The notes below the pieces were generated by a model. The model was not told the origin of the DNA. It searched no databases and saw nothing but the letters and a program-made list of their open reading frames with translations. A stretch of DNA of 64,000 nucleotides from Methanobacteriota archaeon. GTDB taxonomy: Archaea > Halobacteriota > Bog-38 > Methanoflorentales > Methanoflorentaceae. The position numbers were made by a program, and so were the translations under genes. Positions 1 to 64,000 of this stretch are shown piece by piece. The DNA lies in assembly GCA_963719035.1 (NCBI GenBank), contig CAVRAO010000008.1:64001-128000 (forward strand), read 5' to 3'. How positions within the stretch are numbered: position 1 is the first letter of the stretch; every line of letters begins with the position of its first letter.

Positions 1-168
1 CAATTGTATTGCGAAGCCGTCCTTAGTTGGATACCTCTCGGAGCCTCGCTGCACCCACTTCCGTATTCCCAGTACCTTAACAGCATCTTCTCCCTCGGAG
101 ACACTAATCTTCAACGATACACTTTTTGAACTCTCTACCTCGACGCCCCACAATTCTTTCCACTCCAT
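1..168 (-). CDS. PC4/YdbC-like ssDNA-binding protein (runs off the window edge)
   Basis: Manual translation MEWKELWGVEVESSKSVSLKISVSEGEDAVKVLGIRKWVQRGSERYPTKDGFAIQL; GAGGAGG SD upstream; the IRKW...PTKxG pattern resembles the PC4 family. Not in the ORF track. Confidence 0.55.
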   Translation of the reverse strand, partial: MEWKELWGVEVESSKSVSLKISVSEGEDAVKVLGIRKWVQRGSERYPTKDGFAIQL

Positions 169-192
169 GAAATCCTCCTCGCTTGCTGCGAT

Positions 193-1086
193 TTATAATG
201 CCTCACGGTTTGGCTTTCCGAGAACGCTCTCAAGTATCTTCACTAGATCGTGCTCTTTGACTGGTTTTAAGTCAGATGCTGAACCGGCTTGGCATAAGCG
301 TTCATATATCCTTACAGCTGTGGGCTGATTCAAATTAGCCCTAGCTAAAACAGACTTGTTATAAAATATATCGCGCGGCGTTCCAGTCGCGATAACTTGG
401 CCTTCGGCGATAACATAAATTCGATCTGCTATCCTCGCTGCGAGATCCATGTCGTGAGTCGCAATCACAATACTAATCCCGGAGTGAGTTTTCAGTTCAC
501 TCAACACTGATTCGATCTGGCGAGAGTGGAGCGGATCCAAGTCGCTCGTAGGCTCATCTGCAACGATTACTTCAGGATTCATGGCGAGAACCCCCGCAAT
601 CGCAACAAGTCTCTTTTCACCTTTACTCAAGTAGTACGGTATCCTATTAATTAGATGCTCAGCGCCGATGCGCTCCAAGGCGCTTATTGCAGCTTGTCGC
701 GCCGCTTCATTTGTCAGCCCCTTGTTGAGTGGCCCAAACATCACATCATCTAAAACAGTCGGGGCAAAAACTTGGCTGTCTGAATCTTGAAACACTAAAC
801 CCACCTCAGTAATGACGCTTGTCTTCTGAGTGACCTCCTGACTCAAGACGATTAAACGTCCTACTCGAGGCTTTATAAGTCCGTTCAGATGTTCAACTAG
901 AGTGCTTTTTCCCGCGCCGTTTGCTCCACATATGACTACTATTTCACCTTTGAATAGTGAAAAACAAACGTTATGCAGAGAACTCGTTCCATCAGGGTAA
1001 ACATGCTCAAGACAGTCGACGTGGATCAGTTCATCTTCTTCGAGTTCTCGAAATTCGCAGGCGCTTAGCTGCTTATCATTGGACAT
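193..1086 (-). CDS. cbiO: ECF/cobalt transporter ATPase
   Basis: Walker A GANGAGKST, LVFQDSDSQVFAPTVLDDVMFGP, LSKGEKR signature, DEPT; adjacent to cbiQ. Confidence 0.9.
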   Translation of the reverse strand: MSNDKQLSACEFRELEEDELIHVDCLEHVYPDGTSSLHNVCFSLFKGEIVVICGANGAGKSTLVEHLNGLIKPRVGRLIVLSQEVTQKTSVITEVGLVFQDSDSQVFAPTVLDDVMFGPLNKGLTNEAARQAAISALERIGAEHLINRIPYYLSKGEKRLVAIAGVLAMNPEVIVADEPTSDLDPLHSRQIESVLSELKTHSGISIVIATHDMDLAARIADRIYVIAEGQVIATGTPRDIFYNKSVLARANLNQPTAVRIYERLCQAGSASDLKPVKEHDLVKILESVLGKPNREAL

Positions 1087-1089
1087 CTC

Positions 1090-1890
1090 CTAGAAATACC
1101 TCCCAAAAGAATAAAATGATATAGAGAGCAACACGGCAACAAAAATAAACGCGTAACCTCCTGCAGATGGCCTTGGCACGTGGTATGAGGAAATAAGTTT
1201 TCCCTGATATCCTCTCGATTGCATCGCTTTTGAAACTTGGTCAGCTTTGTCGAATGACCTAATGAACGCGAGGGCAAAAACTGATCCATAGAACTTACCA
1301 TGCTTTCTAATTCCCGATAGCTTAAGGCCCCCACGGCATTTCATCGCAATCACCATTGACTCCAGTCCCTCCAACATCAAGAACAGGAACCTGTACGTAA
1401 GTAAGGCTATTTGGCTCAAAGGGTGAGGTAAGACTTTCGATATTATATGTGTCAAATAGTTGTATTTAGTTGTCATCAACAAAACTAAGCTATAGGAGAC
1501 CCCGGTAAGCGTTTTAACTATCAAGGTCACGAACAGTGCCACACCCTCAAAAGTGAGGTGTATTGGACCATAGCTTATCAGAGTTGATCCCGGAACGGTC
1601 CAAATAAGCAGGAACACAATGCTTGTGACGAAAAAAACCGGCAAAGTCCACCAATAGAGGAGGAGTACTATCGGCAGCTCTGACGCCCAATAGAGACAAA
1701 CGACAGCAAATAGCATCATCAGCAAGAGGCGAAGGTCTGTTATTACCGTTATGTCAAAAACCACGACTGGAAGTAGGATGATCTTCGTCCAAGGACTAAA
1801 TTTGTGGACGGGACTACTCCCAAACTCAGAGTAATGTGTTATCAAACCAAGATCTGGCAGATGCTTTTCAAACCCAAAGTCAGTCATCAT
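1090..1890 (-). CDS. cbiQ: ECF transporter T component (CbiQ)
   Basis: Multiple TM helices; T-component motifs AMKCRG and AMQSRGY; YRFLF. Confidence 0.9.
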   Translation of the reverse strand: MMTDFGFEKHLPDLGLITHYSEFGSSPVHKFSPWTKIILLPVVVFDITVITDLRLLLMMLFAVVCLYWASELPIVLLLYWWTLPVFFVTSIVFLLIWTVPGSTLISYGPIHLTFEGVALFVTLIVKTLTGVSYSLVLLMTTKYNYLTHIISKVLPHPLSQIALLTYRFLFLMLEGLESMVIAMKCRGGLKLSGIRKHGKFYGSVFALAFIRSFDKADQVSKAMQSRGYQGKLISSYHVPRPSAGGYAFIFVAVLLSISFYSFGRYF

Positions 1891-2065
1891 TGCCCCTTAA
1901 GCGTGACGATAAGCGTTGACACACACAACTATTATTAGCGCGACGCGCATAAAGGCTTCTAAAGATTAAATATCGGAGCTAACTCACGCTTGAACTTCGT
2001 GCGACCTTTGAGAAGCAGAAAAAAGCGTTGTTAAGCTCGGCAAGACTTCGAAAAAATCACGATTT

Positions 2066-2605
2066 ATGCGCGCGTTTTACATCGGCCGTTTTCAGCCATA
2101 TCATCTAGGACATCAGGAGGTCTTGGAAAAAATAGCTCGGGAATGCGAGGAGATCATTGTTGGCGTCGGTAGTGCGCAGCTCAGTCACACGTTTTCAGAT
2201 CCGTTTACGGCAGGCGAACGAATTTTAATGATTATGCGCTCGCTAGCGGATATCAATGTCTTGTTTTACGTCATACCAATTGAAGACATCCGCAGAAACG
2301 CGATATGGGTTTCTCACGTAATGACGATGGCCCCTCCCTTCGACGTCGTCTACACGAACAATCCTTACGTCGTGCGACTGTTCAATGAAGCAGGGTTCGA
2401 CGTCAAGTCTTCTCCGCTCTATCAAAGAGACAAATATTCAGGATCAGAGATTCGAAGAAGAATGCTCAATGACGAACCGTGGGAGCAACGTGTACCGCAA
2501 GTGGTAGCGGAGATTATCAGCCAAATCGACGGTGTCAACAGGCTGAAGGAAGTGTCTAGACAGGATAGCCAAGACAATTTACGTTTTGCCAACAAGCATC
2601 GATAG
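2066..2605 (+). CDS. nadM: Nicotinamide-nucleotide adenylyltransferase
   Basis: [28 protein letters not shown]. Confidence 0.95.
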
Positions 2606-2633
2606 GGCTGAAGCAGCGTAGAACTAAGTGGTC

Positions 2634-2783
2634 TTAGAGATAACCTAACGTATGAGCTAGTGCTGCAGTGATCAACAACAAGCCTGCACAGATGAAGACT
2701 GCGGACACCCTTGAGCTACGATATCTTCCACGCGCGCTGGATGCGGACCGACTCTTATCTTTAGATCGTTTAGACGAAGACAT
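2634..2783 (-). CDS. Small tail-anchored membrane protein (49 aa, hypothetical)
   Basis: Manual translation MSSSKRSKDKSRSASSARGRYRSSRVSAVFICAGLLLITAALAHTLGYL; basic Ser/Arg N-terminus and one C-terminal TM helix. Confidence 0.4.
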   Translation of the reverse strand: MSSSKRSKDKSRSASSARGRYRSSRVSAVFICAGLLLITAALAHTLGYL

Positions 2784-2978
2784 GTGTTTTTCTAACGAGA
2801 GAAGTTTTTCGCATAATGTTGCATGCTACATCAGTAACCGCAACTTCTTTTCGTAGTGAACTCAAACTTTGATTATTAAGTAATCGCTAAACAATGCGAG
2901 GCAGTTTACGGTATCAAACAGTGCATCCTTAACCTGCGTGTGCCAGTTCTCCACCTCGCAGCTCTACTTTATATGGAT

Positions 2979-3179
2979 TCATCTCAGAGTCACATTTATC
3001 AAGCGAACCACGTAGTTTTTGCCAATGTGCTCCCATCTGAAGTTGTATTTGTATTGTGGAAATTTGTTTTCTAGTTCTTTCAGCTCGTTAAGGCGTTCAT
3101 CCAAACAGCGCTCTGATTTGCAAACGAATACAAACCGCCACTTCGGAAGCGCTTTCGGATCGTCAACAAATTTCACCAT
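2979..3179 (-). CDS. Hypothetical protein (66 aa)
   Basis: ATG-start ORF in an otherwise empty interval with protein-like composition. Confidence 0.45.
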   Translation of the reverse strand: MVKFVDDPKALPKWRFVFVCKSERCLDERLNELKELENKFPQYKYNFRWEHIGKNYVVRLINVTLR

Positions 3180-3528
3180 GTCAGAGCCATCGCATATGAT
3201 TAAGCACCGCGAGGCAATTGCTTAGGAGTTTTTCATGCTAGGCCTGTTGGCATATAATTTTCGTCGATTAACAAATTTGAGATTTATAAAAAAAAATTGG
3301 TACAGGCAATAGGACCTGTCTTTGTCTTCAGGTTCGAGTAGCTCTTTTTATCTTTCCTCGATCGCAAGCTCAATCATATAGTCCTTACAGCGGAATTTCG
3401 AGACCAAATGTACGCTTAGTCTCATTGATTTCTAGACACGCAGCTAGTCGCATTTGTTGCTTTTACGTCATATTCAGTTCCGTCATCTGCCGCGAGTTTT
3501 TATAGTAAAGTAACTATATTTACATATA

Positions 3529-4653
3529 ATGCACCTGAATCGAAACGACGAAGACATCCTTGCTGGCGAATTGGGGGCTGTTAAACAAAAAGCAATGGAG
3601 ATCTTGGTCGCTCTTGGCGATATATATGAGGCGGAACGACTTGTCCCAATAGAGAGCGCTCAGATCGCCGGTGTTTCATATAAAACCATCGGCGACGCTG
3701 GACTTGAATACTTGACAGATCTAGCTGGAAGCGTAACCGTTCCAACAATGCTCAACCCAATGGGAATGGACCGATATAAATGGCGGCAAATGGGAATCGA
3801 TGAGTCGTTCGTTGAAAAACAGCTGGCCATTATAAGACGATATGAACTGCTCGGAATCGATGCCCAATGCACCTGCACGCCTTATTATGTGAATTCTCCA
3901 CGTAGAGATTCCCATTTGAGCTGGTCCGAGTCATCCGCCGTTTCTTATGCAAACTCAGTTCTCTGTGCTCGCACTAATCGAGAGGGGGGACCAAGTGCAC
4001 TTGCTGCTGCACTGGTGGGAAAAACACCACTCTACGGCTATCACCTCGATGAGAACCGAGTCCCGGATATATCTATAAAAACAGATTTTCCTCTAGCGGG
4101 AGCCGATTTTGGCGCACTCGGGTATGTCGTTGGGAAGATCGTTCACTCACGGGTGCCACAGTTTTCCTTTGTTACCCCCCCGAGCGATGATGAGCTTAAA
4201 GCTCTCGGTGCCGGTATGGCCGCCACAGGGGCTGTAGCCCTCTTTTACGCGGATAAAAGAGCAACACCAAGCGAAATGCTCAAACTAGAGCGTTCAGACC
4301 TTGACATTTATTCGTCAGGCGAACCTGACGTCGTCGTATTAGGGTGTCCGCACTGTTCACGTTCAGAACTTACGGAGATTGCGCAGCTTCTAGAGGGACA
4401 CACCGTCGAACGACCTCTCTGGATATGCACTTCACGGTTCGTGGCGGATCGGTGTAAGCCATTAGTCTCTCGCATTGAAGCGACTGGCGCCCACGTAATC
4501 TGCGACACCTGCATGATCGTGTCGCCAGCTTTTGAAAAACGAAGCATGATGGTTAATTCCGGAAAAGCACTTGAATATGGACCAAGCTTGTGTAATTCGC
4601 ACACTGTGATCGGAACAACTGCGGGCTGTATCAATATCGCGTGTAACGCGTGA
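3529..4653 (+). CDS. Aconitase X large subunit (phosphomevalonate dehydratase, archaeal MVA pathway)
   Basis: GVSYKTIGDAG, CTCTPY, WSESSAV..NSV..ARTNREGGPS, GCPH, DTC. Confidence 0.9.
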   Translation: MHLNRNDEDILAGELGAVKQKAMEILVALGDIYEAERLVPIESAQIAGVSYKTIGDAGLEYLTDLAGSVTVPTMLNPMGMDRYKWRQMGIDESFVEKQLAIIRRYELLGIDAQCTCTPYYVNSPRRDSHLSWSESSAVSYANSVLCARTNREGGPSALAAALVGKTPLYGYHLDENRVPDISIKTDFPLAGADFGALGYVVGKIVHSRVPQFSFVTPPSDDELKALGAGMAATGAVALFYADKRATPSEMLKLERSDLDIYSSGEPDVVVLGCPHCSRSELTEIAQLLEGHTVERPLWICTSRFVADRCKPLVSRIEATGAHVICDTCMIVSPAFEKRSMMVNSGKALEYGPSLCNSHTVIGTTAGCINIACNA

Positions 4654-4681
4654 TGATATCAAAAAGATAGCAGCGTTTTCT

Positions 4682-5089
4682 ATGTTTAAACGAATCAACG
4701 GCCGGATAATATCAAAAGGAATTGGCGAAGGGCAGGCCGTGGTGACGAATCAACCACTCTCATTCTTGGGGGGTGTGGATCCCAAACGAGGAGTCATAAT
4801 GGATTTAAAGCACGAGTTGTACGGTATTTCAATCGTGGGCTCTGTTCTTGTTTTTCCACAAGGCAAGGGATCAACAGTGGGATCGTATGTGATGTATCAG
4901 CTCAAAAGAAACGGCAAAGCCCCGGCCGCGATTATTAACGCTTCAAGCGAAACGATTGTTGCCGTTGGAGCGATTATCTCGAACATCCCGCTCATCGATA
5001 GACTTGATGTCGACCCGATTGCTGCCATCAAACCCGGATCACACGTCCTCGTAAATTGCGTTGACGGCTTCATAGAGGTAGAATCTTGA
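4682..5089 (+). CDS. Aconitase X swivel subunit (DUF126, PMDh small subunit)
   Basis: LSFLGGVDP, GKGSTVGS; follows the large subunit. Confidence 0.9.
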   Translation: MFKRINGRIISKGIGEGQAVVTNQPLSFLGGVDPKRGVIMDLKHELYGISIVGSVLVFPQGKGSTVGSYVMYQLKRNGKAPAAIINASSETIVAVGAIISNIPLIDRLDVDPIAAIKPGSHVLVNCVDGFIEVES

Positions 5090-6147
5090 ACGACCTCGTC
5101 AGCTTGGACCGAATTAATGCTGTGTTTCACGTTTACGAGATTCAAGCGAGTGGGCCAGTTGTCAGATATTACGGTGAACCGCTAGTTAACAGCAAGACGC
5201 TTTTAGCGACCCTCTGGAATGACTTCGCTGGGAAGGGTTACGAGCTGGAACTAAAGCGCGAACACGGCGAGTTTATTCTATTAGCGATGCCTGTTAGCGA
5301 TGCCGACGATAACAAGCATGTCAACGTTATTCTGGCAATCGCTACCACTTTAGCCATAACTCTCACCGGCGCAGTTCTTTTTTACGGCGTCAACCCCATC
5401 ACAGACCCTTTACTTATCTATAAGGGCTTGCCCTTTGCAGCAGCTGTCATGTTCGTTCTTGGCTCTCACGAGTTGGCTCACTATTATGTCGCGAAGCGCC
5501 GCGGAATGAAGGCTAGCTTACCGTTCTTCATACCACTGCCACTTATATCACCTGTCGGTACTTTGGGCGCACTCATCAAGCTTAAGGGAGCTATTCCAGA
5601 TCGAAAGTCTCTTTTTGACGTAGGAATCGCCGGGCCACTTGTAGGCCTCGCAGCAGCTGTTGTCGTTACAATAGTTGGATTTCTGCTCCCACCCGTCACC
5701 ACCAGCGCCTCGCAAGCGCAGACTTTCGCGTTAGGAACCCCCCTTCTCTTTGCGTTGATAGAAAAAGTTATTCCGTTGACGTCGACCGGTACGCATCCAG
5801 TGGCGTTCGCAGGCTGGGTAGGCATGCTCATAACCAGTCTAAACCTTCTGCCAGTAGGACAACTAGACGGAGGACATATTGCCCGAGCTATGTCTGGCGA
5901 AAAAACGACGTACATATCAGCAGCAGTTCCGCTCGTCCTTATGGCTACGGGAGTCTACTACTCGCTCAATGGTTTGAACGGAGAGATGCTCCTGTTTTGG
6001 GGATTCTTCACCTTACTGTTCGCGACCGGAGGACATCCGCGGCCGATCGACGATACGAAAAAGCTCGATAGTAAGCGTGTAGTCTTAGGAATTATTGCTT
6101 TTGGCCTATGCGTAGCTTGTTTCACCCCAATCCCGATTCAAGCGTAA
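5086..6147 (+). CDS. Site-2 protease (peptidase M50)
   Basis: HELAH, IAGP, NLLPVGQLDGGH, multiple TM helices. Confidence 0.92.
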   Translation: MNDLVSLDRINAVFHVYEIQASGPVVRYYGEPLVNSKTLLATLWNDFAGKGYELELKREHGEFILLAMPVSDADDNKHVNVILAIATTLAITLTGAVLFYGVNPITDPLLIYKGLPFAAAVMFVLGSHELAHYYVAKRRGMKASLPFFIPLPLISPVGTLGALIKLKGAIPDRKSLFDVGIAGPLVGLAAAVVVTIVGFLLPPVTTSASQAQTFALGTPLLFALIEKVIPLTSTGTHPVAFAGWVGMLITSLNLLPVGQLDGGHIARAMSGEKTTYISAAVPLVLMATGVYYSLNGLNGEMLLFWGFFTLLFATGGHPRPIDDTKKLDSKRVVLGIIAFGLCVACFTPIPIQA

Positions 6148-7244
6148 CAATACGCTTTGATAAGCGGAACACATTCAGCTTGGCAGCCATCCAAGCGATA
6201 CTCACCTTACGAGGTATCGAAGCAAGTTTTTCATCGAGTCCGCGCGATGGTGTCATGATCTATAGTGTGGCGACGCCGCAAGCGCGTGAAGTATATCACG
6301 AGGTGGAAAACGCGCGAACGCAATCTATATTCATAGCGGGCGGACCTCATCCGTCAGCCAAAGCACGCGAGGCACTAGAACAATTCGACTTCGTCGTCCT
6401 CGGAGAGGGTGAAGAGACGCTTCCTGAGCTAATCTTCACGCTCAAGGACGATAGCGACCTTGAGAAGGTGCGAGGCATCGCATATAAAAGGTCAGGTATG
6501 ATTTACAAAACCCGTCCAAGAACTCACGTACTGCTCGACGATTATCCGCCCTTCAACCAGAACCTACGGGCCCCAGTCGAGATCAGCCGCGGTTGCCCAC
6601 ATAACTGCAAGTACTGTCAAACACCGCGCCTCTTCGGCACAAAAATGCGCCATCGGAGCGTGGAATCGATCGCTTTCTACAGCAATTACCTGTCAGACGT
6701 TAGATTCATCTCACCTAACGCGTTCGCTTACGGATCCGACGGCCGCCACACAGCGCTCACAAGAGTATCTGAGCTCCTTGCTTCGCTTAGCGGTCAAGTT
6801 TATTTCGGAACCTTTCCGTCCGAGGTACGGCCTGAGTTTATTACAGACGAAATGCTTGATATCGTCAAGGAATACTGCTCAAATACGTCAATTCACATCG
6901 GGGCACAGTCGGGAAGCGATGCTGTGCTGGAGGAGACAAATCGAGGACATTCACGTTGCGACGTCGAAGGAGCAGTCGATATATGCCGCAGCCACGGTTT
7001 CTGTCCAGTAGTGGACTTCATCTTTGGGCTTCCGACCGAAGTTGCAGCAGATCAGGCGGAAAGCCTCGATCTTATTGACTCCATCGTCTCTGCTGGCGGA
7101 AAAGTGCGTGCCCACTACTTCATTCCACTACCTGGAACCCCCTACGAAAACGAGACGCCAGCACCCGTACGTAAAGAGGTACAGAAAAGACTTGGCAGAC
7201 TCGCGCGCGACGGTAAACTTACCGGTCGGTGGGAACCACATTAA
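6108..7244 (+). CDS. B12-binding radical SAM protein (start uncertain)
   Basis: IAGGPHPS, GEGEET, CPHNCKYC, FPSEVRPE. Confidence 0.88.
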   Translation: MRSLFHPNPDSSVTIRFDKRNTFSLAAIQAILTLRGIEASFSSSPRDGVMIYSVATPQAREVYHEVENARTQSIFIAGGPHPSAKAREALEQFDFVVLGEGEETLPELIFTLKDDSDLEKVRGIAYKRSGMIYKTRPRTHVLLDDYPPFNQNLRAPVEISRGCPHNCKYCQTPRLFGTKMRHRSVESIAFYSNYLSDVRFISPNAFAYGSDGRHTALTRVSELLASLSGQVYFGTFPSEVRPEFITDEMLDIVKEYCSNTSIHIGAQSGSDAVLEETNRGHSRCDVEGAVDICRSHGFCPVVDFIFGLPTEVAADQAESLDLIDSIVSAGGKVRAHYFIPLPGTPYENETPAPVRKEVQKRLGRLARDGKLTGRWEPH

Positions 7245-7312
7245 AGACCACAAAAAAGGCAAACGATTTAAAACAGAGGGCCGTAAACGTATTCTCGAGT
7301 TGTGAGGTTTTT

Positions 7313-7954
7313 ATGAAGTTTCTAGTCCTTTCGGATGCTCACGGCGTCTATACTCATGTCGCCCAATTGTTATATAAGGCTGGAGACGTCGATGCCGTTT
7401 GCGTAATTGGGGATATTACTGATTTTGGGCCGAATAACCTGGTTCAGGAGCTGCTTTCGCTGCTCGGAGAAGATGTACCAACACTTATGATACCGGGCAA
7501 CTGTGACCTTCCGACCATTGTTGAGACGATAGAAGAGTCTCCTGCAGTCAACTTACATCTCAAGAGTTTTGATTATGATGACATTAAATTCCTCGGAATC
7601 GGTGGGTCAAACCCCACGCCATTTAACACTCCTTTTGAACTTAGTGAGGCAGAAATTCAGAGTTATGTCGATAAGCTCTTGACCGAAGTCGGTGAAACGA
7701 CTATTTTGCTGTCGCACACCCCACCTAAAGGGTTCTTAGACACAGTTGACTCGAGGCACGTCGGCAGTGAGGCTATTCTTCGCGCTGTTAACATTGTCGA
7801 TGTGCTCGCATGTGGGCACATACACGAGCAGCGCGGCACGCTTATTGCCGGCAAAACTACGATTGTGAATCCTGGAATGGCCGCCCGCGGATTTGGTGCA
7901 GTCGTTGAAATCCTCCCTGAAGAGGGCTCAAACGTCTCGCTGATTCAAGGTTGA
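7313..7954 (+). CDS. Metallophosphoesterase
   Basis: SDAHG, GDIT, PGNCD, HTPP, CGHIHE; GAGGT SD before ATG 7313. Confidence 0.9.
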   Translation: MKFLVLSDAHGVYTHVAQLLYKAGDVDAVCVIGDITDFGPNNLVQELLSLLGEDVPTLMIPGNCDLPTIVETIEESPAVNLHLKSFDYDDIKFLGIGGSNPTPFNTPFELSEAEIQSYVDKLLTEVGETTILLSHTPPKGFLDTVDSRHVGSEAILRAVNIVDVLACGHIHEQRGTLIAGKTTIVNPGMAARGFGAVVEILPEEGSNVSLIQG

Positions 7955-8030
7955 GTCGACGCGAATTCTACGTTGGGCGGCCTAATCGTCCAACGATAAG
8001 GGTTTTAAGTATTAACCGTAAGTATCCACT

Positions 8031-8810
8031 ATGAGCGTTGAAAGGGGCGATTTCATTAGACTGTCTTACATTGGCCGATTAGACAACGGCGATGTTTTTG
8101 ATACCACGAACGAAGACATTGCCAAGGAGAATGATCTATTCGCTGAGGGCGTAAGCTATGCGCCGATAGTAATAATTGCCGGAGAGAACATGGTAGTTGC
8201 GGGGCTTGACGAAGATTTGATCGGAAAAGCGTCTGGCTACGAAGGACAAGTCAAGATTCAGCCAAAAGATGCTTTTGGCGAGCGAAAGCCTGAATTGGTT
8301 GAGGTCGTCCCTACACGCAGATTCGAAAAGAGGCCGACCCCTGGAACGCGAGTTTCCCTAGATAACAAGACCGGGAACGTCGAGAGCGTAGTAGGGGGAC
8401 GAGTACGAGTAGATTTTAATTCGCCTTATGCGGGTAAGACGATCAGTTATCAGTATACGATTGAAAAGATTGTTGACAAGACAGTCGAAAAAGTCAAAGG
8501 GTTGCTCAAGTACTACTTGAATAAGGACTTCGATGTTTCGGTCACCAAGAAAAGAGTGAAAGTTGACATGCCTTACGAATTAGGGTTCAATCCACAGATG
8601 CAGTATTATAAGAAACTGCTTGCTGAAAAGATAATGCTTTTTGCCGACGTGGAAGAAGTCGATTACATCGAAGTGCATAAGCGACCCGAACCCGTCAGCG
8701 AAGAAGCTACAGAAGAAGTTACAGAGGCGACTCCAAAGGAGGCTCCAGAGGAAAAAGCTGATCAACAATCGGAAGTGCCAGGAAAGAAGGAAACACAATC
8801 TCCTGACTGA
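8031..8810 (+). CDS. slyD: Long-type FKBP peptidyl-prolyl isomerase (SlyD-like)
   Basis: GDFIRLSY..FDTT, AFGER, RVRVDFNSPYAGK; acidic tail. Confidence 0.9.
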   Translation: MSVERGDFIRLSYIGRLDNGDVFDTTNEDIAKENDLFAEGVSYAPIVIIAGENMVVAGLDEDLIGKASGYEGQVKIQPKDAFGERKPELVEVVPTRRFEKRPTPGTRVSLDNKTGNVESVVGGRVRVDFNSPYAGKTISYQYTIEKIVDKTVEKVKGLLKYYLNKDFDVSVTKKRVKVDMPYELGFNPQMQYYKKLLAEKIMLFADVEEVDYIEVHKRPEPVSEEATEEVTEATPKEAPEEKADQQSEVPGKKETQSPD

Positions 8811-8960
8811 CAATCGTCACCCATGCTAAAAACTCACGCTTAAGACTGCGGCAATTGTCTTTCCCCATCAACCTGACATTAGTGAAGTGACTTCGGTTTT
8901 TCGCTGAATGCACAACACTGCCCGATGCCGAGCCGGGAACGAAGTCCATCGAAAGATCTG

Positions 8961-9407
8961 CTATCTCTTTAGCTCAGCCAATTTCAACAATTTTCCCTCG
9001 GGGCACGCTTGCGGCGCATCTCCGAGAACCGCAGAAATCGTGAGCCTTTCTTCTCGCACGCCGTCAGGATGGCACAATTCGTAGATCTTGCAGTCAATTA
9101 CCTCGCACTCATTCTGTTTGTACAAGATTTTCGAGCCGACAAATGCGTTTTTAGCGTCAATTGCGACGATACTGGGGCTTTCGACTACTTCGACGGCTTT
9201 AACTCCTAGATCATGTAAGGCGCAATCGTGCTTTATGTTCCCGCGCACGGTTACTATCCTGTACCGACGCCCAACGTCCAGATTCAGGCAAGTGTTTTTG
9301 AGCTTGCACGTCTCACATTCGTTCACAGGCCCATTGAATACAAACTCTGTGCCTATCTTGGCCACGCCGACGCCTATGAGTGTTATGCTAGCGTTTCCTT
9401 TTGGCAT
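8961..9407 (-). CDS. UPF0179 family protein
   Basis: ITLIG..AKIGTEF, CETCKLKNTCLNL; start placed at MPKGN. Confidence 0.8.
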   Translation of the reverse strand: MPKGNASITLIGVGVAKIGTEFVFNGPVNECETCKLKNTCLNLDVGRRYRIVTVRGNIKHDCALHDLGVKAVEVVESPSIVAIDAKNAFVGSKILYKQNECEVIDCKIYELCHPDGVREERLTISAVLGDAPQACPEGKLLKLAELKR

Positions 9408-9488
9408 GCTATCAATCCGATTCAATTTACGCAAACGCAATCTTACAAAAGTAAGTTACTCTGTTTGATGATAAAGATATCAACAAAG

Positions 9489-10523
9489 CTACTCGATCAC
9501 CATCGTGACCTTCGCTAAATCGTGAGCAGCTTTTTTCGTCAATCCTTCGCCAAGAATCGTATAACGTTCCGGTCGGACGTCCTTTGCGTGAAGGAGCGCT
9601 TGAATGATGTACTGATCCTCGACCCCCAGACCGCGCGCATCGACAGGGGCTCCGATGCTCTGAAGGGCTTGTCTTATTCGTTGCCAGTCGCCCCCATGGA
9701 GATAAGCCATCATAATCGTGCCAACGCCGCACTGTTCGCCGTGTAGAGCCGGTTTAGGGGCTATAGCGTCGAGCGCGTGACTAAACTTGTGCTCACTTCC
9801 TGAAGCTGGACGAGACGATCCAGCAATACTCATCGCTACGCTGCTGGAAACTAGGGCTTTTACCACAAGCCTAACAGAATCCTCAAGATTGGGCTTAATT
9901 TGGGTCGCCGAATTGAGGATTATCTCAGTGGACATGAGGGACAGCGCTGCGGCATATTCGCTAAACTCCTCACCTCGCAGCTTCCTCGCGAGTTCCCAGT
10001 CCTTCACCGCCGTATAGTTGGATATGATATCACCGCAGCCTGCGGCAAGAAGCCGATGAGGCGCCTGAGCTATGATCCTAGTATCTGCAATAATAGCAAG
10101 CGGCGTTTGAGCTTCTATAGATTGAGTCCCCTCACTAAAACGTATCGACGCGCGCATCGAGGCGATTCCGTCGTGACTTGCTGCCGTAGGCACACTTATG
10201 AAAGGTAAATTCGCTGTGACAGAAGCAATCTTGGCGATGTCAATAGTCTTTCCTCCGCCAACGGCGACGATAAATCTCTTATCTGTAGCATGACTTGCGA
10301 CTCGTCCAACTTCTTCCATCGTGGCCGAACCGACGACGAGTACCTCGGCCGGATATTCATTACCCAGGATGCCCTCAATCTGTCGCCCAAATGCACACGT
10401 GTGCTTTCCGCAAACTATTAACCCGTCCCCAGCAAGTTTAAGTTCCTTAAGCACGTTGGCAGTATCGCGTATAGCGTCCTGTTCCATTACCACTATTCTA
10501 GGGAGCGACATCCATTTTTTCAT
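9489..10523 (-). CDS. egsA: sn-glycerol-1-phosphate dehydrogenase
   Basis: [32 protein letters not shown]. Confidence 0.96.
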
Positions 10524-10533
10524 CGGTGATCAT

Positions 10534-11367
10534 TTGGCAGTCGATTTAGGGAACTTTATAAACGAGTACTATTTAAACCCCATCATCTATGACACCGGCT
10601 ACAACCCTGTAAACACGATCACCTGGGCAATCATTTTAGGCCTCAGCCTCTTTGGAGTCGTCAAGCTTCTCAATAAGCTTAAGATTACAGTTGATGAGGT
10701 GTTCATATTCGCTGTAACCCCTTATATTTTTGCGGGGGGATCGTTGCGAGTCGTCGAAGACGCGGGTATCCTTGCAGCGCCGTACAAGTATCTCCTCATC
10801 ACGCCGCTAATCTATTTCTTCATATTCTTTGTGTGCGTCGTGGCGCTTATATTGTCGGTTGGTTTGCAGCGCACTGTTCGCATCAACTATTATTGGCCCT
10901 TCGCGATGACCGGCATCGCATGGAGTGCAATAAATGTCTGGCTCCTCTATACGAACGCGGTGTCGTTTAACGTTTGGATTTTCGCCCTCATATTGTCAGT
11001 CGGCATCGCCCTCAGCTTCTTCGTCTACGCAGTCGCTCACTTGTTAAATGTCGCTCTGCTAAAGGATCGCGTGAATGCCTTGGTGCTCGACGGACAACTG
11101 CTCGATGCAACGGCAACATCATTTGGACTCACGTTCCTACCCTACGCAGAGAAGCACGTGCTCCCGAACTTTCTTATCGAAGCTACTGGTACGGCATTCG
11201 TAATGTACCCGCTCAAGCTCGTTGTGACCATCCCCGTATTGTTTATCATAGATCAGTATTTAAAGAACGAGTCAAAGACCCTTGTCGGGCTCGTAAAGCT
11301 TGCTATTCTCACGGTAGGCCTTGCCCCGGCCATTAGAGACATATTGCGTATGAGCCTAGGCATATGA
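10534..11367 (+). CDS. DUF63 family membrane protein
   Basis: GYNPVNT, RVVEDAG, LITP, EKHVLP, GLAPAIRD; TTG start after a GGTGAT SD. Confidence 0.85.
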   Translation: MAVDLGNFINEYYLNPIIYDTGYNPVNTITWAIILGLSLFGVVKLLNKLKITVDEVFIFAVTPYIFAGGSLRVVEDAGILAAPYKYLLITPLIYFFIFFVCVVALILSVGLQRTVRINYYWPFAMTGIAWSAINVWLLYTNAVSFNVWIFALILSVGIALSFFVYAVAHLLNVALLKDRVNALVLDGQLLDATATSFGLTFLPYAEKHVLPNFLIEATGTAFVMYPLKLVVTIPVLFIIDQYLKNESKTLVGLVKLAILTVGLAPAIRDILRMSLGI

Positions 11368-11424
11368 CACGTTTGAAGCAGGAGCGCCTTCTAAGTGCGC
11401 TCAAAACAGTTCAGGAGTTATGAG

Positions 11425-12813
11425 GTGAAGGAGACAAATTTCAGCAACTGGTTTAACGATCTACTGATCGACGCGCAAATTGTGGACGTGCGATACCCGA
11501 TCAAAGGACTTTATGTGTGGTTTCCATTCGGTTTTAAGTTGCGCAAACTGACATACGATATCCTCCGATCATTGCTCGATCGAGATCACGAAGAGGCATA
11601 TTTTCCCCTACTTATACCAGAAAATGAGCTGCTAAAAGAATCAGAACACATTAAAGGATTTGAAGAAGAAGTCTTCTGGGTGACCCGGGGCGGTTTTGGA
11701 GAATTGGATATCCCGCTAGCGTTGCGACCGACTTCGGAAGCCGCGATTTACCCCATGTTTAGCATTTGGATCCGCTCGCACGCAGATCTGCCACTGAAGA
11801 TCTACCAGCTCGTAAACGCGTTGCGATATGAAACAAAACACACGCGACCGTTAATACGGCTACGAGAGATCACGAGCTTCTGTGAGGCTCATACTACCCA
11901 CACCTCTTGGGAAGATGCCGAATTGCAGACCCACGCCGCTGTGGATTTATACAAGGAATTCTATGACCGACTAGGCATTCCATACATCGTTTCGCGTCGT
12001 CCGACGTGGGACAAGTTCCCGGGAGCAGATTACACACTCGCTTTTGACACGCTCATGCCTGACGGGAAAAGCCTCCAGGTCGGCACGATTCACCATCTCG
12101 GCACCAACTTTGCTAAGACATTTGATGTCACCTACGAAGATCGTGACGGCAATCAGCAGTTCGTCAATCAGACGTGTTATGGCATTTCAGAGCGCTGCAT
12201 CGCAGCCGTTATATCAGTCCATGGCGACGATAAGGGCTTGATTCTCCCGCCCGAGATAGCCCCCGTTCAGGTCGTTATTATTCCGATCTATAGCAAAGAG
12301 GCCGACAGCGAGGCTATTTTAAAAGCTTGTACCGAAATTCGACAGGAACTGTCGCGCTATCGAGTTGTTCTCGACACAGACGACATTCGGCCGGGCGCTA
12401 AGTTTTATAAGTGGGAAAAACAAGGGGTGCCAATACGATTGGAGATCGGCCCTAAGGATCTTTCGAAAGGCTCTGTTACCCTTGTTCGTAGGGATACAAG
12501 AAAAAAAGAGAGCGTGAAACGGTCTGAACTACAATCTCGACTCGCACAAGCGATGAGTGACGTATTGGAAAACATCGCCGAAAAGGCGCAAGCATTTCTC
12601 GATTCGCATATGGTCGCTATAGAAATGCCCGAACAAGCAAAGGGCAAGAAAGGCATTTTTAAGATCTCGTGGTGTGGATCCGAGCCCTGCGGGCGGAAGA
12701 TCCAAGAGTTAAGTGATGCTGACATATTAGGAGAAACCGAACCTAGGGAAGGGCGTTGCCCCGTTTGCAGTGCACCAACGACCGTCTGCGCCCTTCTGGC
12801 CCGGCCATACTGA
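11425..12813 (+). CDS. proS: Prolyl-tRNA synthetase (archaeal type)
   Basis: LRPTSE, YETKHTRPLIRLREI, DKFPGA, QTCYGISER; start could be 11395. Confidence 0.96.
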   Translation: MKETNFSNWFNDLLIDAQIVDVRYPIKGLYVWFPFGFKLRKLTYDILRSLLDRDHEEAYFPLLIPENELLKESEHIKGFEEEVFWVTRGGFGELDIPLALRPTSEAAIYPMFSIWIRSHADLPLKIYQLVNALRYETKHTRPLIRLREITSFCEAHTTHTSWEDAELQTHAAVDLYKEFYDRLGIPYIVSRRPTWDKFPGADYTLAFDTLMPDGKSLQVGTIHHLGTNFAKTFDVTYEDRDGNQQFVNQTCYGISERCIAAVISVHGDDKGLILPPEIAPVQVVIIPIYSKEADSEAILKACTEIRQELSRYRVVLDTDDIRPGAKFYKWEKQGVPIRLEIGPKDLSKGSVTLVRRDTRKKESVKRSELQSRLAQAMSDVLENIAEKAQAFLDSHMVAIEMPEQAKGKKGIFKISWCGSEPCGRKIQELSDADILGETEPREGRCPVCSAPTTVCALLARPY

Positions 12814-12937
12814 TGCTATGTCGAAAGCAAGCAATGAAGCAGACGCATCTACAGTCTATTTGAGATTTGCGAGACAATGTCCAGGTATCTGATCGCATTC
12901 ATCACTTGCTGCGGCCTGAAAGCCCTGAAGGGCAAAT

Positions 12938-14113
12938 TTGCTGGAGAACAACTTGAATTCAACGCTAACTGAAACCCTCGATCGAAAAATCGCCGAACTT
13001 CAACTTGACGGTTATGCTCAGTACGCTGCGTCTTCGAAGGACGCTAATCTCTACTATTTGACTAGTTTCTTAGCGGACGATCCATTCTTGTTTTTACGAA
13101 CAGGCGAACAATCCATCCTAATAATCTCCAGCATGGAGAAAGCGAGGGCGCTTAGATCTTCAGATGTTGATCGCGTGCTTACGCGAGAGGATTTTCAGAA
13201 GGACTCATACGAAACGGAAGTCGATCGCGCCACACTTAACATGATCGGATCAGTGCTAAGGGAACGTGACATCAAGCGCTTAGGAGTTAACGCTGATTTT
13301 CCTGTAAGTTTAGCAGACGAGCTGCGGCGCACTGGCTACGAGATTGTCCCTATATCTGGTTCGATCGAACGCTTACGATCAATCAAAACGGCCGGCGAAC
13401 TGAAACTCATGGCACAAGTGCAGCGTGCTAGCGAAAAAGCGCTCGCCTCCGCAATCACCATCCTAACCCATAGCAAAATCAGTGGCGACGCGCTGAGGTA
13501 TAAGGGGCAGGTGCTTACGTCGGAACTATTGAAAAGCGCAATCGGCCAGTCCCTTATCAGCGATGCTTGCACGCCGCAAGACGTCATAGCGTCGAGCGGC
13601 GAGGATTCCGCGTTACCCCATCTAGTAGGGTCAGGGCCGGTAAAAGCGAATTCTGCAATCGTGTTTGACGTTTTTCCGCAATCGGTCACATCCCGATACC
13701 ACGCAGATATGTCGCGCACAGTACTTCGCGGAGATGCGCCTCCCGAACTCTTCGATATGTATTCTGCAGTTCAAGAGGCGCAAAACATTGCCCTTAAAAT
13801 GCTAAGGCCAGGGATGAGTGGGTCGGAGGTCCATTTGGCCGTTGCAGATCACTTCGAACAGAGTGGTTTCCAAACGAACCTCGACAACGGTCGAGGTTTC
13901 ATACACTCAACAGGTCACGGACTAGGATTAGAGGTCCACGAACTACCATTCCTCAGCAAAAGGGGTGGGCTCCTGGAAAAAGGCAACGTAGTGACGGTTG
14001 AACCGGGCTTATATTACCCTAGCATCGGAGGGGTACGACTCGAAGACGTAGCTGTTATTACACATAACGGGAATAGAAACATCACCCAGTTTCCAAAGGA
14101 GTTCGTGATATAG
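12938..14113 (+). CDS. Xaa-Pro aminopeptidase (M24B)
   Basis: LPH, D..P..YHADMSRT, HSTGHGLGLEVHE, VEPGLY, GVRLED. Confidence 0.92.
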   Translation: MLENNLNSTLTETLDRKIAELQLDGYAQYAASSKDANLYYLTSFLADDPFLFLRTGEQSILIISSMEKARALRSSDVDRVLTREDFQKDSYETEVDRATLNMIGSVLRERDIKRLGVNADFPVSLADELRRTGYEIVPISGSIERLRSIKTAGELKLMAQVQRASEKALASAITILTHSKISGDALRYKGQVLTSELLKSAIGQSLISDACTPQDVIASSGEDSALPHLVGSGPVKANSAIVFDVFPQSVTSRYHADMSRTVLRGDAPPELFDMYSAVQEAQNIALKMLRPGMSGSEVHLAVADHFEQSGFQTNLDNGRGFIHSTGHGLGLEVHELPFLSKRGGLLEKGNVVTVEPGLYYPSIGGVRLEDVAVITHNGNRNITQFPKEFVI

Positions 14114-14983
14114 GTGCAAGAAGCCGACGTGTTAGATAAATACCGCGAAGCTGGCCGCATACTAGCAGAGGTTCGCGGAGAAGCCATCAAAAAAGTAAGA
14201 ATCGGTGAAAAATTGCTAGACGTGGCTGAAAGCATAGAAAGCTTAATACAGCAAAAAGGTGGAGCGGTAGCCTTTCCGATGAATATATCCTTGAACGATG
14301 AAGCAGCGCACGCTACCCCTTCCAAGGCAGATGAATCGACTTTCGGCCGCGATCTCGTCAAGCTTGATATTGGCGTCCATATAGAAGGCTATATCGCAGA
14401 CACCGCTATCACTGTTGATCTCGGCAGTAATAAGGAATTAGTAGAAGCGTCGAATAGCGCACTCGAGCGAGCAATTGAAGTTGTACACGCTGGCGTCGAC
14501 ACGGCTGAGATCAGCGCGGTCATCGAACAAACCATCACTGATTACGGATTCCACCCTGTCGTCAATCTAACGGGGCACGGCCTAGAGCGTTACACACAAC
14601 ACGCCCCGCCTGCGATACACAACCGAAGAACTCAAAGCGGTACGACGCTCAAAGAAGGTCAGGTTATCGCTATCGAACCTTTTTCCTCTAACGGCAATGG
14701 TCGAGTTTACGAGACAGGAAAAGCGGAAATCTTCAGCCTTGTGAAGACAAAGCCTATTCGATCGCCCGAGGCTAGATCGATCTTGAAAGAAGTGGAGGTT
14801 TACAAGTCACTTCCATTCGCAAAAAGATGGCTAACGGGACGCGTCGATCTGGGCTTAAAGCAACTGGAAACAGCGGGCATGATCCACCCCTATCCTGTGT
14901 TAAAAGACAAAGGACTCGTTTCACAAGCTGAGGATACCCTTATCGTAACGACCGACGGAAGCGAAGTAATAACTAGAATCTGA
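14114..14983 (+). CDS. map: Methionine aminopeptidase type II
   Basis: AAHATP, KLDIGVHIEGYIADTA, NLTGHG, AIEPF. Confidence 0.95.
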   Translation: MQEADVLDKYREAGRILAEVRGEAIKKVRIGEKLLDVAESIESLIQQKGGAVAFPMNISLNDEAAHATPSKADESTFGRDLVKLDIGVHIEGYIADTAITVDLGSNKELVEASNSALERAIEVVHAGVDTAEISAVIEQTITDYGFHPVVNLTGHGLERYTQHAPPAIHNRRTQSGTTLKEGQVIAIEPFSSNGNGRVYETGKAEIFSLVKTKPIRSPEARSILKEVEVYKSLPFAKRWLTGRVDLGLKQLETAGMIHPYPVLKDKGLVSQAEDTLIVTTDGSEVITRI

Positions 14984-15078
14984 TACCGCTTTTACGTGTC
15001 TTTTTAGCTATCTGCCTTCAACCTAATCTTTATATGCTGTTCACGCAATAATCATCCTTTATATAGAAAAGGTGCTAG

Positions 15079-16362
15079 ATGGAAGATTCGGAAAGTCAAG
15101 TTCTTGATATCGTTGAGCTGTTGCTTACTGCGCATATCTACAATGGCAACGATCAGCTTGATGAAAACGACCTGCCCCCACCAATAAGAAAGAACTATTG
15201 GAACTCCAAAGAGCGCAAGGTAGAAAGACCTATCATCGTTTCAGAAAAATCTGTTGACGGAATCTTTGAGATCCCGCACGGATGGAGTCTAATAAAAACG
15301 TTCCCATTTGTCTCATTCGATGAGTTTGGCGCTCGGATCAGCCTCACTGTATTCGACTTGGGCGCCAAGTGGTTTGCTAATCAAGATTCTTTGTCCCGCA
15401 TCAAACGGAACCCGACCTTGGCATTCTATTATTCACAGCAAGACTCAATTGACGTCAGCTACGAACAAGCGCGTAAAGATAACAAACCCATAGAAATGGA
15501 CAGGGAATGGATACAATCACTAACAGACGAGATCGCAGGCGAGGGCGAAGAAGCAGAAGATATGCTCAAACTAGTTTCTATTTCCGCGCCCGAGGATGTT
15601 CGCGAAAGCCTCGGTAAAATAGTCCTTACTCAGGAACAGGTAGAGGAAATAGAGAAGATAGTAAAGGCAATACAATATAGAGAATATCTTAAAGAGATAG
15701 AACTATTTGAAATAGGAAAGCTGTTGTTCGTTGGGCCCCCTGGAACAGGGAAGACCTCTGTTGCCCGAGCCCTTTCAAAAGAGTTAGGGTTCCCGTTCTT
15801 AGAGGTCCGTCTCTCGATGATTACATCGCAATATCTTGGGGAAACGACTAAGAATATCGGCAAAGTATTCACTCTTGCAAAACGATTGAACCCCTGCATC
15901 CTTTTTATCGATGAATTTGATTATGTGGCAAAAACACGTCTTGCAGATGAGCATGGCGCGATAAAAAGAGCCGTGAACATGCTGCTTAAGAGTATCGACG
16001 ACATCAGCCTTGTCGATGATGGAGTGCTTCTGATTGGTGCCACAAATCACCCAAAGTTACTTGATTCCGCTGCGTGGAGGCGATTTGACAAGATTGTAGA
16101 TTTTCCGCTTCCCGACGCGTTTATGAGAAAAGAAATATTTGAAAAGATACTAGCGCGCGTTGCGGGCACGTTTGACACTCAGAAACTAGCAGATATGACT
16201 GATCAATGCACCGGTTCAGATCTCAGGCTGATATTGAGAGAAGCAGTGCTGAAGGCGTTATTTGAAGATAGAACAAATCTAACGCAAGGTGACCTTGAAG
16301 AGGCCGTGAGCAACTTCAGCAAACGATTTGAGCTCAAAATGAGTGCATACGAAAACATCTAA
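15079..16362 (+). CDS. AAA+ ATPase
   Basis: GPPGTGKT, ILFIDEFD, ATNHPKLLDSAAWRRFD. Confidence 0.9.
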   Translation: MEDSESQVLDIVELLLTAHIYNGNDQLDENDLPPPIRKNYWNSKERKVERPIIVSEKSVDGIFEIPHGWSLIKTFPFVSFDEFGARISLTVFDLGAKWFANQDSLSRIKRNPTLAFYYSQQDSIDVSYEQARKDNKPIEMDREWIQSLTDEIAGEGEEAEDMLKLVSISAPEDVRESLGKIVLTQEQVEEIEKIVKAIQYREYLKEIELFEIGKLLFVGPPGTGKTSVARALSKELGFPFLEVRLSMITSQYLGETTKNIGKVFTLAKRLNPCILFIDEFDYVAKTRLADEHGAIKRAVNMLLKSIDDISLVDDGVLLIGATNHPKLLDSAAWRRFDKIVDFPLPDAFMRKEIFEKILARVAGTFDTQKLADMTDQCTGSDLRLILREAVLKALFEDRTNLTQGDLEEAVSNFSKRFELKMSAYENI

Positions 16363-16409
16363 CGAAGTAGTAGGTTAAGAGCGCCAACGAGAATTCAGCC
16401 ACTTGTGGC

Positions 16410-17648
16410 GTGGAGGTAGCTAACTTGGAAGCTTGCGTAAATATAGGGATGGTAGGACACGTCGACCATGGCAAGACGACGTTGGTGTCCGCTCTTTCAG
16501 GCACATGGACGGACCAACACAGTGAAGAAGTAAAGCGCGGCATTTCGATCAGACTCGGATATGCTAACGTCACTTTCAAGAGATGCCCGCAGTGTCCGGA
16601 GCCCGATGCATATACAGTCGCGTCAGTGTGCGGCAAATGTGGCGCTAAAGCAGAACCGATGCGCACTGTTTCCTTTGTAGATGCGCCCGGACACGAGACA
16701 CTGATGGCTACGATGTTATCAGGGGCTGCAATTATGGACGGTGCTATACTTGTTATTGCAGCAAATGAACCATGCCCGCAACCACAAACTAAAGAGCACC
16801 TTATGGCGCTCGATATAATTGGTATTAAAAAGGTAATCATTGTTCAAAATAAGATCGATCTGGTCTCGCGCGACGATTTACTCGTTAACTACGAACAGAT
16901 CAAGGAATTTGTGAAAGGGACTGTAGCAGAGCACGCCCCAATTATACCTATCTCAGCCCAACAAGGGGTTAACATTGACCTACTAATTGAGCTTATCGAG
17001 AAGGAGATCCCGTGCGCTGCCCACGACGCGACTAAACCTGCGCAAATGTTTATCGCACGCTCTTTCGACGTCAATAAACCTGGAACGGACATCGCAAAGC
17101 TGCTCGGCGGTGTGATCGGCGGCACGTTGAACCAAGGTGAACTTAAGCTGAAAGATGAAATTGAAATACGCCCCGGACGGAGCGTCGAAGTTGGTGGTAA
17201 GAACGAGTGGGTGTCCATCACAACATCTGTGTCGAGCATAGTGTCCGAAAAGGAGAGATTGAAAGTTGCGACGCCAGGGGGGCTGCTCGGTGTAGGAACA
17301 AAATTAGATCCTGCGTTGGTGAAGAGTGATTCTCTCGTCGGCCAGATTGCAGGAACGCCTGGAACTTTGCCCCCTGTGTGGAAATCGTTTACGATGGAAG
17401 TTAAGCTCCTCGATCGCGTTGTTGGAAGCTCTAACGAGCTTAACGTCGATTCGATACACACGAGTGAGCCACTCATGTTGAGTATCGGTACTGCTACAAC
17501 CGTCGGAATCGCGACCAGCGCTCGCGATTCAGCTGTTGAAGTAGCACTCAAGCGGCCCGTCTGTGCACAAATTGGGTCTCGAATTGCCATTTCGAGACGA
17601 ATTGGCTCTCGATGGCGACTTATTGGAGCTGGAACGCTTATCAAATGA
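16410..17648 (+). CDS. eif2g: Translation initiation factor aIF2 gamma
   Basis: [33 protein letters not shown]. Confidence 0.97.
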
Positions 17649-18007
17649 TCGCCATATTGGATGCCAATGCACTTCTCATCCCGTGGAATTTTAGAATCGA
17701 CGTATTTGAGGAGGTGCGCAGGCTGGGATTCGTACCGACAACGATAGAACCAGTTCGTCGAGAATTAAACACGTTGATGAAGAAAGGCTTTGCCGGGGCA
17801 GGCGTGGCGCTGCGCCTTTCAGCGCGATGTCAGACCGTCGAAACTGCAGGCGGTTCGACCGTTGACGACCAAATCCTCAACACTGCTCTTAAGTACAAGG
17901 CAGCAGTTGTAACGAACGACAAGGATCTTAAACGTGAGCTTCGTGAGCACGGGCTACATATAGTGCAGCTAAGAAACAGGAAATATTTAGAGGTCGATTT
18001 GCAATGA
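17645..18007 (+). CDS. PIN-domain protein (Fcf1/Utp24-like)
   Basis: LDANAL, VDD, TNDKDLK; conserved position after eIF2g. Confidence 0.85.
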
Positions 18008-18029
18008 GCTGATGGACATGAGGGGATAG

Positions 18030-18620
18030 ATGTATAAAAAAGCGAAGTTGATTGACACGGTAAGGCTGCCGCCTGAAAGGCTAGGAGAAGATACGATAGC
18101 AGTCGTGAAAGACCTCCTGCGTGATAAGCTGGAAGGCCGAATAGACAAAACGCTTGGTTCAATAATCGCTGTCACTGATGTCTTAGACATAGGTGAGGGG
18201 CGCATACTGGCGGGAGACGGCGCTATTTATTACGATGTCACTTTCAACGCAATTACCTTCAAACCGGAGTTGCAGGAGATAATCGAAGGTAAAGTCGTAG
18301 AAATTGTTGAATTTGGTGCCTTTGTCGGATTAGGACCGCTCGATGGATTGCTGCACGTTAGCCAAATAGCTGATGACTATATTTCATACGATGAGAAGAA
18401 CGCGAGACTAGTCGGAAAAGAGACTGGACGGGCGATTGCCGAAGGGGATATGCTGCGGGCGAGGATAGTCGCGGTAAGCCTCAATGAACGAGAACCGCGA
18501 GAGAGCAAGATTGGCCTTACAATGCGGCAGGCAGCTCTCGGTAAGGTTGAATGGCTTGTCGAAGCACGAGACAAAGCCAAGAAAGAAGAAGAGGAAAAAA
18601 ATGCCAGAACAAGTGTGTAA
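18030..18620 (+). CDS. rpo7: RNA polymerase subunit Rpo7 (E')
   Basis: GDGAIYY, EFGAFVGLGPLDGLLHVSQI, KIGLTMRQ. Confidence 0.96.
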   Translation: MYKKAKLIDTVRLPPERLGEDTIAVVKDLLRDKLEGRIDKTLGSIIAVTDVLDIGEGRILAGDGAIYYDVTFNAITFKPELQEIIEGKVVEIVEFGAFVGLGPLDGLLHVSQIADDYISYDEKNARLVGKETGRAIAEGDMLRARIVAVSLNEREPRESKIGLTMRQAALGKVEWLVEARDKAKKEEEEKNARTSV

Positions 18621-18786
18621 GACGTGCCATCGGTTTGTCGAAGGACTTGTATGCCCTGTCTGTGGATCGAGCTCACTCGGGCGAGATTGGAGCGGCTATC
18701 TGATCATCATCGACCCGAAACGCTCTGAAGTGGCCAAGCGGATGAATATCGACTTACCTGGAAAATACGCGCTCAAAGTTCGATAA
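18601..18786 (+). CDS. spt4: Transcription elongation factor Spt4 (RpoE'')
   Basis: CKTC..CPVCGS..WSG..IIDP..PGKYALKVR. Confidence 0.95.
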   Translation: MPEQVCKTCHRFVEGLVCPVCGSSSLGRDWSGYLIIIDPKRSEVAKRMNIDLPGKYALKVR

Positions 18787-18793
18787 AAAGCTC

Positions 18794-19309
18794 ATGCTGA
18801 CCGAAAAACTGCGAGCTGAGCTGCAAAAACCATTTGGTGATCTTTGTTCCAACGCTAATTGTGCAGAAAAGTTAAGAGCTTATAGCAAAATAGTCACTGT
18901 TGGCGACATTACGACCTACAATGTCGTACAAGCCGGCATTGCGCCTGACGTAAGCATCATTGACGGCATCACAATGAGAAAGAGGGTGTCGGACGATATT
19001 TGCAGCGCGATCAGCGTCGACCCACGCGTTATCTACAAAGTAGATAATCCTCCAGGTTCCATCTCACGGCAGCTATGTAACGCGGTAAGCAGCTCTATGG
19101 AGCGCATCGCCCGGTCTGAACGGGTAAGAATCGTCGTCAACGGAGAAGAAGATCTTGCTGTTATCCCAGCTGTCGTAGAGGCCCCTTTGGGTGCCGCGGT
19201 GGTTTATGGGCAGCCTAACAAGGGCATGGTGATTATCGCTATCACGCGAGAGAGGAAAGAGAAAGCAAGACAATTGATGCACGAGATATTGAAAATCACG
19301 CCTAAATAA
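18794..19309 (+). CDS. GTP-dependent dephospho-CoA kinase (DUF359)
   Basis: VGDITT, IDG, NPPGSI, GEEDL, YGQP. Confidence 0.9.
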   Translation: MLTEKLRAELQKPFGDLCSNANCAEKLRAYSKIVTVGDITTYNVVQAGIAPDVSIIDGITMRKRVSDDICSAISVDPRVIYKVDNPPGSISRQLCNAVSSSMERIARSERVRIVVNGEEDLAVIPAVVEAPLGAAVVYGQPNKGMVIIAITRERKEKARQLMHEILKITPK

Positions 19310-19328
19310 GCATAAAAAAGGAGTTAAT

Positions 19329-19901
19329 ATGCAAATCGAAGTTATCAAAGAACAGCATAACGCACTGCTGGATCGAAAAGAGTTGCAAATCAAGATTAAG
19401 CATCCTGCAGCTACCCCAGCACGGATCGAAGTAAAAAACAAAGTTGCAGCCGACTTGAAGGTCGAACCTGACCGAGTGATTGTGGATAATATGAAAACTG
19501 CTTTTGGCAAGAAAGAAACGATAGCATATATCAAAGTGTATGAATCCACTGAAGTCGCATTGCAAATTGAACGAGAGCATATCCTAAAGAGGAACCGTCC
19601 GCCGACTACGGAACCGGCTGGAGAAGCGGAAGAGACGGTGACGACGGAACCTACGGAACCGGCTGGAGAAGCGGAAGAGACGGTGACGACGGAACCTACG
19701 GAACCGGCTGGAGAAGCGGAAGAGACGGTGACGACGGAACCTACGGAACCGGCTGGAGAAGCGGAAGAGACGGTGACGACGGAACCTACGGAACCGGCTG
19801 GAGAAGCGGAAGAGACGGTGACGACGGAACCTACGGAACCGGCTGGAGAAGCGGAAGAGACGGTGACGACGGAACCAGCTAACGGGGGGGAAGAAAATTA
19901 A
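19329..19901 (+). CDS. rps24e: 30S ribosomal protein S24e with a repetitive acidic tail
   Basis: [28 protein letters not shown]; conserved operon position. Confidence 0.95.
19606..19875 (+). repeat. Six perfect tandem copies of a 45-bp unit inside rps24e
   Basis: Unit ctacggaaccggctggagaagcggaagagacggtgacgacggaac x6, encoding (P)[14 protein letters not shown]. Confidence 0.97.
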
Positions 19902-20046
19902 GGCATGTGATCTTTACGACGTGACCGAAGAAAAGGCGCAGAGGCGGCGCCAAAACTGTCCGCGCTGCGGCGAAGGAGTCTTTTTAGCCGAGCATAAGGA
20001 TAGATCATCTTGTGGTAAGTGTGGATACACACAGTTTAAAAAATGA
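19897..20046 (+). CDS. rps27ae: 30S ribosomal protein S27ae (probable ATT start)
   Basis: Manual translation (I/M)[48 protein letters not shown]; not in the ORF track. Confidence 0.93.
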
Positions 20047-20061
20047 TCTTCGTTCGCAGGA

Positions 20062-21036
20062 ATGATCGTTCTAGGCCTTGAGGGGACCGCTTGGAATCTT
20101 AGCGCAAGCCTAGTGAATAATGATGAGGTTTTGTGCGAGGCGAATTCAGCATACTTACCCATTTCAGGTGGAATTCATCCAAGAGAGGCTGCGCAACACT
20201 TCGCTAGTAACGTAGTCGGCGTGATTCGCGAAGTTCTCAGTTCAACAGATCCTCGCTCCATCGAAGGGGTAGCATTTTCGCAAGGTCCAGGTTTAGGGCC
20301 GTGCTTGCGTATTGTTGGTACTGCTGCCAGAGCCCTTGCTTTACGGCTCGGCGTGCCTTTGGTTGGGGTCAACCATTGCATTGCTCACATTGAAATAGAA
20401 CGATGGAAAACTGATCTCTCGGATCCAATTGTACTCTACGTCAGTGGGGCGAATTCGCAAGTGCTTTCGTACCGTCAAAAGAGGTATCGTATTCTTGGAG
20501 AAACTTTGGACATCGGAATCGGGAACTGTTTGGACAAGTTCGCGCGATCAGCAGGATTATCGCATCCTGGCGGCCCCAAGGTGGAAAAACTCGCGCAAGA
20601 GTCACAAAGATACATACCTATGCCGTACGTCGTCAAGGGAATGGACTTTTCGTTTTCGGGGATCGCTACCGCGGCTCAAGAGGCTTTGAAATCCGCCCCA
20701 CTTGAAGATATATGTTATAGCTTTCAAGAGACAGCTTTCTCTATGCTCGTCGAAGTGTGCGAACGGGCCCTTTCGCAAACGGATAAATCAGATTTGCTCT
20801 TAGCTGGTGGGGTCGGGGCAAACAAAAGGCTCCAAGAGATGCTTGCTATAATGTGCTCTGAACGCAGTGCGCGTTTCTTCGCACCTAAATCGAAGTATTT
20901 GCAAGACAATGGCGCAATGATCGCGTACACAGGTTTACTGATGTTGTCACACGGGGTTCACACGCCGATTAGCGCTTCCGGGGCTAACCCGAACTTCAGG
21001 CCAGACGAGGTCGAGGTACTATGGATCAAGGGATAG
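20062..21036 (+). CDS. kae1: KEOPS t6A transferase Kae1
   Basis: LGLEGTAW, GGIHPREAA, HCIAH, GETLD, DNGAMIA. Confidence 0.96.
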   Translation: MIVLGLEGTAWNLSASLVNNDEVLCEANSAYLPISGGIHPREAAQHFASNVVGVIREVLSSTDPRSIEGVAFSQGPGLGPCLRIVGTAARALALRLGVPLVGVNHCIAHIEIERWKTDLSDPIVLYVSGANSQVLSYRQKRYRILGETLDIGIGNCLDKFARSAGLSHPGGPKVEKLAQESQRYIPMPYVVKGMDFSFSGIATAAQEALKSAPLEDICYSFQETAFSMLVEVCERALSQTDKSDLLLAGGVGANKRLQEMLAIMCSERSARFFAPKSKYLQDNGAMIAYTGLLMLSHGVHTPISASGANPNFRPDEVEVLWIKG

Positions 21037-21608
21037 TAAAGGTGGTGACAGGGGCGGAAGCAGCAGTCTATATACAGGCTCACTCAGTCATTAAAAAGCG
21101 CGTTCCAAAGAAATACCGCGCTGCAGAGCTCGATATCAAACTGCGGAAAGAGCGGACAAAAAGCGAAGCTAAGATTCAATCGGAAGCACGAAAAGCAGGT
21201 GTGCCGACTCCTATAATACAAGAAATCGACGGCTTTGACATTACAATGGAACGGATAGAGGGCCCATCTGTACGCTCTGTTATAAATGAGACAATCGCTG
21301 AACAGATTGGCGAAGTTCTCTCCACGCTTCACGCAGCAGGCATCGCTCACGGCGATCCAACGACACGCAACATGATTGTCTCAGATAAGCGGATCTATTT
21401 AATCGATTTTGGACTCGCCTCGTACGACAGAAGTCTCGAAGCTCGCGGCGTAGACGTGCATGTTTTTTTCCAAAGCCTTGAAGCTTCGCACGAGAATTAC
21501 CATGCGCTCAAAAAGGCGTTTCTAGCAGGCTACGCCAAAAAAAGCCGGGACGCTGAGCAGGTACTCTCCAAAGTTGAAGAGATAAAGGGGCGAGGTCGAT
21601 ATCTTTGA
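21021..21608 (+). CDS. bud32: KEOPS kinase Bud32
   Basis: GAEA, RTKSEA, HGDPTTRN, IDFGL, RGRY. Confidence 0.95.
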   Translation: MDQGIVKVVTGAEAAVYIQAHSVIKKRVPKKYRAAELDIKLRKERTKSEAKIQSEARKAGVPTPIIQEIDGFDITMERIEGPSVRSVINETIAEQIGEVLSTLHAAGIAHGDPTTRNMIVSDKRIYLIDFGLASYDRSLEARGVDVHVFFQSLEASHENYHALKKAFLAGYAKKSRDAEQVLSKVEEIKGRGRYL

Positions 21609-22144
21609 AAGAGATCAATTTTATCACGCAAAACCGCGGTAAGGTAGCTGAATTGCAGGCTAAGGTTAAGCAGTTCGAACTGACGATTAACCATATTGAT
21701 GCGTCCTACCCAGAGCTTCAAGCTGACACGCTGGAAGACGTCGTGCGTTACGGACTCGCTTTCTGCCAGAACAAGTTCCCGGCACCGTTTATCATTGAAG
21801 ACTCTGGTCTCTTCGTTGACGCTCTCCACGGGTTCCCAGGGCCGTTCTCGTCGTACGTCTTTAAAACTATAGGTAACAGCGGCTTGGTCAAACTAGTCGG
21901 CGAAGGGGTGCCGGCCCGATTTGAGTCACTCATCGGAAGCTATCATCACGATTTTAAGCTGTTCCGTGGACAGGTCGAAGGACGCATAGTCGCTTCAAGA
22001 GGAGGCGGCGGTTTCGGATTCGACCCTATCTTCGAGCACGAGGGTCGCACTTTTGGGGAGATGACGATCAATGAGAAGAATGCTATATCGCACCGCAGCA
22101 ACGCGGTAGACCAGTTCGTGAAATGGGCAACGACAATTATATAA
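21605..22144 (+). CDS. rdgB: Non-canonical purine NTP pyrophosphatase (RdgB/HAM1)
   Basis: EDSGLF..GFPGPFS, GFGFDPIF, KNAISHR. Confidence 0.95.
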   Translation: MKEINFITQNRGKVAELQAKVKQFELTINHIDASYPELQADTLEDVVRYGLAFCQNKFPAPFIIEDSGLFVDALHGFPGPFSSYVFKTIGNSGLVKLVGEGVPARFESLIGSYHHDFKLFRGQVEGRIVASRGGGGFGFDPIFEHEGRTFGEMTINEKNAISHRSNAVDQFVKWATTII

Positions 22145-22210
22145 GAGGGGCTCATAGAGTAGCACACCCTACATCACATAGAAATTATCTGACAGGAATA
22201 AGGAGCTCAA

Positions 22211-22663
22211 ATGGCGCGAATGCACGCAAGAAGGAAAGGAGTGTCTGGATCGACGAGGCCGCTTACAAGTACTGTTCCCATCACGACAACCCCAGAAGAA
22301 GTACAGAAACTCGTGATTGAGCTGCGAAACAGCGGACTTTCTTCGAGCCAAATCGGCATCGTTCTGAGGGACACGTACGGCATACCGAATGTCAAATCGG
22401 TAACGAAGAAGAGTCTAACGGAATTACTTCGCGATGGTGGGGTCGCCCCTGAACTCCCTGAAGATTTGTTCAATCTTATCACTAAAGCGCTAAATCTCAG
22501 AGATCATCTTGAGGAAAATAAGAAGGATCTGCATAACAAACGAGCGCTTCAATTAACAGAGTCGAAGATTCGAAGGCTTGTTCGCTACTATAAGAACAAA
22601 GCTGTGCTACCGAGCGAGTGGTCGTACCGATTAGATACCGTAGAGATGCTGATCTCACGATAG
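22211..22663 (+). CDS. rps15: 30S ribosomal protein S15 (uS15)
   Basis: MARMHARRKG, LRDTYGIP, LPEDL, ESKIRRLVRYY. Confidence 0.97.
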   Translation: MARMHARRKGVSGSTRPLTSTVPITTTPEEVQKLVIELRNSGLSSSQIGIVLRDTYGIPNVKSVTKKSLTELLRDGGVAPELPEDLFNLITKALNLRDHLEENKKDLHNKRALQLTESKIRRLVRYYKNKAVLPSEWSYRLDTVEMLISR

Positions 22664-22780
22664 GGTGCTTCCACTTCTTCTCACGGTTTCCAGAAGCTGA
22701 CGCGCGACTTAACGTTAGGACAAACCGACGGCGGCAGACGTAACATATATTGTCACCGCTATTTTTCGCCCACGCAAACA

Positions 22781-23011
22781 ATGATCACTGCCATAATCGT
22801 TTACGAGCATCCGCAAGCGTCCTTGCTTGTCGAAGTTCTCCAACCCGATAACACACCTGAAATACTAATGAAGGCTAAAGGGAAAAAAGTGCTCGGAGTA
22901 CTGAGAGCGAGCAAGCTGCGGACTATGATAGCTTCGTGTGATGATCTGTTTGCGAATCTCCAGATAGCGCAAGCCATGCTTTGCGACACGATCGAGTCGA
23001 CAGGCTTTTGA
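22781..23011 (+). CDS. pcc1: KEOPS Pcc1-like protein
   Basis: LQPDN, LRTMIASCDDLFANLQIA; usual neighbourhood downstream of rps15. Confidence 0.75.
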   Translation: MITAIIVYEHPQASLLVEVLQPDNTPEILMKAKGKKVLGVLRASKLRTMIASCDDLFANLQIAQAMLCDTIESTGF

Positions 23012-23084
23012 AAGCCCGCACGAACGCCTAAGTTCGACCTTATCGTATTCACGAGACTATGACAGAGCAATAAGCTCTAAAAGT

Positions 23085-23579
23085 CTATTTTATCTTCTTA
23101 AGATAACTAAGCCACCTTTTTTCGGCTTCGTTTCTTTCTTCAGATGCCGTCGTCACATAATTATCAAGCAGCTTACCTTTCTCAAAGTCTCGCAGTTCAA
23201 TGGCAGCGCGAATTAGGCCTTGAGCTTCTGTATATAGCTCGAGGGCTTGGTGTTCGTCGATATCTTGGCTTTTAATTGCAGATTCATTTTCATGGATCTT
23301 TCTCTCAATCGCCATGTAAAGCCTTTGAACTGCAGAAAACTCTTCAGGAGTGAGTTCCGTTTTGTGATTGATCAAACGCCACATAACTTCGTGGAGCGCG
23401 ACGACTTGTCCGTCAAGTTCAATCTCTTCTGGAACTTCTGTCCCGACGAACGTGAAGAGTCGATTTAACTTAAAAAGAAGCTTTTCTCGTTCCTCCTTTG
23501 TCAGATTATGCGAGTTCGACAAATGCGCCCCCCAAACGATAGGTTCAAGAGGTTCTTCAGAGTGGTCTGTCAGCTTCAT
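23085..23579 (-). CDS. DUF5788-like protein
   Basis: EREKLL..L....FVG..VPEEIELDG, GLIRA pattern of a Halobacteriota family. Confidence 0.7.
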   Translation of the reverse strand: MKLTDHSEEPLEPIVWGAHLSNSHNLTKEEREKLLFKLNRLFTFVGTEVPEEIELDGQVVALHEVMWRLINHKTELTPEEFSAVQRLYMAIERKIHENESAIKSQDIDEHQALELYTEAQGLIRAAIELRDFEKGKLLDNYVTTASEERNEAEKRWLSYLKKIK

Positions 23580-23950
23580 GCTCGTGCTTCGGTCGTGTTA
23601 TACTCTAACTATACTGCTTGCTCATCAATAATCGTTGCCGCATATAGGATATAAAATCGCTACAAACTGCAAACAGCTTTACTGCAAACGCGGTGCCTCA
23701 CGAAGAACTGTGTACGTTTGAAACAAATGATATCAAACCCACACAGCGCCCTTTGATTACCAGCTAAAGTCCCTCATTGTGAAGTTACACAGCATTTAGC
23801 ATTGATTGAAGTCGCACCCCTAAAAGCCTTGAAATAGCTCAAAGTGTCAAATAACTCGCAAGAACGCGCAAAAAGTCATAAATGCACCCACAAAGATTAT
23901 GAACCTTAAGGAAGATAAGATCGATCCCTGTTTTCAAACTCACTCGTTAC

Positions 23951-24604
23951 ATGGCTAGAATACCGCGTCATATCGGCATCATTCCCGACGGGAACCGCCG
24001 CTGGGCAGTCGCCAGAGGTTTGCCAAAAAAGGCGGGTTACGAATCGGGTTTGTTCCCTGGGTTAGAAATGCTCAGGTTGTGTACGAATATTGGTGTCAAA
24101 GAGGTCTCAACTTACGGCTTCACTCAAGACAATACAAAAAGGTCCAAAGAGCAAAGGCGAGCATTCCAAAAAGCATGTATTGACGGCGTAGAGATGCTCA
24201 AGCTGGAGGACGCTTGCCTACTTGTCGTGGGAGACCCAAACTCCCCGATGTTCCCCCAGAAGCTCCGCCCGTACACAAAAAGAACGAAGTTTGGCACAGG
24301 AAAAATTAAAGTAAATTTCCTAGTCAACTATGACTGGCAATGGGATTTGAAACCTCTCTATGCCCAGCCAAAATCCACAACGCAGAGCGGAAACGTAAAC
24401 ACCCTGATACAATCGTCCGATGTATCACGTATTGATTTGATAATTCGGTGGGGTGGTAGAAGACGGCTGAGCGGATTTTTGCCGGTGCAATCGGTTTACT
24501 CAGATATCTACGTTGTCGATGATTACTGGCCTGATTTCAAGCCTGAACACTTCTTTGCAGCGCTTGATTGGTATGATAAGCAGGATATCACGCTAGGCGG
24601 ATAG
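23951..24604 (+). CDS. Short cis-prenyltransferase homologue (Methanosarcina MA1831-type)
   Basis: HIGIIPDGNRRWA, FTQDNTKR, RWGGRRRLSGFLPVQ, C-terminal DITLGG. Confidence 0.85.
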   Translation: MARIPRHIGIIPDGNRRWAVARGLPKKAGYESGLFPGLEMLRLCTNIGVKEVSTYGFTQDNTKRSKEQRRAFQKACIDGVEMLKLEDACLLVVGDPNSPMFPQKLRPYTKRTKFGTGKIKVNFLVNYDWQWDLKPLYAQPKSTTQSGNVNTLIQSSDVSRIDLIIRWGGRRRLSGFLPVQSVYSDIYVVDDYWPDFKPEHFFAALDWYDKQDITLGG

Positions 24605-24809
24605 AACCACCTCTCGTGTGCTGCTAGTTTCCTGCTAAAACATCTAAACATCCTGTCCTCACGTAAAGCTTTAGCTAGGCACTTAGTGCCGAGATTCGGA
24701 TGTATCCCCCGTGGTCGGTTAAGCGTCGCAAAACGGTTGAAGTGAATAAAGGGCAATCTCGAGACGTTATAGCAAAAGAGCTAAATAATTAGAGTTTTTT
24801 TTTAAATGT

Positions 24810-24947
24810 ATGAAGCGGTATTTCCACTGCACAGTCTGTGACGACATTCATTTTGGGGAAAATCCTCCTGAGATATGCCCTACCTGCGAAACTATGAGCT
24901 CCTACAAAGGGGTCACAAAAGACGAAGCTCAAGAATACCTCTTATAA
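24810..24947 (+). CDS. Rubredoxin-like small protein (45 aa)
   Basis: Manual translation MKRYFHCTVCDDIHFGENPPEICPTCETMSSYKGVTKDEAQEYLL; CxxC-x12-CPxC. Confidence 0.8.
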   Translation: MKRYFHCTVCDDIHFGENPPEICPTCETMSSYKGVTKDEAQEYLL

Positions 24948-25087
24948 AGAGTATCGCATTCGGAAATTGTTGCGAATCTTGCCGATTTTTCGTGCAGTCT
25001 TGAGACTACCGTAGATTTGACATAAACGCAAAAAATCGTAAAAAAAGAAACGAGCGCTGCAGATAATGACTTCTGCAGCACACTAAA

Positions 25088-26761
25088 TTAAATTTGATCC
25101 ATCATTGAATCGGACATGCCGGCCATTTCCTCTTCGGATGGCCCCTTCGAAAACGTAGCGGCTTGAATCACGTCATCAATTCGAAGGATCATGTTCGCAG
25201 CTTCAGTAGCTGATAAGATAGCCTGCTTCTTAGTTCTCAGAGGCTCTATCACGTCAGGCCACATGTCAGTGGCTTTTCCGGTTGAAATCTGAAGCCCCAT
25301 CGTTTTATTTCCCGATTCGTGGGCAGTCCTCAAGCCAACGAGCGAGTCCATCGGATCCAAACCCGAGTTTTCAGCAAGCGTTTTTGGGATTATCTCGATC
25401 GCGTCGGCGAATGCGATGACCGCGAGCTGCTCCCTCCCGCTGAGCGTTGAAGCATATTCTCGCAGTTGCATGGCAATCTCTATTTCAGGAGCGCTTCCAC
25501 CTGCGACGACCTTGCCGTCTTCGATCGCAGCTTGAACGACTCGAACCGCATCATACACAGCTCTGTGCGTCTCTTCGACGATATGATCGGCGCCTCCGTG
25601 AACGACAATACTGACGACCCGCGGGTTCTTACAGTCTTTTATTGTTATCATTGTTGGGACCTCTCTCTAATCAATGCCACAGGTATCACAGCTTGATTCA
25701 ATATCAGTAGTTTCTTCTATCTCGCCTGCTCGGCCTAAGTCAGATCTGCTCAGATCGTCTAAGCTGGATACGACCCGGGCGCCGGTCACCTTAGAGATCG
25801 TCTCAATATCTTCTCCTTTGACGTTTTCCACTGCCATCACATTCTTCCGCGAAAAATGCCATTGGATAAGGTCGTCGATACCCTTCTGGCAAAAGACGAC
25901 GTTTGCACCGCTTGCCAGAATCTTGTCAGCTTTTTCGATCAGCGTTTCGTGATCACGTTCCATAAAGAGCTTCATTTGAGTAGGGTCTTTTATTTTGATT
26001 TTGGCATCAGTTTTGGTTTTGGCTAGCTCCAGTGGCTGATCATAGACGAGAATCCGCGCATCACATACTTTTCGTGGCATTCCCTCAGCAGCGCGTTCTT
26101 TATCGATAACGACGCCTTCGACGAGTTCCGAATCAGAGACAGAACCAGATACTTTCTTTTCAATTCTGATGTCTTCCTCATCGACTTTGAACTTCTTATT
26201 ATCCTTTTGAGCGACTGCTTTGACCGCTCTAACCACGAACTCGGGAAGAACGTCTTTTCCAACATCAGTCCCCTTGCCCGTGAGCGCCGTCTGAGCAATC
26301 TTCTTCAACAGGTCGTCGTCGTTTATCGAAACGCGGCGAGACATCGATTCTGCGACCTCAATCGCCTTTTCTGCTGCGAGGCTGTAGCCTTTTTCGATGA
26401 CCGTTGGGTGGACGTCTTGCTCAAGTAGGTCCTCTGCGTACTTTAGTAATTCGCCTGCCAAGATTACGGCTGTTGTCGTGCCGTCCCCTACTTCATCATC
26501 CTGCGTCTTAGCGACCTCGACCATCATCTTTGCTGCAGGATGCTCGATGTCCATTTCCTTCAATATCGTAGCACCGTCGTTTGTTATGACTACTTCGCCC
26601 ATCCCATCAACGAGCATCTTGTCCATGCCTTTTGGTCCGAGCGTCGTTCGCACTGTTTCAGCAACGGCCCTGCTTGCGGTAAAATTCATAGACTGGGCTT
26701 CCCTGCCCTTCGTCCTTTGTGTTCCTTCACGGAGAATGAGAATCGGTTGACCACCAATCAC
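25088..26761 (-). CDS. ths: Thermosome (group II chaperonin) subunit interrupted by an in-frame TAG at 25667-25669
   Basis: [25 protein letters not shown] in the N-part; [28 protein letters not shown] in the C-part; the two ORFs share one frame and are separated by TAG plus 5 codons. Confidence 0.93.
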
Positions 26762-26996
26762 TATGCTAACCTCCGAAATAACTAGAGTTGTTGTTCTATA
26801 TAAAATTTCTTACAGCGGCTATAGTTGTTTGTCAAAAGACCCGACAAACGGCGTTCTTACAACTGGACAGGAGCAAGAGTTGATCAGCACAACATCGGTT
26901 GAATCTAAGGTCGCAGTCTCGTTGCGCTTGGGGCTCACATGCTCCGCAGGGCACGCTTCGCTCAAGCCCCTCAAGCATGCTTGAAGCGAACCCATA

Positions 26997-28199
26997 TCAC
27001 GGATTCATCGGTCGGTCACTTCGCACGAAAAAGCCGATTATCAGCACAGCGGCGACGGCCATGAACGCGCCGTAGAGAAAAGCAAACGTAGGGCCGATCG
27101 TTTGCCAGAGCGTGCCAGCAATCAGGCTTGCTGGCAAAGCGACAGCGCCGATGACGAAGTAATACGTACCGAATGCGGTGGCTTTGAGGTGCAGAGGGGC
27201 AAGATCGGACACGAGCGCTCTGGACACTCCGTCAGTAAGACCGTAATAAAGTCCGTAAAAGGGAAAAAGGACCCAGACAACGAGTGCAGATGAAGCGAAT
27301 GCAAATCCTAGATAGACTATGAAGAAGATCGCAAAGCCTATCAATAGCACCGCCTTGCGTCCTATTTTGTCGGAGACAATGCCAAACGGAAATGCAGAAA
27401 CCGCATATATAACATTCATCAAGAGATAGAGTAGCGGTATCACGAGCGTCGGGATGCCGAGGTTTTGCGCACGTAAAAAGAGGAAAGCGTCGCTTGAATT
27501 TCCAACAAAGAAAATACCGAGCCCCAAAAGAAAGGTGCGAAAGTTCGGGTCTAACGACCTAAAGGATACCTTGTATAACTGTTTGCTTCGTTGCCCGGCG
27601 GCCGTCTCTTTGACGAAAAAAACCACAAGTACCGTGGCAACTATGCCGGGAATGAATGCGAGGAGGAATAGTCCCCTATAGCTCAGGATGCCAAACAGAG
27701 CGACCGCGATAAGCGGGCCGATAACAGCCCCTAACGTATCGAGAGAGCGTTGAAAACCGAAGGACCTGCCCACCCCGAGACTCTTTGACTCAGATATGAT
27801 TGCATCACGCGCTGAGCTTCGTATGCCCTTGCCAAAGCGATCAAAGAACCGAATCGCCAAGACTTGTTGCCATGCGGTTGTGAATGCCAACAGGGGCTTC
27901 GCGATCGCAGCAATCGCATAACCAGAATACACCAAGGACTTGCGTTTCCCAAACCTGTCGGAGAGATACCCTGAAACGATCTTCAGTATGCTTGCTGCGC
28001 TTTCAGCAACTCCCTCAATAAGGCCCACATCAATGAACGTTGCGCCGAGCGCGTTAACGAGAAAAAGAGGAATGAGTGGGTAAATCATCTCCGTGCTCAT
28101 GTCGGCAAACAGACTCACAATCCCAAGGACTAAGACGTTCATACTTACGCCGAAAACAAGACCGTCCTTGGAGAATCGCTTCCCCCACATTCGCTCCAA
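26997..28199 (-). CDS. MFS transporter
   Basis: 12-TM pattern, GYLSDRFGKRK, DRFGKGIR, SDKIGRK. Confidence 0.9.
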   Translation of the reverse strand: MERMWGKRFSKDGLVFGVSMNVLVLGIVSLFADMSTEMIYPLIPLFLVNALGATFIDVGLIEGVAESAASILKIVSGYLSDRFGKRKSLVYSGYAIAAIAKPLLAFTTAWQQVLAIRFFDRFGKGIRSSARDAIISESKSLGVGRSFGFQRSLDTLGAVIGPLIAVALFGILSYRGLFLLAFIPGIVATVLVVFFVKETAAGQRSKQLYKVSFRSLDPNFRTFLLGLGIFFVGNSSDAFLFLRAQNLGIPTLVIPLLYLLMNVIYAVSAFPFGIVSDKIGRKAVLLIGFAIFFIVYLGFAFASSALVVWVLFPFYGLYYGLTDGVSRALVSDLAPLHLKATAFGTYYFVIGAVALPASLIAGTLWQTIGPTFAFLYGAFMAVAAVLIIGFFVRSDRPMNP

Positions 28200-28492
28200 A
28201 TTGCAGCTTTAAGGACTTAAAATTGTCTAAGCGATGAGCTCGCGTGCAAATCGGCTATTTTACAAGCGGTCCGAAGCACTTTTAGCGACTGTTTGTGCTT
28301 TCGACAAGAAAAGGGAAGCACCTTTATGGGACGGGCTATGAAGACTTCCTAGCTCGGGACTGCGCCCGTCTTGCCCAGCAACGTATGCTAGCTAACAGAG
28401 AAAACGTTTGAATGCAACCAGAGGGGAGAGTTAGCGATAAGATTAAGATTGAACAGTATTTATGATTGAACAGCAGAAAAGATAGTGGAATT

Positions 28493-29758
28493 ATGTTCGA
28501 AATCGAAGGAATTTTAGGAAGACAAGTCCTCGATTCGCGCGGAAATCCTACGGTAGAGGTAGAAGTTTTCACGGGTTGTGGCTTCGGCAGAGCGATCGTG
28601 CCTTCCGGCGCATCCACTGGATCAAACGAAGCGCTTGAGCTGCGAGACCACGAAACGGGCTTCGGCGGAAAAACCGTGTTGCGGGCGGTCAGTAACGTCA
28701 ACGAAATCATAGAAGAAGAGCTCATCGGGATAGACGTTCGAGCGCAGCGAAGCATAGATCAATCCATGATCGATCTCGATGGAACTCCTAACAAGTCGAA
28801 TCTTGGAGCAAATGCAATCCTGGGTGTGTCAATGGCAGTTGCTCGTGCAGCCGCGAATTCAGTCAATATGCACCTTTACGAATACTTGGGCGGCCCAAAT
28901 GCGTGCAGGTTGCCCGTCCCATTAATGAACGTGATTAATGGGGGGGCACATGCGGGCAATGCGCTGTCGATTCAAGAATTTTTTGTGATACCCGTGGGAG
29001 CAGAGACGTTTTCTGACGCTCTCAGAATGGGCGTTGAGACCTATCACGAGCTCAAGCGGGTTCTAAAGGCGCAATATGGACAAGGAGCAACGAATGTAGG
29101 AGACGAGGGTGGATTCGCCCCACCGATTCATTCATCTTCTGAGGCACTTGACGCCATTACGACTGCCATCGACAAGGCAGGTTATGTTCAGGAGATGCGG
29201 CTCGGCGTCGACTGTGCTGCATCTGAGTTCTACGACGACGCTACAGAAACGTATTCCATAGACGGCAACCGACTATCGTCCACAGAACTGTGCAATTACT
29301 ATGAGGATTTGATCGCCCGATACCCCATAATGCTCGTCGAGGACCCACTCAGCGAGGAGGCTTTTGACGACTTCGCACAGCTAACGTCGCGACTCCGCGG
29401 AACGACCATTGTCGGGGACGATTTGTTCGTCACGAACGTCGAACGACTCTCTAAAGGTATAAGTCTTGGAGCAGCAAATGCTTTGCTCTTAAAGCTAAAC
29501 CAAATTGGCACGATGTCTGAAGCTTTCGATGCCGCTACGCTCGCCTTTCGGAATGGGTATACTGTAGTGGTAAGCCACCGATCAGGCGAAACCGAGGATA
29601 CGACGATTGCTGACGTTTCAGTCGCGCTGAGTTCAGAGTTCATAAAAACTGGCGCGCCAGCCCGGAGTGATCGAAACGCGAAATATAATCAGCTCTTGAG
29701 AATCGAAGAATTCCTCAAAGATTCTGCGTTTTACCAGGGCCGACATATGAAGGTCTAA
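28493..29758 (+). CDS. eno: Enolase
   Basis: DSRGNPTVE, VPSGASTG, GDEGGF, SHRSGETED, AKYNQLLRIEE. Confidence 0.97.
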   Translation: MFEIEGILGRQVLDSRGNPTVEVEVFTGCGFGRAIVPSGASTGSNEALELRDHETGFGGKTVLRAVSNVNEIIEEELIGIDVRAQRSIDQSMIDLDGTPNKSNLGANAILGVSMAVARAAANSVNMHLYEYLGGPNACRLPVPLMNVINGGAHAGNALSIQEFFVIPVGAETFSDALRMGVETYHELKRVLKAQYGQGATNVGDEGGFAPPIHSSSEALDAITTAIDKAGYVQEMRLGVDCAASEFYDDATETYSIDGNRLSSTELCNYYEDLIARYPIMLVEDPLSEEAFDDFAQLTSRLRGTTIVGDDLFVTNVERLSKGISLGAANALLLKLNQIGTMSEAFDAATLAFRNGYTVVVSHRSGETEDTTIADVSVALSSEFIKTGAPARSDRNAKYNQLLRIEEFLKDSAFYQGRHMKV

Positions 29759-29911
29759 CCACGCGTCGCCAACTGTACGTTTCCACAGAGCGCAAAAACA
29801 AGAGCGGGCGAAACATTGCACGAAAAAGATCCGTTAGCCGCTATTAAACCAGACCCTCGATTTCATGCTAAGGAACCATAGACGTGCGACCACATCTAGC
29901 GCTCAATTAGA

Positions 29912-29963
29912 GTGATGAAGCCCCGATTGCAAGATGCGGTCGACGGGGGGGATGCACTCCTGA
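29912..29963 (+). ncRNA. Candidate C/D-box guide sRNA
   Basis: Intergenic GTGATGA (C box) ... CTGA (D box) spanning 52 nt; 12-nt segment then AAGA as a possible D' box. Confidence 0.45.
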
Positions 29964-30221
29964 TTTCCCAGTTTTTGTTCAGGAGCTGCGTGCTCAGATT
30001 TTGAGGGCATGATCCTCGCCGGATACCGGCATCTGTTTCAGACGTACGCAAAAAAGCGCAAGGCTCATCAACGTAAATTTTTGGTTCACGCGGTGAGAAC
30101 GCTTCTTTTAGTTTCGACATGTCGTCCGCATTGTCAAAAGTTAGGGGCATAACAACTACTCTGAAGACCACATCGAAGGCTACTTGTATACTAAACACTT
30201 CTGTCGGAACTGTCGACACTC

Positions 30222-30812
30222 ATGAAAAAAGATGCCTCGCTGCTCATCGCAAGCTTGTTTGCAGTATTTCTAGTAACAACCTGCGTCACAGCAGCTTTTT
30301 GGGCCGGAACGGTGGCGGACAGCCAGACAAATCAACATCAAGGCGTCACTCCGCAGGATGCGACGTCAGATCCACGCGTATTGTTGTTGCAGTCTGCTGT
30401 GCCAAGCAATTCAACACAAGCCAGCCGCGCTTTAGCTGACAACATAACTCGTATTATCGTTCCAATTTCAAGAGTCGAAAATACTTCAAGCAGCAGCGCA
30501 CAGCTTTTCAGCGGATTTGAGTTTCCAACGTGGCTTTGGGTTCCAGTCATCCTTGTTCTCCTCGTGATTTTGGCTTATCTCTTTTTGAAACTGCTTCGTG
30601 ATGGTGACAATGAGCCGCCTGTCGACAAACGACCTCTTGCACCGGCATCCGCTTCGGAAGCTCCGCAGCCATCACGGCAAATTCCAATTAACGAGTCGGA
30701 TATCGAGGCTGAACGAAAAAACAGGTCACTGGTTGCGGCAGAAAGTAAGATCAGAAGTATACCCATAGACGCTTCTGAAGAACGACAAGAACCAGACGAA
30801 GACTCGCCGTGA
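30222..30812 (+). CDS. Hypothetical membrane protein
   Basis: Signal-like N-terminus, S/T/Q-rich ectodomain, one TM helix, charged tail. Confidence 0.65.
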   Translation: MKKDASLLIASLFAVFLVTTCVTAAFWAGTVADSQTNQHQGVTPQDATSDPRVLLLQSAVPSNSTQASRALADNITRIIVPISRVENTSSSSAQLFSGFEFPTWLWVPVILVLLVILAYLFLKLLRDGDNEPPVDKRPLAPASASEAPQPSRQIPINESDIEAERKNRSLVAAESKIRSIPIDASEERQEPDEDSP

Positions 30813-31128
30813 CGAGCGAACAAATGCTAACAATTCATGATCTCTTAACGATAGGCTTCAGCTTCATCTAACAGCCGTCATAAGTCGTCCAGCTCACAAA
30901 TATTGATTTTGAAAAAAGTACCGACGCGGCGCTTTGGCGTTCGACAAGTTCATAGTAGTTACGGCCCATAGTGTCCTTAGTGCGAGCAGCAGGACGAAAG
31001 CGTTTTTTTATAAATAAATGAATAAAATGAATAACGTTGCTACAGTCAATTGCACGTGGATCAACGTTCTGAGAGTCGCTTGAATGCGAGGCGGAAGGGC
31101 ACATACACATATCAGCGCTTATAGAAAT

Positions 31129-32211
31129 ATGGATAACGTGGAGAAAAAACAGGGGCTTAAAGCTCGCAGAGACTTAGACTTCCTCTGGGTGCAGAGGTAT
31201 CGTCCGCAATCGTTTGAAGAGATGGTGGGCCAACCTATTGTTAAGGTCCAACTAGAGCAAATTGTTGAGAGCAAGAACTTGCCCAATCTGCTCTTCAACG
31301 GCTCGGCTGGAACGGGTAAGAGTTCAGCAGCTGAAGTCGTGGCAAGAGAACTTTTCGGCGACGTTTGGGAAGGCAACTTCACAGAACTCAACGCGTCGGA
31401 CATCTTTGAACAGGGCAAGAAGTACCTTGAGGCGTCACGCAGTTTGGCGCGTTTTTACGATGCGCGAAGGGGCGTGCTTGACAACTTCAAACTGATTATG
31501 AATCGACTTGCTGGTATCGCTCCGCTAGCTACTCCATACCGAATTCTGTTTATCAACGACGCTGATGCTTTGACGCTGGACGCTCAGCAAGCGCTGCGAA
31601 GGACAATTGAACGTTACAGTCGAACCTGTAAATTTATCTTAGCCACCGAACGGCCGTCGCGAGTTATTGTTCCCATCAGATCGCGTTGTTTGCCGATGCA
31701 CTTCACGCAGCCCCCCGTAGACGTTACGCTCTCCTTCCTGCAGCATATCGCAAGTGATGAAGGTTTCACGTTATCTGATGAATTAGTTCTTGCTGTGGCA
31801 CGTCACAGTGGCGGCAATCTTCGAAAAGCGCTAACACTGCTCCAGATTGTAGCGGAAAGCAGTTCGTCTGATGCGAATTCGCTTGAGTTAGATACGCTTG
31901 CAGAACGCATGAACCCGACGGGGATTGCCGAGCTGGTGCGACTCGCATTACAAAACGATGCTCCCAAGGCCAGGCAGGTGCTTGATCGTCTCCTGCTTGA
32001 AACTGGCCTTAGCGGCGGTGAGATCCTCACCTTAATACGAGCTCACATTCGCACGATGTCGCTGCCCGAAGAGACGCTCGCGAAGCTCCTGGTGACGGTG
32101 GGCAACGCAGATTATGCACGCCTCCAAGGGCTCAACGAGAGAATTCAGCTCGAGGCGTTTATCTATAACATCGGTTATGAAGTGCCGCAGGGGACGACTA
32201 TTTCGAATTGA
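31129..32211 (+). CDS. rfcS: Replication factor C small subunit paralogue (RFC-S2-like)
   Basis: WVQRYRP, GSAGTGKS, ELNASD followed by an insertion, degenerate Walker B NDAD, AQQALRR, SRC. Confidence 0.88.
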   Translation: MDNVEKKQGLKARRDLDFLWVQRYRPQSFEEMVGQPIVKVQLEQIVESKNLPNLLFNGSAGTGKSSAAEVVARELFGDVWEGNFTELNASDIFEQGKKYLEASRSLARFYDARRGVLDNFKLIMNRLAGIAPLATPYRILFINDADALTLDAQQALRRTIERYSRTCKFILATERPSRVIVPIRSRCLPMHFTQPPVDVTLSFLQHIASDEGFTLSDELVLAVARHSGGNLRKALTLLQIVAESSSSDANSLELDTLAERMNPTGIAELVRLALQNDAPKARQVLDRLLLETGLSGGEILTLIRAHIRTMSLPEETLAKLLVTVGNADYARLQGLNERIQLEAFIYNIGYEVPQGTTISN

Positions 32212-32455
32212 CGCAATTGACTTTCGCAAGCGCCTTGTCGCGGTCCGGCACGCCGACAAACTCCACTTTCTTATCGATTAACGTAGTTGGAACGCTTCGG
32301 ATGTTATACTGACGAATATACTGCAGACCCTCAGGCGAGTAGATCTCAATGTTTTTGTAGTCAAAATCGCAGCTCTGCTGCAGTTTCTCCCAAAAGCTTT
32401 TCACCAGCGGGCATACTGGACAACCCTTGTGAGTTAGCAATAATACTTCCGTCAT
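32198..32455 (-). CDS. Thioredoxin/glutaredoxin-like protein
   Basis: CPVC, IRSVPT..ID..VEFVG; 3' end overlaps the convergent rfcS. Confidence 0.85.
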   Translation of the reverse strand: MTEVLLLTHKGCPVCPLVKSFWEKLQQSCDFDYKNIEIYSPEGLQYIRQYNIRSVPTTLIDKKVEFVGVPDRDKALAKVNCVNSK

Positions 32456-32537
32456 CGTGTACTCCCTGCCCTCTACTACGCCACTCCTGGAATATGAAAC
32501 TTTCACAAAGGAGGCGAAAGCGCTCGAGGGTGAGTAA

Positions 32538-33641
32538 TCAGTTTTTTTGGTCAACGACTCTTTTGAGAGCGTCAAGCAAATGAGCGTTTTCTGTCTTTTT
32601 CCGCACAGCTATCCGGATGTAGTCGTGCCCGGTCAATCTAAACGAGCTGCAATCTCGAATTAGATATCCATAACGTTTCATTCTCAGGGCAAATTCGCTC
32701 GAGGTGATGGCGGTCCCTGCAACGTTTACCATAACGAAATTTACGTCACTTTCAAGCGGTTCAAGCCCGGGTATCTTTGCGAGTTTCTGGACTAACCACC
32801 GTCGCTGTGCGGCGATTTTGGCTCGCGACACGTCAAGATAGGACTCGCAGTCCTTGAGCAAAGCGACGGTTAATGCCTCTGCAATCGAGTTGAGGTTCCA
32901 CGGAAGTCTTATGCTGTTTAAAACGTGCGCTAAAGAGGGGTTAGTGACGCCATAGCCCGCTCGGACCCCTGGAATTGAGAACGACTTAGTCAGCGATCGA
33001 AGGACAAAGATGTCGTCAAGTTTAGTTCCGATGATGCTGTGCAGCGGGTCGGACAGTTCTATGAAGACCTCGTCAACGAACAAGAACGTCTGAGTCTCAC
33101 GACACCGAGCAGCAATTTCGGCAACCGTTTCCTTTGTAAGTAGTTTGCCCGTAGGATTATTCGGATTGCACAAGAAAACCATCCTTATATCCTCGTCGGC
33201 CAAGGCACAGAAAAGGTCGCGCTTGAACTCGTGCTCAGCCCATAAAGGCACGATCAGAGGCTCAGCTCCGCTTAAACGGCACGCGAGCTCATACTCGCTG
33301 AACGTCGGCGCCGGAATTATCACCTTGTCGCCTCTTTCAAGAAGCGCCTGCGCACAAAGCCGGATCAATTCGACTGATCCGTTTCCAGGCACAATCGCAT
33401 CAGAGGATACCTTAAGGTATGCGCCAACCGCCTCTCGAAACCTCTTGTATGTGTGTTCGGGATATTGGTAAGCCGCCAGCGTCGCTTGCTTTATCGCAGA
33501 TTTGACCCGCGGGTGCAGATATGGGTTGAAATTTGCACTATAGTCGAGCGCGCTCGGCATTATCTCTGAGGCTTCAATGATCCTGCCGCCGTGTTCGCAG
33601 GGCGTCACACGTTTCAGGTCGTCTCGCACCGTGACTCGCAT
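32538..33641 (-). CDS. cobD: Threonine-phosphate decarboxylase CobD / HisC-like PLP enzyme
   Basis: HGG, DYSANFNP, GNGSVELI, CNPNNPTG, RSLTKSFSIPGVRAGY, IRDCSSF. Confidence 0.82.
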   Translation of the reverse strand: MRVTVRDDLKRVTPCEHGGRIIEASEIMPSALDYSANFNPYLHPRVKSAIKQATLAAYQYPEHTYKRFREAVGAYLKVSSDAIVPGNGSVELIRLCAQALLERGDKVIIPAPTFSEYELACRLSGAEPLIVPLWAEHEFKRDLFCALADEDIRMVFLCNPNNPTGKLLTKETVAEIAARCRETQTFLFVDEVFIELSDPLHSIIGTKLDDIFVLRSLTKSFSIPGVRAGYGVTNPSLAHVLNSIRLPWNLNSIAEALTVALLKDCESYLDVSRAKIAAQRRWLVQKLAKIPGLEPLESDVNFVMVNVAGTAITSSEFALRMKRYGYLIRDCSSFRLTGHDYIRIAVRKKTENAHLLDALKRVVDQKN

Positions 33642-33654
33642 AGCTGAAATGCAG

Positions 33655-34860
33655 TTACACCCGTGATTGTGTAAGTAACGGCAGGAGCTGTCTGCCGAAG
33701 AGTGTATTCAGCCGGCCCGTGTAAGCTGATTTTTCGTCAAAGTGCATTGCCTCATCTGCGGCAACTCCTGGCCCGCAGACTGCTATCGGAACGTCAGTCG
33801 TCATGTGATCGTGCGTGACGCAAGAGGTTCCATGGTCGGTTAACAACGCGAATCGGGTTTGTTCGATATCTGTACGTTCGAGCAAATAACCAAGCATCGA
33901 GTCAATTTTCTCAATTGTGATCAGTTTTCCCTCGACGTTACCATCGTGACTGGCTTCATCCGTTCCTTCGACATGAATTAGAACAATGTCGTAATCATCC
34001 AAGTTTTCGAGCGCCGTTTTGCCTTTTGCCAAGGCGTCCGTGTCATATTCGCCAGTAGCGCCAGGCACGTCTACGATGTCCATGCCGGAATACTTGCAAA
34101 CGCCCTTTATGACTGGCGCTGCTGCAACACACAGGCCTTTGCCATACTTTGCCATAGTTGGGTTCAACCCATTTATCTGCCCTACAGCCCATGGCATTAT
34201 GACATTGGCGGGCGGCCTTTGCTCAGCAATGCGCTGAACGTTGAGTGGATGATCTTTTAAGACCTCAAATGTTTTTGACATAAAGTCGTTAATCGTGTCA
34301 GTCGTGTGTCGTGCTTTGGCGCTTTCGACTAATGGTCGCGCCCAAATGCGCTTTCCGACGCCGTATTGCGTTGGCAGGTTTACGTCAACGGAAAAATCGT
34401 TATCCCGCAACACGAACGCGCCTTTGAACCCAAGGGTTTGCTTAAATTCAAAAGAAATGTGGTCCAATTCGACCGTTTCGTTGACCGTATCCTCGAGTTC
34501 CTTTGCTTCGCCTTTAATCCTCCCCGCTCTGCCGTCTATTAGCGCAAATTGGTCATTTATAGTGGCAAAGTTGACCCGGAAACCGACGTCTGCAGGGCCG
34601 AGGGCGAAGCCCGCTCCAAGTGATTCATATGCACCACGGTTTGAGGTGGCAAGGTTCACCTCCTGGCCGAGCATTACCAAGTGAGCTGCGTCACTATCAA
34701 CTTTAATGCCTGGTTTAATCGCGTAAAACTGACCTACCGAACCAGAACGCGCCACCTCATCCATATATGGTGTTTGCGCATACTCGAGCGGCGTTTTGCC
34801 CTTGAGCGCGTTAAGCGGCTCATCTGCCATTCCATCCCCAATTATTATGATCAGCTTCAC
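33655..34860 (-). CDS. apgM: 2,3-BPG-independent phosphoglycerate mutase (ApgM family)
   Basis: GDGMAD..KTPLE.A.TP.MD, SDAAHL, DEASHDG, TDH; GTG start at 34860. Confidence 0.88.
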   Translation of the reverse strand: MKLIIIIGDGMADEPLNALKGKTPLEYAQTPYMDEVARSGSVGQFYAIKPGIKVDSDAAHLVMLGQEVNLATSNRGAYESLGAGFALGPADVGFRVNFATINDQFALIDGRAGRIKGEAKELEDTVNETVELDHISFEFKQTLGFKGAFVLRDNDFSVDVNLPTQYGVGKRIWARPLVESAKARHTTDTINDFMSKTFEVLKDHPLNVQRIAEQRPPANVIMPWAVGQINGLNPTMAKYGKGLCVAAAPVIKGVCKYSGMDIVDVPGATGEYDTDALAKGKTALENLDDYDIVLIHVEGTDEASHDGNVEGKLITIEKIDSMLGYLLERTDIEQTRFALLTDHGTSCVTHDHMTTDVPIAVCGPGVAADEAMHFDEKSAYTGRLNTLFGRQLLPLLTQSRV

Positions 34861-35094
34861 ATCTAACCGGAGGGCAAAAATCAAACAAATACTTTTGCAT
34901 GCTAACGCGTGTAGCAATTCATCTTCATTCCGCGCTTCCTTGGTCCTGATGAGAACATTGACCTTCGGGCAAATGACAAAAAAGGGGGAAGGAATAGAGA
35001 TCAACGACGATGCGAGGGTTGGTTTCAGATCGACAAAAAAAACGCGTTCAGGATTAACTTAGGTTAATAATTGAGCCCCCAATCGACTTTCTGT

Positions 35095-35135
35095 AAAAAA
35101 AGGGCGGTGGCCTAAATCTGTGCCACCGTTTTTTT
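35095..35135. terminator. Hairpin flanked by A and T runs (bidirectional terminator-like)
   Basis: aaaaaaa..cggtggc-N10-gccaccg-ttttttt at the 3' end of the TOBE gene. Confidence 0.6.
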
Positions 35136-35338
35136 CACTTTTGAATCATCACTGAGGTTGATTTTACCAAGGCCGTGACTTTGTCGCCCACTTTGAGCGC
35201 GAGGTCCTCAGCAGCATCTTTTGTAATGGCCGAAACGACTTGGTTGTCGCCTACTTGTATGATGATCTCTGCCATTACGGCACCCAGTCTCACTTCTTTA
35301 ACCGTTCCAGCAAGCTTGTTACGTACGCTTATCTGCAT
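35135..35338 (-). CDS. Stand-alone TOBE/Mop molybdate-binding protein
   Basis: ISVRNKLAGTV, SAITK.A.EDL.LKVGDKV.ALVKSTSV. Confidence 0.93.
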   Translation of the reverse strand: MQISVRNKLAGTVKEVRLGAVMAEIIIQVGDNQVVSAITKDAAEDLALKVGDKVTALVKSTSVMIQK

Positions 35339-35585
35339 GTGATGTCACCATACTTCGAGTGATCTTCAAGGCAATAACGACTTCCCTAAGAAATCACCGA
35401 CGGCGCGAACGCTGGTGGAGTGTTGTGCTACATAAGAAAAACTCCAGAACCAGTGTTGGCAACTCCGTGGAAAAGCCAATATCCTTGAAGGCAGTTTATC
35501 TATGAAGCGAGCTTGTTGAGCAAGCTCAGAAGCTGCGCGACCACTGCAAATGAACTGGGCCGTGAAGTAAGCAGAGTGAAAAAAC

Positions 35586-36260
35586 ATGCTTGAACCGTTG
35601 ATTCGACAATTAGAAAGCAAAGATCCGATTATCCGGACGAAAGCTGCCGTAGCTCTCGGAAATAGCGGCGAGAAAGGCGCTGTTTTGTTTCTCGTAAAAG
35701 CACTCCACGACGAGAATAGGCACGTTCGTCGAGCCGCTTCTGCAGCTCTCGGACAAGTGTGGGATGATGACGCTGTAGTCGCCTTGTGCTCAGTTCTGAG
35801 TGACGTCGATTGGTTTGTCCGATGGAACGCTGCGCTCGCCCTAGGACAGATCGGAGATCAAAGGGCCATCGCTCCTCTTATCGGGACTTTACAAGACACC
35901 AACAGGTACGTACGCAGAAACGCCGCCGAAGCTCTCGGAAATATCAGAAGTAAGAATGCAACCAGCTCGCTTATTAAGTCGCTTCAGGATCTCGACGTCG
36001 ATGTGAGATGGAACGCAGCTGACGCATTGGGAAAACTACGCGACCGTGACGCGACTGATCCGCTTATTCGCGCGTTGAACGACCCGGATGAATTTGTTCG
36101 CGAGCGCGCTGCAGACGCGCTCGGCAGAATGGGGGATTCGCACGCGAGCGTAGCGCTACAGCACGCGCTTAAAGACATAAACGGCGACGTTCGAACGACT
36201 GCAGAAGAATCGCTCGAAAAAATCAAACGGCACTATAGCGAAGAGCAATCTTCTTCGTGA
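35586..36260 (+). CDS. HEAT/PBS-lyase repeat protein
   Basis: Repeated L.D....VR..AA.ALG units. Confidence 0.9.
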   Translation: MLEPLIRQLESKDPIIRTKAAVALGNSGEKGAVLFLVKALHDENRHVRRAASAALGQVWDDDAVVALCSVLSDVDWFVRWNAALALGQIGDQRAIAPLIGTLQDTNRYVRRNAAEALGNIRSKNATSSLIKSLQDLDVDVRWNAADALGKLRDRDATDPLIRALNDPDEFVRERAADALGRMGDSHASVALQHALKDINGDVRTTAEESLEKIKRHYSEEQSSS

Positions 36261-36343
36261 TCGTTTCAAACGAGAAAAATGTGCTAAACCCCGATTTACG
36301 CTGTTTTTAAATACGATTACGCTGTCAATTAAACAGGGAGCCC

Positions 36344-36607
36344 ATGGCAGATAGCTTCAGCACGATGGGAGAAGTGGACAGCACAGTCACAGCTATAAAG
36401 CAGATAATAGAGCGTACAAAGAAGTTGCCGCCTGTACTCGTCGCAGCTTATAGCGAGACCCTTGAATTGGCTAGCAGCGCCGTCGTTCGCCGATTTTTCG
36501 AGGGACTTGCGAGTCAATGCCCAGAAGCGTTGGAGTATTTCATCGACGTTGATACGTTAAAAAAAGCTGAGGACGAGCGGCAGACAAAACTCGAAACGAT
36601 TTCTTAA
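36344..36607 (+). CDS. Hypothetical protein (87 aa)
   Basis: GGGAG SD, ATG start, protein-like composition. Confidence 0.6.
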   Translation: MADSFSTMGEVDSTVTAIKQIIERTKKLPPVLVAAYSETLELASSAVVRRFFEGLASQCPEALEYFIDVDTLKKAEDERQTKLETIS

Positions 36608-37094
36608 AGTCTGAAGCTTTATCCACTTAATGATGCATTTTTAACACGCAACGCTAGACCGTTTTTTGGTGTCTGCACTTTTTAAGTATAGATCTGTTGG
36701 TTAATGTGAGTTGTGTCGACTCGACTTTACGGATATTCGCCCAACAAAGATTAAGAGACCTCCTCAAGTTAGGAGATTGCTTTTGACAAACTCGACAAAT
36801 GTCTTAAGGTTTTACGCTATGCTCGCGTAGCGATATAACGCGCTAGTCTTACCTGCTTCCCAATTTTGCTAGATTTAGGAAACAAACGCAATTAGTGAGC
36901 ATAACAGCGCAGAATCTCCCGTTAAGGACTGCCCGCATTGCTCGTTCAGGAAATCACTTACCAAGTTTACAACACGCAGATAAATGGTGAAATCAGTAAG
37001 GCAAAACTAATCAAGCATGAAAAGGATATTCCGTGCGTAACATATCGCTCTTGCGAGCTATGGAGGGACAATGAGCCGTTTGAGAAGTTTAGCG

Positions 37095-37260
37095 TTGGCC
37101 TTCCCGATTGGGTGGCATTTACATCCCCAAGCGCGATCTTCAGTCCGTCCCGGGTAAGATCAGTGATCGAGGTGATGTTTTTCGGGTTCCCCTTCTTCAT
37201 AGCGATAACCTGAACGTAGTAGGCCACATAGCGAGGTAGTACTGTTGAATGGTATCGATC
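37095..37260 (-). pseudogene. Internal fragment of a ModA-type binding protein gene
   Basis: VAYYVQVIAMKKGNPKNITSITDLTRDGLKIALGD, lacking both ends. Confidence 0.75.
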
Positions 37261-37299
37261 ATCGTTTCGTGAAGACCTGCTCTCTATGGGGGGAGCTCA

Positions 37300-37989
37300 T
37301 TGGCGAATGAAATCATTGACGGCATACAGCAGGCTATTCAGCTGATCGTCACCCTGAACCCAGAGGTTATGGACATAACTGCTCGGTCCCTTTACATCTC
37401 GCTCTCAGCAACTTTGGTGGCATCACTGATCGCTATTCCTGTCGGGGGATTCATCCACTTCAAGGAGTTCGGTGGAAAGAGGGGGCTGATCACCATTATC
37501 CAGACCTTGTATGCCCTCCCCACAGTGCTCGCCGGACTCCTCATCTGGCTCCTGCTCTCCCGCGCCGGCCCGTTCGGATTTTTGGGATTCCTATTCACTC
37601 CTACCGGCATGATTATTGGGCAGATCGTCCTTATCGTCCCGCTCATGATCGGAATGACTCTGATCGCCCTGTCCGGGGTGAGCCAAACCAAACAGGATAC
37701 GGTGATATCCCTCGGGGCAACCTCACTTCAGACGGTTATCACCATAGTCAAGGAAGCCCGTTTCGCCATTCTCGGCGGTATCATTCTCGGTTTCGGCAGG
37801 GCGATCTCAGAAGTCGGAGCCGCAATGATGATCGGTGGGAATATCCGTGGTTATACGCGGGTGCTGACTACTGCAATTGCCCTGGAGACCTCGATTGGCG
37901 ACCTCCCGCTCTCGATCGCGCTGGGCATCATCCTCCTGCTCCTAGCTTTGATCGTTTCTACTTTCCTCTTCCTAGTCCAGGAGCGCTGA
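37300..37989 (+). CDS. tupB: Tungstate ABC transporter permease
   Basis: LPTV..GL, LSR.GP.G, GFGRAISEVGA.MMIGGNIRGYTRVLTTAIALET. Confidence 0.9.
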   Translation: MANEIIDGIQQAIQLIVTLNPEVMDITARSLYISLSATLVASLIAIPVGGFIHFKEFGGKRGLITIIQTLYALPTVLAGLLIWLLLSRAGPFGFLGFLFTPTGMIIGQIVLIVPLMIGMTLIALSGVSQTKQDTVISLGATSLQTVITIVKEARFAILGGIILGFGRAISEVGAAMMIGGNIRGYTRVLTTAIALETSIGDLPLSIALGIILLLLALIVSTFLFLVQER

Positions 37990-37993
37990 TAGC

Positions 37994-39083
37994 GTGATCG
38001 AGTTCGACCACGTGGTCATGAACTTCGGCGAGAAAGAGGTCTTAAAAGATGTGTCGTTTTCCATCAATGACGGTGAGGTCTTCACCTTTATCGGGCCGAG
38101 CGGTTCTGGAAAGACCACTATCCTGCGCCTCATCGACATGCTGGAACGACCGAAATCGGGCAAGATACTGGTTGATGGGACTAATGTTACCAAGATCCGT
38201 GACCGGGAGAAGATCCGGGTACGGCGGAGGATGAGCATGGTCTTCCAGAAGCCCTCTCCGCTCCGTGGGTCGGTGTACGCCAATGTTGCCATGGGGCTCC
38301 GGTTCAGGAGAGTGAATCGCTGATGAGATTTCTAGGCGCGTCTCGGAATCACTGGAGCTGGTCGGACTGGAAGGGTATGAAGAGAGGAAGGCCATCACCC
38401 TTTCAGGAGGCGAGATGCAGCGGGTGGCCATCGCTAGGGCGATCACCACCAAGCCTGATATCCTCCTCCTCGATGAACCAACTGCCAACCTCGATCCGGT
38501 CTCAACTGAGACGATCGAGAGCATGATCGGGAACCTCAAGAATCGGTTAGGTATCACGGTTATCCTGTCCACCCACGATATGGTCCAGGGACAGAGGTTG
38601 GCCGACCGCATCGCCGTAGTCATCGACGGGCGAATCGGCCAGATTGGAACCTCGAAAGAGATCTTTTACCAGCCGATGAGCCATGCGGTCGCCCACATGG
38701 TCGGAGTTGAGGATATCTTAGACGGTGTCGTCACCGAAAATGAAGCGGGGCTTGCAGTCATTGATGTAAACGGCGTCCGGATCACCGCCTGCTCGGGCGC
38801 CCCCCCCGGCACCCCGGTCACCCTCTACATGCGACCTGAAGATATCACCTTGTATGAAAAAGACAGCATTCGGAGCAGTGCGCGGAATATGTTCATCGGG
38901 CGGATTACCGAAGTCGTTCCCGTCGGGCCGATGGTGCGCCTGAAGGTCGATGCCGGAATAAAGTTGACTGTGGTCATCACCCATCGATCATTCGAAGAGC
39001 TCGGTCTCGCGCTGGAGAAGGAGACAGAGCTCACCTTCAAGGCCAGTGCCATTCACGTGGTGGAACGGAAAGACACGGATTAA
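37994..39083 (+). CDS. tupC: Tungstate ABC transporter ATPase with TOBE domain (frameshift near 38320)
   Basis: GPSGSGKT in ORF 37994; LSGGEMQR, DEPTANLD, SSARN and FKASA continue in another frame. Confidence 0.85.
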
Positions 39084-39252
39084 TTCATTAATCCCTCTTT
39101 ATATGAAAAGCAATTAAAAAGTGGTCGAGCTGCTCCAGTATGCTAAACATGTCCGCGAGGCAAAATCGTGAATGAGCAAAAATCGGGAATAAACGGAACG
39201 ATCTTGCTGGCGACGGCCACAACGTCATAACTTTCCTTTTTTTCCGACTGGT

Positions 39253-40408
39253 TCAGCCGGTGTCTTGTGCCGATCTCTCCTTAATCCAGCCGGTAAGATA
39301 CGCAACGACCATTCCCACGATAAAGGCGAGCGTCATCGAGCTGACCAGTGCTAGGACACCGATAGCCACCGTCACCAGCAACGAGTCGGTTTTGAGACTG
39401 TGACGGCCCATCTCAATCCCGACAAAGACTAGGAGTGCCCCAAGAACGCCAACTGCAATGATGGAAAGCACCTGGGGAGATGTGAAAAAGAGGGCAAGGG
39501 TAAGGAAGATCAGGCCAGCATACACGTTCGCACCCCCGGTGCGGGCGCCGTACCTGTATTGGCCGGCAAGCCCTCCCGCACCGTGGCACATCGGGAACCC
39601 CCCGAACGGAACGGAGGTCAGGTTCATCAGGCCAATCGTGGTCGAGAACTTCTTTGGGGGGATATCTTTCCCGAACAAGTCTTTTGTGAGAAGGGATGTG
39701 GCCAGGATCGCATTGGCGATGGTGAGGGGCAGCTGGGGGAGGACGAGCGTGGAGAAAGCGCCCGGAAAATCCGATGGCAGGGGGATAATCAGCTGCGGAG
39801 CGGGGATCAGGCTGACGGGGGGGATGCCGGAGATCAAAATTCCTCCGATAAATCCCGCCCCGATGACGCAGAGCGAAGAGAGGTCTGGGATCGAGCGGTA
39901 CTTTACCAGTACCGATGAACAGCACGATGATCGCGATACCAATGCTAAAGAACAGCGGGTCTTTGATGATAAAACCAGCCGAAGACCGGAACAGGAGCAG
40001 GGCGAGCCCCAGCTGGATGCCCCGCACCACACTCTCCGGCACCCATCGTTCGATGATTGCGAAGAAGCGGCCGTACCCGAGGACGAGGAAGACCACGCCG
40101 AACACTAGCCCTGCAGCGGCAATCTCCCCTTTGGTGATGCCTCCCGCGATCACAATCACCGCCACGGCTTTCATCGGCTCAAGCGGGATCGGCAGCCGGT
40201 AGTAGAGGCCGGTAAGGATGAACCAGATCCCAAAGAAGAGAAGGATGTACCGGGGATCGACATCCGAGACCAGCGCAACGGCAATGATGAGCGGTATGAT
40301 CGTCCCGAAATCGCCAAACGATCCCGCCAGCTCCGAGAGACTGAATTTCAGCGGGAGTGTAGCGGTTTCGGACACGGTCGCTGATCTCCTTACGCCGATA
40401 TGACTCAA
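39253..40408 (-). CDS. MOT1-type molybdate transporter (frameshift near 39900)
   Basis: ELAGSFGDFGT, PLEPMKA, VVRGIQLGL; PQLPLTIANA, PMCHGAGGLAGQYRYGARTG. Confidence 0.85.
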
Positions 40409-40502
40409 TAATCACCTACGCTAATAAAACAGAGTATAAAGTTACGCGATTTAGCACAAATAGTTAGCTAAATCGCAAATGATCTTTCGTATAAATTATT
40501 TC

Positions 40503-40538
40503 AACTGTCTGTTCTCGTAAATCAGTTAACAGACAGTT
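40503..40538. promoter_or_regulatory. 11-bp inverted repeat between the divergent MOT1 and tupA genes
   Basis: AACTGTCTGTT-N14-AACAGACAGTT. Confidence 0.5.
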
Positions 40539-40649
40539 ATAAAACAAAAAATTAAGTTTTCTGCCAGTGGTTTCGAAAGAGCAAAACTCATTAAGCATGA
40601 AAGTGATATTTCCTGCGCAACATATCGATTGCGAGCTATGGAGGGAAAA

Positions 40650-41678
40650 ATGAAACCATTAGGTAAAATGCTGATAGTGGGCATTTTAGTCATCACTATA
40701 GCGGTGGCAGCTTCAGGCTGCACCACCTCTACCACCAGTACCAATGAACTAACGCTGGCGACCACCACGAGCCTGTATGACACCGGGCTTTTGGACTACC
40801 TCAAGCCCCTTTTTGAAAAGGAATACAACGCTACTCTCCTGATCACCTCCCAGGGAAGTGGGAAGGCGCTGGAGATCGCCAGCCGCGGGGATGCCGATGT
40901 GCTGGCAGTCCATTCCCCGGCCGCGGAGAAAGCTTTCGTGGCTAATGGCACGGGGATGAACCGCCGTTGCTTTGCCTACAACTACTTCGTTATCGTTGGT
41001 CCGAAGAGCGATCCGGCCGCGATCAATGGGACGGGCGCGGTGGCGGCGTTCCAGACGATCAACCAACTCGGCATGAATAACACCACCGGGGTGACGTTTG
41101 TTTCCCGCGGTGACCAATCGGGCACTCACACAAAGGAGCAGGATATCTGGAAGCAGGCAGGATATAACTACACCAAAGACATCCGCGGATCCGGGGCCTG
41201 GTATGTCGAGGCTGGACAAGGAATGGGCGCGACGCTGCAGCTTGCCGATCAGAAACAAGGATATACTCTTAGTGATCTGGGGACCTTCCTCGCCTATAAG
41301 GGTAACCTTACACTCGTTACGCTGGGGGTCACGAATGATCCCGCCCTGCTGAATGTGTACAGCGCTATCACCGTATACAACACGAAGTTCACTACCCAAG
41401 AGATCCAATTAGCCAACAACTTCGTGAACTTCATGATCTCCAATTCGACCCAGAAATTGATCGGCGCATACGGCGTAGAAAAGTACGGACAGCCACTGTT
41501 TTACCCGATGAACGGAAATTGCAGCAAATTTAACTGCACGTGCACCGGCCTTGCTAGTGATCTTGTGCCACCTGCGCTGAAGGCCGCCACATCGACAGCC
41601 ACTGCGAACGCGACGATGACTGGGATGGCCGTTTCGACCGCCACTGTTAGCGCGATGACGACTAAGGCGGCTGGGTAA
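40650..41678 (+). CDS. tupA: Tungstate-binding lipoprotein
   Basis: Lipobox ASGC, LATTTSLYDTGLL, FVSRGDQSGTHTKE, GQGMG, YTLSD. Confidence 0.92.
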   Translation: MKPLGKMLIVGILVITIAVAASGCTTSTTSTNELTLATTTSLYDTGLLDYLKPLFEKEYNATLLITSQGSGKALEIASRGDADVLAVHSPAAEKAFVANGTGMNRRCFAYNYFVIVGPKSDPAAINGTGAVAAFQTINQLGMNNTTGVTFVSRGDQSGTHTKEQDIWKQAGYNYTKDIRGSGAWYVEAGQGMGATLQLADQKQGYTLSDLGTFLAYKGNLTLVTLGVTNDPALLNVYSAITVYNTKFTTQEIQLANNFVNFMISNSTQKLIGAYGVEKYGQPLFYPMNGNCSKFNCTCTGLASDLVPPALKAATSTATANATMTGMAVSTATVSAMTTKAAG

Positions 41679-41996
41679 ACGATCGACACATGGAATAAAG
41701 GATATCAACCAAGACGAAAGATACGAAGAGAATAACAACAGATAAAGGGCGTTAGATTCACCTCCAACGCCAGACAGCAGATTTGTGGGTAGGAGTATTT
41801 TTGCTCTTACCCCTTTTTTTAGCTATGAACATACTAGGCGTTCCGTTTGCTTACTTCCTTGCCTCTAAAGCTTTGCAAGGAAAAGTGTTGCGGAAGCTTT
41901 TGGTGACCTTTCGTTGCAAGAAGAGCCCTCAGCGCCCTCCAATTCAAGACTTTCGCTGCATTAGTTTGAGGATAATAATTCTCAGATAGAAAAAAA

Positions 41997-43065
41997 ATGA
42001 CTACAGTTACAGTAGAAGATGCACACGCAACTTTAGGCGATTTCACGCTGCGCGACATTAACCTCAACGTGGCTAGCGGCGAGTTCTTTGTCATCTTAGG
42101 CCCTAGCGGCGCAGGGAAATCAGTCTTACTCGATCTCATCGCGGGATTTGTTTTACCGCGACGCGGGCGGGTGCTCCTCGATAATGTCGATGTTACTTTT
42201 CTGCCGACAGAGAAGCGGCATCTCGGCTACATGTTTCAAAATAATGCGCTTTTTCCAAACATGAGCGTTTACAAGAACGTCAAATTTGGCCTACGGTACG
42301 CTAGGACTACCCAACCACCAGCGCAGAACCGAGGACATGATGGAACTTAATGGGGATTGACAACCTTAGAGACCGGACACCAAGAACCTTAAGCGGTGGA
42401 GAACAGCAACGAGTTGCCCTTGCGCGGTCCTTGATTGTCGAGCCTCGCATTCTGCTTCTCGACGAGCCGCTTAGTGCTCTTGATACGCGATCACGGGATG
42501 TGCTTCGCGAAGAACTTCGAGACGTTGTCAATCAGTTCGAAATCACAGCTCTGTTCGTGACCCACGACCAGACTGAAGCTAGGTTGCTTAGCAGATCGAC
42601 TCGGGGTCATGTGCGAAGGCCAGCTTATACAAACAGGCTCAGTGCGTCAAGTGTTTGACAAGCCTAAGAACAAACGAGTTGCAGCGTTTGTAGGGATGGA
42701 GAACATTTTTGAAGGGATGGTTGTTTCTCAAGAAGGCGGAATCATTATAGCAGACATTGTGCAATGCCGCTATTGAAGCCGTCGCAGACAACAGAAAAGG
42801 TGAGAGGGTCCTTTTGGGAGTATAGACCTGAAAACGTTACAGTAATGCGCGAGCAGACAGTAAGCAGCGCACGAAATACTTCACAGGAACGATAACGCAG
42901 ATTCTATACCTCGGGCCAATTAACAAGGTCATCATTGACTGCGGTTTTCCACTCGCTGCATTATGTCACCAATACGATCTAGAGAGGCACTAAGACTCGA
43001 TAAAGGGAGCGAAGTCAGCGCTTGCTTTCAAAGCAACTGGGGTCAACGTAATGAAAAAACGATGA
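41997..43065 (+). CDS. modC: Molybdate/tungstate ABC ATPase (ModC/WtpC-like) with several frameshifts
   Basis: [29 protein letters not shown], then SSARN and FKATGV in shifted frames. Confidence 0.8.
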
Positions 43066-43167
43066 CAGCACAAGTTGTCGCGCTATATGGATCCCACGGC
43101 GAATGCTGCACTTCCTCAACCTGTGACCAAGGATAGAAGGTGACAAGTCTTGCATTTAAAAAATGAG

Positions 43168-43241
43168 TCGGCCGCACGATATGACGACGAGCACGCTTAA
43201 GAGCGCGCAAGAAAAACCAGTTCAAGCTTTTTCTCGTCCAT
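43168..43241 (-). pseudogene. Remnant 5' end (signal peptide) of a ModA-like lipoprotein gene
   Basis: With one frameshift it reads MDEKKLELVFL-ALLSVLVVISCG, versus the neighbouring ModA MNTKKFIPILLCALLSVL-VTTCGC; GAGGA SD. Confidence 0.5.
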
Positions 43242-43413
43242 AGCTGGTCCTCTTTATCATGGTCAGCACACCTAGAGGAAACGCCTTTCTCATGTGGCTG
43301 CAAGAGCTTCACAACGTTGAGCAGCAATGGTTCAACGTCGCTAAGCTGGTGAAATCAGCAACGGCTTTTTGTTCCGTTGCTTTAAGGATGGAATAAGAGT
43401 GATTATATAAAAG

Positions 43414-43437
43414 CGTTATTACTGCGCAGTAATAACG
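43414..43437. promoter_or_regulatory. ModE-type operator upstream of modA
   Basis: Perfect palindrome CGTTATTACTGCGCAGTAATAACG right after TATATAAAAG; matches the ModE consensus CGTTAT-N12-ATAACG. Confidence 0.8.
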
Positions 43438-43579
43438 TTTAAATATCTTAAGTATTATGTTTTCAGCCAAGTGGAAAGGCTCAGGCATAGTTTTTGCTGC
43501 TATGAACGCCGCTGGAACGATATGATGAGTGCTGTTTCCCAACCTATAGCTAATTCAAACGACAACGTAAGATGATACA

Positions 43580-44452
43580 ATGAATACGAAGAAGTTTATT
43601 CCCATCTTGCTTTGTGCATTGTTGAGCGTGCTCATGTTACCACATGTGGCTGCACGACTACGCAAAACACCCAAAGTACGAAGCTCACTGTTTTTGCAGC
43701 GGCATCACTAACTAGCGCATTTAACGAAACCGCTCAAGCCTTTCAAGCTAATAACTCGGGGGTCACTGTCGTATTTAATTATGCTGGTAGCAACGCTTTA
43801 GCAACCCAGATCAAACAAGGGGCGAATGCGGACGTTTTTGCGTCTGCCGATCAAAAGAACATGAAAACCGTTCAAGACGCAGGGTTAATGAACAACTCAA
43901 GCGTTAAGGTCTTCGCTCAGAACAAGCTAGCTCTCATCGTCCCAAAGGCAAACCCCGCAAAAATCACAAGTTTGAACGATCTAGCAAATTCCGGCATCAA
44001 ACTCGTTGTCGCTAACAGTTCCGTCCCTGTCGGGAATTATTCACTGCAGATGCTAAGTAAAGCGTCTAATAACTCTTCCTACGGGGCTGGCTTTAATACC
44101 AGCGTCTTAGCAAACGTCGTATCAGAGGAAACGAATGTCAACGATGTGGTGGTAAAAGTTGCATTAGGCCAAGGTGACGCAGGTATCGTCTATGTATCTG
44201 ACGTGCCAGCTGCCTATAAGGATAAGGTGACGGTTATCAAGATTCCAGACAGCGTTAACGTTATCGCTCAATACCCAATTGGGGTGCTCAGCAGCTCACA
44301 AAGTGCTCAACTGGCGCAGAGTTGGATCAACTACGTGACTTCTCCTGCAGGCCAGGCAATCTTGCAGAAGTACGGGTTTCATCATCCCAAAGGCGTCTCA
44401 GAATGCTACTGCCACAGCTGCTACCACAACAGCTGCCACTGCTGCGGCTTGA
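43580..44452 (+). CDS. modA: Molybdate-binding lipoprotein ModA (frameshifts near both ends)
   Basis: VFAAASL, AGS..LA.QI.QGA.ADVFASA, VPVGNY, DAGIVYVSD, ILQKYGF; repaired tail ASQNATATAATTTAATAAA. Confidence 0.9.
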
Positions 44453-44504
44453 TTTACAACAAGGGCTCTAAAAACCGTTACGTTAAACTAAAGCAGGCTT
44501 GATT

Positions 44505-44539
44505 GCACTCACCGTGATATCGGTGGGTGCTGTTTTTTT
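44505..44539 (+). terminator. Hairpin plus T run after modA
   Basis: gcactcaccg-tgatat-cggtgggtgc-tgttttttt. Confidence 0.6.
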
Positions 44540-44805
44540 AGCCGCAACTCGATCCATTAAGATTTATAAGCAACAAACTATTCGCCGATGACAAAACTGT
44601 GAGTTAAAGTAAAATCACTACACTATTCTTTTGTAATAGATAAGTGTCGTGGGACACTAAGAAAGTGCGAAACTCGAACAGATTCAAAAGGGCAGTTGAT
44701 CAATCTCTAAATTCTAACAAGATCCAAACCTATGAAATCCACGATCTCTAACGTATCTTTCGAAGCAGAAATGCTAAATCGACTCGACTTAAAAAAGCAG
44801 CTAAG

Positions 44806-45603
44806 TTGCTGATCGTGTTTTTATTTTTCGGTGTCGTCGTTACATATCTCGCGTTGCCCATCGTGGCGCTCTTTCTGAATGAGACTGCTTCTGGCTTTAT
44901 TAGCTCACTCTCAACAGAGATGGTCCAAGAAGCGATTAAGCTCAGCTTAGTCACCACGTCAATGACCTTGGCCGTTGTTATCATTTTTGGCACTCCGGTA
45001 GCATACTATAACGCCCGCCACAGGTACAGCAGGCAAGAGAATAATAGAGACGCTAATCGATCTCCCAATCGTGTTGCCCCCTTCCGTTGCAGGTATCGCG
45101 CTTTTGTTAACTTTTGGTCGTATGGGGTTGCTTGGTCAATATTTAACATCCTAGGAATCAACATCGCCTTTACTACAACCGCCGTTATACTTGCCCAAAT
45201 ATTTGTGTCGTCTCCTTTTTACTTAAGACAAGCAACCACGAGCTTCGAAGATGTGGACCTTGAATACGAAAGGGCCGCCCACACGCTCGGAGCATCAGGC
45301 ACCGCAACATTTTTCCGTGTGACAGCACCGATCGCACTTAACGGTCTTGTTTCCGGAGCACTTATGACGTGGGCGCGCGCTCTTGGAGAGTTCGGTGCAA
45401 CTCTCATATTTGCAGGCAATTTTCAGGGCGTGACCCAGACGATGCCTCTTGCGATATACACAGCACTTAACTCTGACCTAGACGCGGCAGTGCACATTGC
45501 CGTCATTCTCGTGCTGATCTGTTTTGCCGTAATAATCAGCGTAAAAGTGCTCACCTTGAGAGAGAAACACGTCGATAAAGAAGAAAAAACCATGCTCAAC
45601 TAA
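44806..45603 (+). CDS. modB: Molybdate ABC permease ModB (compensating internal frameshifts about 45030-45140)
   Basis: [18 protein letters not shown] in a shifted frame, [26 protein letters not shown]. Confidence 0.88.
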
Positions 45604-45716
45604 GTCAACAGTTCATCTGACAGTCAGTGCGCTTACCCGGCCCGTAAATGCTATTGCGTACCGAGCCGGTTACTAGCAAAGCAGGCGAGTGCAATGTATT
45701 TAATCAAAATTAGTTG

Positions 45717-45740
45717 CATTATTACCAACGAGTAATAACG
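45717..45740. promoter_or_regulatory. ModE-type operator between modB and the aldehyde dehydrogenase gene
   Basis: CATTATTAC-N6-GTAATAACG; the reverse strand reads TATAAAAGCGTTATTACT, identical to the modA promoter. Confidence 0.7.
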
Positions 45741-46111
45741 CTTTTATACTTTGTGATAAATATATTTAGCAGGTGTAGGGTGTGAAGTAATCGTCCTACA
45801 CCTTCTCTCCCTAGCTTGAATCGACTTTTTATTTTTTTTGTCCTTAAATTGCTAAGCTTAATCTCGGATAGTATGACGTAAACTAGAACTTCTGCTTTAG
45901 AGCCCACTCAACACTTTAAATACAGGACTTAATATACGAACTTGATTCGCGCAATCTGCAGATCTAATTCAAAACAGCGCCCCAAATATGGCACTTTCTG
46001 CTGGTGCAATAAGAGCTGGCAAAGCCACTACTTAAAGGGTTAGCACGCTGGCAGAAGCGAAGGTAAGGAAGGCCAAACCTGCTAAACCACGTAAACCCGG
46101 AGAAAATACTT

Positions 46112-47553
46112 ATGAATTTAGAGAATATGCTTATTAATGGTGAGTGGGTTGATGCCGCTTCCCATAACTCATTCGCTGTTTACAACCCAGCAAATGGCGC
46201 TATGGTTGGCAAGGCGCCAGCTGGCTCAGCCGACGATGCTGTTTTAGCTATCAACGCAGCCGACGCCGCATTTAACGAATGGGCAGAGACACCCGCCGCG
46301 AAGCGTGCAGCAATCCTTCGCAGAGCAGGAGACTTGCTTCTCTCGCGCGAAGAACACATTTCGCAGCTCATCACTTTAGAGGCAGGGAAACTCTTACGCG
46401 CTTCGCGAAAAGAAGTCAGTGCTGCCGCCGAATTCATTTATTGGTACGCTGAGGAGGGACGGCGGTCTTACGGCGAATGGATCCCCGATCCGCTTCCAGA
46501 TAGACGCTTGCTAACGATCCGACAACCTGTAGGTGTCGTTGCAGTTATCACCCCTTGGAACTTTCCAGCGTATATGATAGCACGAACAGCTGCCGCGGCT
46601 TTAGCAGCAGGGTGTACGGTGATTGTTAAGCCGTCCAAACAAACCGCGCTCACTGGATTGGCAGTTGCACGTGCATTTGTTGACGCAGGTATCCCGCCTG
46701 GAGTCTTTAATCTCGTTACAGGAGATCCCAACGCGATTGGCAAAGCCTTTCTCGACGATGCCCGCATAAGGAAGATCTCATTTACGGGTTCTATCGAGAT
46801 TGGCAAACAATTGATGAGCGGCGCGGCAAAGAGCGTCAAACAAGTGACGTTGGAGCTCGGCGGCAACGCGCCTTTTATTGTAATGAGCGATGCTGATTGT
46901 GAGAAAGCGATCGAAGGCTTAATGTCCGCCAAATTCGGAAATGCTGGCCAAATGTGTATAGCGCCTAATCGGGTCTTTGTGCATTCAAGCCTACTTGACA
47001 CTTTTTTGGAGCGAGTGTCGCTTAAGGTCGCGCAGCTGAAAGTTGGCAGCGGCCTTGACCCTGGGACTGACGTAGGGCCACTTATCAATCGTTCTGCGGT
47101 CAAGAAGGTTGAAAGTCACGTCAATGACGCGATTGACAAAGGGGCGCGTGTTCTAGTTGGGGGTTATAGGCTTATTGAGGGGACGCTCGCGTCTGGTTCA
47201 TTCTACGCGCCAACGGTATTAGCTGACGTCACGTCAGATATGCGCATTGCTACAAGAGGAAACTTTTGGGCCTGTTGCGCCTGTAATTGCTTTCGAAGAT
47301 GATGATAAGGTAATCCAGCGCGCAAACAATACCCACTACGGATTAGCAGCTTACCTCTACACTCGTGATCTCAACAAGGCGATACAGATTGCAGAGAGAC
47401 TTGAGTTTGGGTTAATTGGGATAAATGATACGCGCATTGCGACCGTAGAAGGCCCATTCGGAGGCTTTAAACAAAGTGGAATCGGCCGAGAAGGAGGGCC
47501 ACGAAGGGTTGGCATCGTTTCTCGAGACAAAAGAAATTGTTTTTAGAGTCTAA
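46112..47553 (+). CDS. gabD: NAD(P)-dependent aldehyde dehydrogenase, succinate-semialdehyde type (two frameshifts)
   Basis: ITPWNFP, FTGS, LELGGNAP, NAGQMC, EETFGP, PFGGFKQSGIGREG. Confidence 0.85.
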
Positions 47554-47802
47554 GTTCACAATTTCGCCGCTCTTGCTATTTTAGCATAGCTTCTCTCCGC
47601 AAATAGCTGATCTCATTTCCTGTTATTGTAACAGTTAGATGGTTCAGCAGGAGGCTACTACTCGCGAAGGTTAAAAAAAGCAGGCACAACAACAGCTGAC
47701 AAATCGTCTGCTAACCGACAATAGCTCGATTAAGGCGCTTGAAGTAGTTTGGTATATTTTTGCTAGCCTGCTAATCAATGTTTAGCGGCTAGATAAGACC
47801 CT

Positions 47803-47832
47803 AAAAAAGTAACAGGGGGCAGACGACCCCCT
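47803..47832 (-). terminator. Hairpin terminator after fdhB1 (copy at 58074-58105, partial copy at 55191-55212)
   Basis: aggggg..ccccct stem next to an A run (T run on the minus strand). Confidence 0.6.
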
Positions 47833-48997
47833 ACATTTCCTAATCCGATGTCAGTTCAGCGAATCGGGCCAGGAGCTTAGCCGTGTCCTTGGTCGATTGG
47901 TGGAAGAACGTCGAGAGGGGGATCTCAACGGGACATGCATCCTCACACTGACCACAGTCCACGCAGTCGGCATCCATATGTGCCGCTCTCGTGTACTGCA
48001 GCTTCGGCGAGGGAGGGAGCCCTTCTTCAACCCAGCGCGGCTCACAGCTCTCGAGCTTGCAGTCATCGCACGTGCACACGGGACACGCCTTCCAGCAGCC
48101 GCCGCATTTTATGCATTTTGCGAACTGCTCGAGCCAGAACTCGTCGCGTTCCTCAGCGCTCTTAAAGTCGTGCGCCTGCCACTTGGCCCCAAGCTTAAGC
48201 ATCGCCTTTTCGATGTTCTCCCGGATCTCAAGCCCCTTCGGAATCGGATCCTTCGTCGTTATTGCGCCTGCCTTCACCGCGCCCTCGAGCACTTTCGCCC
48301 CTTTCTCAGAGCAGACCTCGACAAACGTGGCCTTGCCCGCGTCAGGACCGATGACTCCCCAGTTCCCGAACGCAAGGTCCATCGTTCTCGGGATCTTCTC
48401 CTCACACCGGCGGCAGTTCGCCCTTCGGCCGTACCCCTGCTCTTCGAGATCGTCGACCTTGACCTCCTTGTGCTCGTGATCCTTCGTCTCGATGATGAAG
48501 TTGCCCTTGGAAATCTCCTCCTTGATGACGTCCATCGGATCGGTGTCGTAGAACTTCCAGATCATCTCCTGGGCCTGCACCGGCGGGAAGGTCCCCCCGC
48601 AGTTGAGGCCGATGCGGACGAGGTTGTCGGCGTTCAAATCGCCTTGTCGTATCTGTACTCCCATGGCGAGCGAGTCACACCCGACGCCAACGACGGCGAG
48701 CTTCATGTCCTTAGCGCCGTTGAGGTACTTGTGAAGCACGTTTGACTGGATGATGGGGGCACAGTGCAGCGACCCGGAAAGCTCAGTGATCTTCGCCGGA
48801 TTAGAAATGAGCGTCGGCACGCCGTCATAGATGTCCGCACCGCGCTTCATTCCGAGCACGGCGTCGACGATTTTGTTCTCAAGCAGATACTTTAGCATCG
48901 CGGTAACGGCGCCGCCACACTCACCTTTCTCCTGAATCGCGCTGTCGGCCGCTTGCGCGTAAAACATATCTCCTACTTTTACCATGTTCTCCACCTC
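47809..48997. repeat. Near-identical direct repeat of fdhB, copy 1 (copy 2 at about 58082-59270)
   Basis: Offset 10273 bp; four substitutions counted by eye in the 1146-nt core; identical proteins. Confidence 0.95.
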
Positions 48998-49126
48998 TGC
49001 GGGCTTTACTGTTATTTGTGGTTGAGTTGCCTCCGATTTCTCATCTGAAGCTGGAAGGTTAGCCTTCTCCATTTCTGACATCTTTTCAATGTCAGATTTC
49101 TTCTCTCTCTTCCAAAAAGGGCTCAT
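47840..49126 (-). CDS. fdhB: F420-dependent formate dehydrogenase beta subunit (second in-frame start at 48985)
   Basis: [54 protein letters not shown]. Confidence 0.93.
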
Positions 49127-49146
49127 AGATTTTTCTCCACCTCCCC

Positions 49147-51198
49147 CTAAGCGGCTTCAACAGCCGCCGCGCAAACCTTCAGCTCTGGCATCTTAGCAGC
49201 TGGATCGAGAGCAGTATTTGTCAGCATGTTCGCTGCTGCTTCTTTAAAGTGGAACGGCATAAAGAGTACCCCTTTTGGAACATCTTTTGTTATCTTGGCA
49301 AGTGTAGTAACCTCGCCGCGTCGCGTTCGCACCTTAACCGAGTCTCCCTTAGCTACGCCAAGTTCAGCTGCGTCTTCAGGGCTGATTTCAACATATCCCG
49401 TTGGGACTTCGTTGTTGAGCGTCGGCGACCGTCTCGTCATTGTTCCGGTGTGGTAGTGGAACAGTATACGGCCGGTAGTGAGGATGAACGGATAGTCACT
49501 GTCAGTTACTTCTGCAGGTGGCTTCCACTCCACTCCGACGAAGGTTCCCAGTCCATCTGGTGCTGTAAACTTCGCTGCGTGGAGTATCGGCGTTCCGGGA
49601 TGTTCTTCGGTCGGACAGGGCCAAGACAGTGCTTCTGGCTTATCCAGGCGAGCGTAGGTCATTCCCGCGTATTGCGGCGTACATTGCCTAACTTCTTCGA
49701 ATATCTGTTCGGCGCTCTCGTAGTTGAAACCAGGGATCCCTAACTTGTTCGCAAGGGCCATGGTGATTTCCCAGTCAGCCTTAGCTTCACCAGGTGGCTC
49801 AACTGCTTTTCTCACGCGTTGGACGCGTCTTTCGGTGCTTGTAAACGTGCCTTCTTTTTCAGCCCAACACGCGCCTGGTAGTACGACGTCTGCGAGTTCT
49901 GCGGTCTCAGTTAGGAAGATATCCTGAACTACTAGGAAATCGAGCTTCTTAAGACATTCAGCGACGTGGGTGATATCGGGGTCTGACAACATCGGGTTCT
50001 CTCCGACGATGTACATGTTCTTGACCTCGTCGCCAGCAGCTCCGAGTAACTCGGTGACAGTCAGACCGCCTGCAGCTGGCAAGTCTTTAACTCCCCAAAA
50101 CTCCTCCATCTTTTGGCGTGCTGCATCAACGGCCACGGACTGGTATCCAGTGTAAACGACAGGAAGCGCCCCCATGTCGCACGCTCCTTGTACGTTGTTC
50201 TGCCCTCTTAGCGGGTTAACGCCCGTGCCGGGCCTACCGATGTTGCCCGTTAGCATCGCAAGGTTCGAAGTCGAAAGCACGTTGTCAGTGCCTGTTATAT
50301 GCTGCGTGATACCCATTGAGTATATCAAAGCCGCAGCATCTGCGCTTGCATAATCCATGGCAATTTCCTTAACGAGCTCAGTAGGCACGTTTGTTATGTC
50401 TTGCGCATCTGCGTATTTTTTGACCACTTCTTTGAGCTCATCAAATCCCTTTGTGCGCCCAGCGATGAATTCTTTGTCCTCCTTTCCTGCGTCAAGGATC
50501 CAATACATCATCGAGTTCATAAGCGCGACATCAGTGCCGGGTTTAAATTGCACGTAGGTATCTGCGAGTTTTGCCGTCGTTGAGAGTCGTGGGTCAGCGA
50601 CGATGATCTTCGCGCCTTTCTCTTTCGCTATGATAACACTCCTGCCGATAAGCGGGTGCTGCTCCATGGTATTCGAACCAATGATGAATATGCAGTCGGC
50701 CTGTCTAATGTCGGCAATGGAATTTGTCATCGCACCGGAACCGAACGAGCGCGCGAGCCCAGATACTGTCGGCCCGTGGCATAGCCGTGCGCAGTGATCA
50801 AGATAGTTCGTGTGGAAGCCCGCTCTCGCCAGCTTATTCATTAAGTAGTTCTCTTCGTTCGTTATCCTCGCTGAAGCCAGGAACGCAACCGAATTAGGCC
50901 CATACGTGTCCTGCGTTGCCTTGAACTTTGAAGCAACCAAGGCAAGGGCTTCGTCCCACGTAGACTCGACGAACTTGCCATCTTTTTTGATAAGAGGCAC
51001 GGTGAGTCGATCTTCGCTGTGTACGAATTCAGCACACGCGTGTCCCTTCGGACAAAGTTTGCCTTCGCTTACAGGATGTCGTTTCCAAGTTTCAACACCT
51101 GCAATCTTTCCGTCTTGAACAACAAGGTTTAAACCACAACCGCAGCCGCAGTAGGGGCAAGTGGTTGGTACATAGTTGAAATTCATAGTCTCTCCCAT
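49147..51198 (-). CDS. fdhA: Formate dehydrogenase alpha subunit (Cys-type)
   Basis: [46 protein letters not shown]. Confidence 0.96.
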
Positions 51199-51278
51199 CT
51201 CCTAGTCTTTTCAATTGAAATAGTCTATTTAGGAGATCTAACGCAACAGTGTATTATGCGAGGGTAGCTTAAATTGGA

Positions 51279-51310
51279 ATGTTATTCTAAGATCATAACG
51301 AATTTATAAT
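51279..51310. promoter_or_regulatory. TATA plus dyad operator upstream of fdhA1 (inverted copy at 61411-61442)
   Basis: ATGTTATTCTAAGATCATAACGAATTTATAAT; 30/32 identical to the reverse complement of 61411-61442. Confidence 0.75.
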
Positions 51311-51544
51311 TCAAAAAAAAGAGAGGACGGGCTTTAGCCGTCAAGGTAGCCAGATCTTAAAAAGCCTACTAGCTGAACGTGTTTAGTTAACTACTGCTTT
51401 GTCAGCGATGATCTCTTCGTGCTTGTCAGCAATGAAGGAACGAGTACCGTAGATCTCTGCTACGGAATTGCTTGCTAGGGTCTACTCCGAGACGTTGAAG
51501 TCGCGATCTTTCCTCCTGTTTCAGGCGGTTAAACCGGGCGACTG

Positions 51545-51880
51545 TCACTCACTAAGGTCAACGTACCATTTCGTGAGCTGGTTCAACGAACCTTCCATGC
51601 CACGGTAATCCGTTAGAAGCTCATAGCCGAACGCTGTCAGCTTGGCCCCTCCCCCATCTTTGCCGCCTCGCGTCCTGTCAACAAGTTGACGACTGAGTCG
51701 TTTTTCAACGATAGTTATGCGCTCTAGAGCGTAGCGATAAGACATCCTTAGCTCGCGCGCTGCAGCGCTTATGGAACCAAGTCTATCAATTTCAGCAAGA
51801 AGCCGCATCGTGCCAAGGCCAAAAACGTATTCCTCATCTTCACCGACAAACCAAAGCTTGAATCGCGGTCTAATTCTCAT
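51545..51880 (-). CDS. modE: ModE-family regulator, winged-helix domain only
   Basis: KLW....FG.G...LL..I...GSISAAARELRMSYR, RGGKDGGGAKLT; no TOBE domains. Confidence 0.88.
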   Translation of the reverse strand: MRIRPRFKLWFVGEDEEYVFGLGTMRLLAEIDRLGSISAAARELRMSYRYALERITIVEKRLSRQLVDRTRGGKDGGGAKLTAFGYELLTDYRGMEGSLNQLTKWYVDLSE

Positions 51881-51942
51881 ACTACATTCTAATTCTCATG
51901 CTAGTAACATATAATAGTCCATGTGCACACTTAACAATAACG

Positions 51943-53115
51943 ATGATATTCAAAACACGAACTCCGTTTGACGAGGCTTTAGATATATTCCTCAACGCCA
52001 TCGTGCCTATCGAAGACACGGAGGTATCACCGATACGAAAGGCCAGAGGGAGGGTGCTTGCCCACCAGATTATAGCGCAGCGAGACGAACCTAACTATCG
52101 GCGGGCAGCTATGGACGGTTATGCGGTCGTTGCCGACGATACGTTGGGAGCAAGTGAGCGTTCTCCAGTTGCTCTCAAAATTGGTGATGATGTGAGACGT
52201 GGCGTTGTCTCTCGAGTTCATACAGGCTCCAAAGTGCCGGACCACGCAGACGCCGTTGTGATGGTAGAAGACGTCGAACGTCTTGACGACGTCGCTGAGA
52301 TTAGAGCACAGGTGCATCCGTTCGAAAACGTTGGCCTCAAAGGCGAGGACGTGCATCGCGGTGAGCATATTTTTGCTGCCGGCCATCGCCTGCGGCCAGC
52401 GGACATCGGCCTGCTCGCTTCCCTCGAGGTCCCGGACGTGACCGTCTATAGGCAACCAAACGTCGCGATCATACCGACCGGAGAAGAACTCGTTGGAGAT
52501 AAGCCCGCAGAAGGGGAGGTAGTCGAAACAAACGGTCTTATGAACGCGCTTCTCGTTGAACAGTGGGGTGCACGCTCCCGCTACCGAAATATCGTTCCCG
52601 ACGTCCGTGAGCTTGTTGAAGCCGCGTTGTTGCGGGATACGGATGCCGACCTTATACTCACGACAGGCGGAACATCCGTTGGGATTCGGGACCTCGTTCC
52701 TGAGGCGGTGCAGAAGCTTGGGAAGGTTTTGGTACACGGCATCGCGATGAGTCCTGCAAAGCCCACGGCGCTCGGTTTTGTTGAGGATACGCCCATAGCC
52801 TGCCTTCCAGGGTTTCCGGTCGCATGTCTTGTCGCTTCATATGCGTTTGCAAAGCCGGCGATCAATCGACTCGCCCATGTCGAACGGGAATTCGAGCGGA
52901 CAGTGACCGGCACGCTGACTGGCAAGCTAACCGGTAAACCTGGTTCACGAACGTATGCACGCGTAGCAATCCGGAATGAGCGCGTTAAACCCATAATGGT
53001 GTCAGGATCGGGAATACTGAGCTCGATGGCTAAAGCGGACGGATTCGTCATCATTCCTGAAAACGTCGAAGGGTACGATGAGGGCCAACGGGTAGAAGTT
53101 GTTCTATTTGACTGA
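51943..53115 (+). CDS. moeA: Molybdopterin molybdotransferase MoeA1
   Basis: RAAMDGYAV, TG..VP..ADAVVMVED, PTGEEL, TTGGTS, LPGFPV. Confidence 0.93.
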   Translation: MIFKTRTPFDEALDIFLNAIVPIEDTEVSPIRKARGRVLAHQIIAQRDEPNYRRAAMDGYAVVADDTLGASERSPVALKIGDDVRRGVVSRVHTGSKVPDHADAVVMVEDVERLDDVAEIRAQVHPFENVGLKGEDVHRGEHIFAAGHRLRPADIGLLASLEVPDVTVYRQPNVAIIPTGEELVGDKPAEGEVVETNGLMNALLVEQWGARSRYRNIVPDVRELVEAALLRDTDADLILTTGGTSVGIRDLVPEAVQKLGKVLVHGIAMSPAKPTALGFVEDTPIACLPGFPVACLVASYAFAKPAINRLAHVEREFERTVTGTLTGKLTGKPGSRTYARVAIRNERVKPIMVSGSGILSSMAKADGFVIIPENVEGYDEGQRVEVVLFD

Positions 53116-53128
53116 CCATCGGGTGCTT

Positions 53129-55033
53129 ATGGATACACGTAAAGAGTTTAGAGAGCTGATAAGCGTCGAAAAGGCCCACGAGATCATCAGAACACTTGTG
53201 CTAGTTCGCAGAACTGAAAAGGTAGCGCTGCAGCTTGCTTTGGGGCGAACCCTCGCTGAAGACGTCACATCACGCGTGGACGTTCCGTCCTTCGATAGGG
53301 CAGCTATGGATGGATTCGCTCTGATCGCGCGTAATACCTATTCCGCTCGAGAAGACGCACCGGTGCGACTACCGCTCTTGGGCTCCATAGAAGCTGGCGT
53401 CTTACCTAAATTCGAGGTGCATTCCGGGCAGGCTGTCGAAATTGCCACTGGCGCAATGATGCCCAAGGGCGCCAACGCTGAAGTCATGGTCGAACACGTC
53501 GACGTCGAAGCAACGGGCATCGCGATAAAAAAGCCCGTTACCATCCATGAAAACGTAATATCGGCTGGCTCTGACGTGATGGCCGGAGAGCTTGTGCTGC
53601 GCCGCGGAGCAGTTCTCACTGAGAGAGAGATCGGAGCCTTGGCAACGATTGGCTGTCGCGAGGTAAATGTCTTCGAACCGCCACGGGCGGGCATCCTTAC
53701 GACCGGCAATGAGATCGTGCCTCCTGGATCAGCGCTGACGCCCGGCAAGATCTATGACGTCAATACTTATTCAATTGGAGCGGCAGTCGAAGCGAGCGGT
53801 GGGAAACCACTTTACTACGGAATCGTCGGAGATGACATCGATCAGATTGAGCACGTAATAGCAGACGCACTTTACGAATGCGACATGGTGATCTCCTCCG
53901 GAAGCACGTCAGCGGGACAAGGTGACGTAGTGTACCGCATTGCCGAAAAAGGAAAGCTTCTCGCGCACGGCGTGAGCATCAAACCTGGAAAGCCACTTAT
54001 CATCGCAGAGCTTGAAGGCAAACCGTTCTTCGGCGTACCGGGATACCCCGTCTCAGCGCTTATGGTCTACTATGTCTTCATAGATCCTTTCATAAGAGGG
54101 GGGGCAAAGCCATCACGCAAGGTACGTGCAAGACTCGGGATTGAGGTCCACTCAGAGCCACGACATCAGCTGATCCCTGTGAACCTCGTTCGCAGCTTAG
54201 CTTACCCTGTTTTAGCGAGCTCTGACGCGATAACCACGCTTCTCTCTGACGGATTTCTTGAAATCCCCGAGCATACAGAGATTCTTGATGAAAATACGGA
54301 AGTTGAGGTCACTCTTTTCGGAGAATTTGAGCTAACAGACCTAATGTTTATCGGGAGCCACGATCTAGGGGTAGACATCCTCTTTCAGATGATTGAAGAC
54401 GTTGCTCCGCACGTAAAAGCCGTCAACGTCGGCTCTCAAGGAGGGCTTGTCGCTGTCCGTAAGGGTATTGCGGATATAGCAGGCACTCATCTCCTGAGCG
54501 CGTCTGGGGAGTACAACCTCCCGTTTATTAAAGAGTTCGGATTGCACGACGTTGCTCTTGTTAAAGGCTACTTGCGGCAACAGGGGATTATTACTCGAAA
54601 AGGAGAGATGGTCTCACTTGATGGCCTTGCAGAAACGCAATTCATAAACCGGAATGCAGGATCCGGAACTCGTGTGTTAACGGACACGTTGTTACATCAG
54701 ATCGCAACAACGCGCGGGCTCGAGTTTGACGCATTGACCCAGTCTATTAAAGGCTATGACTATGAGGCGCGAACGCACAGTGCAGTAGCCTCTGCAGTGA
54801 AATTAGGGAAGGCTGACGCCGGCATAGGTATCAAGCCTGTCGCTGATTTGAACGGATTAGAGTTTTACCCACTCGCAGATGAAGAGTACGATTTTGTGAT
54901 ACCGCTAGACCGCTTAGAGGAGCTGCCGCTAACACGGTTTCTTCAAGCACTACGATCGCAGGAGTTCGCCTCACGTTTGCCATCAGGCATACAAACCTAC
55001 GATAAGACGGGGCATATTGTTAGTATTGATTAA
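53129..55033 (+). CDS. moeA: MoeA2 fused to a periplasmic-binding-protein-like domain
   Basis: FDRAAMDGFA, KPGKP, PGYPVS; C-terminal GSHD, NVGS.GG, INRNAGSGTR. Confidence 0.93.
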   Translation: MDTRKEFRELISVEKAHEIIRTLVLVRRTEKVALQLALGRTLAEDVTSRVDVPSFDRAAMDGFALIARNTYSAREDAPVRLPLLGSIEAGVLPKFEVHSGQAVEIATGAMMPKGANAEVMVEHVDVEATGIAIKKPVTIHENVISAGSDVMAGELVLRRGAVLTEREIGALATIGCREVNVFEPPRAGILTTGNEIVPPGSALTPGKIYDVNTYSIGAAVEASGGKPLYYGIVGDDIDQIEHVIADALYECDMVISSGSTSAGQGDVVYRIAEKGKLLAHGVSIKPGKPLIIAELEGKPFFGVPGYPVSALMVYYVFIDPFIRGGAKPSRKVRARLGIEVHSEPRHQLIPVNLVRSLAYPVLASSDAITTLLSDGFLEIPEHTEILDENTEVEVTLFGEFELTDLMFIGSHDLGVDILFQMIEDVAPHVKAVNVGSQGGLVAVRKGIADIAGTHLLSASGEYNLPFIKEFGLHDVALVKGYLRQQGIITRKGEMVSLDGLAETQFINRNAGSGTRVLTDTLLHQIATTRGLEFDALTQSIKGYDYEARTHSAVASAVKLGKADAGIGIKPVADLNGLEFYPLADEEYDFVIPLDRLEELPLTRFLQALRSQEFASRLPSGIQTYDKTGHIVSID

Positions 55034-55230
55034 CCGATCCGTAAGCAAAACTGCGATTATTTCACTTTTTTGCGGCTGCTGCACAAGACATTTGGAGCGC
55101 CTTTCAGTACGTTATCGTAAACGATGAAACTGACCTAGTCTTTTTGCAGTCAAAATGGGATCTGACCTATCTTAAACGATTTTAATAAACGTAACAGGGG
55201 GCAGAATGCCCTCAACGGTTTCCTTAACCC

Positions 55231-55269
55231 TGTCCCAGCGTGTGAACTCGAAAAGAGCATTAAGCGCGT
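55231..55269 (+). repeat. 39-bp direct repeat, copy 1 (copy 2 at 57286-57324)
   Basis: tgtcccagcgtgtgaactcgaaaagagcattaagcgcgt versus tgtcccagcgtgcaaactcgagaagagcattaagcgcgt (36/39). Confidence 0.85.
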
Positions 55270-55354
55270 AAAAAGCGTTCTCGAGACGAGATGCCTGGAT
55301 CAGCAACGCACCAATAGTTCTGAATAAATGTCTGTACCCGCAATAAATTCAGCT

Positions 55355-56200
55355 TTAAGGCTTAATGCTCTTGTAACCCCCCAAGGGCTTCGCATGAATC
55401 ACGGTTCCCACGTTGTGCCCTTCCAGCGCCTTAGTAACGTTACCGCTGACGAGGCCATCCACAATTCTGATTGCTTTTACGTTGACAGCAAATTGCAGCA
55501 GCTCCACGGCGGCGCGCTCGAGCACGAGGTCCTCAAGATCCATCTGGAGCAATTCTTCTGCCGTGATCTCAGGTATGAGCTCCGCATCGGGATGTATTCG
55601 AGGATCTTCGGCGTAGAGCCCAGTCACATCTTTAACGAGAATGCAGTTCTTCGCGCCAAGCACGTCGGCCATGAGAAGTGCGCCCGTGTCGGTCCGATGG
55701 GGGGGAATCCTCCCAATCCTTGGAGGATGCTCGTACAGCCCATAGGGCGGCGTGCCGTGAATGACCGGTAGCACACCTAAATGGAATAGCATCGGCAAGT
55801 CCAAGAGGTCTTCGCGTTTAATGCGGACGCCGTTGTATTTTGAAAACAAGATGGCGAGCATAATAGCGTTCTGTTCGCTCACCTTGCCGGCAAGCTCGGC
55901 GAGGAGTCCCGTTGGCATCCCAAGATCAACGCCCAGGTCAAGCACGTGGCGCACGCGCGCCCCACCCCCCGTGACGACCAGTAGCTGATCTTTGCGAGAG
56001 GCCTCGCCGATTTCATCGACGAGCGGAAGGACGACCTCCTTCCCATAGTCGATCGTTCCGTGTCCGCCAAGCTTAATCACGTTGAGCTCAGGCAGCATAC
56101 GCACTGATTCGCCCTTCTCAAGCCCCTCTAAGAACGCCCGTCGTACGAGGGTTTCGTCCCGCATACCTGATTCCAATCCGAGTCTTCGTGGCATGTGCAA
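55355..56200 (-). CDS. Molybdenum storage protein (MoSto)-like amino-acid-kinase-fold protein
   Basis: VIKLGG..IDYG..V.PLVDEI, TGGG.R.RH, G.PPY......IPPHRTD.G, VKD..GLY..DP, as in Azotobacter MosA/B. Confidence 0.8.
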   Translation of the reverse strand: MHMPRRLGLESGMRDETLVRRAFLEGLEKGESVRMLPELNVIKLGGHGTIDYGKEVVLPLVDEIGEASRKDQLLVVTGGGARVRHVLDLGVDLGMPTGLLAELAGKVSEQNAIMLAILFSKYNGVRIKREDLLDLPMLFHLGVLPVIHGTPPYGLYEHPPRIGRIPPHRTDTGALLMADVLGAKNCILVKDVTGLYAEDPRIHPDAELIPEITAEELLQMDLEDLVLERAAVELLQFAVNVKAIRIVDGLVSGNVTKALEGHNVGTVIHAKPLGGYKSIKP

Positions 56201-56233
56201 TCCTTCGACAGCTTCTTATAGCTGCAGATGCAT

Positions 56234-56253
56234 AACTGTTATTGTTAACAGTT
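56234..56253. promoter_or_regulatory. Dyad in the divergent promoter of the MoSto-like gene
   Basis: AACTGTTA-TTGT-TAACAGTT. Confidence 0.55.
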
Positions 56254-56288
56254 GGTATACCAAGTGTTTATGCGAATGAGGGGAAAAA

Positions 56289-56501
56289 ATGAAGATATAT
56301 GTGAGAGAGCGAGTGAAGGTCGGAAAGGGCGTGAAACAGCCCCGTTTTAGGGTTGTTGCCGTAACGGGCACAGAGCTGCACATTCGTGCAGTCCATCTGA
56401 GGAAGACGGAACTCGAACAGATCGCAGGGGACGTTGGGGCTGATGTTGTCTACTTGGAGCCAGTGCCCGATGAGTTGAAAAAGCAAGGAGAAGGGTCCTA
56501 G
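56289..56501 (+). CDS. Hypothetical protein (70 aa)
   Basis: GAGGGG SD, ATG start, protein-like composition. Confidence 0.7.
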   Translation: MKIYVRERVKVGKGVKQPRFRVVAVTGTELHIRAVHLRKTELEQIAGDVGADVVYLEPVPDELKKQGEGS

Positions 56502-56682
56502 TCATTCCGAATCACGAGAGTGGCTTCTTTTAAGACGCGTTATGGGCGCCGGACTCGAATACACTGCAGCCGCGGCGATTTCCGTGTCAGAGGTCCATCC
56601 GGATCTTTTTTCACGCAAAACTGTAACGTAGCCTTTTTGCAGCCCCTTTAGAGCCGCTCCGTGATTATGGCCCTTGCAAAGC

Positions 56683-57033
56683 ATGGTCGATCTAGACCTC
56701 CATATCGTGCTTGACGCCGCCTTGCGGATACTACTCATCATCGACAACAGTATTTCCGTGCGTTTTTCTAAAGACGCGATACACATCAAGCTGCCTACGA
56801 CACGCCGACTCGCTGATTTTTTGGAGGTGCCGCACTATTACGTGCTCCCGATCTTGGGCATGATGGAAATGGACGAACTGATAACGCGAGCTGAACGCGT
56901 TGGTATTCATACTACAAACAAGGGTAGCAAGATCTTCGTCGCCCTCATGCACGAGCGCTACAAGAATGAGGCCGAGGCGTTGCTCGGGCCGACCATATTC
57001 GAAGAGATACGGCGGCGCACTGACCAGCCGTGA
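56683..57033 (+). CDS. Putative winged-helix protein
   Basis: KLPTTRRLA.FL.V...V...L..M....LI.R....G resembles a GntR-like wHTH. Confidence 0.6.
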   Translation: MVDLDLHIVLDAALRILLIIDNSISVRFSKDAIHIKLPTTRRLADFLEVPHYYVLPILGMMEMDELITRAERVGIHTTNKGSKIFVALMHERYKNEAEALLGPTIFEEIRRRTDQP

Positions 57034-57531
57034 ACACGGCTGGAGCGATGGTATGAAAGCTATTTCCGACTAACTTAAAGCTAGCTCGCAAGCGCTAGTT
57101 ACGAGGATACGGATAACTAAAAAGAAGAGACGTTATGTAAACACCTCTTTCGTTCTACTGTTGTTTAACGGATGTAACTATAGTACTTTTTTCGCCCTTT
57201 CTCCGTTATAATAAGACTGTTATGCATGTTCTCGAAAACATCGGGGTGCGCAGCAACGCAGGTCTTTTGGTGTTCTTTCATTGTATGTCCCAGCGTGCAA
57301 ACTCGAGAAGAGCATTAAGCGCGTGTAAGATGATCTGAGTCACGTCAAACCGTCACAGTTTCTCGTTCAATCCCATTAGCAGTGGTGTCTTCATCGCTCA
57401 AGTCGACTGAAGAGATGGAGGGACTAGACCTCGCCCAAAAAGAAGACGTTGCAACATATCGCCTTGAGTTTAAGGAGGGGGTCTAGTCTATACCAGTTGG
57501 TATCTCAGCTGTTTATAATTTTCGCTTTCTT

Positions 57532-57649
57532 TCAGTGCTTTCTATTCCCACGCTTTGGCTCAAGTCTTAAAAATACGCCTGCCCAGTATTTCATATAGAT
57601 GTCATACACGTTCTCAGGCAACGGGCTCCGCCTCACTGAGACGGTGAGT
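57532..57649 (-). pseudogene. Probable C-terminal remnant of an archaeal tyrosine integrase
   Basis: THRLSEAE / PLPENVYDIYMKYW across a frameshift, downstream of a tRNA 3' half; family assignment from recall only. Confidence 0.4.
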
Positions 57650-57760
57650 TTAGCTTATTTTGACGTTGTCCGACAGTTCAGCACGAGTTTCTGTAGCTAT
57701 TCTCGCTGTCGACAAAGTTTTGTTAGTCATCTATAGTCCGTCTAATTGGAAAAAGAACGA

Positions 57761-57807
57761 TGGAACCGGCCGGATTCGGACCGGCGACCATCGCCATGCA
57801 AGGCGAT
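57761..57807 (-). mobile_element. tRNA 3'-half fragment (tRNA-Val-like), att-site scar
   Basis: atcgcc-ttgcat-ggcgat ggtc gccgg-tccgaat-ccggc cggttcca: anticodon stem, T arm and acceptor 3' strand; no 5' half. Confidence 0.7.
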
Positions 57808-57918
57808 ATTGACTCTGCAATTTACATTGCAGTCGTTCTTGTGCTAATCTCATTTGCAGTAATCGTTACCGTTAGATGGGTCAGTCGAAGGGAAGCGAGT
57901 GCTCATACACAGATGTAA
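57790..57918 (+). pseudogene. 3' remnant of a second modB
   Basis: IAMQGDIDSAIYIAVVLVLISFAVIVTVRWVS aligns with the ModB end [32 protein letters not shown]. Confidence 0.8.
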
Positions 57919-58112
57919 AAACAGCATTCTCGACTACATCCGCTGAGAACAATCAAAAAAACCGGCTTGTTGCCGACAATCAGCTCGATTCGAGCCTAAA
58001 GGAATCTTGTTATTTTTCTATTGCAGCGTCGCTAATTAATTTCCAGGCTATATTAGACCCTGCAAAAAACGTCAAAAAAAGGTAACAGGGGGCAGAAGAC
58101 CCCCTACATTTC

Positions 58113-59258
58113 CTAATCCGATGTCAGTTCAGCGAATCGGGCCAGGAGCTTAGCTGTGTCCTTGGTCGATTGGTGGAAGAACGTCGAGAGGGGGATCTCA
58201 ACAGGACATGCATCCTCACACTGACCACAGTCCACGCAGTCGGCATCCATATGTGCCGCTCTCGTGTACTGCAGCTTCGGCGAGGGAGGGAGCCCTTCTT
58301 CAACCCAGCGCGGCTCACAGCTCTCGAGCTTGCAGTCATCGCACGTGCACACGGGACACGCCTTCCAGCAGCCGCCGCATTTTATGCATTTTGCGAACTG
58401 CTCGAGCCAGAACTCGTCGCGTTCCTCAGCGCTCTTAAAGTCGTGCGCCTGCCACTTGGCCCCAAGCTTAAGCATCGCCTTTTCGATGTTCTCCCGGATC
58501 TCAAGCCCCTTCGGAATCGGATCCTTCGTCGTTATTGCGCCTGCCTTCACCGCGCCCTCGAGCACTTTCGCCCCTTTCTCAGAGCAGACCTCGACAAACG
58601 TGGCCTTGCCCGCGTCAGGACCGATGACTCCCCAGTTCCCGAACGCAAGGTCCATCGTTCTCGGGATCTTCTCCTCACACCGGCGGCAGTTCGCCCTTCG
58701 GCCGTACCCCTGCTCTTCGAGATCGTCGACCTTGACCTCCTTGTGCTCGTGATCCTTCGTCTCGATGATGAAGTTGCCCTTGGAAATCTCCTCCTTGATG
58801 ACGTCCATCGGATCGGTGTCGTAGAACTTCCAGATCATCTCCTGGGCCTGCACCGGCGGGAAGGTCCCCCCGCAGTTGAGGCCGATGCGGACGAGGTTGT
58901 CGGCGTTCAAATCGCCTTGTCGTATCTGTACTCCCATGGCGAGCGAGTCACACCCGACGCCAACGACGGCGAGCTTCATGTCCTTAGCGCCGTTGAGGTA
59001 CTTGTGAAGTACGTTTGACTGGATGATGGGGGCACAGTGCAGCGACCCGGAAAGCTCAGTGATCTTCGCCGGATTAGAAATGAGCGTCGGCACGCCGTCA
59101 TAGATGTCCGCACCGCGCTTCATTCCGAGCACGGCGTCGACGATCTTGTTCTCAAGCAGATACTTTAGCATCGCGGTAACGGCGCCGCCACACTCACCTT
59201 TCTCCTGAATCGCGCTGTCGGCCGCTTGCGCGTAAAACATATCTCCTACTTTTACCAT
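58113..59258 (-). CDS. fdhB: Formate dehydrogenase beta subunit, copy 2
   Basis: Protein identical to the fdhB1 core; GGAGGTG SD before ATG 59258. Confidence 0.93.
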
Positions 59259-59271
59259 GTTCTGCACCTCC

Positions 59272-61327
59272 TTACGCCTTCTCAAGCGCCGCTTTCTCCA
59301 GAGCCACTGCGCAGTACTTCAGCTCTGGCATCTTTGACATCGGGTCCAGTGCCGTATTCGTAAGCACGTTCGCCGGACCTTCACTGAAGTGGAAGCTCAT
59401 ATTAAGCACGCCTTTAGGCATATCGCTCGTAACGCGTGCCAGCGTTTCACACTCACCGCGGCGACTTCGAAGCTTTACCCGGTCGTGACTTTGTATGCCA
59501 AGCTCCTTTGCATCTTCAACACTGATCTCAACGTATCCCGTTGGGACTTCAGCGTCGAGCGTTGGCGATCGTCTCGTCATAGTTCCGGTGTGGTAATGGA
59601 ACAAGATCCGGCCCGTCATAAGTTCAAACGGGTACTCGGCATCTGGCAGCTCCGCAGGTAGTCTGTCTTCAATGCCATAGAAGGCCCCTAGCCCGTCGGG
59701 CAACGCGAATTTCTCTTTGTGGAGAATTGGCGTTCCGGGATGCTCTACTGTTGGACACGGCCATATGAGAGCTTCAGGTTTCTCGAGTCGCTCATATGTC
59801 ATCCCCGCGTACTGAGGCGTCACCTTTCGCATGTCGTCAAAAACGTCTTGGGCACTTGTGAACTCAAAGCCGCTTAAGCCGAGTTTGTCAGCGAGAAGCG
59901 TAAAGATTTCCCAGTCAGGTTTGGCTTCACCTGGTGGACTAACCGCCGTTCGTATGCGCTGCACTCGGCGTTCACCACTGGTAAACGTGCCGTCCTTTTC
60001 GGCAAAGCACGCGCCGGGGAGTACAGACATCGGCGTATGGTGTCGTTTCTGTTGGAAAGATATCCAGCACCACAAGAAAATCGAGCTTCTCAAGTTGCCT
60101 GCGGACGTGGTTGGAATCTGGGAATGACATCACCGGGTTTTCACCCATGATGACCATCGCCTTTATCTCATCACCGCATGCGTCTATTTGCTCGGTCAGG
60201 GTCAACCCATATTCACCAGGAAGGTCCGTAACGCCCCACGCCTTCTCCATCTTCTCGCGATTTGCAGCGACTTCGCATTTCTGATAGCCGGAATACACGT
60301 TCGGATAGGCCCCCATGTCGCAGGCGCCCTGGACGTTGTTTTGACCTCTAAGCGGATTGACGCCAACGCCCGGCCTTCCGATGTTACCAGTTAACATCGC
60401 AAGATTCCCGAGCGACATAACGTTATGCGTCCCAGTTGTTTGCTCGGTAATGCCGAGGCAGTAGATAATCACTGCATTTTTAGCGGTCGCGTATTTCCGC
60501 GCTACTTCTTTTACAAGCTCAGTAGGCACTCCTGTTCTAGCTTCTACGTCTGCGTACTTCTGTACGGTCGTCTTAAGGTCCTCGAATCCCTTCGTCCGAT
60601 TTGCGATGAAGTCCTTATCATGCAAGTCCTCCGCAATAATCCAATACATCATTGAATTAAGCAAGGCAATTTGAGATGAAGGCTTGTAGCGCACGTATGT
60701 ATCCGCCTGCTTCGCCGTCGTCGAGAACCGTGGATCGCAGACGATTAAGTGCGCCCCCTTTTCTTTGGCCTGGATGATCCTTCGCCCGGCGAGCGGGTGC
60801 GCTTCCAACGCGTTAGAGCCGATCATGAAAACAACATCGGCGTTTAAAGCGTCTGCAAATCCGTTTGTTGCCGCGCCCGAACCAAAGGATAACGAAAGCC
60901 CGGCAACGGATGGACCGTGACAAATGCGCGCGCAATTATCGACGTAGTTGGTGCCGAATCCGACCCGAGCGAGTTTTTGCATAATGTAACATTCTTCGTT
61001 CGGAGTTCTGCACGACACTTGAAACGCGACCGAGTTCCGGCCGTTTGCTTTATGAATTTCCTTTAATCGCGAAGCGACTAGATCGAGCGCTTCGTCCCAA
61101 TTAGCCTTAACAAGCTTGCCATCTTTTTTGATCAAGGGAGTCGTGAGCCTATCCTCATTTTGAACGAATTCCCAACATGAGAGGCCTTTTGGACAGAGCT
61201 TCCCCTCATTCACGGGAGTTCTCTTCCATGGCTCGACCCCGACGAGCTTGTCGTCCTTAACCACCAGGTTAAGTCCGCAGCCGACCCCACAGTAGGGACA
61301 CGTTGTCGGTACGTATTGTATATCCAT
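59272..61327 (-). CDS. fdhA: Formate dehydrogenase alpha subunit paralogue 2 (Cys-type; one-base frameshift near 60026)
   Basis: [25 protein letters not shown]; GAT GTC T GTA CTC CCC joins the two ORFs. Confidence 0.9.
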
Positions 61328-61410
61328 GCGATTTCCTCCAGAGTAAATCTGCTTCAACCTAAACTGCAGCAACCGAAGCTAAGAGCAGATTGCTGAGTGG
61401 TTTGCTCCAA

Positions 61411-61442
61411 ATTATAAATTCGTTATGATTCTAGAATAACAT
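61411..61442. promoter_or_regulatory. TATA plus dyad operator between fdhA2 and the ferritin-like gene
   Basis: ATTATAAATTCGTTATGATTCTAGAATAACAT. Confidence 0.75.
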
Positions 61443-61682
61443 GGGATAAATACTTTGTCTGCTCAAACATTTATCAACGTGACTGGCATACTATATCGCA
61501 AAGTCTTAAAAAATTGTCTGAGTAACAGAAATGGACTATTCAAGATCGCAGGCAAAGTCGATAAGAACGATGTCGGGGCACCGAAAGCGGTGTATCCGTC
61601 CGTTGACTGCATCGATGCACATAAATCAAGAATGAGCGGAGCGAAATTGAATTACTGTAAAAAAATAGAGGTATTTAAAACC

Positions 61683-62138
61683 ATGAATGTAGAAGACGCA
61701 AAAAAGATCATTTCTAGCGCAATAGACAGCGAAGTAGAGGCATATACATATTATACCAGCGTCTCTGACAGGGCGACAGATCCAACGTTAAAGAAACTCT
61801 TTGGAGAACTTGCGGGCGAAGAGAAGAAACACAGGGAGTTCCTCCAAGCATTCCTTACGAAGGACACCGCCGATCTCAAGTTCTCGGGAACGCACAACTA
61901 CAAGGTCGTTGACGCTTTGCCAACTCCTAAGCTAACTAATGATTTAACACCAATCGAAGGCCTTGTCCTAGCGATCAAGAAAGAACTTGAGGCAATGCAG
62001 ATGTACACCCAGCTTGCCACGCTTTCCACTGATGTCGAACAAGAGCTCCTTTTCTCCCAGCTCGCAAATATGGAGAGGTCCCACAAGGCCCGGCTCGAGG
62101 ATATCTACACGAATATGGCCTTCGCCGAAGTCTGGTAG
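61683..62138 (+). CDS. Rubrerythrin/ferritin-like di-iron protein
   Basis: E.EAY..Y, EEKKH, E.EA..MY, MERSH; GAGGT SD. Confidence 0.85.
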   Translation: MNVEDAKKIISSAIDSEVEAYTYYTSVSDRATDPTLKKLFGELAGEEKKHREFLQAFLTKDTADLKFSGTHNYKVVDALPTPKLTNDLTPIEGLVLAIKKELEAMQMYTQLATLSTDVEQELLFSQLANMERSHKARLEDIYTNMAFAEVW

Positions 62139-62156
62139 GCAGAAAGAATGTTTATT

Positions 62157-62183
62157 ACCGGCTCCAAGGCCGGTTTCTTTTTC
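62157..62183 (+). terminator. Hairpin plus T tract
   Basis: accggc-tccaag-gccggt-ttctttttc. Confidence 0.55.
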
Positions 62184-62282
62184 ATCCTTTAGCTTGACCC
62201 TGAACGAACCATTACGCACAATAAAGTGTGGTAACGAATTCAACTTACCACGGTTCTCAATAAATGACAAGGACTGCAGCGA

Positions 62283-62900
62283 CTATTCATAATAGCTTGT
62301 CCCTGAGCAGGTTACGCACGTGCCATCCTTAAGCAAGTAATCTGGCACTACCTCACTACAAACAGTACACGTCACGGATTCCCATGACCCCTTCAAAGGC
62401 ACCTTTACCCTCACCGACTCCCACGATAAGATACGTCGACCTCCTCGCAGAATGTCGTCGTAGATCCCGTCCTTATCGGTCACTCGTTTGAAAGCAGGAT
62501 CATTCGTAAACCATTGGTTAAGGATCGGATAACTTTTGATTTTGGCTGCATCAACATAAACTCGTATCCCCTCAGCTTCTTTCTCTGAAGAGGGCCTGTT
62601 CAGCGTAATCGAAAAGCGTCCCGATTCGATTAGTCGTAGCCGATGATTGCCTACCGTGGCATGCGTGACAACTTGCAACGCATCTGGGGCGCACTTCGAC
62701 GTTTCGGCCACCGCGTGAAGTTTTTCGTTTGACGTAGCCCCCAGCTTCTCGAGTGCTAGATCGACCATAAATACCCCGATGAGCAAGCCAGGTGCAGCCC
62801 AACCATGGAATGATACAGTTTGCCGTATGTACTGGCGAATTCTCTCTTCTGTGCCATTTCGTCCCATCAACGCTTCAAGTTCATTGAGTGTCATGCTCAT
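62283..62900 (-). CDS. fmdE: FmdE family protein with a C-terminal zinc finger
   Basis: FHG...PG...G, AET..C..DALQ....AT.GN, CxxC...CxxC. Confidence 0.85.
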   Translation of the reverse strand: MSMTLNELEALMGRNGTEERIRQYIRQTVSFHGWAAPGLLIGVFMVDLALEKLGATSNEKLHAVAETSKCAPDALQVVTHATVGNHRLRLIESGRFSITLNRPSSEKEAEGIRVYVDAAKIKSYPILNQWFTNDPAFKRVTDKDGIYDDILRGGRRILSWESVRVKVPLKGSWESVTCTVCSEVVPDYLLKDGTCVTCSGTSYYE

Positions 62901-62991
62901 GTTTAGTTCCGCCTGAATAGCGAATAGTGATATGCTCCATTCATTATAACGATACTTTTATATTTTACGTTCTACAGAAGCTATAACGTAA

Positions 62992-63015
62992 CGATATTAT
63001 AATAAAGTAATATCG
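62992..63015. promoter_or_regulatory. ModE-type operator between the divergent fmdE and fmdB
   Basis: CGATATTA-N8-TAATATCG, same geometry as 43414-43437. Confidence 0.75.
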
Positions 63016-63146
63016 CTAAGCAGAGGCATAATTCGCATGGCGTTGAATGGCTTAGCTTCAAGGTTAATCGAAGATAAAGCTGCGCACTCTGCCGTTAGGT
63101 TGGCTACAATCCGAACGAAGCCAAGCAATGCGAATTGAGGTGCTAA

Positions 63147-64000
63147 ATGAGCTCTGAAGCAAACGTAATAACCAAAACTGGCGATAAACTAACGTGCACG
63201 GACGTGACGTGCCCCGTGTGTGGTATAGCCTGTGACGATATTGAAGTCGAGCTTGACGACGTATCCGTCGTTACGCGAAATGCCTGCATTATGGGTGATG
63301 CGAAGTTCAAGGAGCTTCGAAGCAGTCACCGAATTACCAAGCCTCTAATTGATGGAAAAGAGGCCCCGTGGAGTGAGGCTATCGACAAAGCAGCTGAGTT
63401 TCTCGTAAATGCGAAAAGACCGTTCTTTTTCGTGGGAAGCGAAACGACCACAGAGGCTATGGCAGTAGGCATCGAGATCGCTGAGATGTTAGGTGGACTG
63501 GTTGATGGTAACGCGACGATCTGCCACGGGCCGACAGTAATGGCCATGCAAGACGTGGGGCAATCCGGATGCACACTCGGTGAAACCCGAAACAGAGCGG
63601 ATCTCGATATCTACTGGGGTGCCAACCCAGAAGACTCCCACCCGAGGCACTTAAGCCGCCATTCGATATTCGTGCGCGGTTTCTTCGCAGAACAGGGTCG
63701 CTACGGGAGAAAGGTCGTCGTCGTCGACCCGAGACGCTCGACCACAGCTGAGCACGCGGACCTTCACCTCCAGCTCAAGCCAGGCACCGATTTCGAGGTG
63801 CTCAGCGCGATTATGACGATTCTCAACGGATTTGAGCCGCACGAATCCTTTACAGAAATAACCGGTATCAGCCGTGAAGATATACACAAAGCGGCAGAAA
63901 TGGTAAAAGAGGCACGCTTTGGAGTGATATGGGTCGGTTTAGGCATCGCAAGCACCCGCGGCAAACACTACAACGCATCAATGGCGATGCGGTTGACGCA
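63147..64000 (+). CDS. fmdB: Formylmethanofuran dehydrogenase subunit B (partial, Cys-type)
   Basis: Manual translation: CPVCGIACDDI, NACIMGDAKF, ATICHGPT, TLGETRNRADL..YWGANP..SHPRH; GAGGTG SD; not in the ORF track; Mo (fmd) versus W (fwd) form not resolvable. Confidence 0.92.
   Translation, partial: MSSEANVITKTGDKLTCTDVTCPVCGIACDDIEVELDDVSVVTRNACIMGDAKFKELRSSHRITKPLIDGKEAPWSEAIDKAAEFLVNAKRPFFFVGSETTTEAMAVGIEIAEMLGGLVDGNATICHGPTVMAMQDVGQSGCTLGETRNRADLDIYWGANPEDSHPRHLSRHSIFVRGFFAEQGRYGRKVVVVDPRRSTTAEHADLHLQLKPGTDFEVLSAIMTILNGFEPHESFTEITGISREDIHKAAEMVKEARFGVIWVGLGIASTRGKHYNASMAMRLT

Follow-up and report, generated by a model that had tools for sequence, protein, structure and literature searches.

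The locus raises a simple question: does a stop codon inside an otherwise intact thermosome gene mark a damaged gene, a recoded gene, or the boundary between two genes that together encode one chaperonin subunit? The stop codon lies in a 64,000-nt stretch of DNA from a methanogen-type archaeon (the window), where two minus-strand open reading frames (ORFs) of 364 and 187 codons are separated by TAG and 15 nt and jointly span a whole thermosome subunit. The same genome also carries two ordinary thermosome paralogues, and the split gene is the third. Very probably, the locus records a true, ancient gene fission of this third thermosome (group II chaperonin) paralogue, leaving a bicistronic unit whose two chains would reassemble into one specialized subunit.

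Gene layout and family membership

All features of the split gene are on the minus strand. A TATA-like box, TTTTATATA (26797..26805), lies upstream of the N-piece start and, judged by its letters, is a candidate archaeal promoter element. The Shine-Dalgarno (SD) motif GGAGGT (26769..26774) is found 7 nt ahead of the N-piece GTG start and is complementary to the 3' end of the genome's 16S rRNA, ...GGATCACCTCCT. GGAGG is present upstream of 6.3% of crudely chosen starts versus 0.7% of intra-ORF control positions. The N-piece ORF (25667..26761) has 364 codons plus TAG and encodes the N-terminal segment of the equatorial domain, the first segment of the intermediate domain, and almost the entire apical domain with its lid region. 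Its TAG stop codon (25667..25669) is followed by a 15-nt intercistronic spacer (25652..25666) that contains an SD-like GAGAGGT at 25665-25659, 7 nt before the ATG at 25651. The C-piece ORF (25088..25651) has 187 codons plus TAA and encodes the final strand of the apical domain, the second segment of the intermediate domain, and the C-terminal segment of the equatorial domain. Just past its stop, a short inverted repeat, CTGCAG...CTGCAG, is followed by T-runs (25030..25085), a putative terminator-like element. This reading of the minus strand bears out several points of an initial annotation made from the sequence: both ORFs are in one frame with a single UAG between them, the SD-like motif has the position described, and motifs such as ILRIDD are kept with no other stop or frameshift.

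Family membership was assessed with the NCBIfam profiles NF041082, NF041083, and TIGR02339 and with Pfam PF00118. The N piece scores above the curated cut-offs of NF041083 (495.8 bits versus 400) and NF041082 (494.6 versus 450). The C piece alone reaches 229.5 bits (NF041083) and 218.7 bits (NF041082), under the whole-protein cut-offs, as expected for one-third of a protein. Together the pieces cover NF041083 positions 1-348 and 354-518 of 519. PF00118 is the sole Pfam match in each, at 368.3 bits for the N piece and 190.3 bits for the C piece versus a cut-off of 34.3.

The canonical thermosomes Mm-cpn of Methanococcus maripaludis (3KFB) and that of Thermoplasma acidophilum (1A6D) share the end-to-end profile match, GDGTTT, ILRIDD, and the lid region. 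The C piece matches residues 353-534 of PDB chain 3KFB_A (E 9.4e-55), with its Met1 aligned to residue 353. The canonical proteins differ in being one chain, whereas here a stop, an SD, and an ATG separate two ORFs at the final hairpin of the apical domain, and the new C-terminus bears 8 extra residues that include a CxxC. In place of a single polypeptide of ~520-560 residues, two ORFs are found in 21/21 orthologues with a visible junction. On sequence grounds, the subunit is thermosome-like and is encoded in two pieces.

The nucleotide-binding motifs of thermosomes are GDGTTT, the GGG-A-x-E loop, and the Asp of ...AVxDA.... GDGTTT (N-piece residues 92-97) and D34 of the C piece are invariant in 19/19 complete orthologues, and most other motifs are invariant too. 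In the nucleotide-binding loop, GGG is replaced by GGS at residue 53 of the C piece, where 98% of 98 other thermosomes have G. The lid, a helical protrusion, has no deletion relative to 12 intact thermosomes (alignment columns ~240-290), and conserved lid residues are swapped, E to K at N250 and EE to DH at N270-271. Other invariant substitutions are RR to EN (N312-313), H to W (N301), and a new Cys at N233. The split subunit possesses no GGM-type C-terminal tail. Because of the GGS and the replaced conserved apical and lid residues, the subunit may work unlike a standard thermosome.

Conservation and selection at the junction

The break is at the same point in 21/24 genomes of the class and occurs in both genera; the three genomes without a visible junction are 59-64% complete. 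The initial annotation had favored a naturally two-piece subunit, and this is strongly supported: all across the class, and under purifying selection, the break is kept together with the cysteine-bearing tail, the SD-like motif, and the ATG. The TAG itself is not conserved, the N-piece stop being TAG in 14, TAA in 5, and TGA in 2 of the 21 orthologues. The C ORF is in the frame of the N ORF in 13 of them, at +2 in seven, and at +1 in one, and is thus out of frame in 8/21. The spacer is 12-18 nt long in 21/21 and always contains a GGAG/GAGG core and the ATG; its length is not tied to multiples of three, and its sequence is variable except in the SD core. At the other end of the N piece, the start codon of the 19 complete orthologues has a constant position; 17 of them use GTG and two use TTG. 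The N and C pieces are always adjacent and tightly spaced and co-vary in presence.

Selection was estimated as dN/dS by the Nei-Gojobori method on the 19 complete orthologues (171 pairs). The values are 0.068 for the N core, 0.028 for the C core, and 0.060 for codons 346-364. For the tail (residues 352-364), dN/dS is 0.061 and 0.085 inside the two genera, respectively, and the tail codons carry many synonymous changes. Values this low indicate strong purifying selection on the two halves and on the extra tail.

A DNA contig from another public run (X14) matches the window exactly over 25628-25814, which shows that the TAG is no base-call error peculiar to this assembly. Two RNA libraries of a single study supply contigs (1617 nt and 914 nt) that run across the junction gap-free, at ~94% identity to the window, and have no splice-like joints. 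The RNA evidence consists of assembled contigs in which DNA carry-over is possible, and a contig over two genes is not proof of a single transcript. Two observations had been named in advance as counting against a two-piece subunit, a sense codon at the site and relaxed selection on the C-terminal half. The former is seen neither in the X14 contig nor in the 21 orthologues, and the C core, with the value given above, shows no relaxation.

The halves are adjacent and on one strand, each has its own start signals, and both are under purifying selection, which is the pattern of gene fission. The split clade is monophyletic (SH-aLRT 100), and its sister, L022, is unsplit and without the insertion. 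As read from the aligned genomes, the stop codon is a true gene boundary kept by a whole class-level lineage and is not damage or recoding.

Two chains and the competing explanations

Under gene fission, the locus would be one transcription unit with two cistrons, in the order SD and GTG, N piece (~40 kDa), stop, a 12-18 nt spacer with a second SD, ATG, and C piece (~20 kDa). Ribosomes would terminate at the stop and re-start at the nearby SD and ATG, giving two separate chains. Low-level read-through is possible in 13/21 orthologues because the ORFs are in frame there. The break falls at the tip of the last apical beta-hairpin, between residues equivalent to 352 and 353 of Mm-cpn and a few residues ahead of the return to the intermediate domain; the initial annotation had likewise put the stop in a late apical beta-hairpin. 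After such a break, the apical domain would stay attached through a single covalent strand. N- and C-terminal segments both contribute to the equatorial domain and to the intermediate domain, so the two chains would interlock into one thermosome-like subunit. We infer this stoichiometry together with ring assembly, in which the split subunit would enter rings with, or beside, the two intact paralogues.

A structural model of the N + C complex gave an ipSAE of 0.86 in three runs, versus 0.00 for the best of three controls; the mark applied to this score is reached by 58/80 solved complexes and 2/110 mismatched pairs. The runs share at least 94% of contacts, the partner pLDDT is at least 83, and more than 500 contacts are confident. 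This pass may just reflect likeness to, or memory of, solved single-chain thermosomes.

It is improbable, though it fits part of the evidence, that two chains are made and no thermosome subunit is rebuilt, with the N piece acting, e.g., as a holdase, an apical mini-chaperone, or a regulator of other thermosomes and the C piece having another role. Such a change of function is favored by eight family-specific invariant substitutions in N301-N325, three more in the lid region (N250, N270, N271), the GGG to GGS change in the C piece, and the long stem of the split clade, at 0.48 changes per column. The stem of the intact paralogue B is equally long (0.53), however, and the ATP-site motifs are retained in both pieces. 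The C piece, which would be foldless without the N-terminal equatorial segment, is the more conserved half. The constant adjacency, close spacing, and co-varying presence of the pieces also argue against separate roles, as does their joining in the complex model, with the same caution about memory of solved structures.

Rejoining of the ORFs into one chain by a programmed frameshift, ribosomal bypass, mRNA intron excision, or protein trans-splicing is very unlikely. An archaeal precedent exists in Sulfolobus solfataricus fucA1, which is reported (PMC1616953) to be likewise seen as two consecutive ORFs and to yield one protein by programmed -1 frameshifting. There a fixed offset and a recoding site lead to one chain, whereas the thermosome offsets of 0, +1, and +2 with SD and ATG fit re-initiation; no single shift fits all orthologues, and there is no fixed frame or recoding site. 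The break does adjoin cysteines, as intein junctions do, but Pfam detects no intein or Hint domain, the tail amounts to 8-14 extra residues, and the C piece opens directly with thermosome sequence. The tail is selected at the protein level and hence is translated, which argues against an intron, and the RNA-library contigs are unspliced. The junction region is also without a stable RNA fold (z = +0.49; 136/200 shuffles fold at least as well). An mRNA hairpin, AAUCAA/UUGAUU at 25669-25698, had been proposed here; its arms are complementary, but the pairing is absent from the minimum-energy fold, and the arms lose complementarity in orthologues, e.g., L005 and L006.

Still harder to sustain is recoding, in which UAG would be read through via pyrrolysine or a suppressor tRNA to give one full-length chain. 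In the window and 12 other orthologues, the ORFs do share a frame and the spacer is without a second stop. Set against this, an in-frame UAG is not conserved: TAA or TGA takes its place in 7/21 orthologues, and the frames differ in 8/21. The spacer is free to vary in sequence and length, and TAG terminates 208/785 long ORFs of the genome. A search for pyl genes in this 91% complete genome found none of PylS (TIGR02367; best 18.6 bits versus a cut-off of 178.15), PylB (TIGR03910; 43.6 versus 348.2), or, by ARAGORN, tRNA-Pyl among 34 tRNAs. The amber read-through entertained by the initial annotation is rejected on this evidence.

Decay or artefact, i.e., the sequencing error or recent nonsense mutation once allowed for, or a pseudogene, has almost no probability left: one in-frame stop resembles a point error, and the long-read assemblies of relatives have frameshifts in other thermosome genes (L098, L137), but the identical break in 21 genomes of two genera, the dN/dS of 0.03-0.07 on both halves, the independent X14 contig identical across the junction, and hundreds of database members that start or end at the same point all stand against it.

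The cysteine tail and relation to known systems

Aligned with 15 intact thermosomes, the N piece has 8 extra residues before its stop; counted with the stop and five spacer codons, these match the ~13 extra residues described in the initial annotation. The tail (residues 352-364; 25670..25708, minus strand) is lineage-specific and has the consensus ...E-[SA]-[SG]-C-x-T-C-G-I-D, with C358 and C361 forming the CxxC. C358, T360, C361, G362, I363, and D364 are invariant in 19/19 complete orthologues. In orthologue L020 the tail is garbled by an insertion of 1 nt, and in orthologue L021 it ends in ...CDTCAI. Because of these two cases, the exact tail may be dispensable, or L020 may be an assembly error. 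A search of the public protein database with residues 315-364 returned no fused or unsplit form carrying the tail; the 13 clusters found are 286-475 aa long, none is full-length, and the four inspected all end in ...CGID.

A possible role of the tail is to cap the newly made chain end or to clamp it in place, perhaps via metal or disulfide chemistry. In the N + C complex model, residues 352-364 lie outside the confident interface, and a zinc ion was carried along outside the scoring. An AlphaFold2 model of the N piece alone, from a 19-row alignment, is uninformative on the tail (mean pLDDT 37.1, pTM 0.21). A bolder and doubtful proposal is that the split is used and not merely tolerated. The invariant, lineage-specific C233, C358, and C361 would together create, where the hairpin is cut, a metal site or a reversible disulfide, and redox state or metal would then control how the apical domain is held and, through it, the closing of the lid or the subunit's entry into rings. 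C233 adjoins a strand in contact with the C piece. If the proposal is true, an mcrA-bearing anaerobe from peat and wetlands would possess a redox-gated chaperonin subunit. The tail, conserved and Cys-bearing, is a specific candidate for a new chaperonin regulatory element.

In chaperonins, nucleotide-driven movements travel from the equatorial to the apical domain along a continuous chain across two hinges. The class studied here keeps a subunit cut before re-entry to the intermediate domain, at a site taken to correspond to GroEL residue 376, and would be a natural test of how much covalent continuity domain communication requires. Until now, the same question has been approached with engineered circularly permuted GroEL whose ends are in the apical domain (CP376; Mizobata et al. 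2011, PMC3196576). That paper reports that these permutants assemble and keep ATPase and chaperone activity and that the apical domains of CP376 move uncoordinatedly. CP376 is similar in that its chain is interrupted within the apical domain or where this domain ends, close to the intermediate-domain link. It differs in being a group I chaperonin with a man-made break, joined old termini, and still one chain, whereas the split thermosome has a natural, class-wide break, two predicted chains, and an added Cys tail. A natural parallel is the split family-B DNA polymerase of Methanobacterium thermoautotrophicum and group B magroviruses, which is reported (PMC5434244) to consist of two ORFs cut inside a domain, stable within the lineage, and read as cooperating polypeptides. 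The lineage-stable intradomain cut is shared with the thermosome; the protein family is another.

A literature search found no published report of a split thermosome or split chaperonin. A two-ORF split of this kind occurs in 0/169 other thermosome loci, which are whole in 87/89 and 77/80 cases, the remainder being contig or locus ends or one frameshift. When related loci were sought with the N piece, the matches were all distant thermosomes (53-60% identity) and included no close kin. The protein database gave 14 clusters of C pieces of 187-197 aa, as well as many thermosome C-terminal proteins of 181-194 aa from other lineages, 15/17 of which, among those inspected, begin with Met at or up to 6 residues upstream of the split point. 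These were considered as independent splits and rejected. For the Methanoperedens type (P0029), the frame stays open in 77/80 genomic loci for 323 codons or more upstream and runs unbroken with the N part, and 3/80 are cut by the locus edge; since the loci are continuous, the short public "thermosome" entries that start at this conserved Met are truncated gene calls only. The two ORFs of the genuine split are themselves likely to be tagged by annotation pipelines as a pseudogene or as "partial" proteins. Two further candidates, L098 (a Methanoregulaceae record) and L137 (paralogue A of genome G022), are plain frameshifts without the stop-SD-ATG arrangement and are probably assembly errors or pseudogenes.

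Two adjacent reading frames and their start signals

The split thermosome gene lies on the minus strand as two open reading frames (ORFs). The N-piece ORF (26761-25667, 364 codons) has a GTG start and a TAG stop, and the C-piece ORF (25651-25088, 187 codons) begins 15 nt after that stop. Both share one reading frame in the window, as the initial annotation had read them, and the junction text agrees with its reading. Each piece has Cpn60_TCP1 as its sole Pfam domain. They cover positions 1-348 and 354-518, respectively, of the 519-position NCBIfam thermosome profile, and by sequence the two together make up a complete set of thermosome segments. The pair was described as free of other lesions, and no further stop or frameshift was found in it.

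The SD-like GAGAGGT reported 7 nt upstream of the C-piece ATG is present on direct reading. GGAGGT precedes the N-piece GTG at the same 7-nt spacing. The 16S rRNA of the source genome has the 3' end ...GGATCACCTCCT, and GGAGG is found before 6.3% of crudely chosen starts genome-wide vs 0.7% inside ORFs. An mRNA hairpin proposed at 25669-25698 did not hold up: it is missing from the minimum-energy fold, and the complementarity of its arms is lost in orthologues. The 81-nt junction region folds no better than its shuffles (z = +0.49; 136 of 200 as good).

Conservation of the break across the class

As sampled, the class comprises 24 genomes from two genera of a single family. Of these, 21 have a close split orthologue, and the remaining three genomes are 59-64% complete. 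All 21 have the same N-part end and the same C-part start Met, and 19 carry the tail consensus ...EET[TIA][DE][IV]E[SA][SG]C[DEAG]TCGID. The N piece of the split orthologue L021 terminates in ...CDTCAI. In L020, from a single-contig genome (G018), a 1-nt insertion turns the tail into ...GCGNMRN and shifts the stop to TGA; the insertion could be an artifact of assembly, or the second Cys could truly be lost.

The N-piece stop is TAG in 14 orthologues, TAA in five, and TGA in two. Relative to the N ORF, the C ORF is in frame 13 times, at +2 seven times, and at +1 once. The spacer is 12-18 nt, and a GGAG/GAGG core sits a few bases before the ATG in all 21. Any stop type and a shifting frame, together with a constant SD and ATG, indicate two cistrons and not a recoded one. 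The initial annotation had suggested aligning orthologues; the insertion, stop, SD, and ATG are kept in the class, the stop not always as TAG.

Selection was estimated by the Nei-Gojobori method on 19 complete orthologues (171 pairs), with medians excluding pairs that were saturated or had dS < 0.05. Median dN/dS is 0.068 for the N core, 0.028 for the C core, and 0.060 for codons 346-364. For tail codons 352-364, medians within each of the two genera are 0.061 and 0.085. These values argue that both halves are free of decay and that the extra tail is a selected peptide in its own right. Relaxed selection on the C-terminal half, named in advance as evidence against a functional split, was not seen.

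Each of the two ORFs thus has a start signal of its own, the arrangement is conserved throughout the class, and both halves and the tail are under purifying selection. These features strongly support the naturally two-piece option of the initial annotation. On the sequence evidence, a thermosome paralogue has undergone a real, ancient gene fission and has gained a CxxC tail that is itself under selection.

Pyrrolysine insertion or amber read-through had been offered as another reading of the TAG. TAG is the stop of 208 of 785 long open frames in the source genome. A profile search of this genome gave no match above cut-off for PylS or PylB, and tRNA-Pyl was not among its 34 ARAGORN tRNAs. Recoding was rejected on the lack of above-cut-off pyl matches, the varying stops and frames, and the constant SD and ATG. 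RNA-library contigs of 1617 nt and 914 nt (two libraries, one study; ~94% identity to the window) cross the junction gap-free with no spliced joints seen; being contigs, they speak to presence and continuity only, with DNA carry-over possible. A base-call error or recent nonsense mutation is contradicted by the break in 21 genomes and by a DNA contig from another run that is identical over 25628-25814, and sequence error and decay were both rejected on class-wide conservation and low dN/dS in both halves. An intein was dismissed, with no intein domain in Pfam and a C piece that opens directly with thermosome sequence.

Relation to other thermosomes

In a tree of 105 thermosome rows, including seven of 19 split orthologues and omitting three short rows, the split orthologues form one branch (SH-aLRT 100) whose stem measures 0.48 changes per column. 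Intact paralogue B of the same family has a comparable stem, 0.53. The sister of the split clade (support 99) is L022, an unsplit locus from another family that lacks the insertion. Among the other loci (L022-L110, n = 89), 87 are whole; of the remaining two, one runs off its contig and the other, L098, carries a plain frameshift.

L098, from a named Methanoregulaceae record, is frameshifted ~10 codons upstream of the same hairpin, with no stop-SD-ATG arrangement, and is probably an assembly indel. L137 (G022:C1:2270000-2274400), an extra copy of intact paralogue A, is frameshifted after ...FCQKG; the copy is a pseudogene unless the frameshift is a long-read indel.

In the public protein set (P0017-P0104), many thermosome C-terminal proteins of 181-194 aa from unrelated archaea start at the conserved Met that marks the split point. 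One such entry was traced to genomes, where 77 of 80 loci are continuous and three are ended by the locus edge. These entries were rejected as independent splits because the genomic loci are whole; they are truncated calls, open to confusion with split genes. A word-based search for fused forms (query residues 315-364, lengths 200-637 aa) matched 13 clusters with lengths of 286-475 aa, none of them full-length. The 475-aa cluster member is an upstream over-extension that ends in ...CGID, like three others inspected. Hence, no fused tail-bearing form is on record within 200-637 aa. Searches of an open-access library gave no relevant account of split genes for thermosomes or group II chaperonins. 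PMC5434244, the one paper to use both "split" and "thermosome" often, applies "split" to a DNA polymerase and not to the thermosome.

Cut position, proposed subunit, and genomic setting

Met1 of the C piece aligns to residue 353 of 3KFB_A (Mm-cpn) and residue 360 of 1Q3R_A. In the alignment, the cut falls at the tip of the hairpin ...LVEERK-x-G-x-x-M-x-F-V-E-x-CKNP, where the N piece is 8 residues longer than intact thermosomes. We take this hairpin to be the last of the apical domain, ~15 residues before the chain re-enters the intermediate domain (Mm-cpn limits).

Family-specific substitutions were defined as invariant in the split clade at positions where at least 85% of 98 other thermosomes share a different residue. 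Of 23 such positions, eight are within N301-N325, among them 301 (H to W), 312-313 (RR to EN), and 317 (S to E). The lid region contributes further ones at N250 (E to K) and N270-271 (EE to DH), and the glycine loop has one at C53 of the C piece, where GGG becomes GGS. C233 of the N piece is an invariant Cys, and this position lacks Cys in the 12 intact thermosomes compared.

The N and C pieces were modeled as a complex with a zinc ion. The model reached an ipSAE of 0.86 in three runs (best of three controls, 0.00), but this pass may be fold memory, since the fold is known from solved single-chain thermosomes; it shows likeness to the thermosome fold, not binding. In the reference sets, 58 of 80 solved complexes attain the ipSAE mark, as do 2 of 110 mismatched pairs. 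The runs share at least 94% of their contacts, and partner pLDDT is at least 83. The modeled C piece contacts N-piece residues 235, 237, 311, 321-327, and 343-351, the same apical patch as the family-specific substitutions. The tail is outside the confident interface.

One transcript would run between a candidate TATA-like box (26797-26805, upstream of the N piece) and T-runs past the C-piece end (after 25088). Ribosomes would terminate at the N-piece stop and re-initiate, led by the SD, at the C piece. The resulting chains of ~40 and ~20 kDa would interlock into one subunit, because the equatorial and intermediate domains each need segments of both, and this subunit would enter rings. GroEL CP376 is reported to keep ATPase and chaperone activity but to lose apical-domain coordination (PMC3196576). 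By this analogy, the apical domain and lid of the split subunit are likely more loosely coupled to the ATP site. The interest of the gene lies mainly in chaperonin allostery, for which it is a natural experiment, and in what its Cys tail may do.

Directly upstream of the pair is a 400-codon membrane protein ORF (26997-28199, minus strand), putatively MFS-like by eye. At 16 of the 17 named loci, which span both genera, a relative is found next to the split pair. Convergent to the pair is a 45-codon ORF (24810-24947, plus strand) with two CxxC pairs and a rubrerythrin rubredoxin-like domain (PF21349, 34.5 bits vs a cut-off of 26.5). Nine of the 17 named loci have it beside the pair, and all nine belong to the closer genus; it was not found in the five second-genus loci or in three short-flank loci.

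The source assembly totals 2.19 Mb over 13 contigs and is rated 91% complete. It encodes two more thermosome paralogues, both intact (57% and 53% identity). The mcrA gene at G000:C2:299538-301181 (minus strand) scores 990 bits against a family cut-off of 767.75, and the organism is therefore of a methanogen or methane-metabolizing type. Named relatives sharing the tail are uncultured archaea with MAG titles of Halobacteriota, Methanomicrobia, or Methanobacteriota, several from bog, fen, and peat projects. Three ARAGORN "tRNA-???" calls in G000:C2 (114385-114482, 121370-121453, and 374764-374849), with 4-base or 2-base anticodon loops, may be intron-bearing tRNAs.
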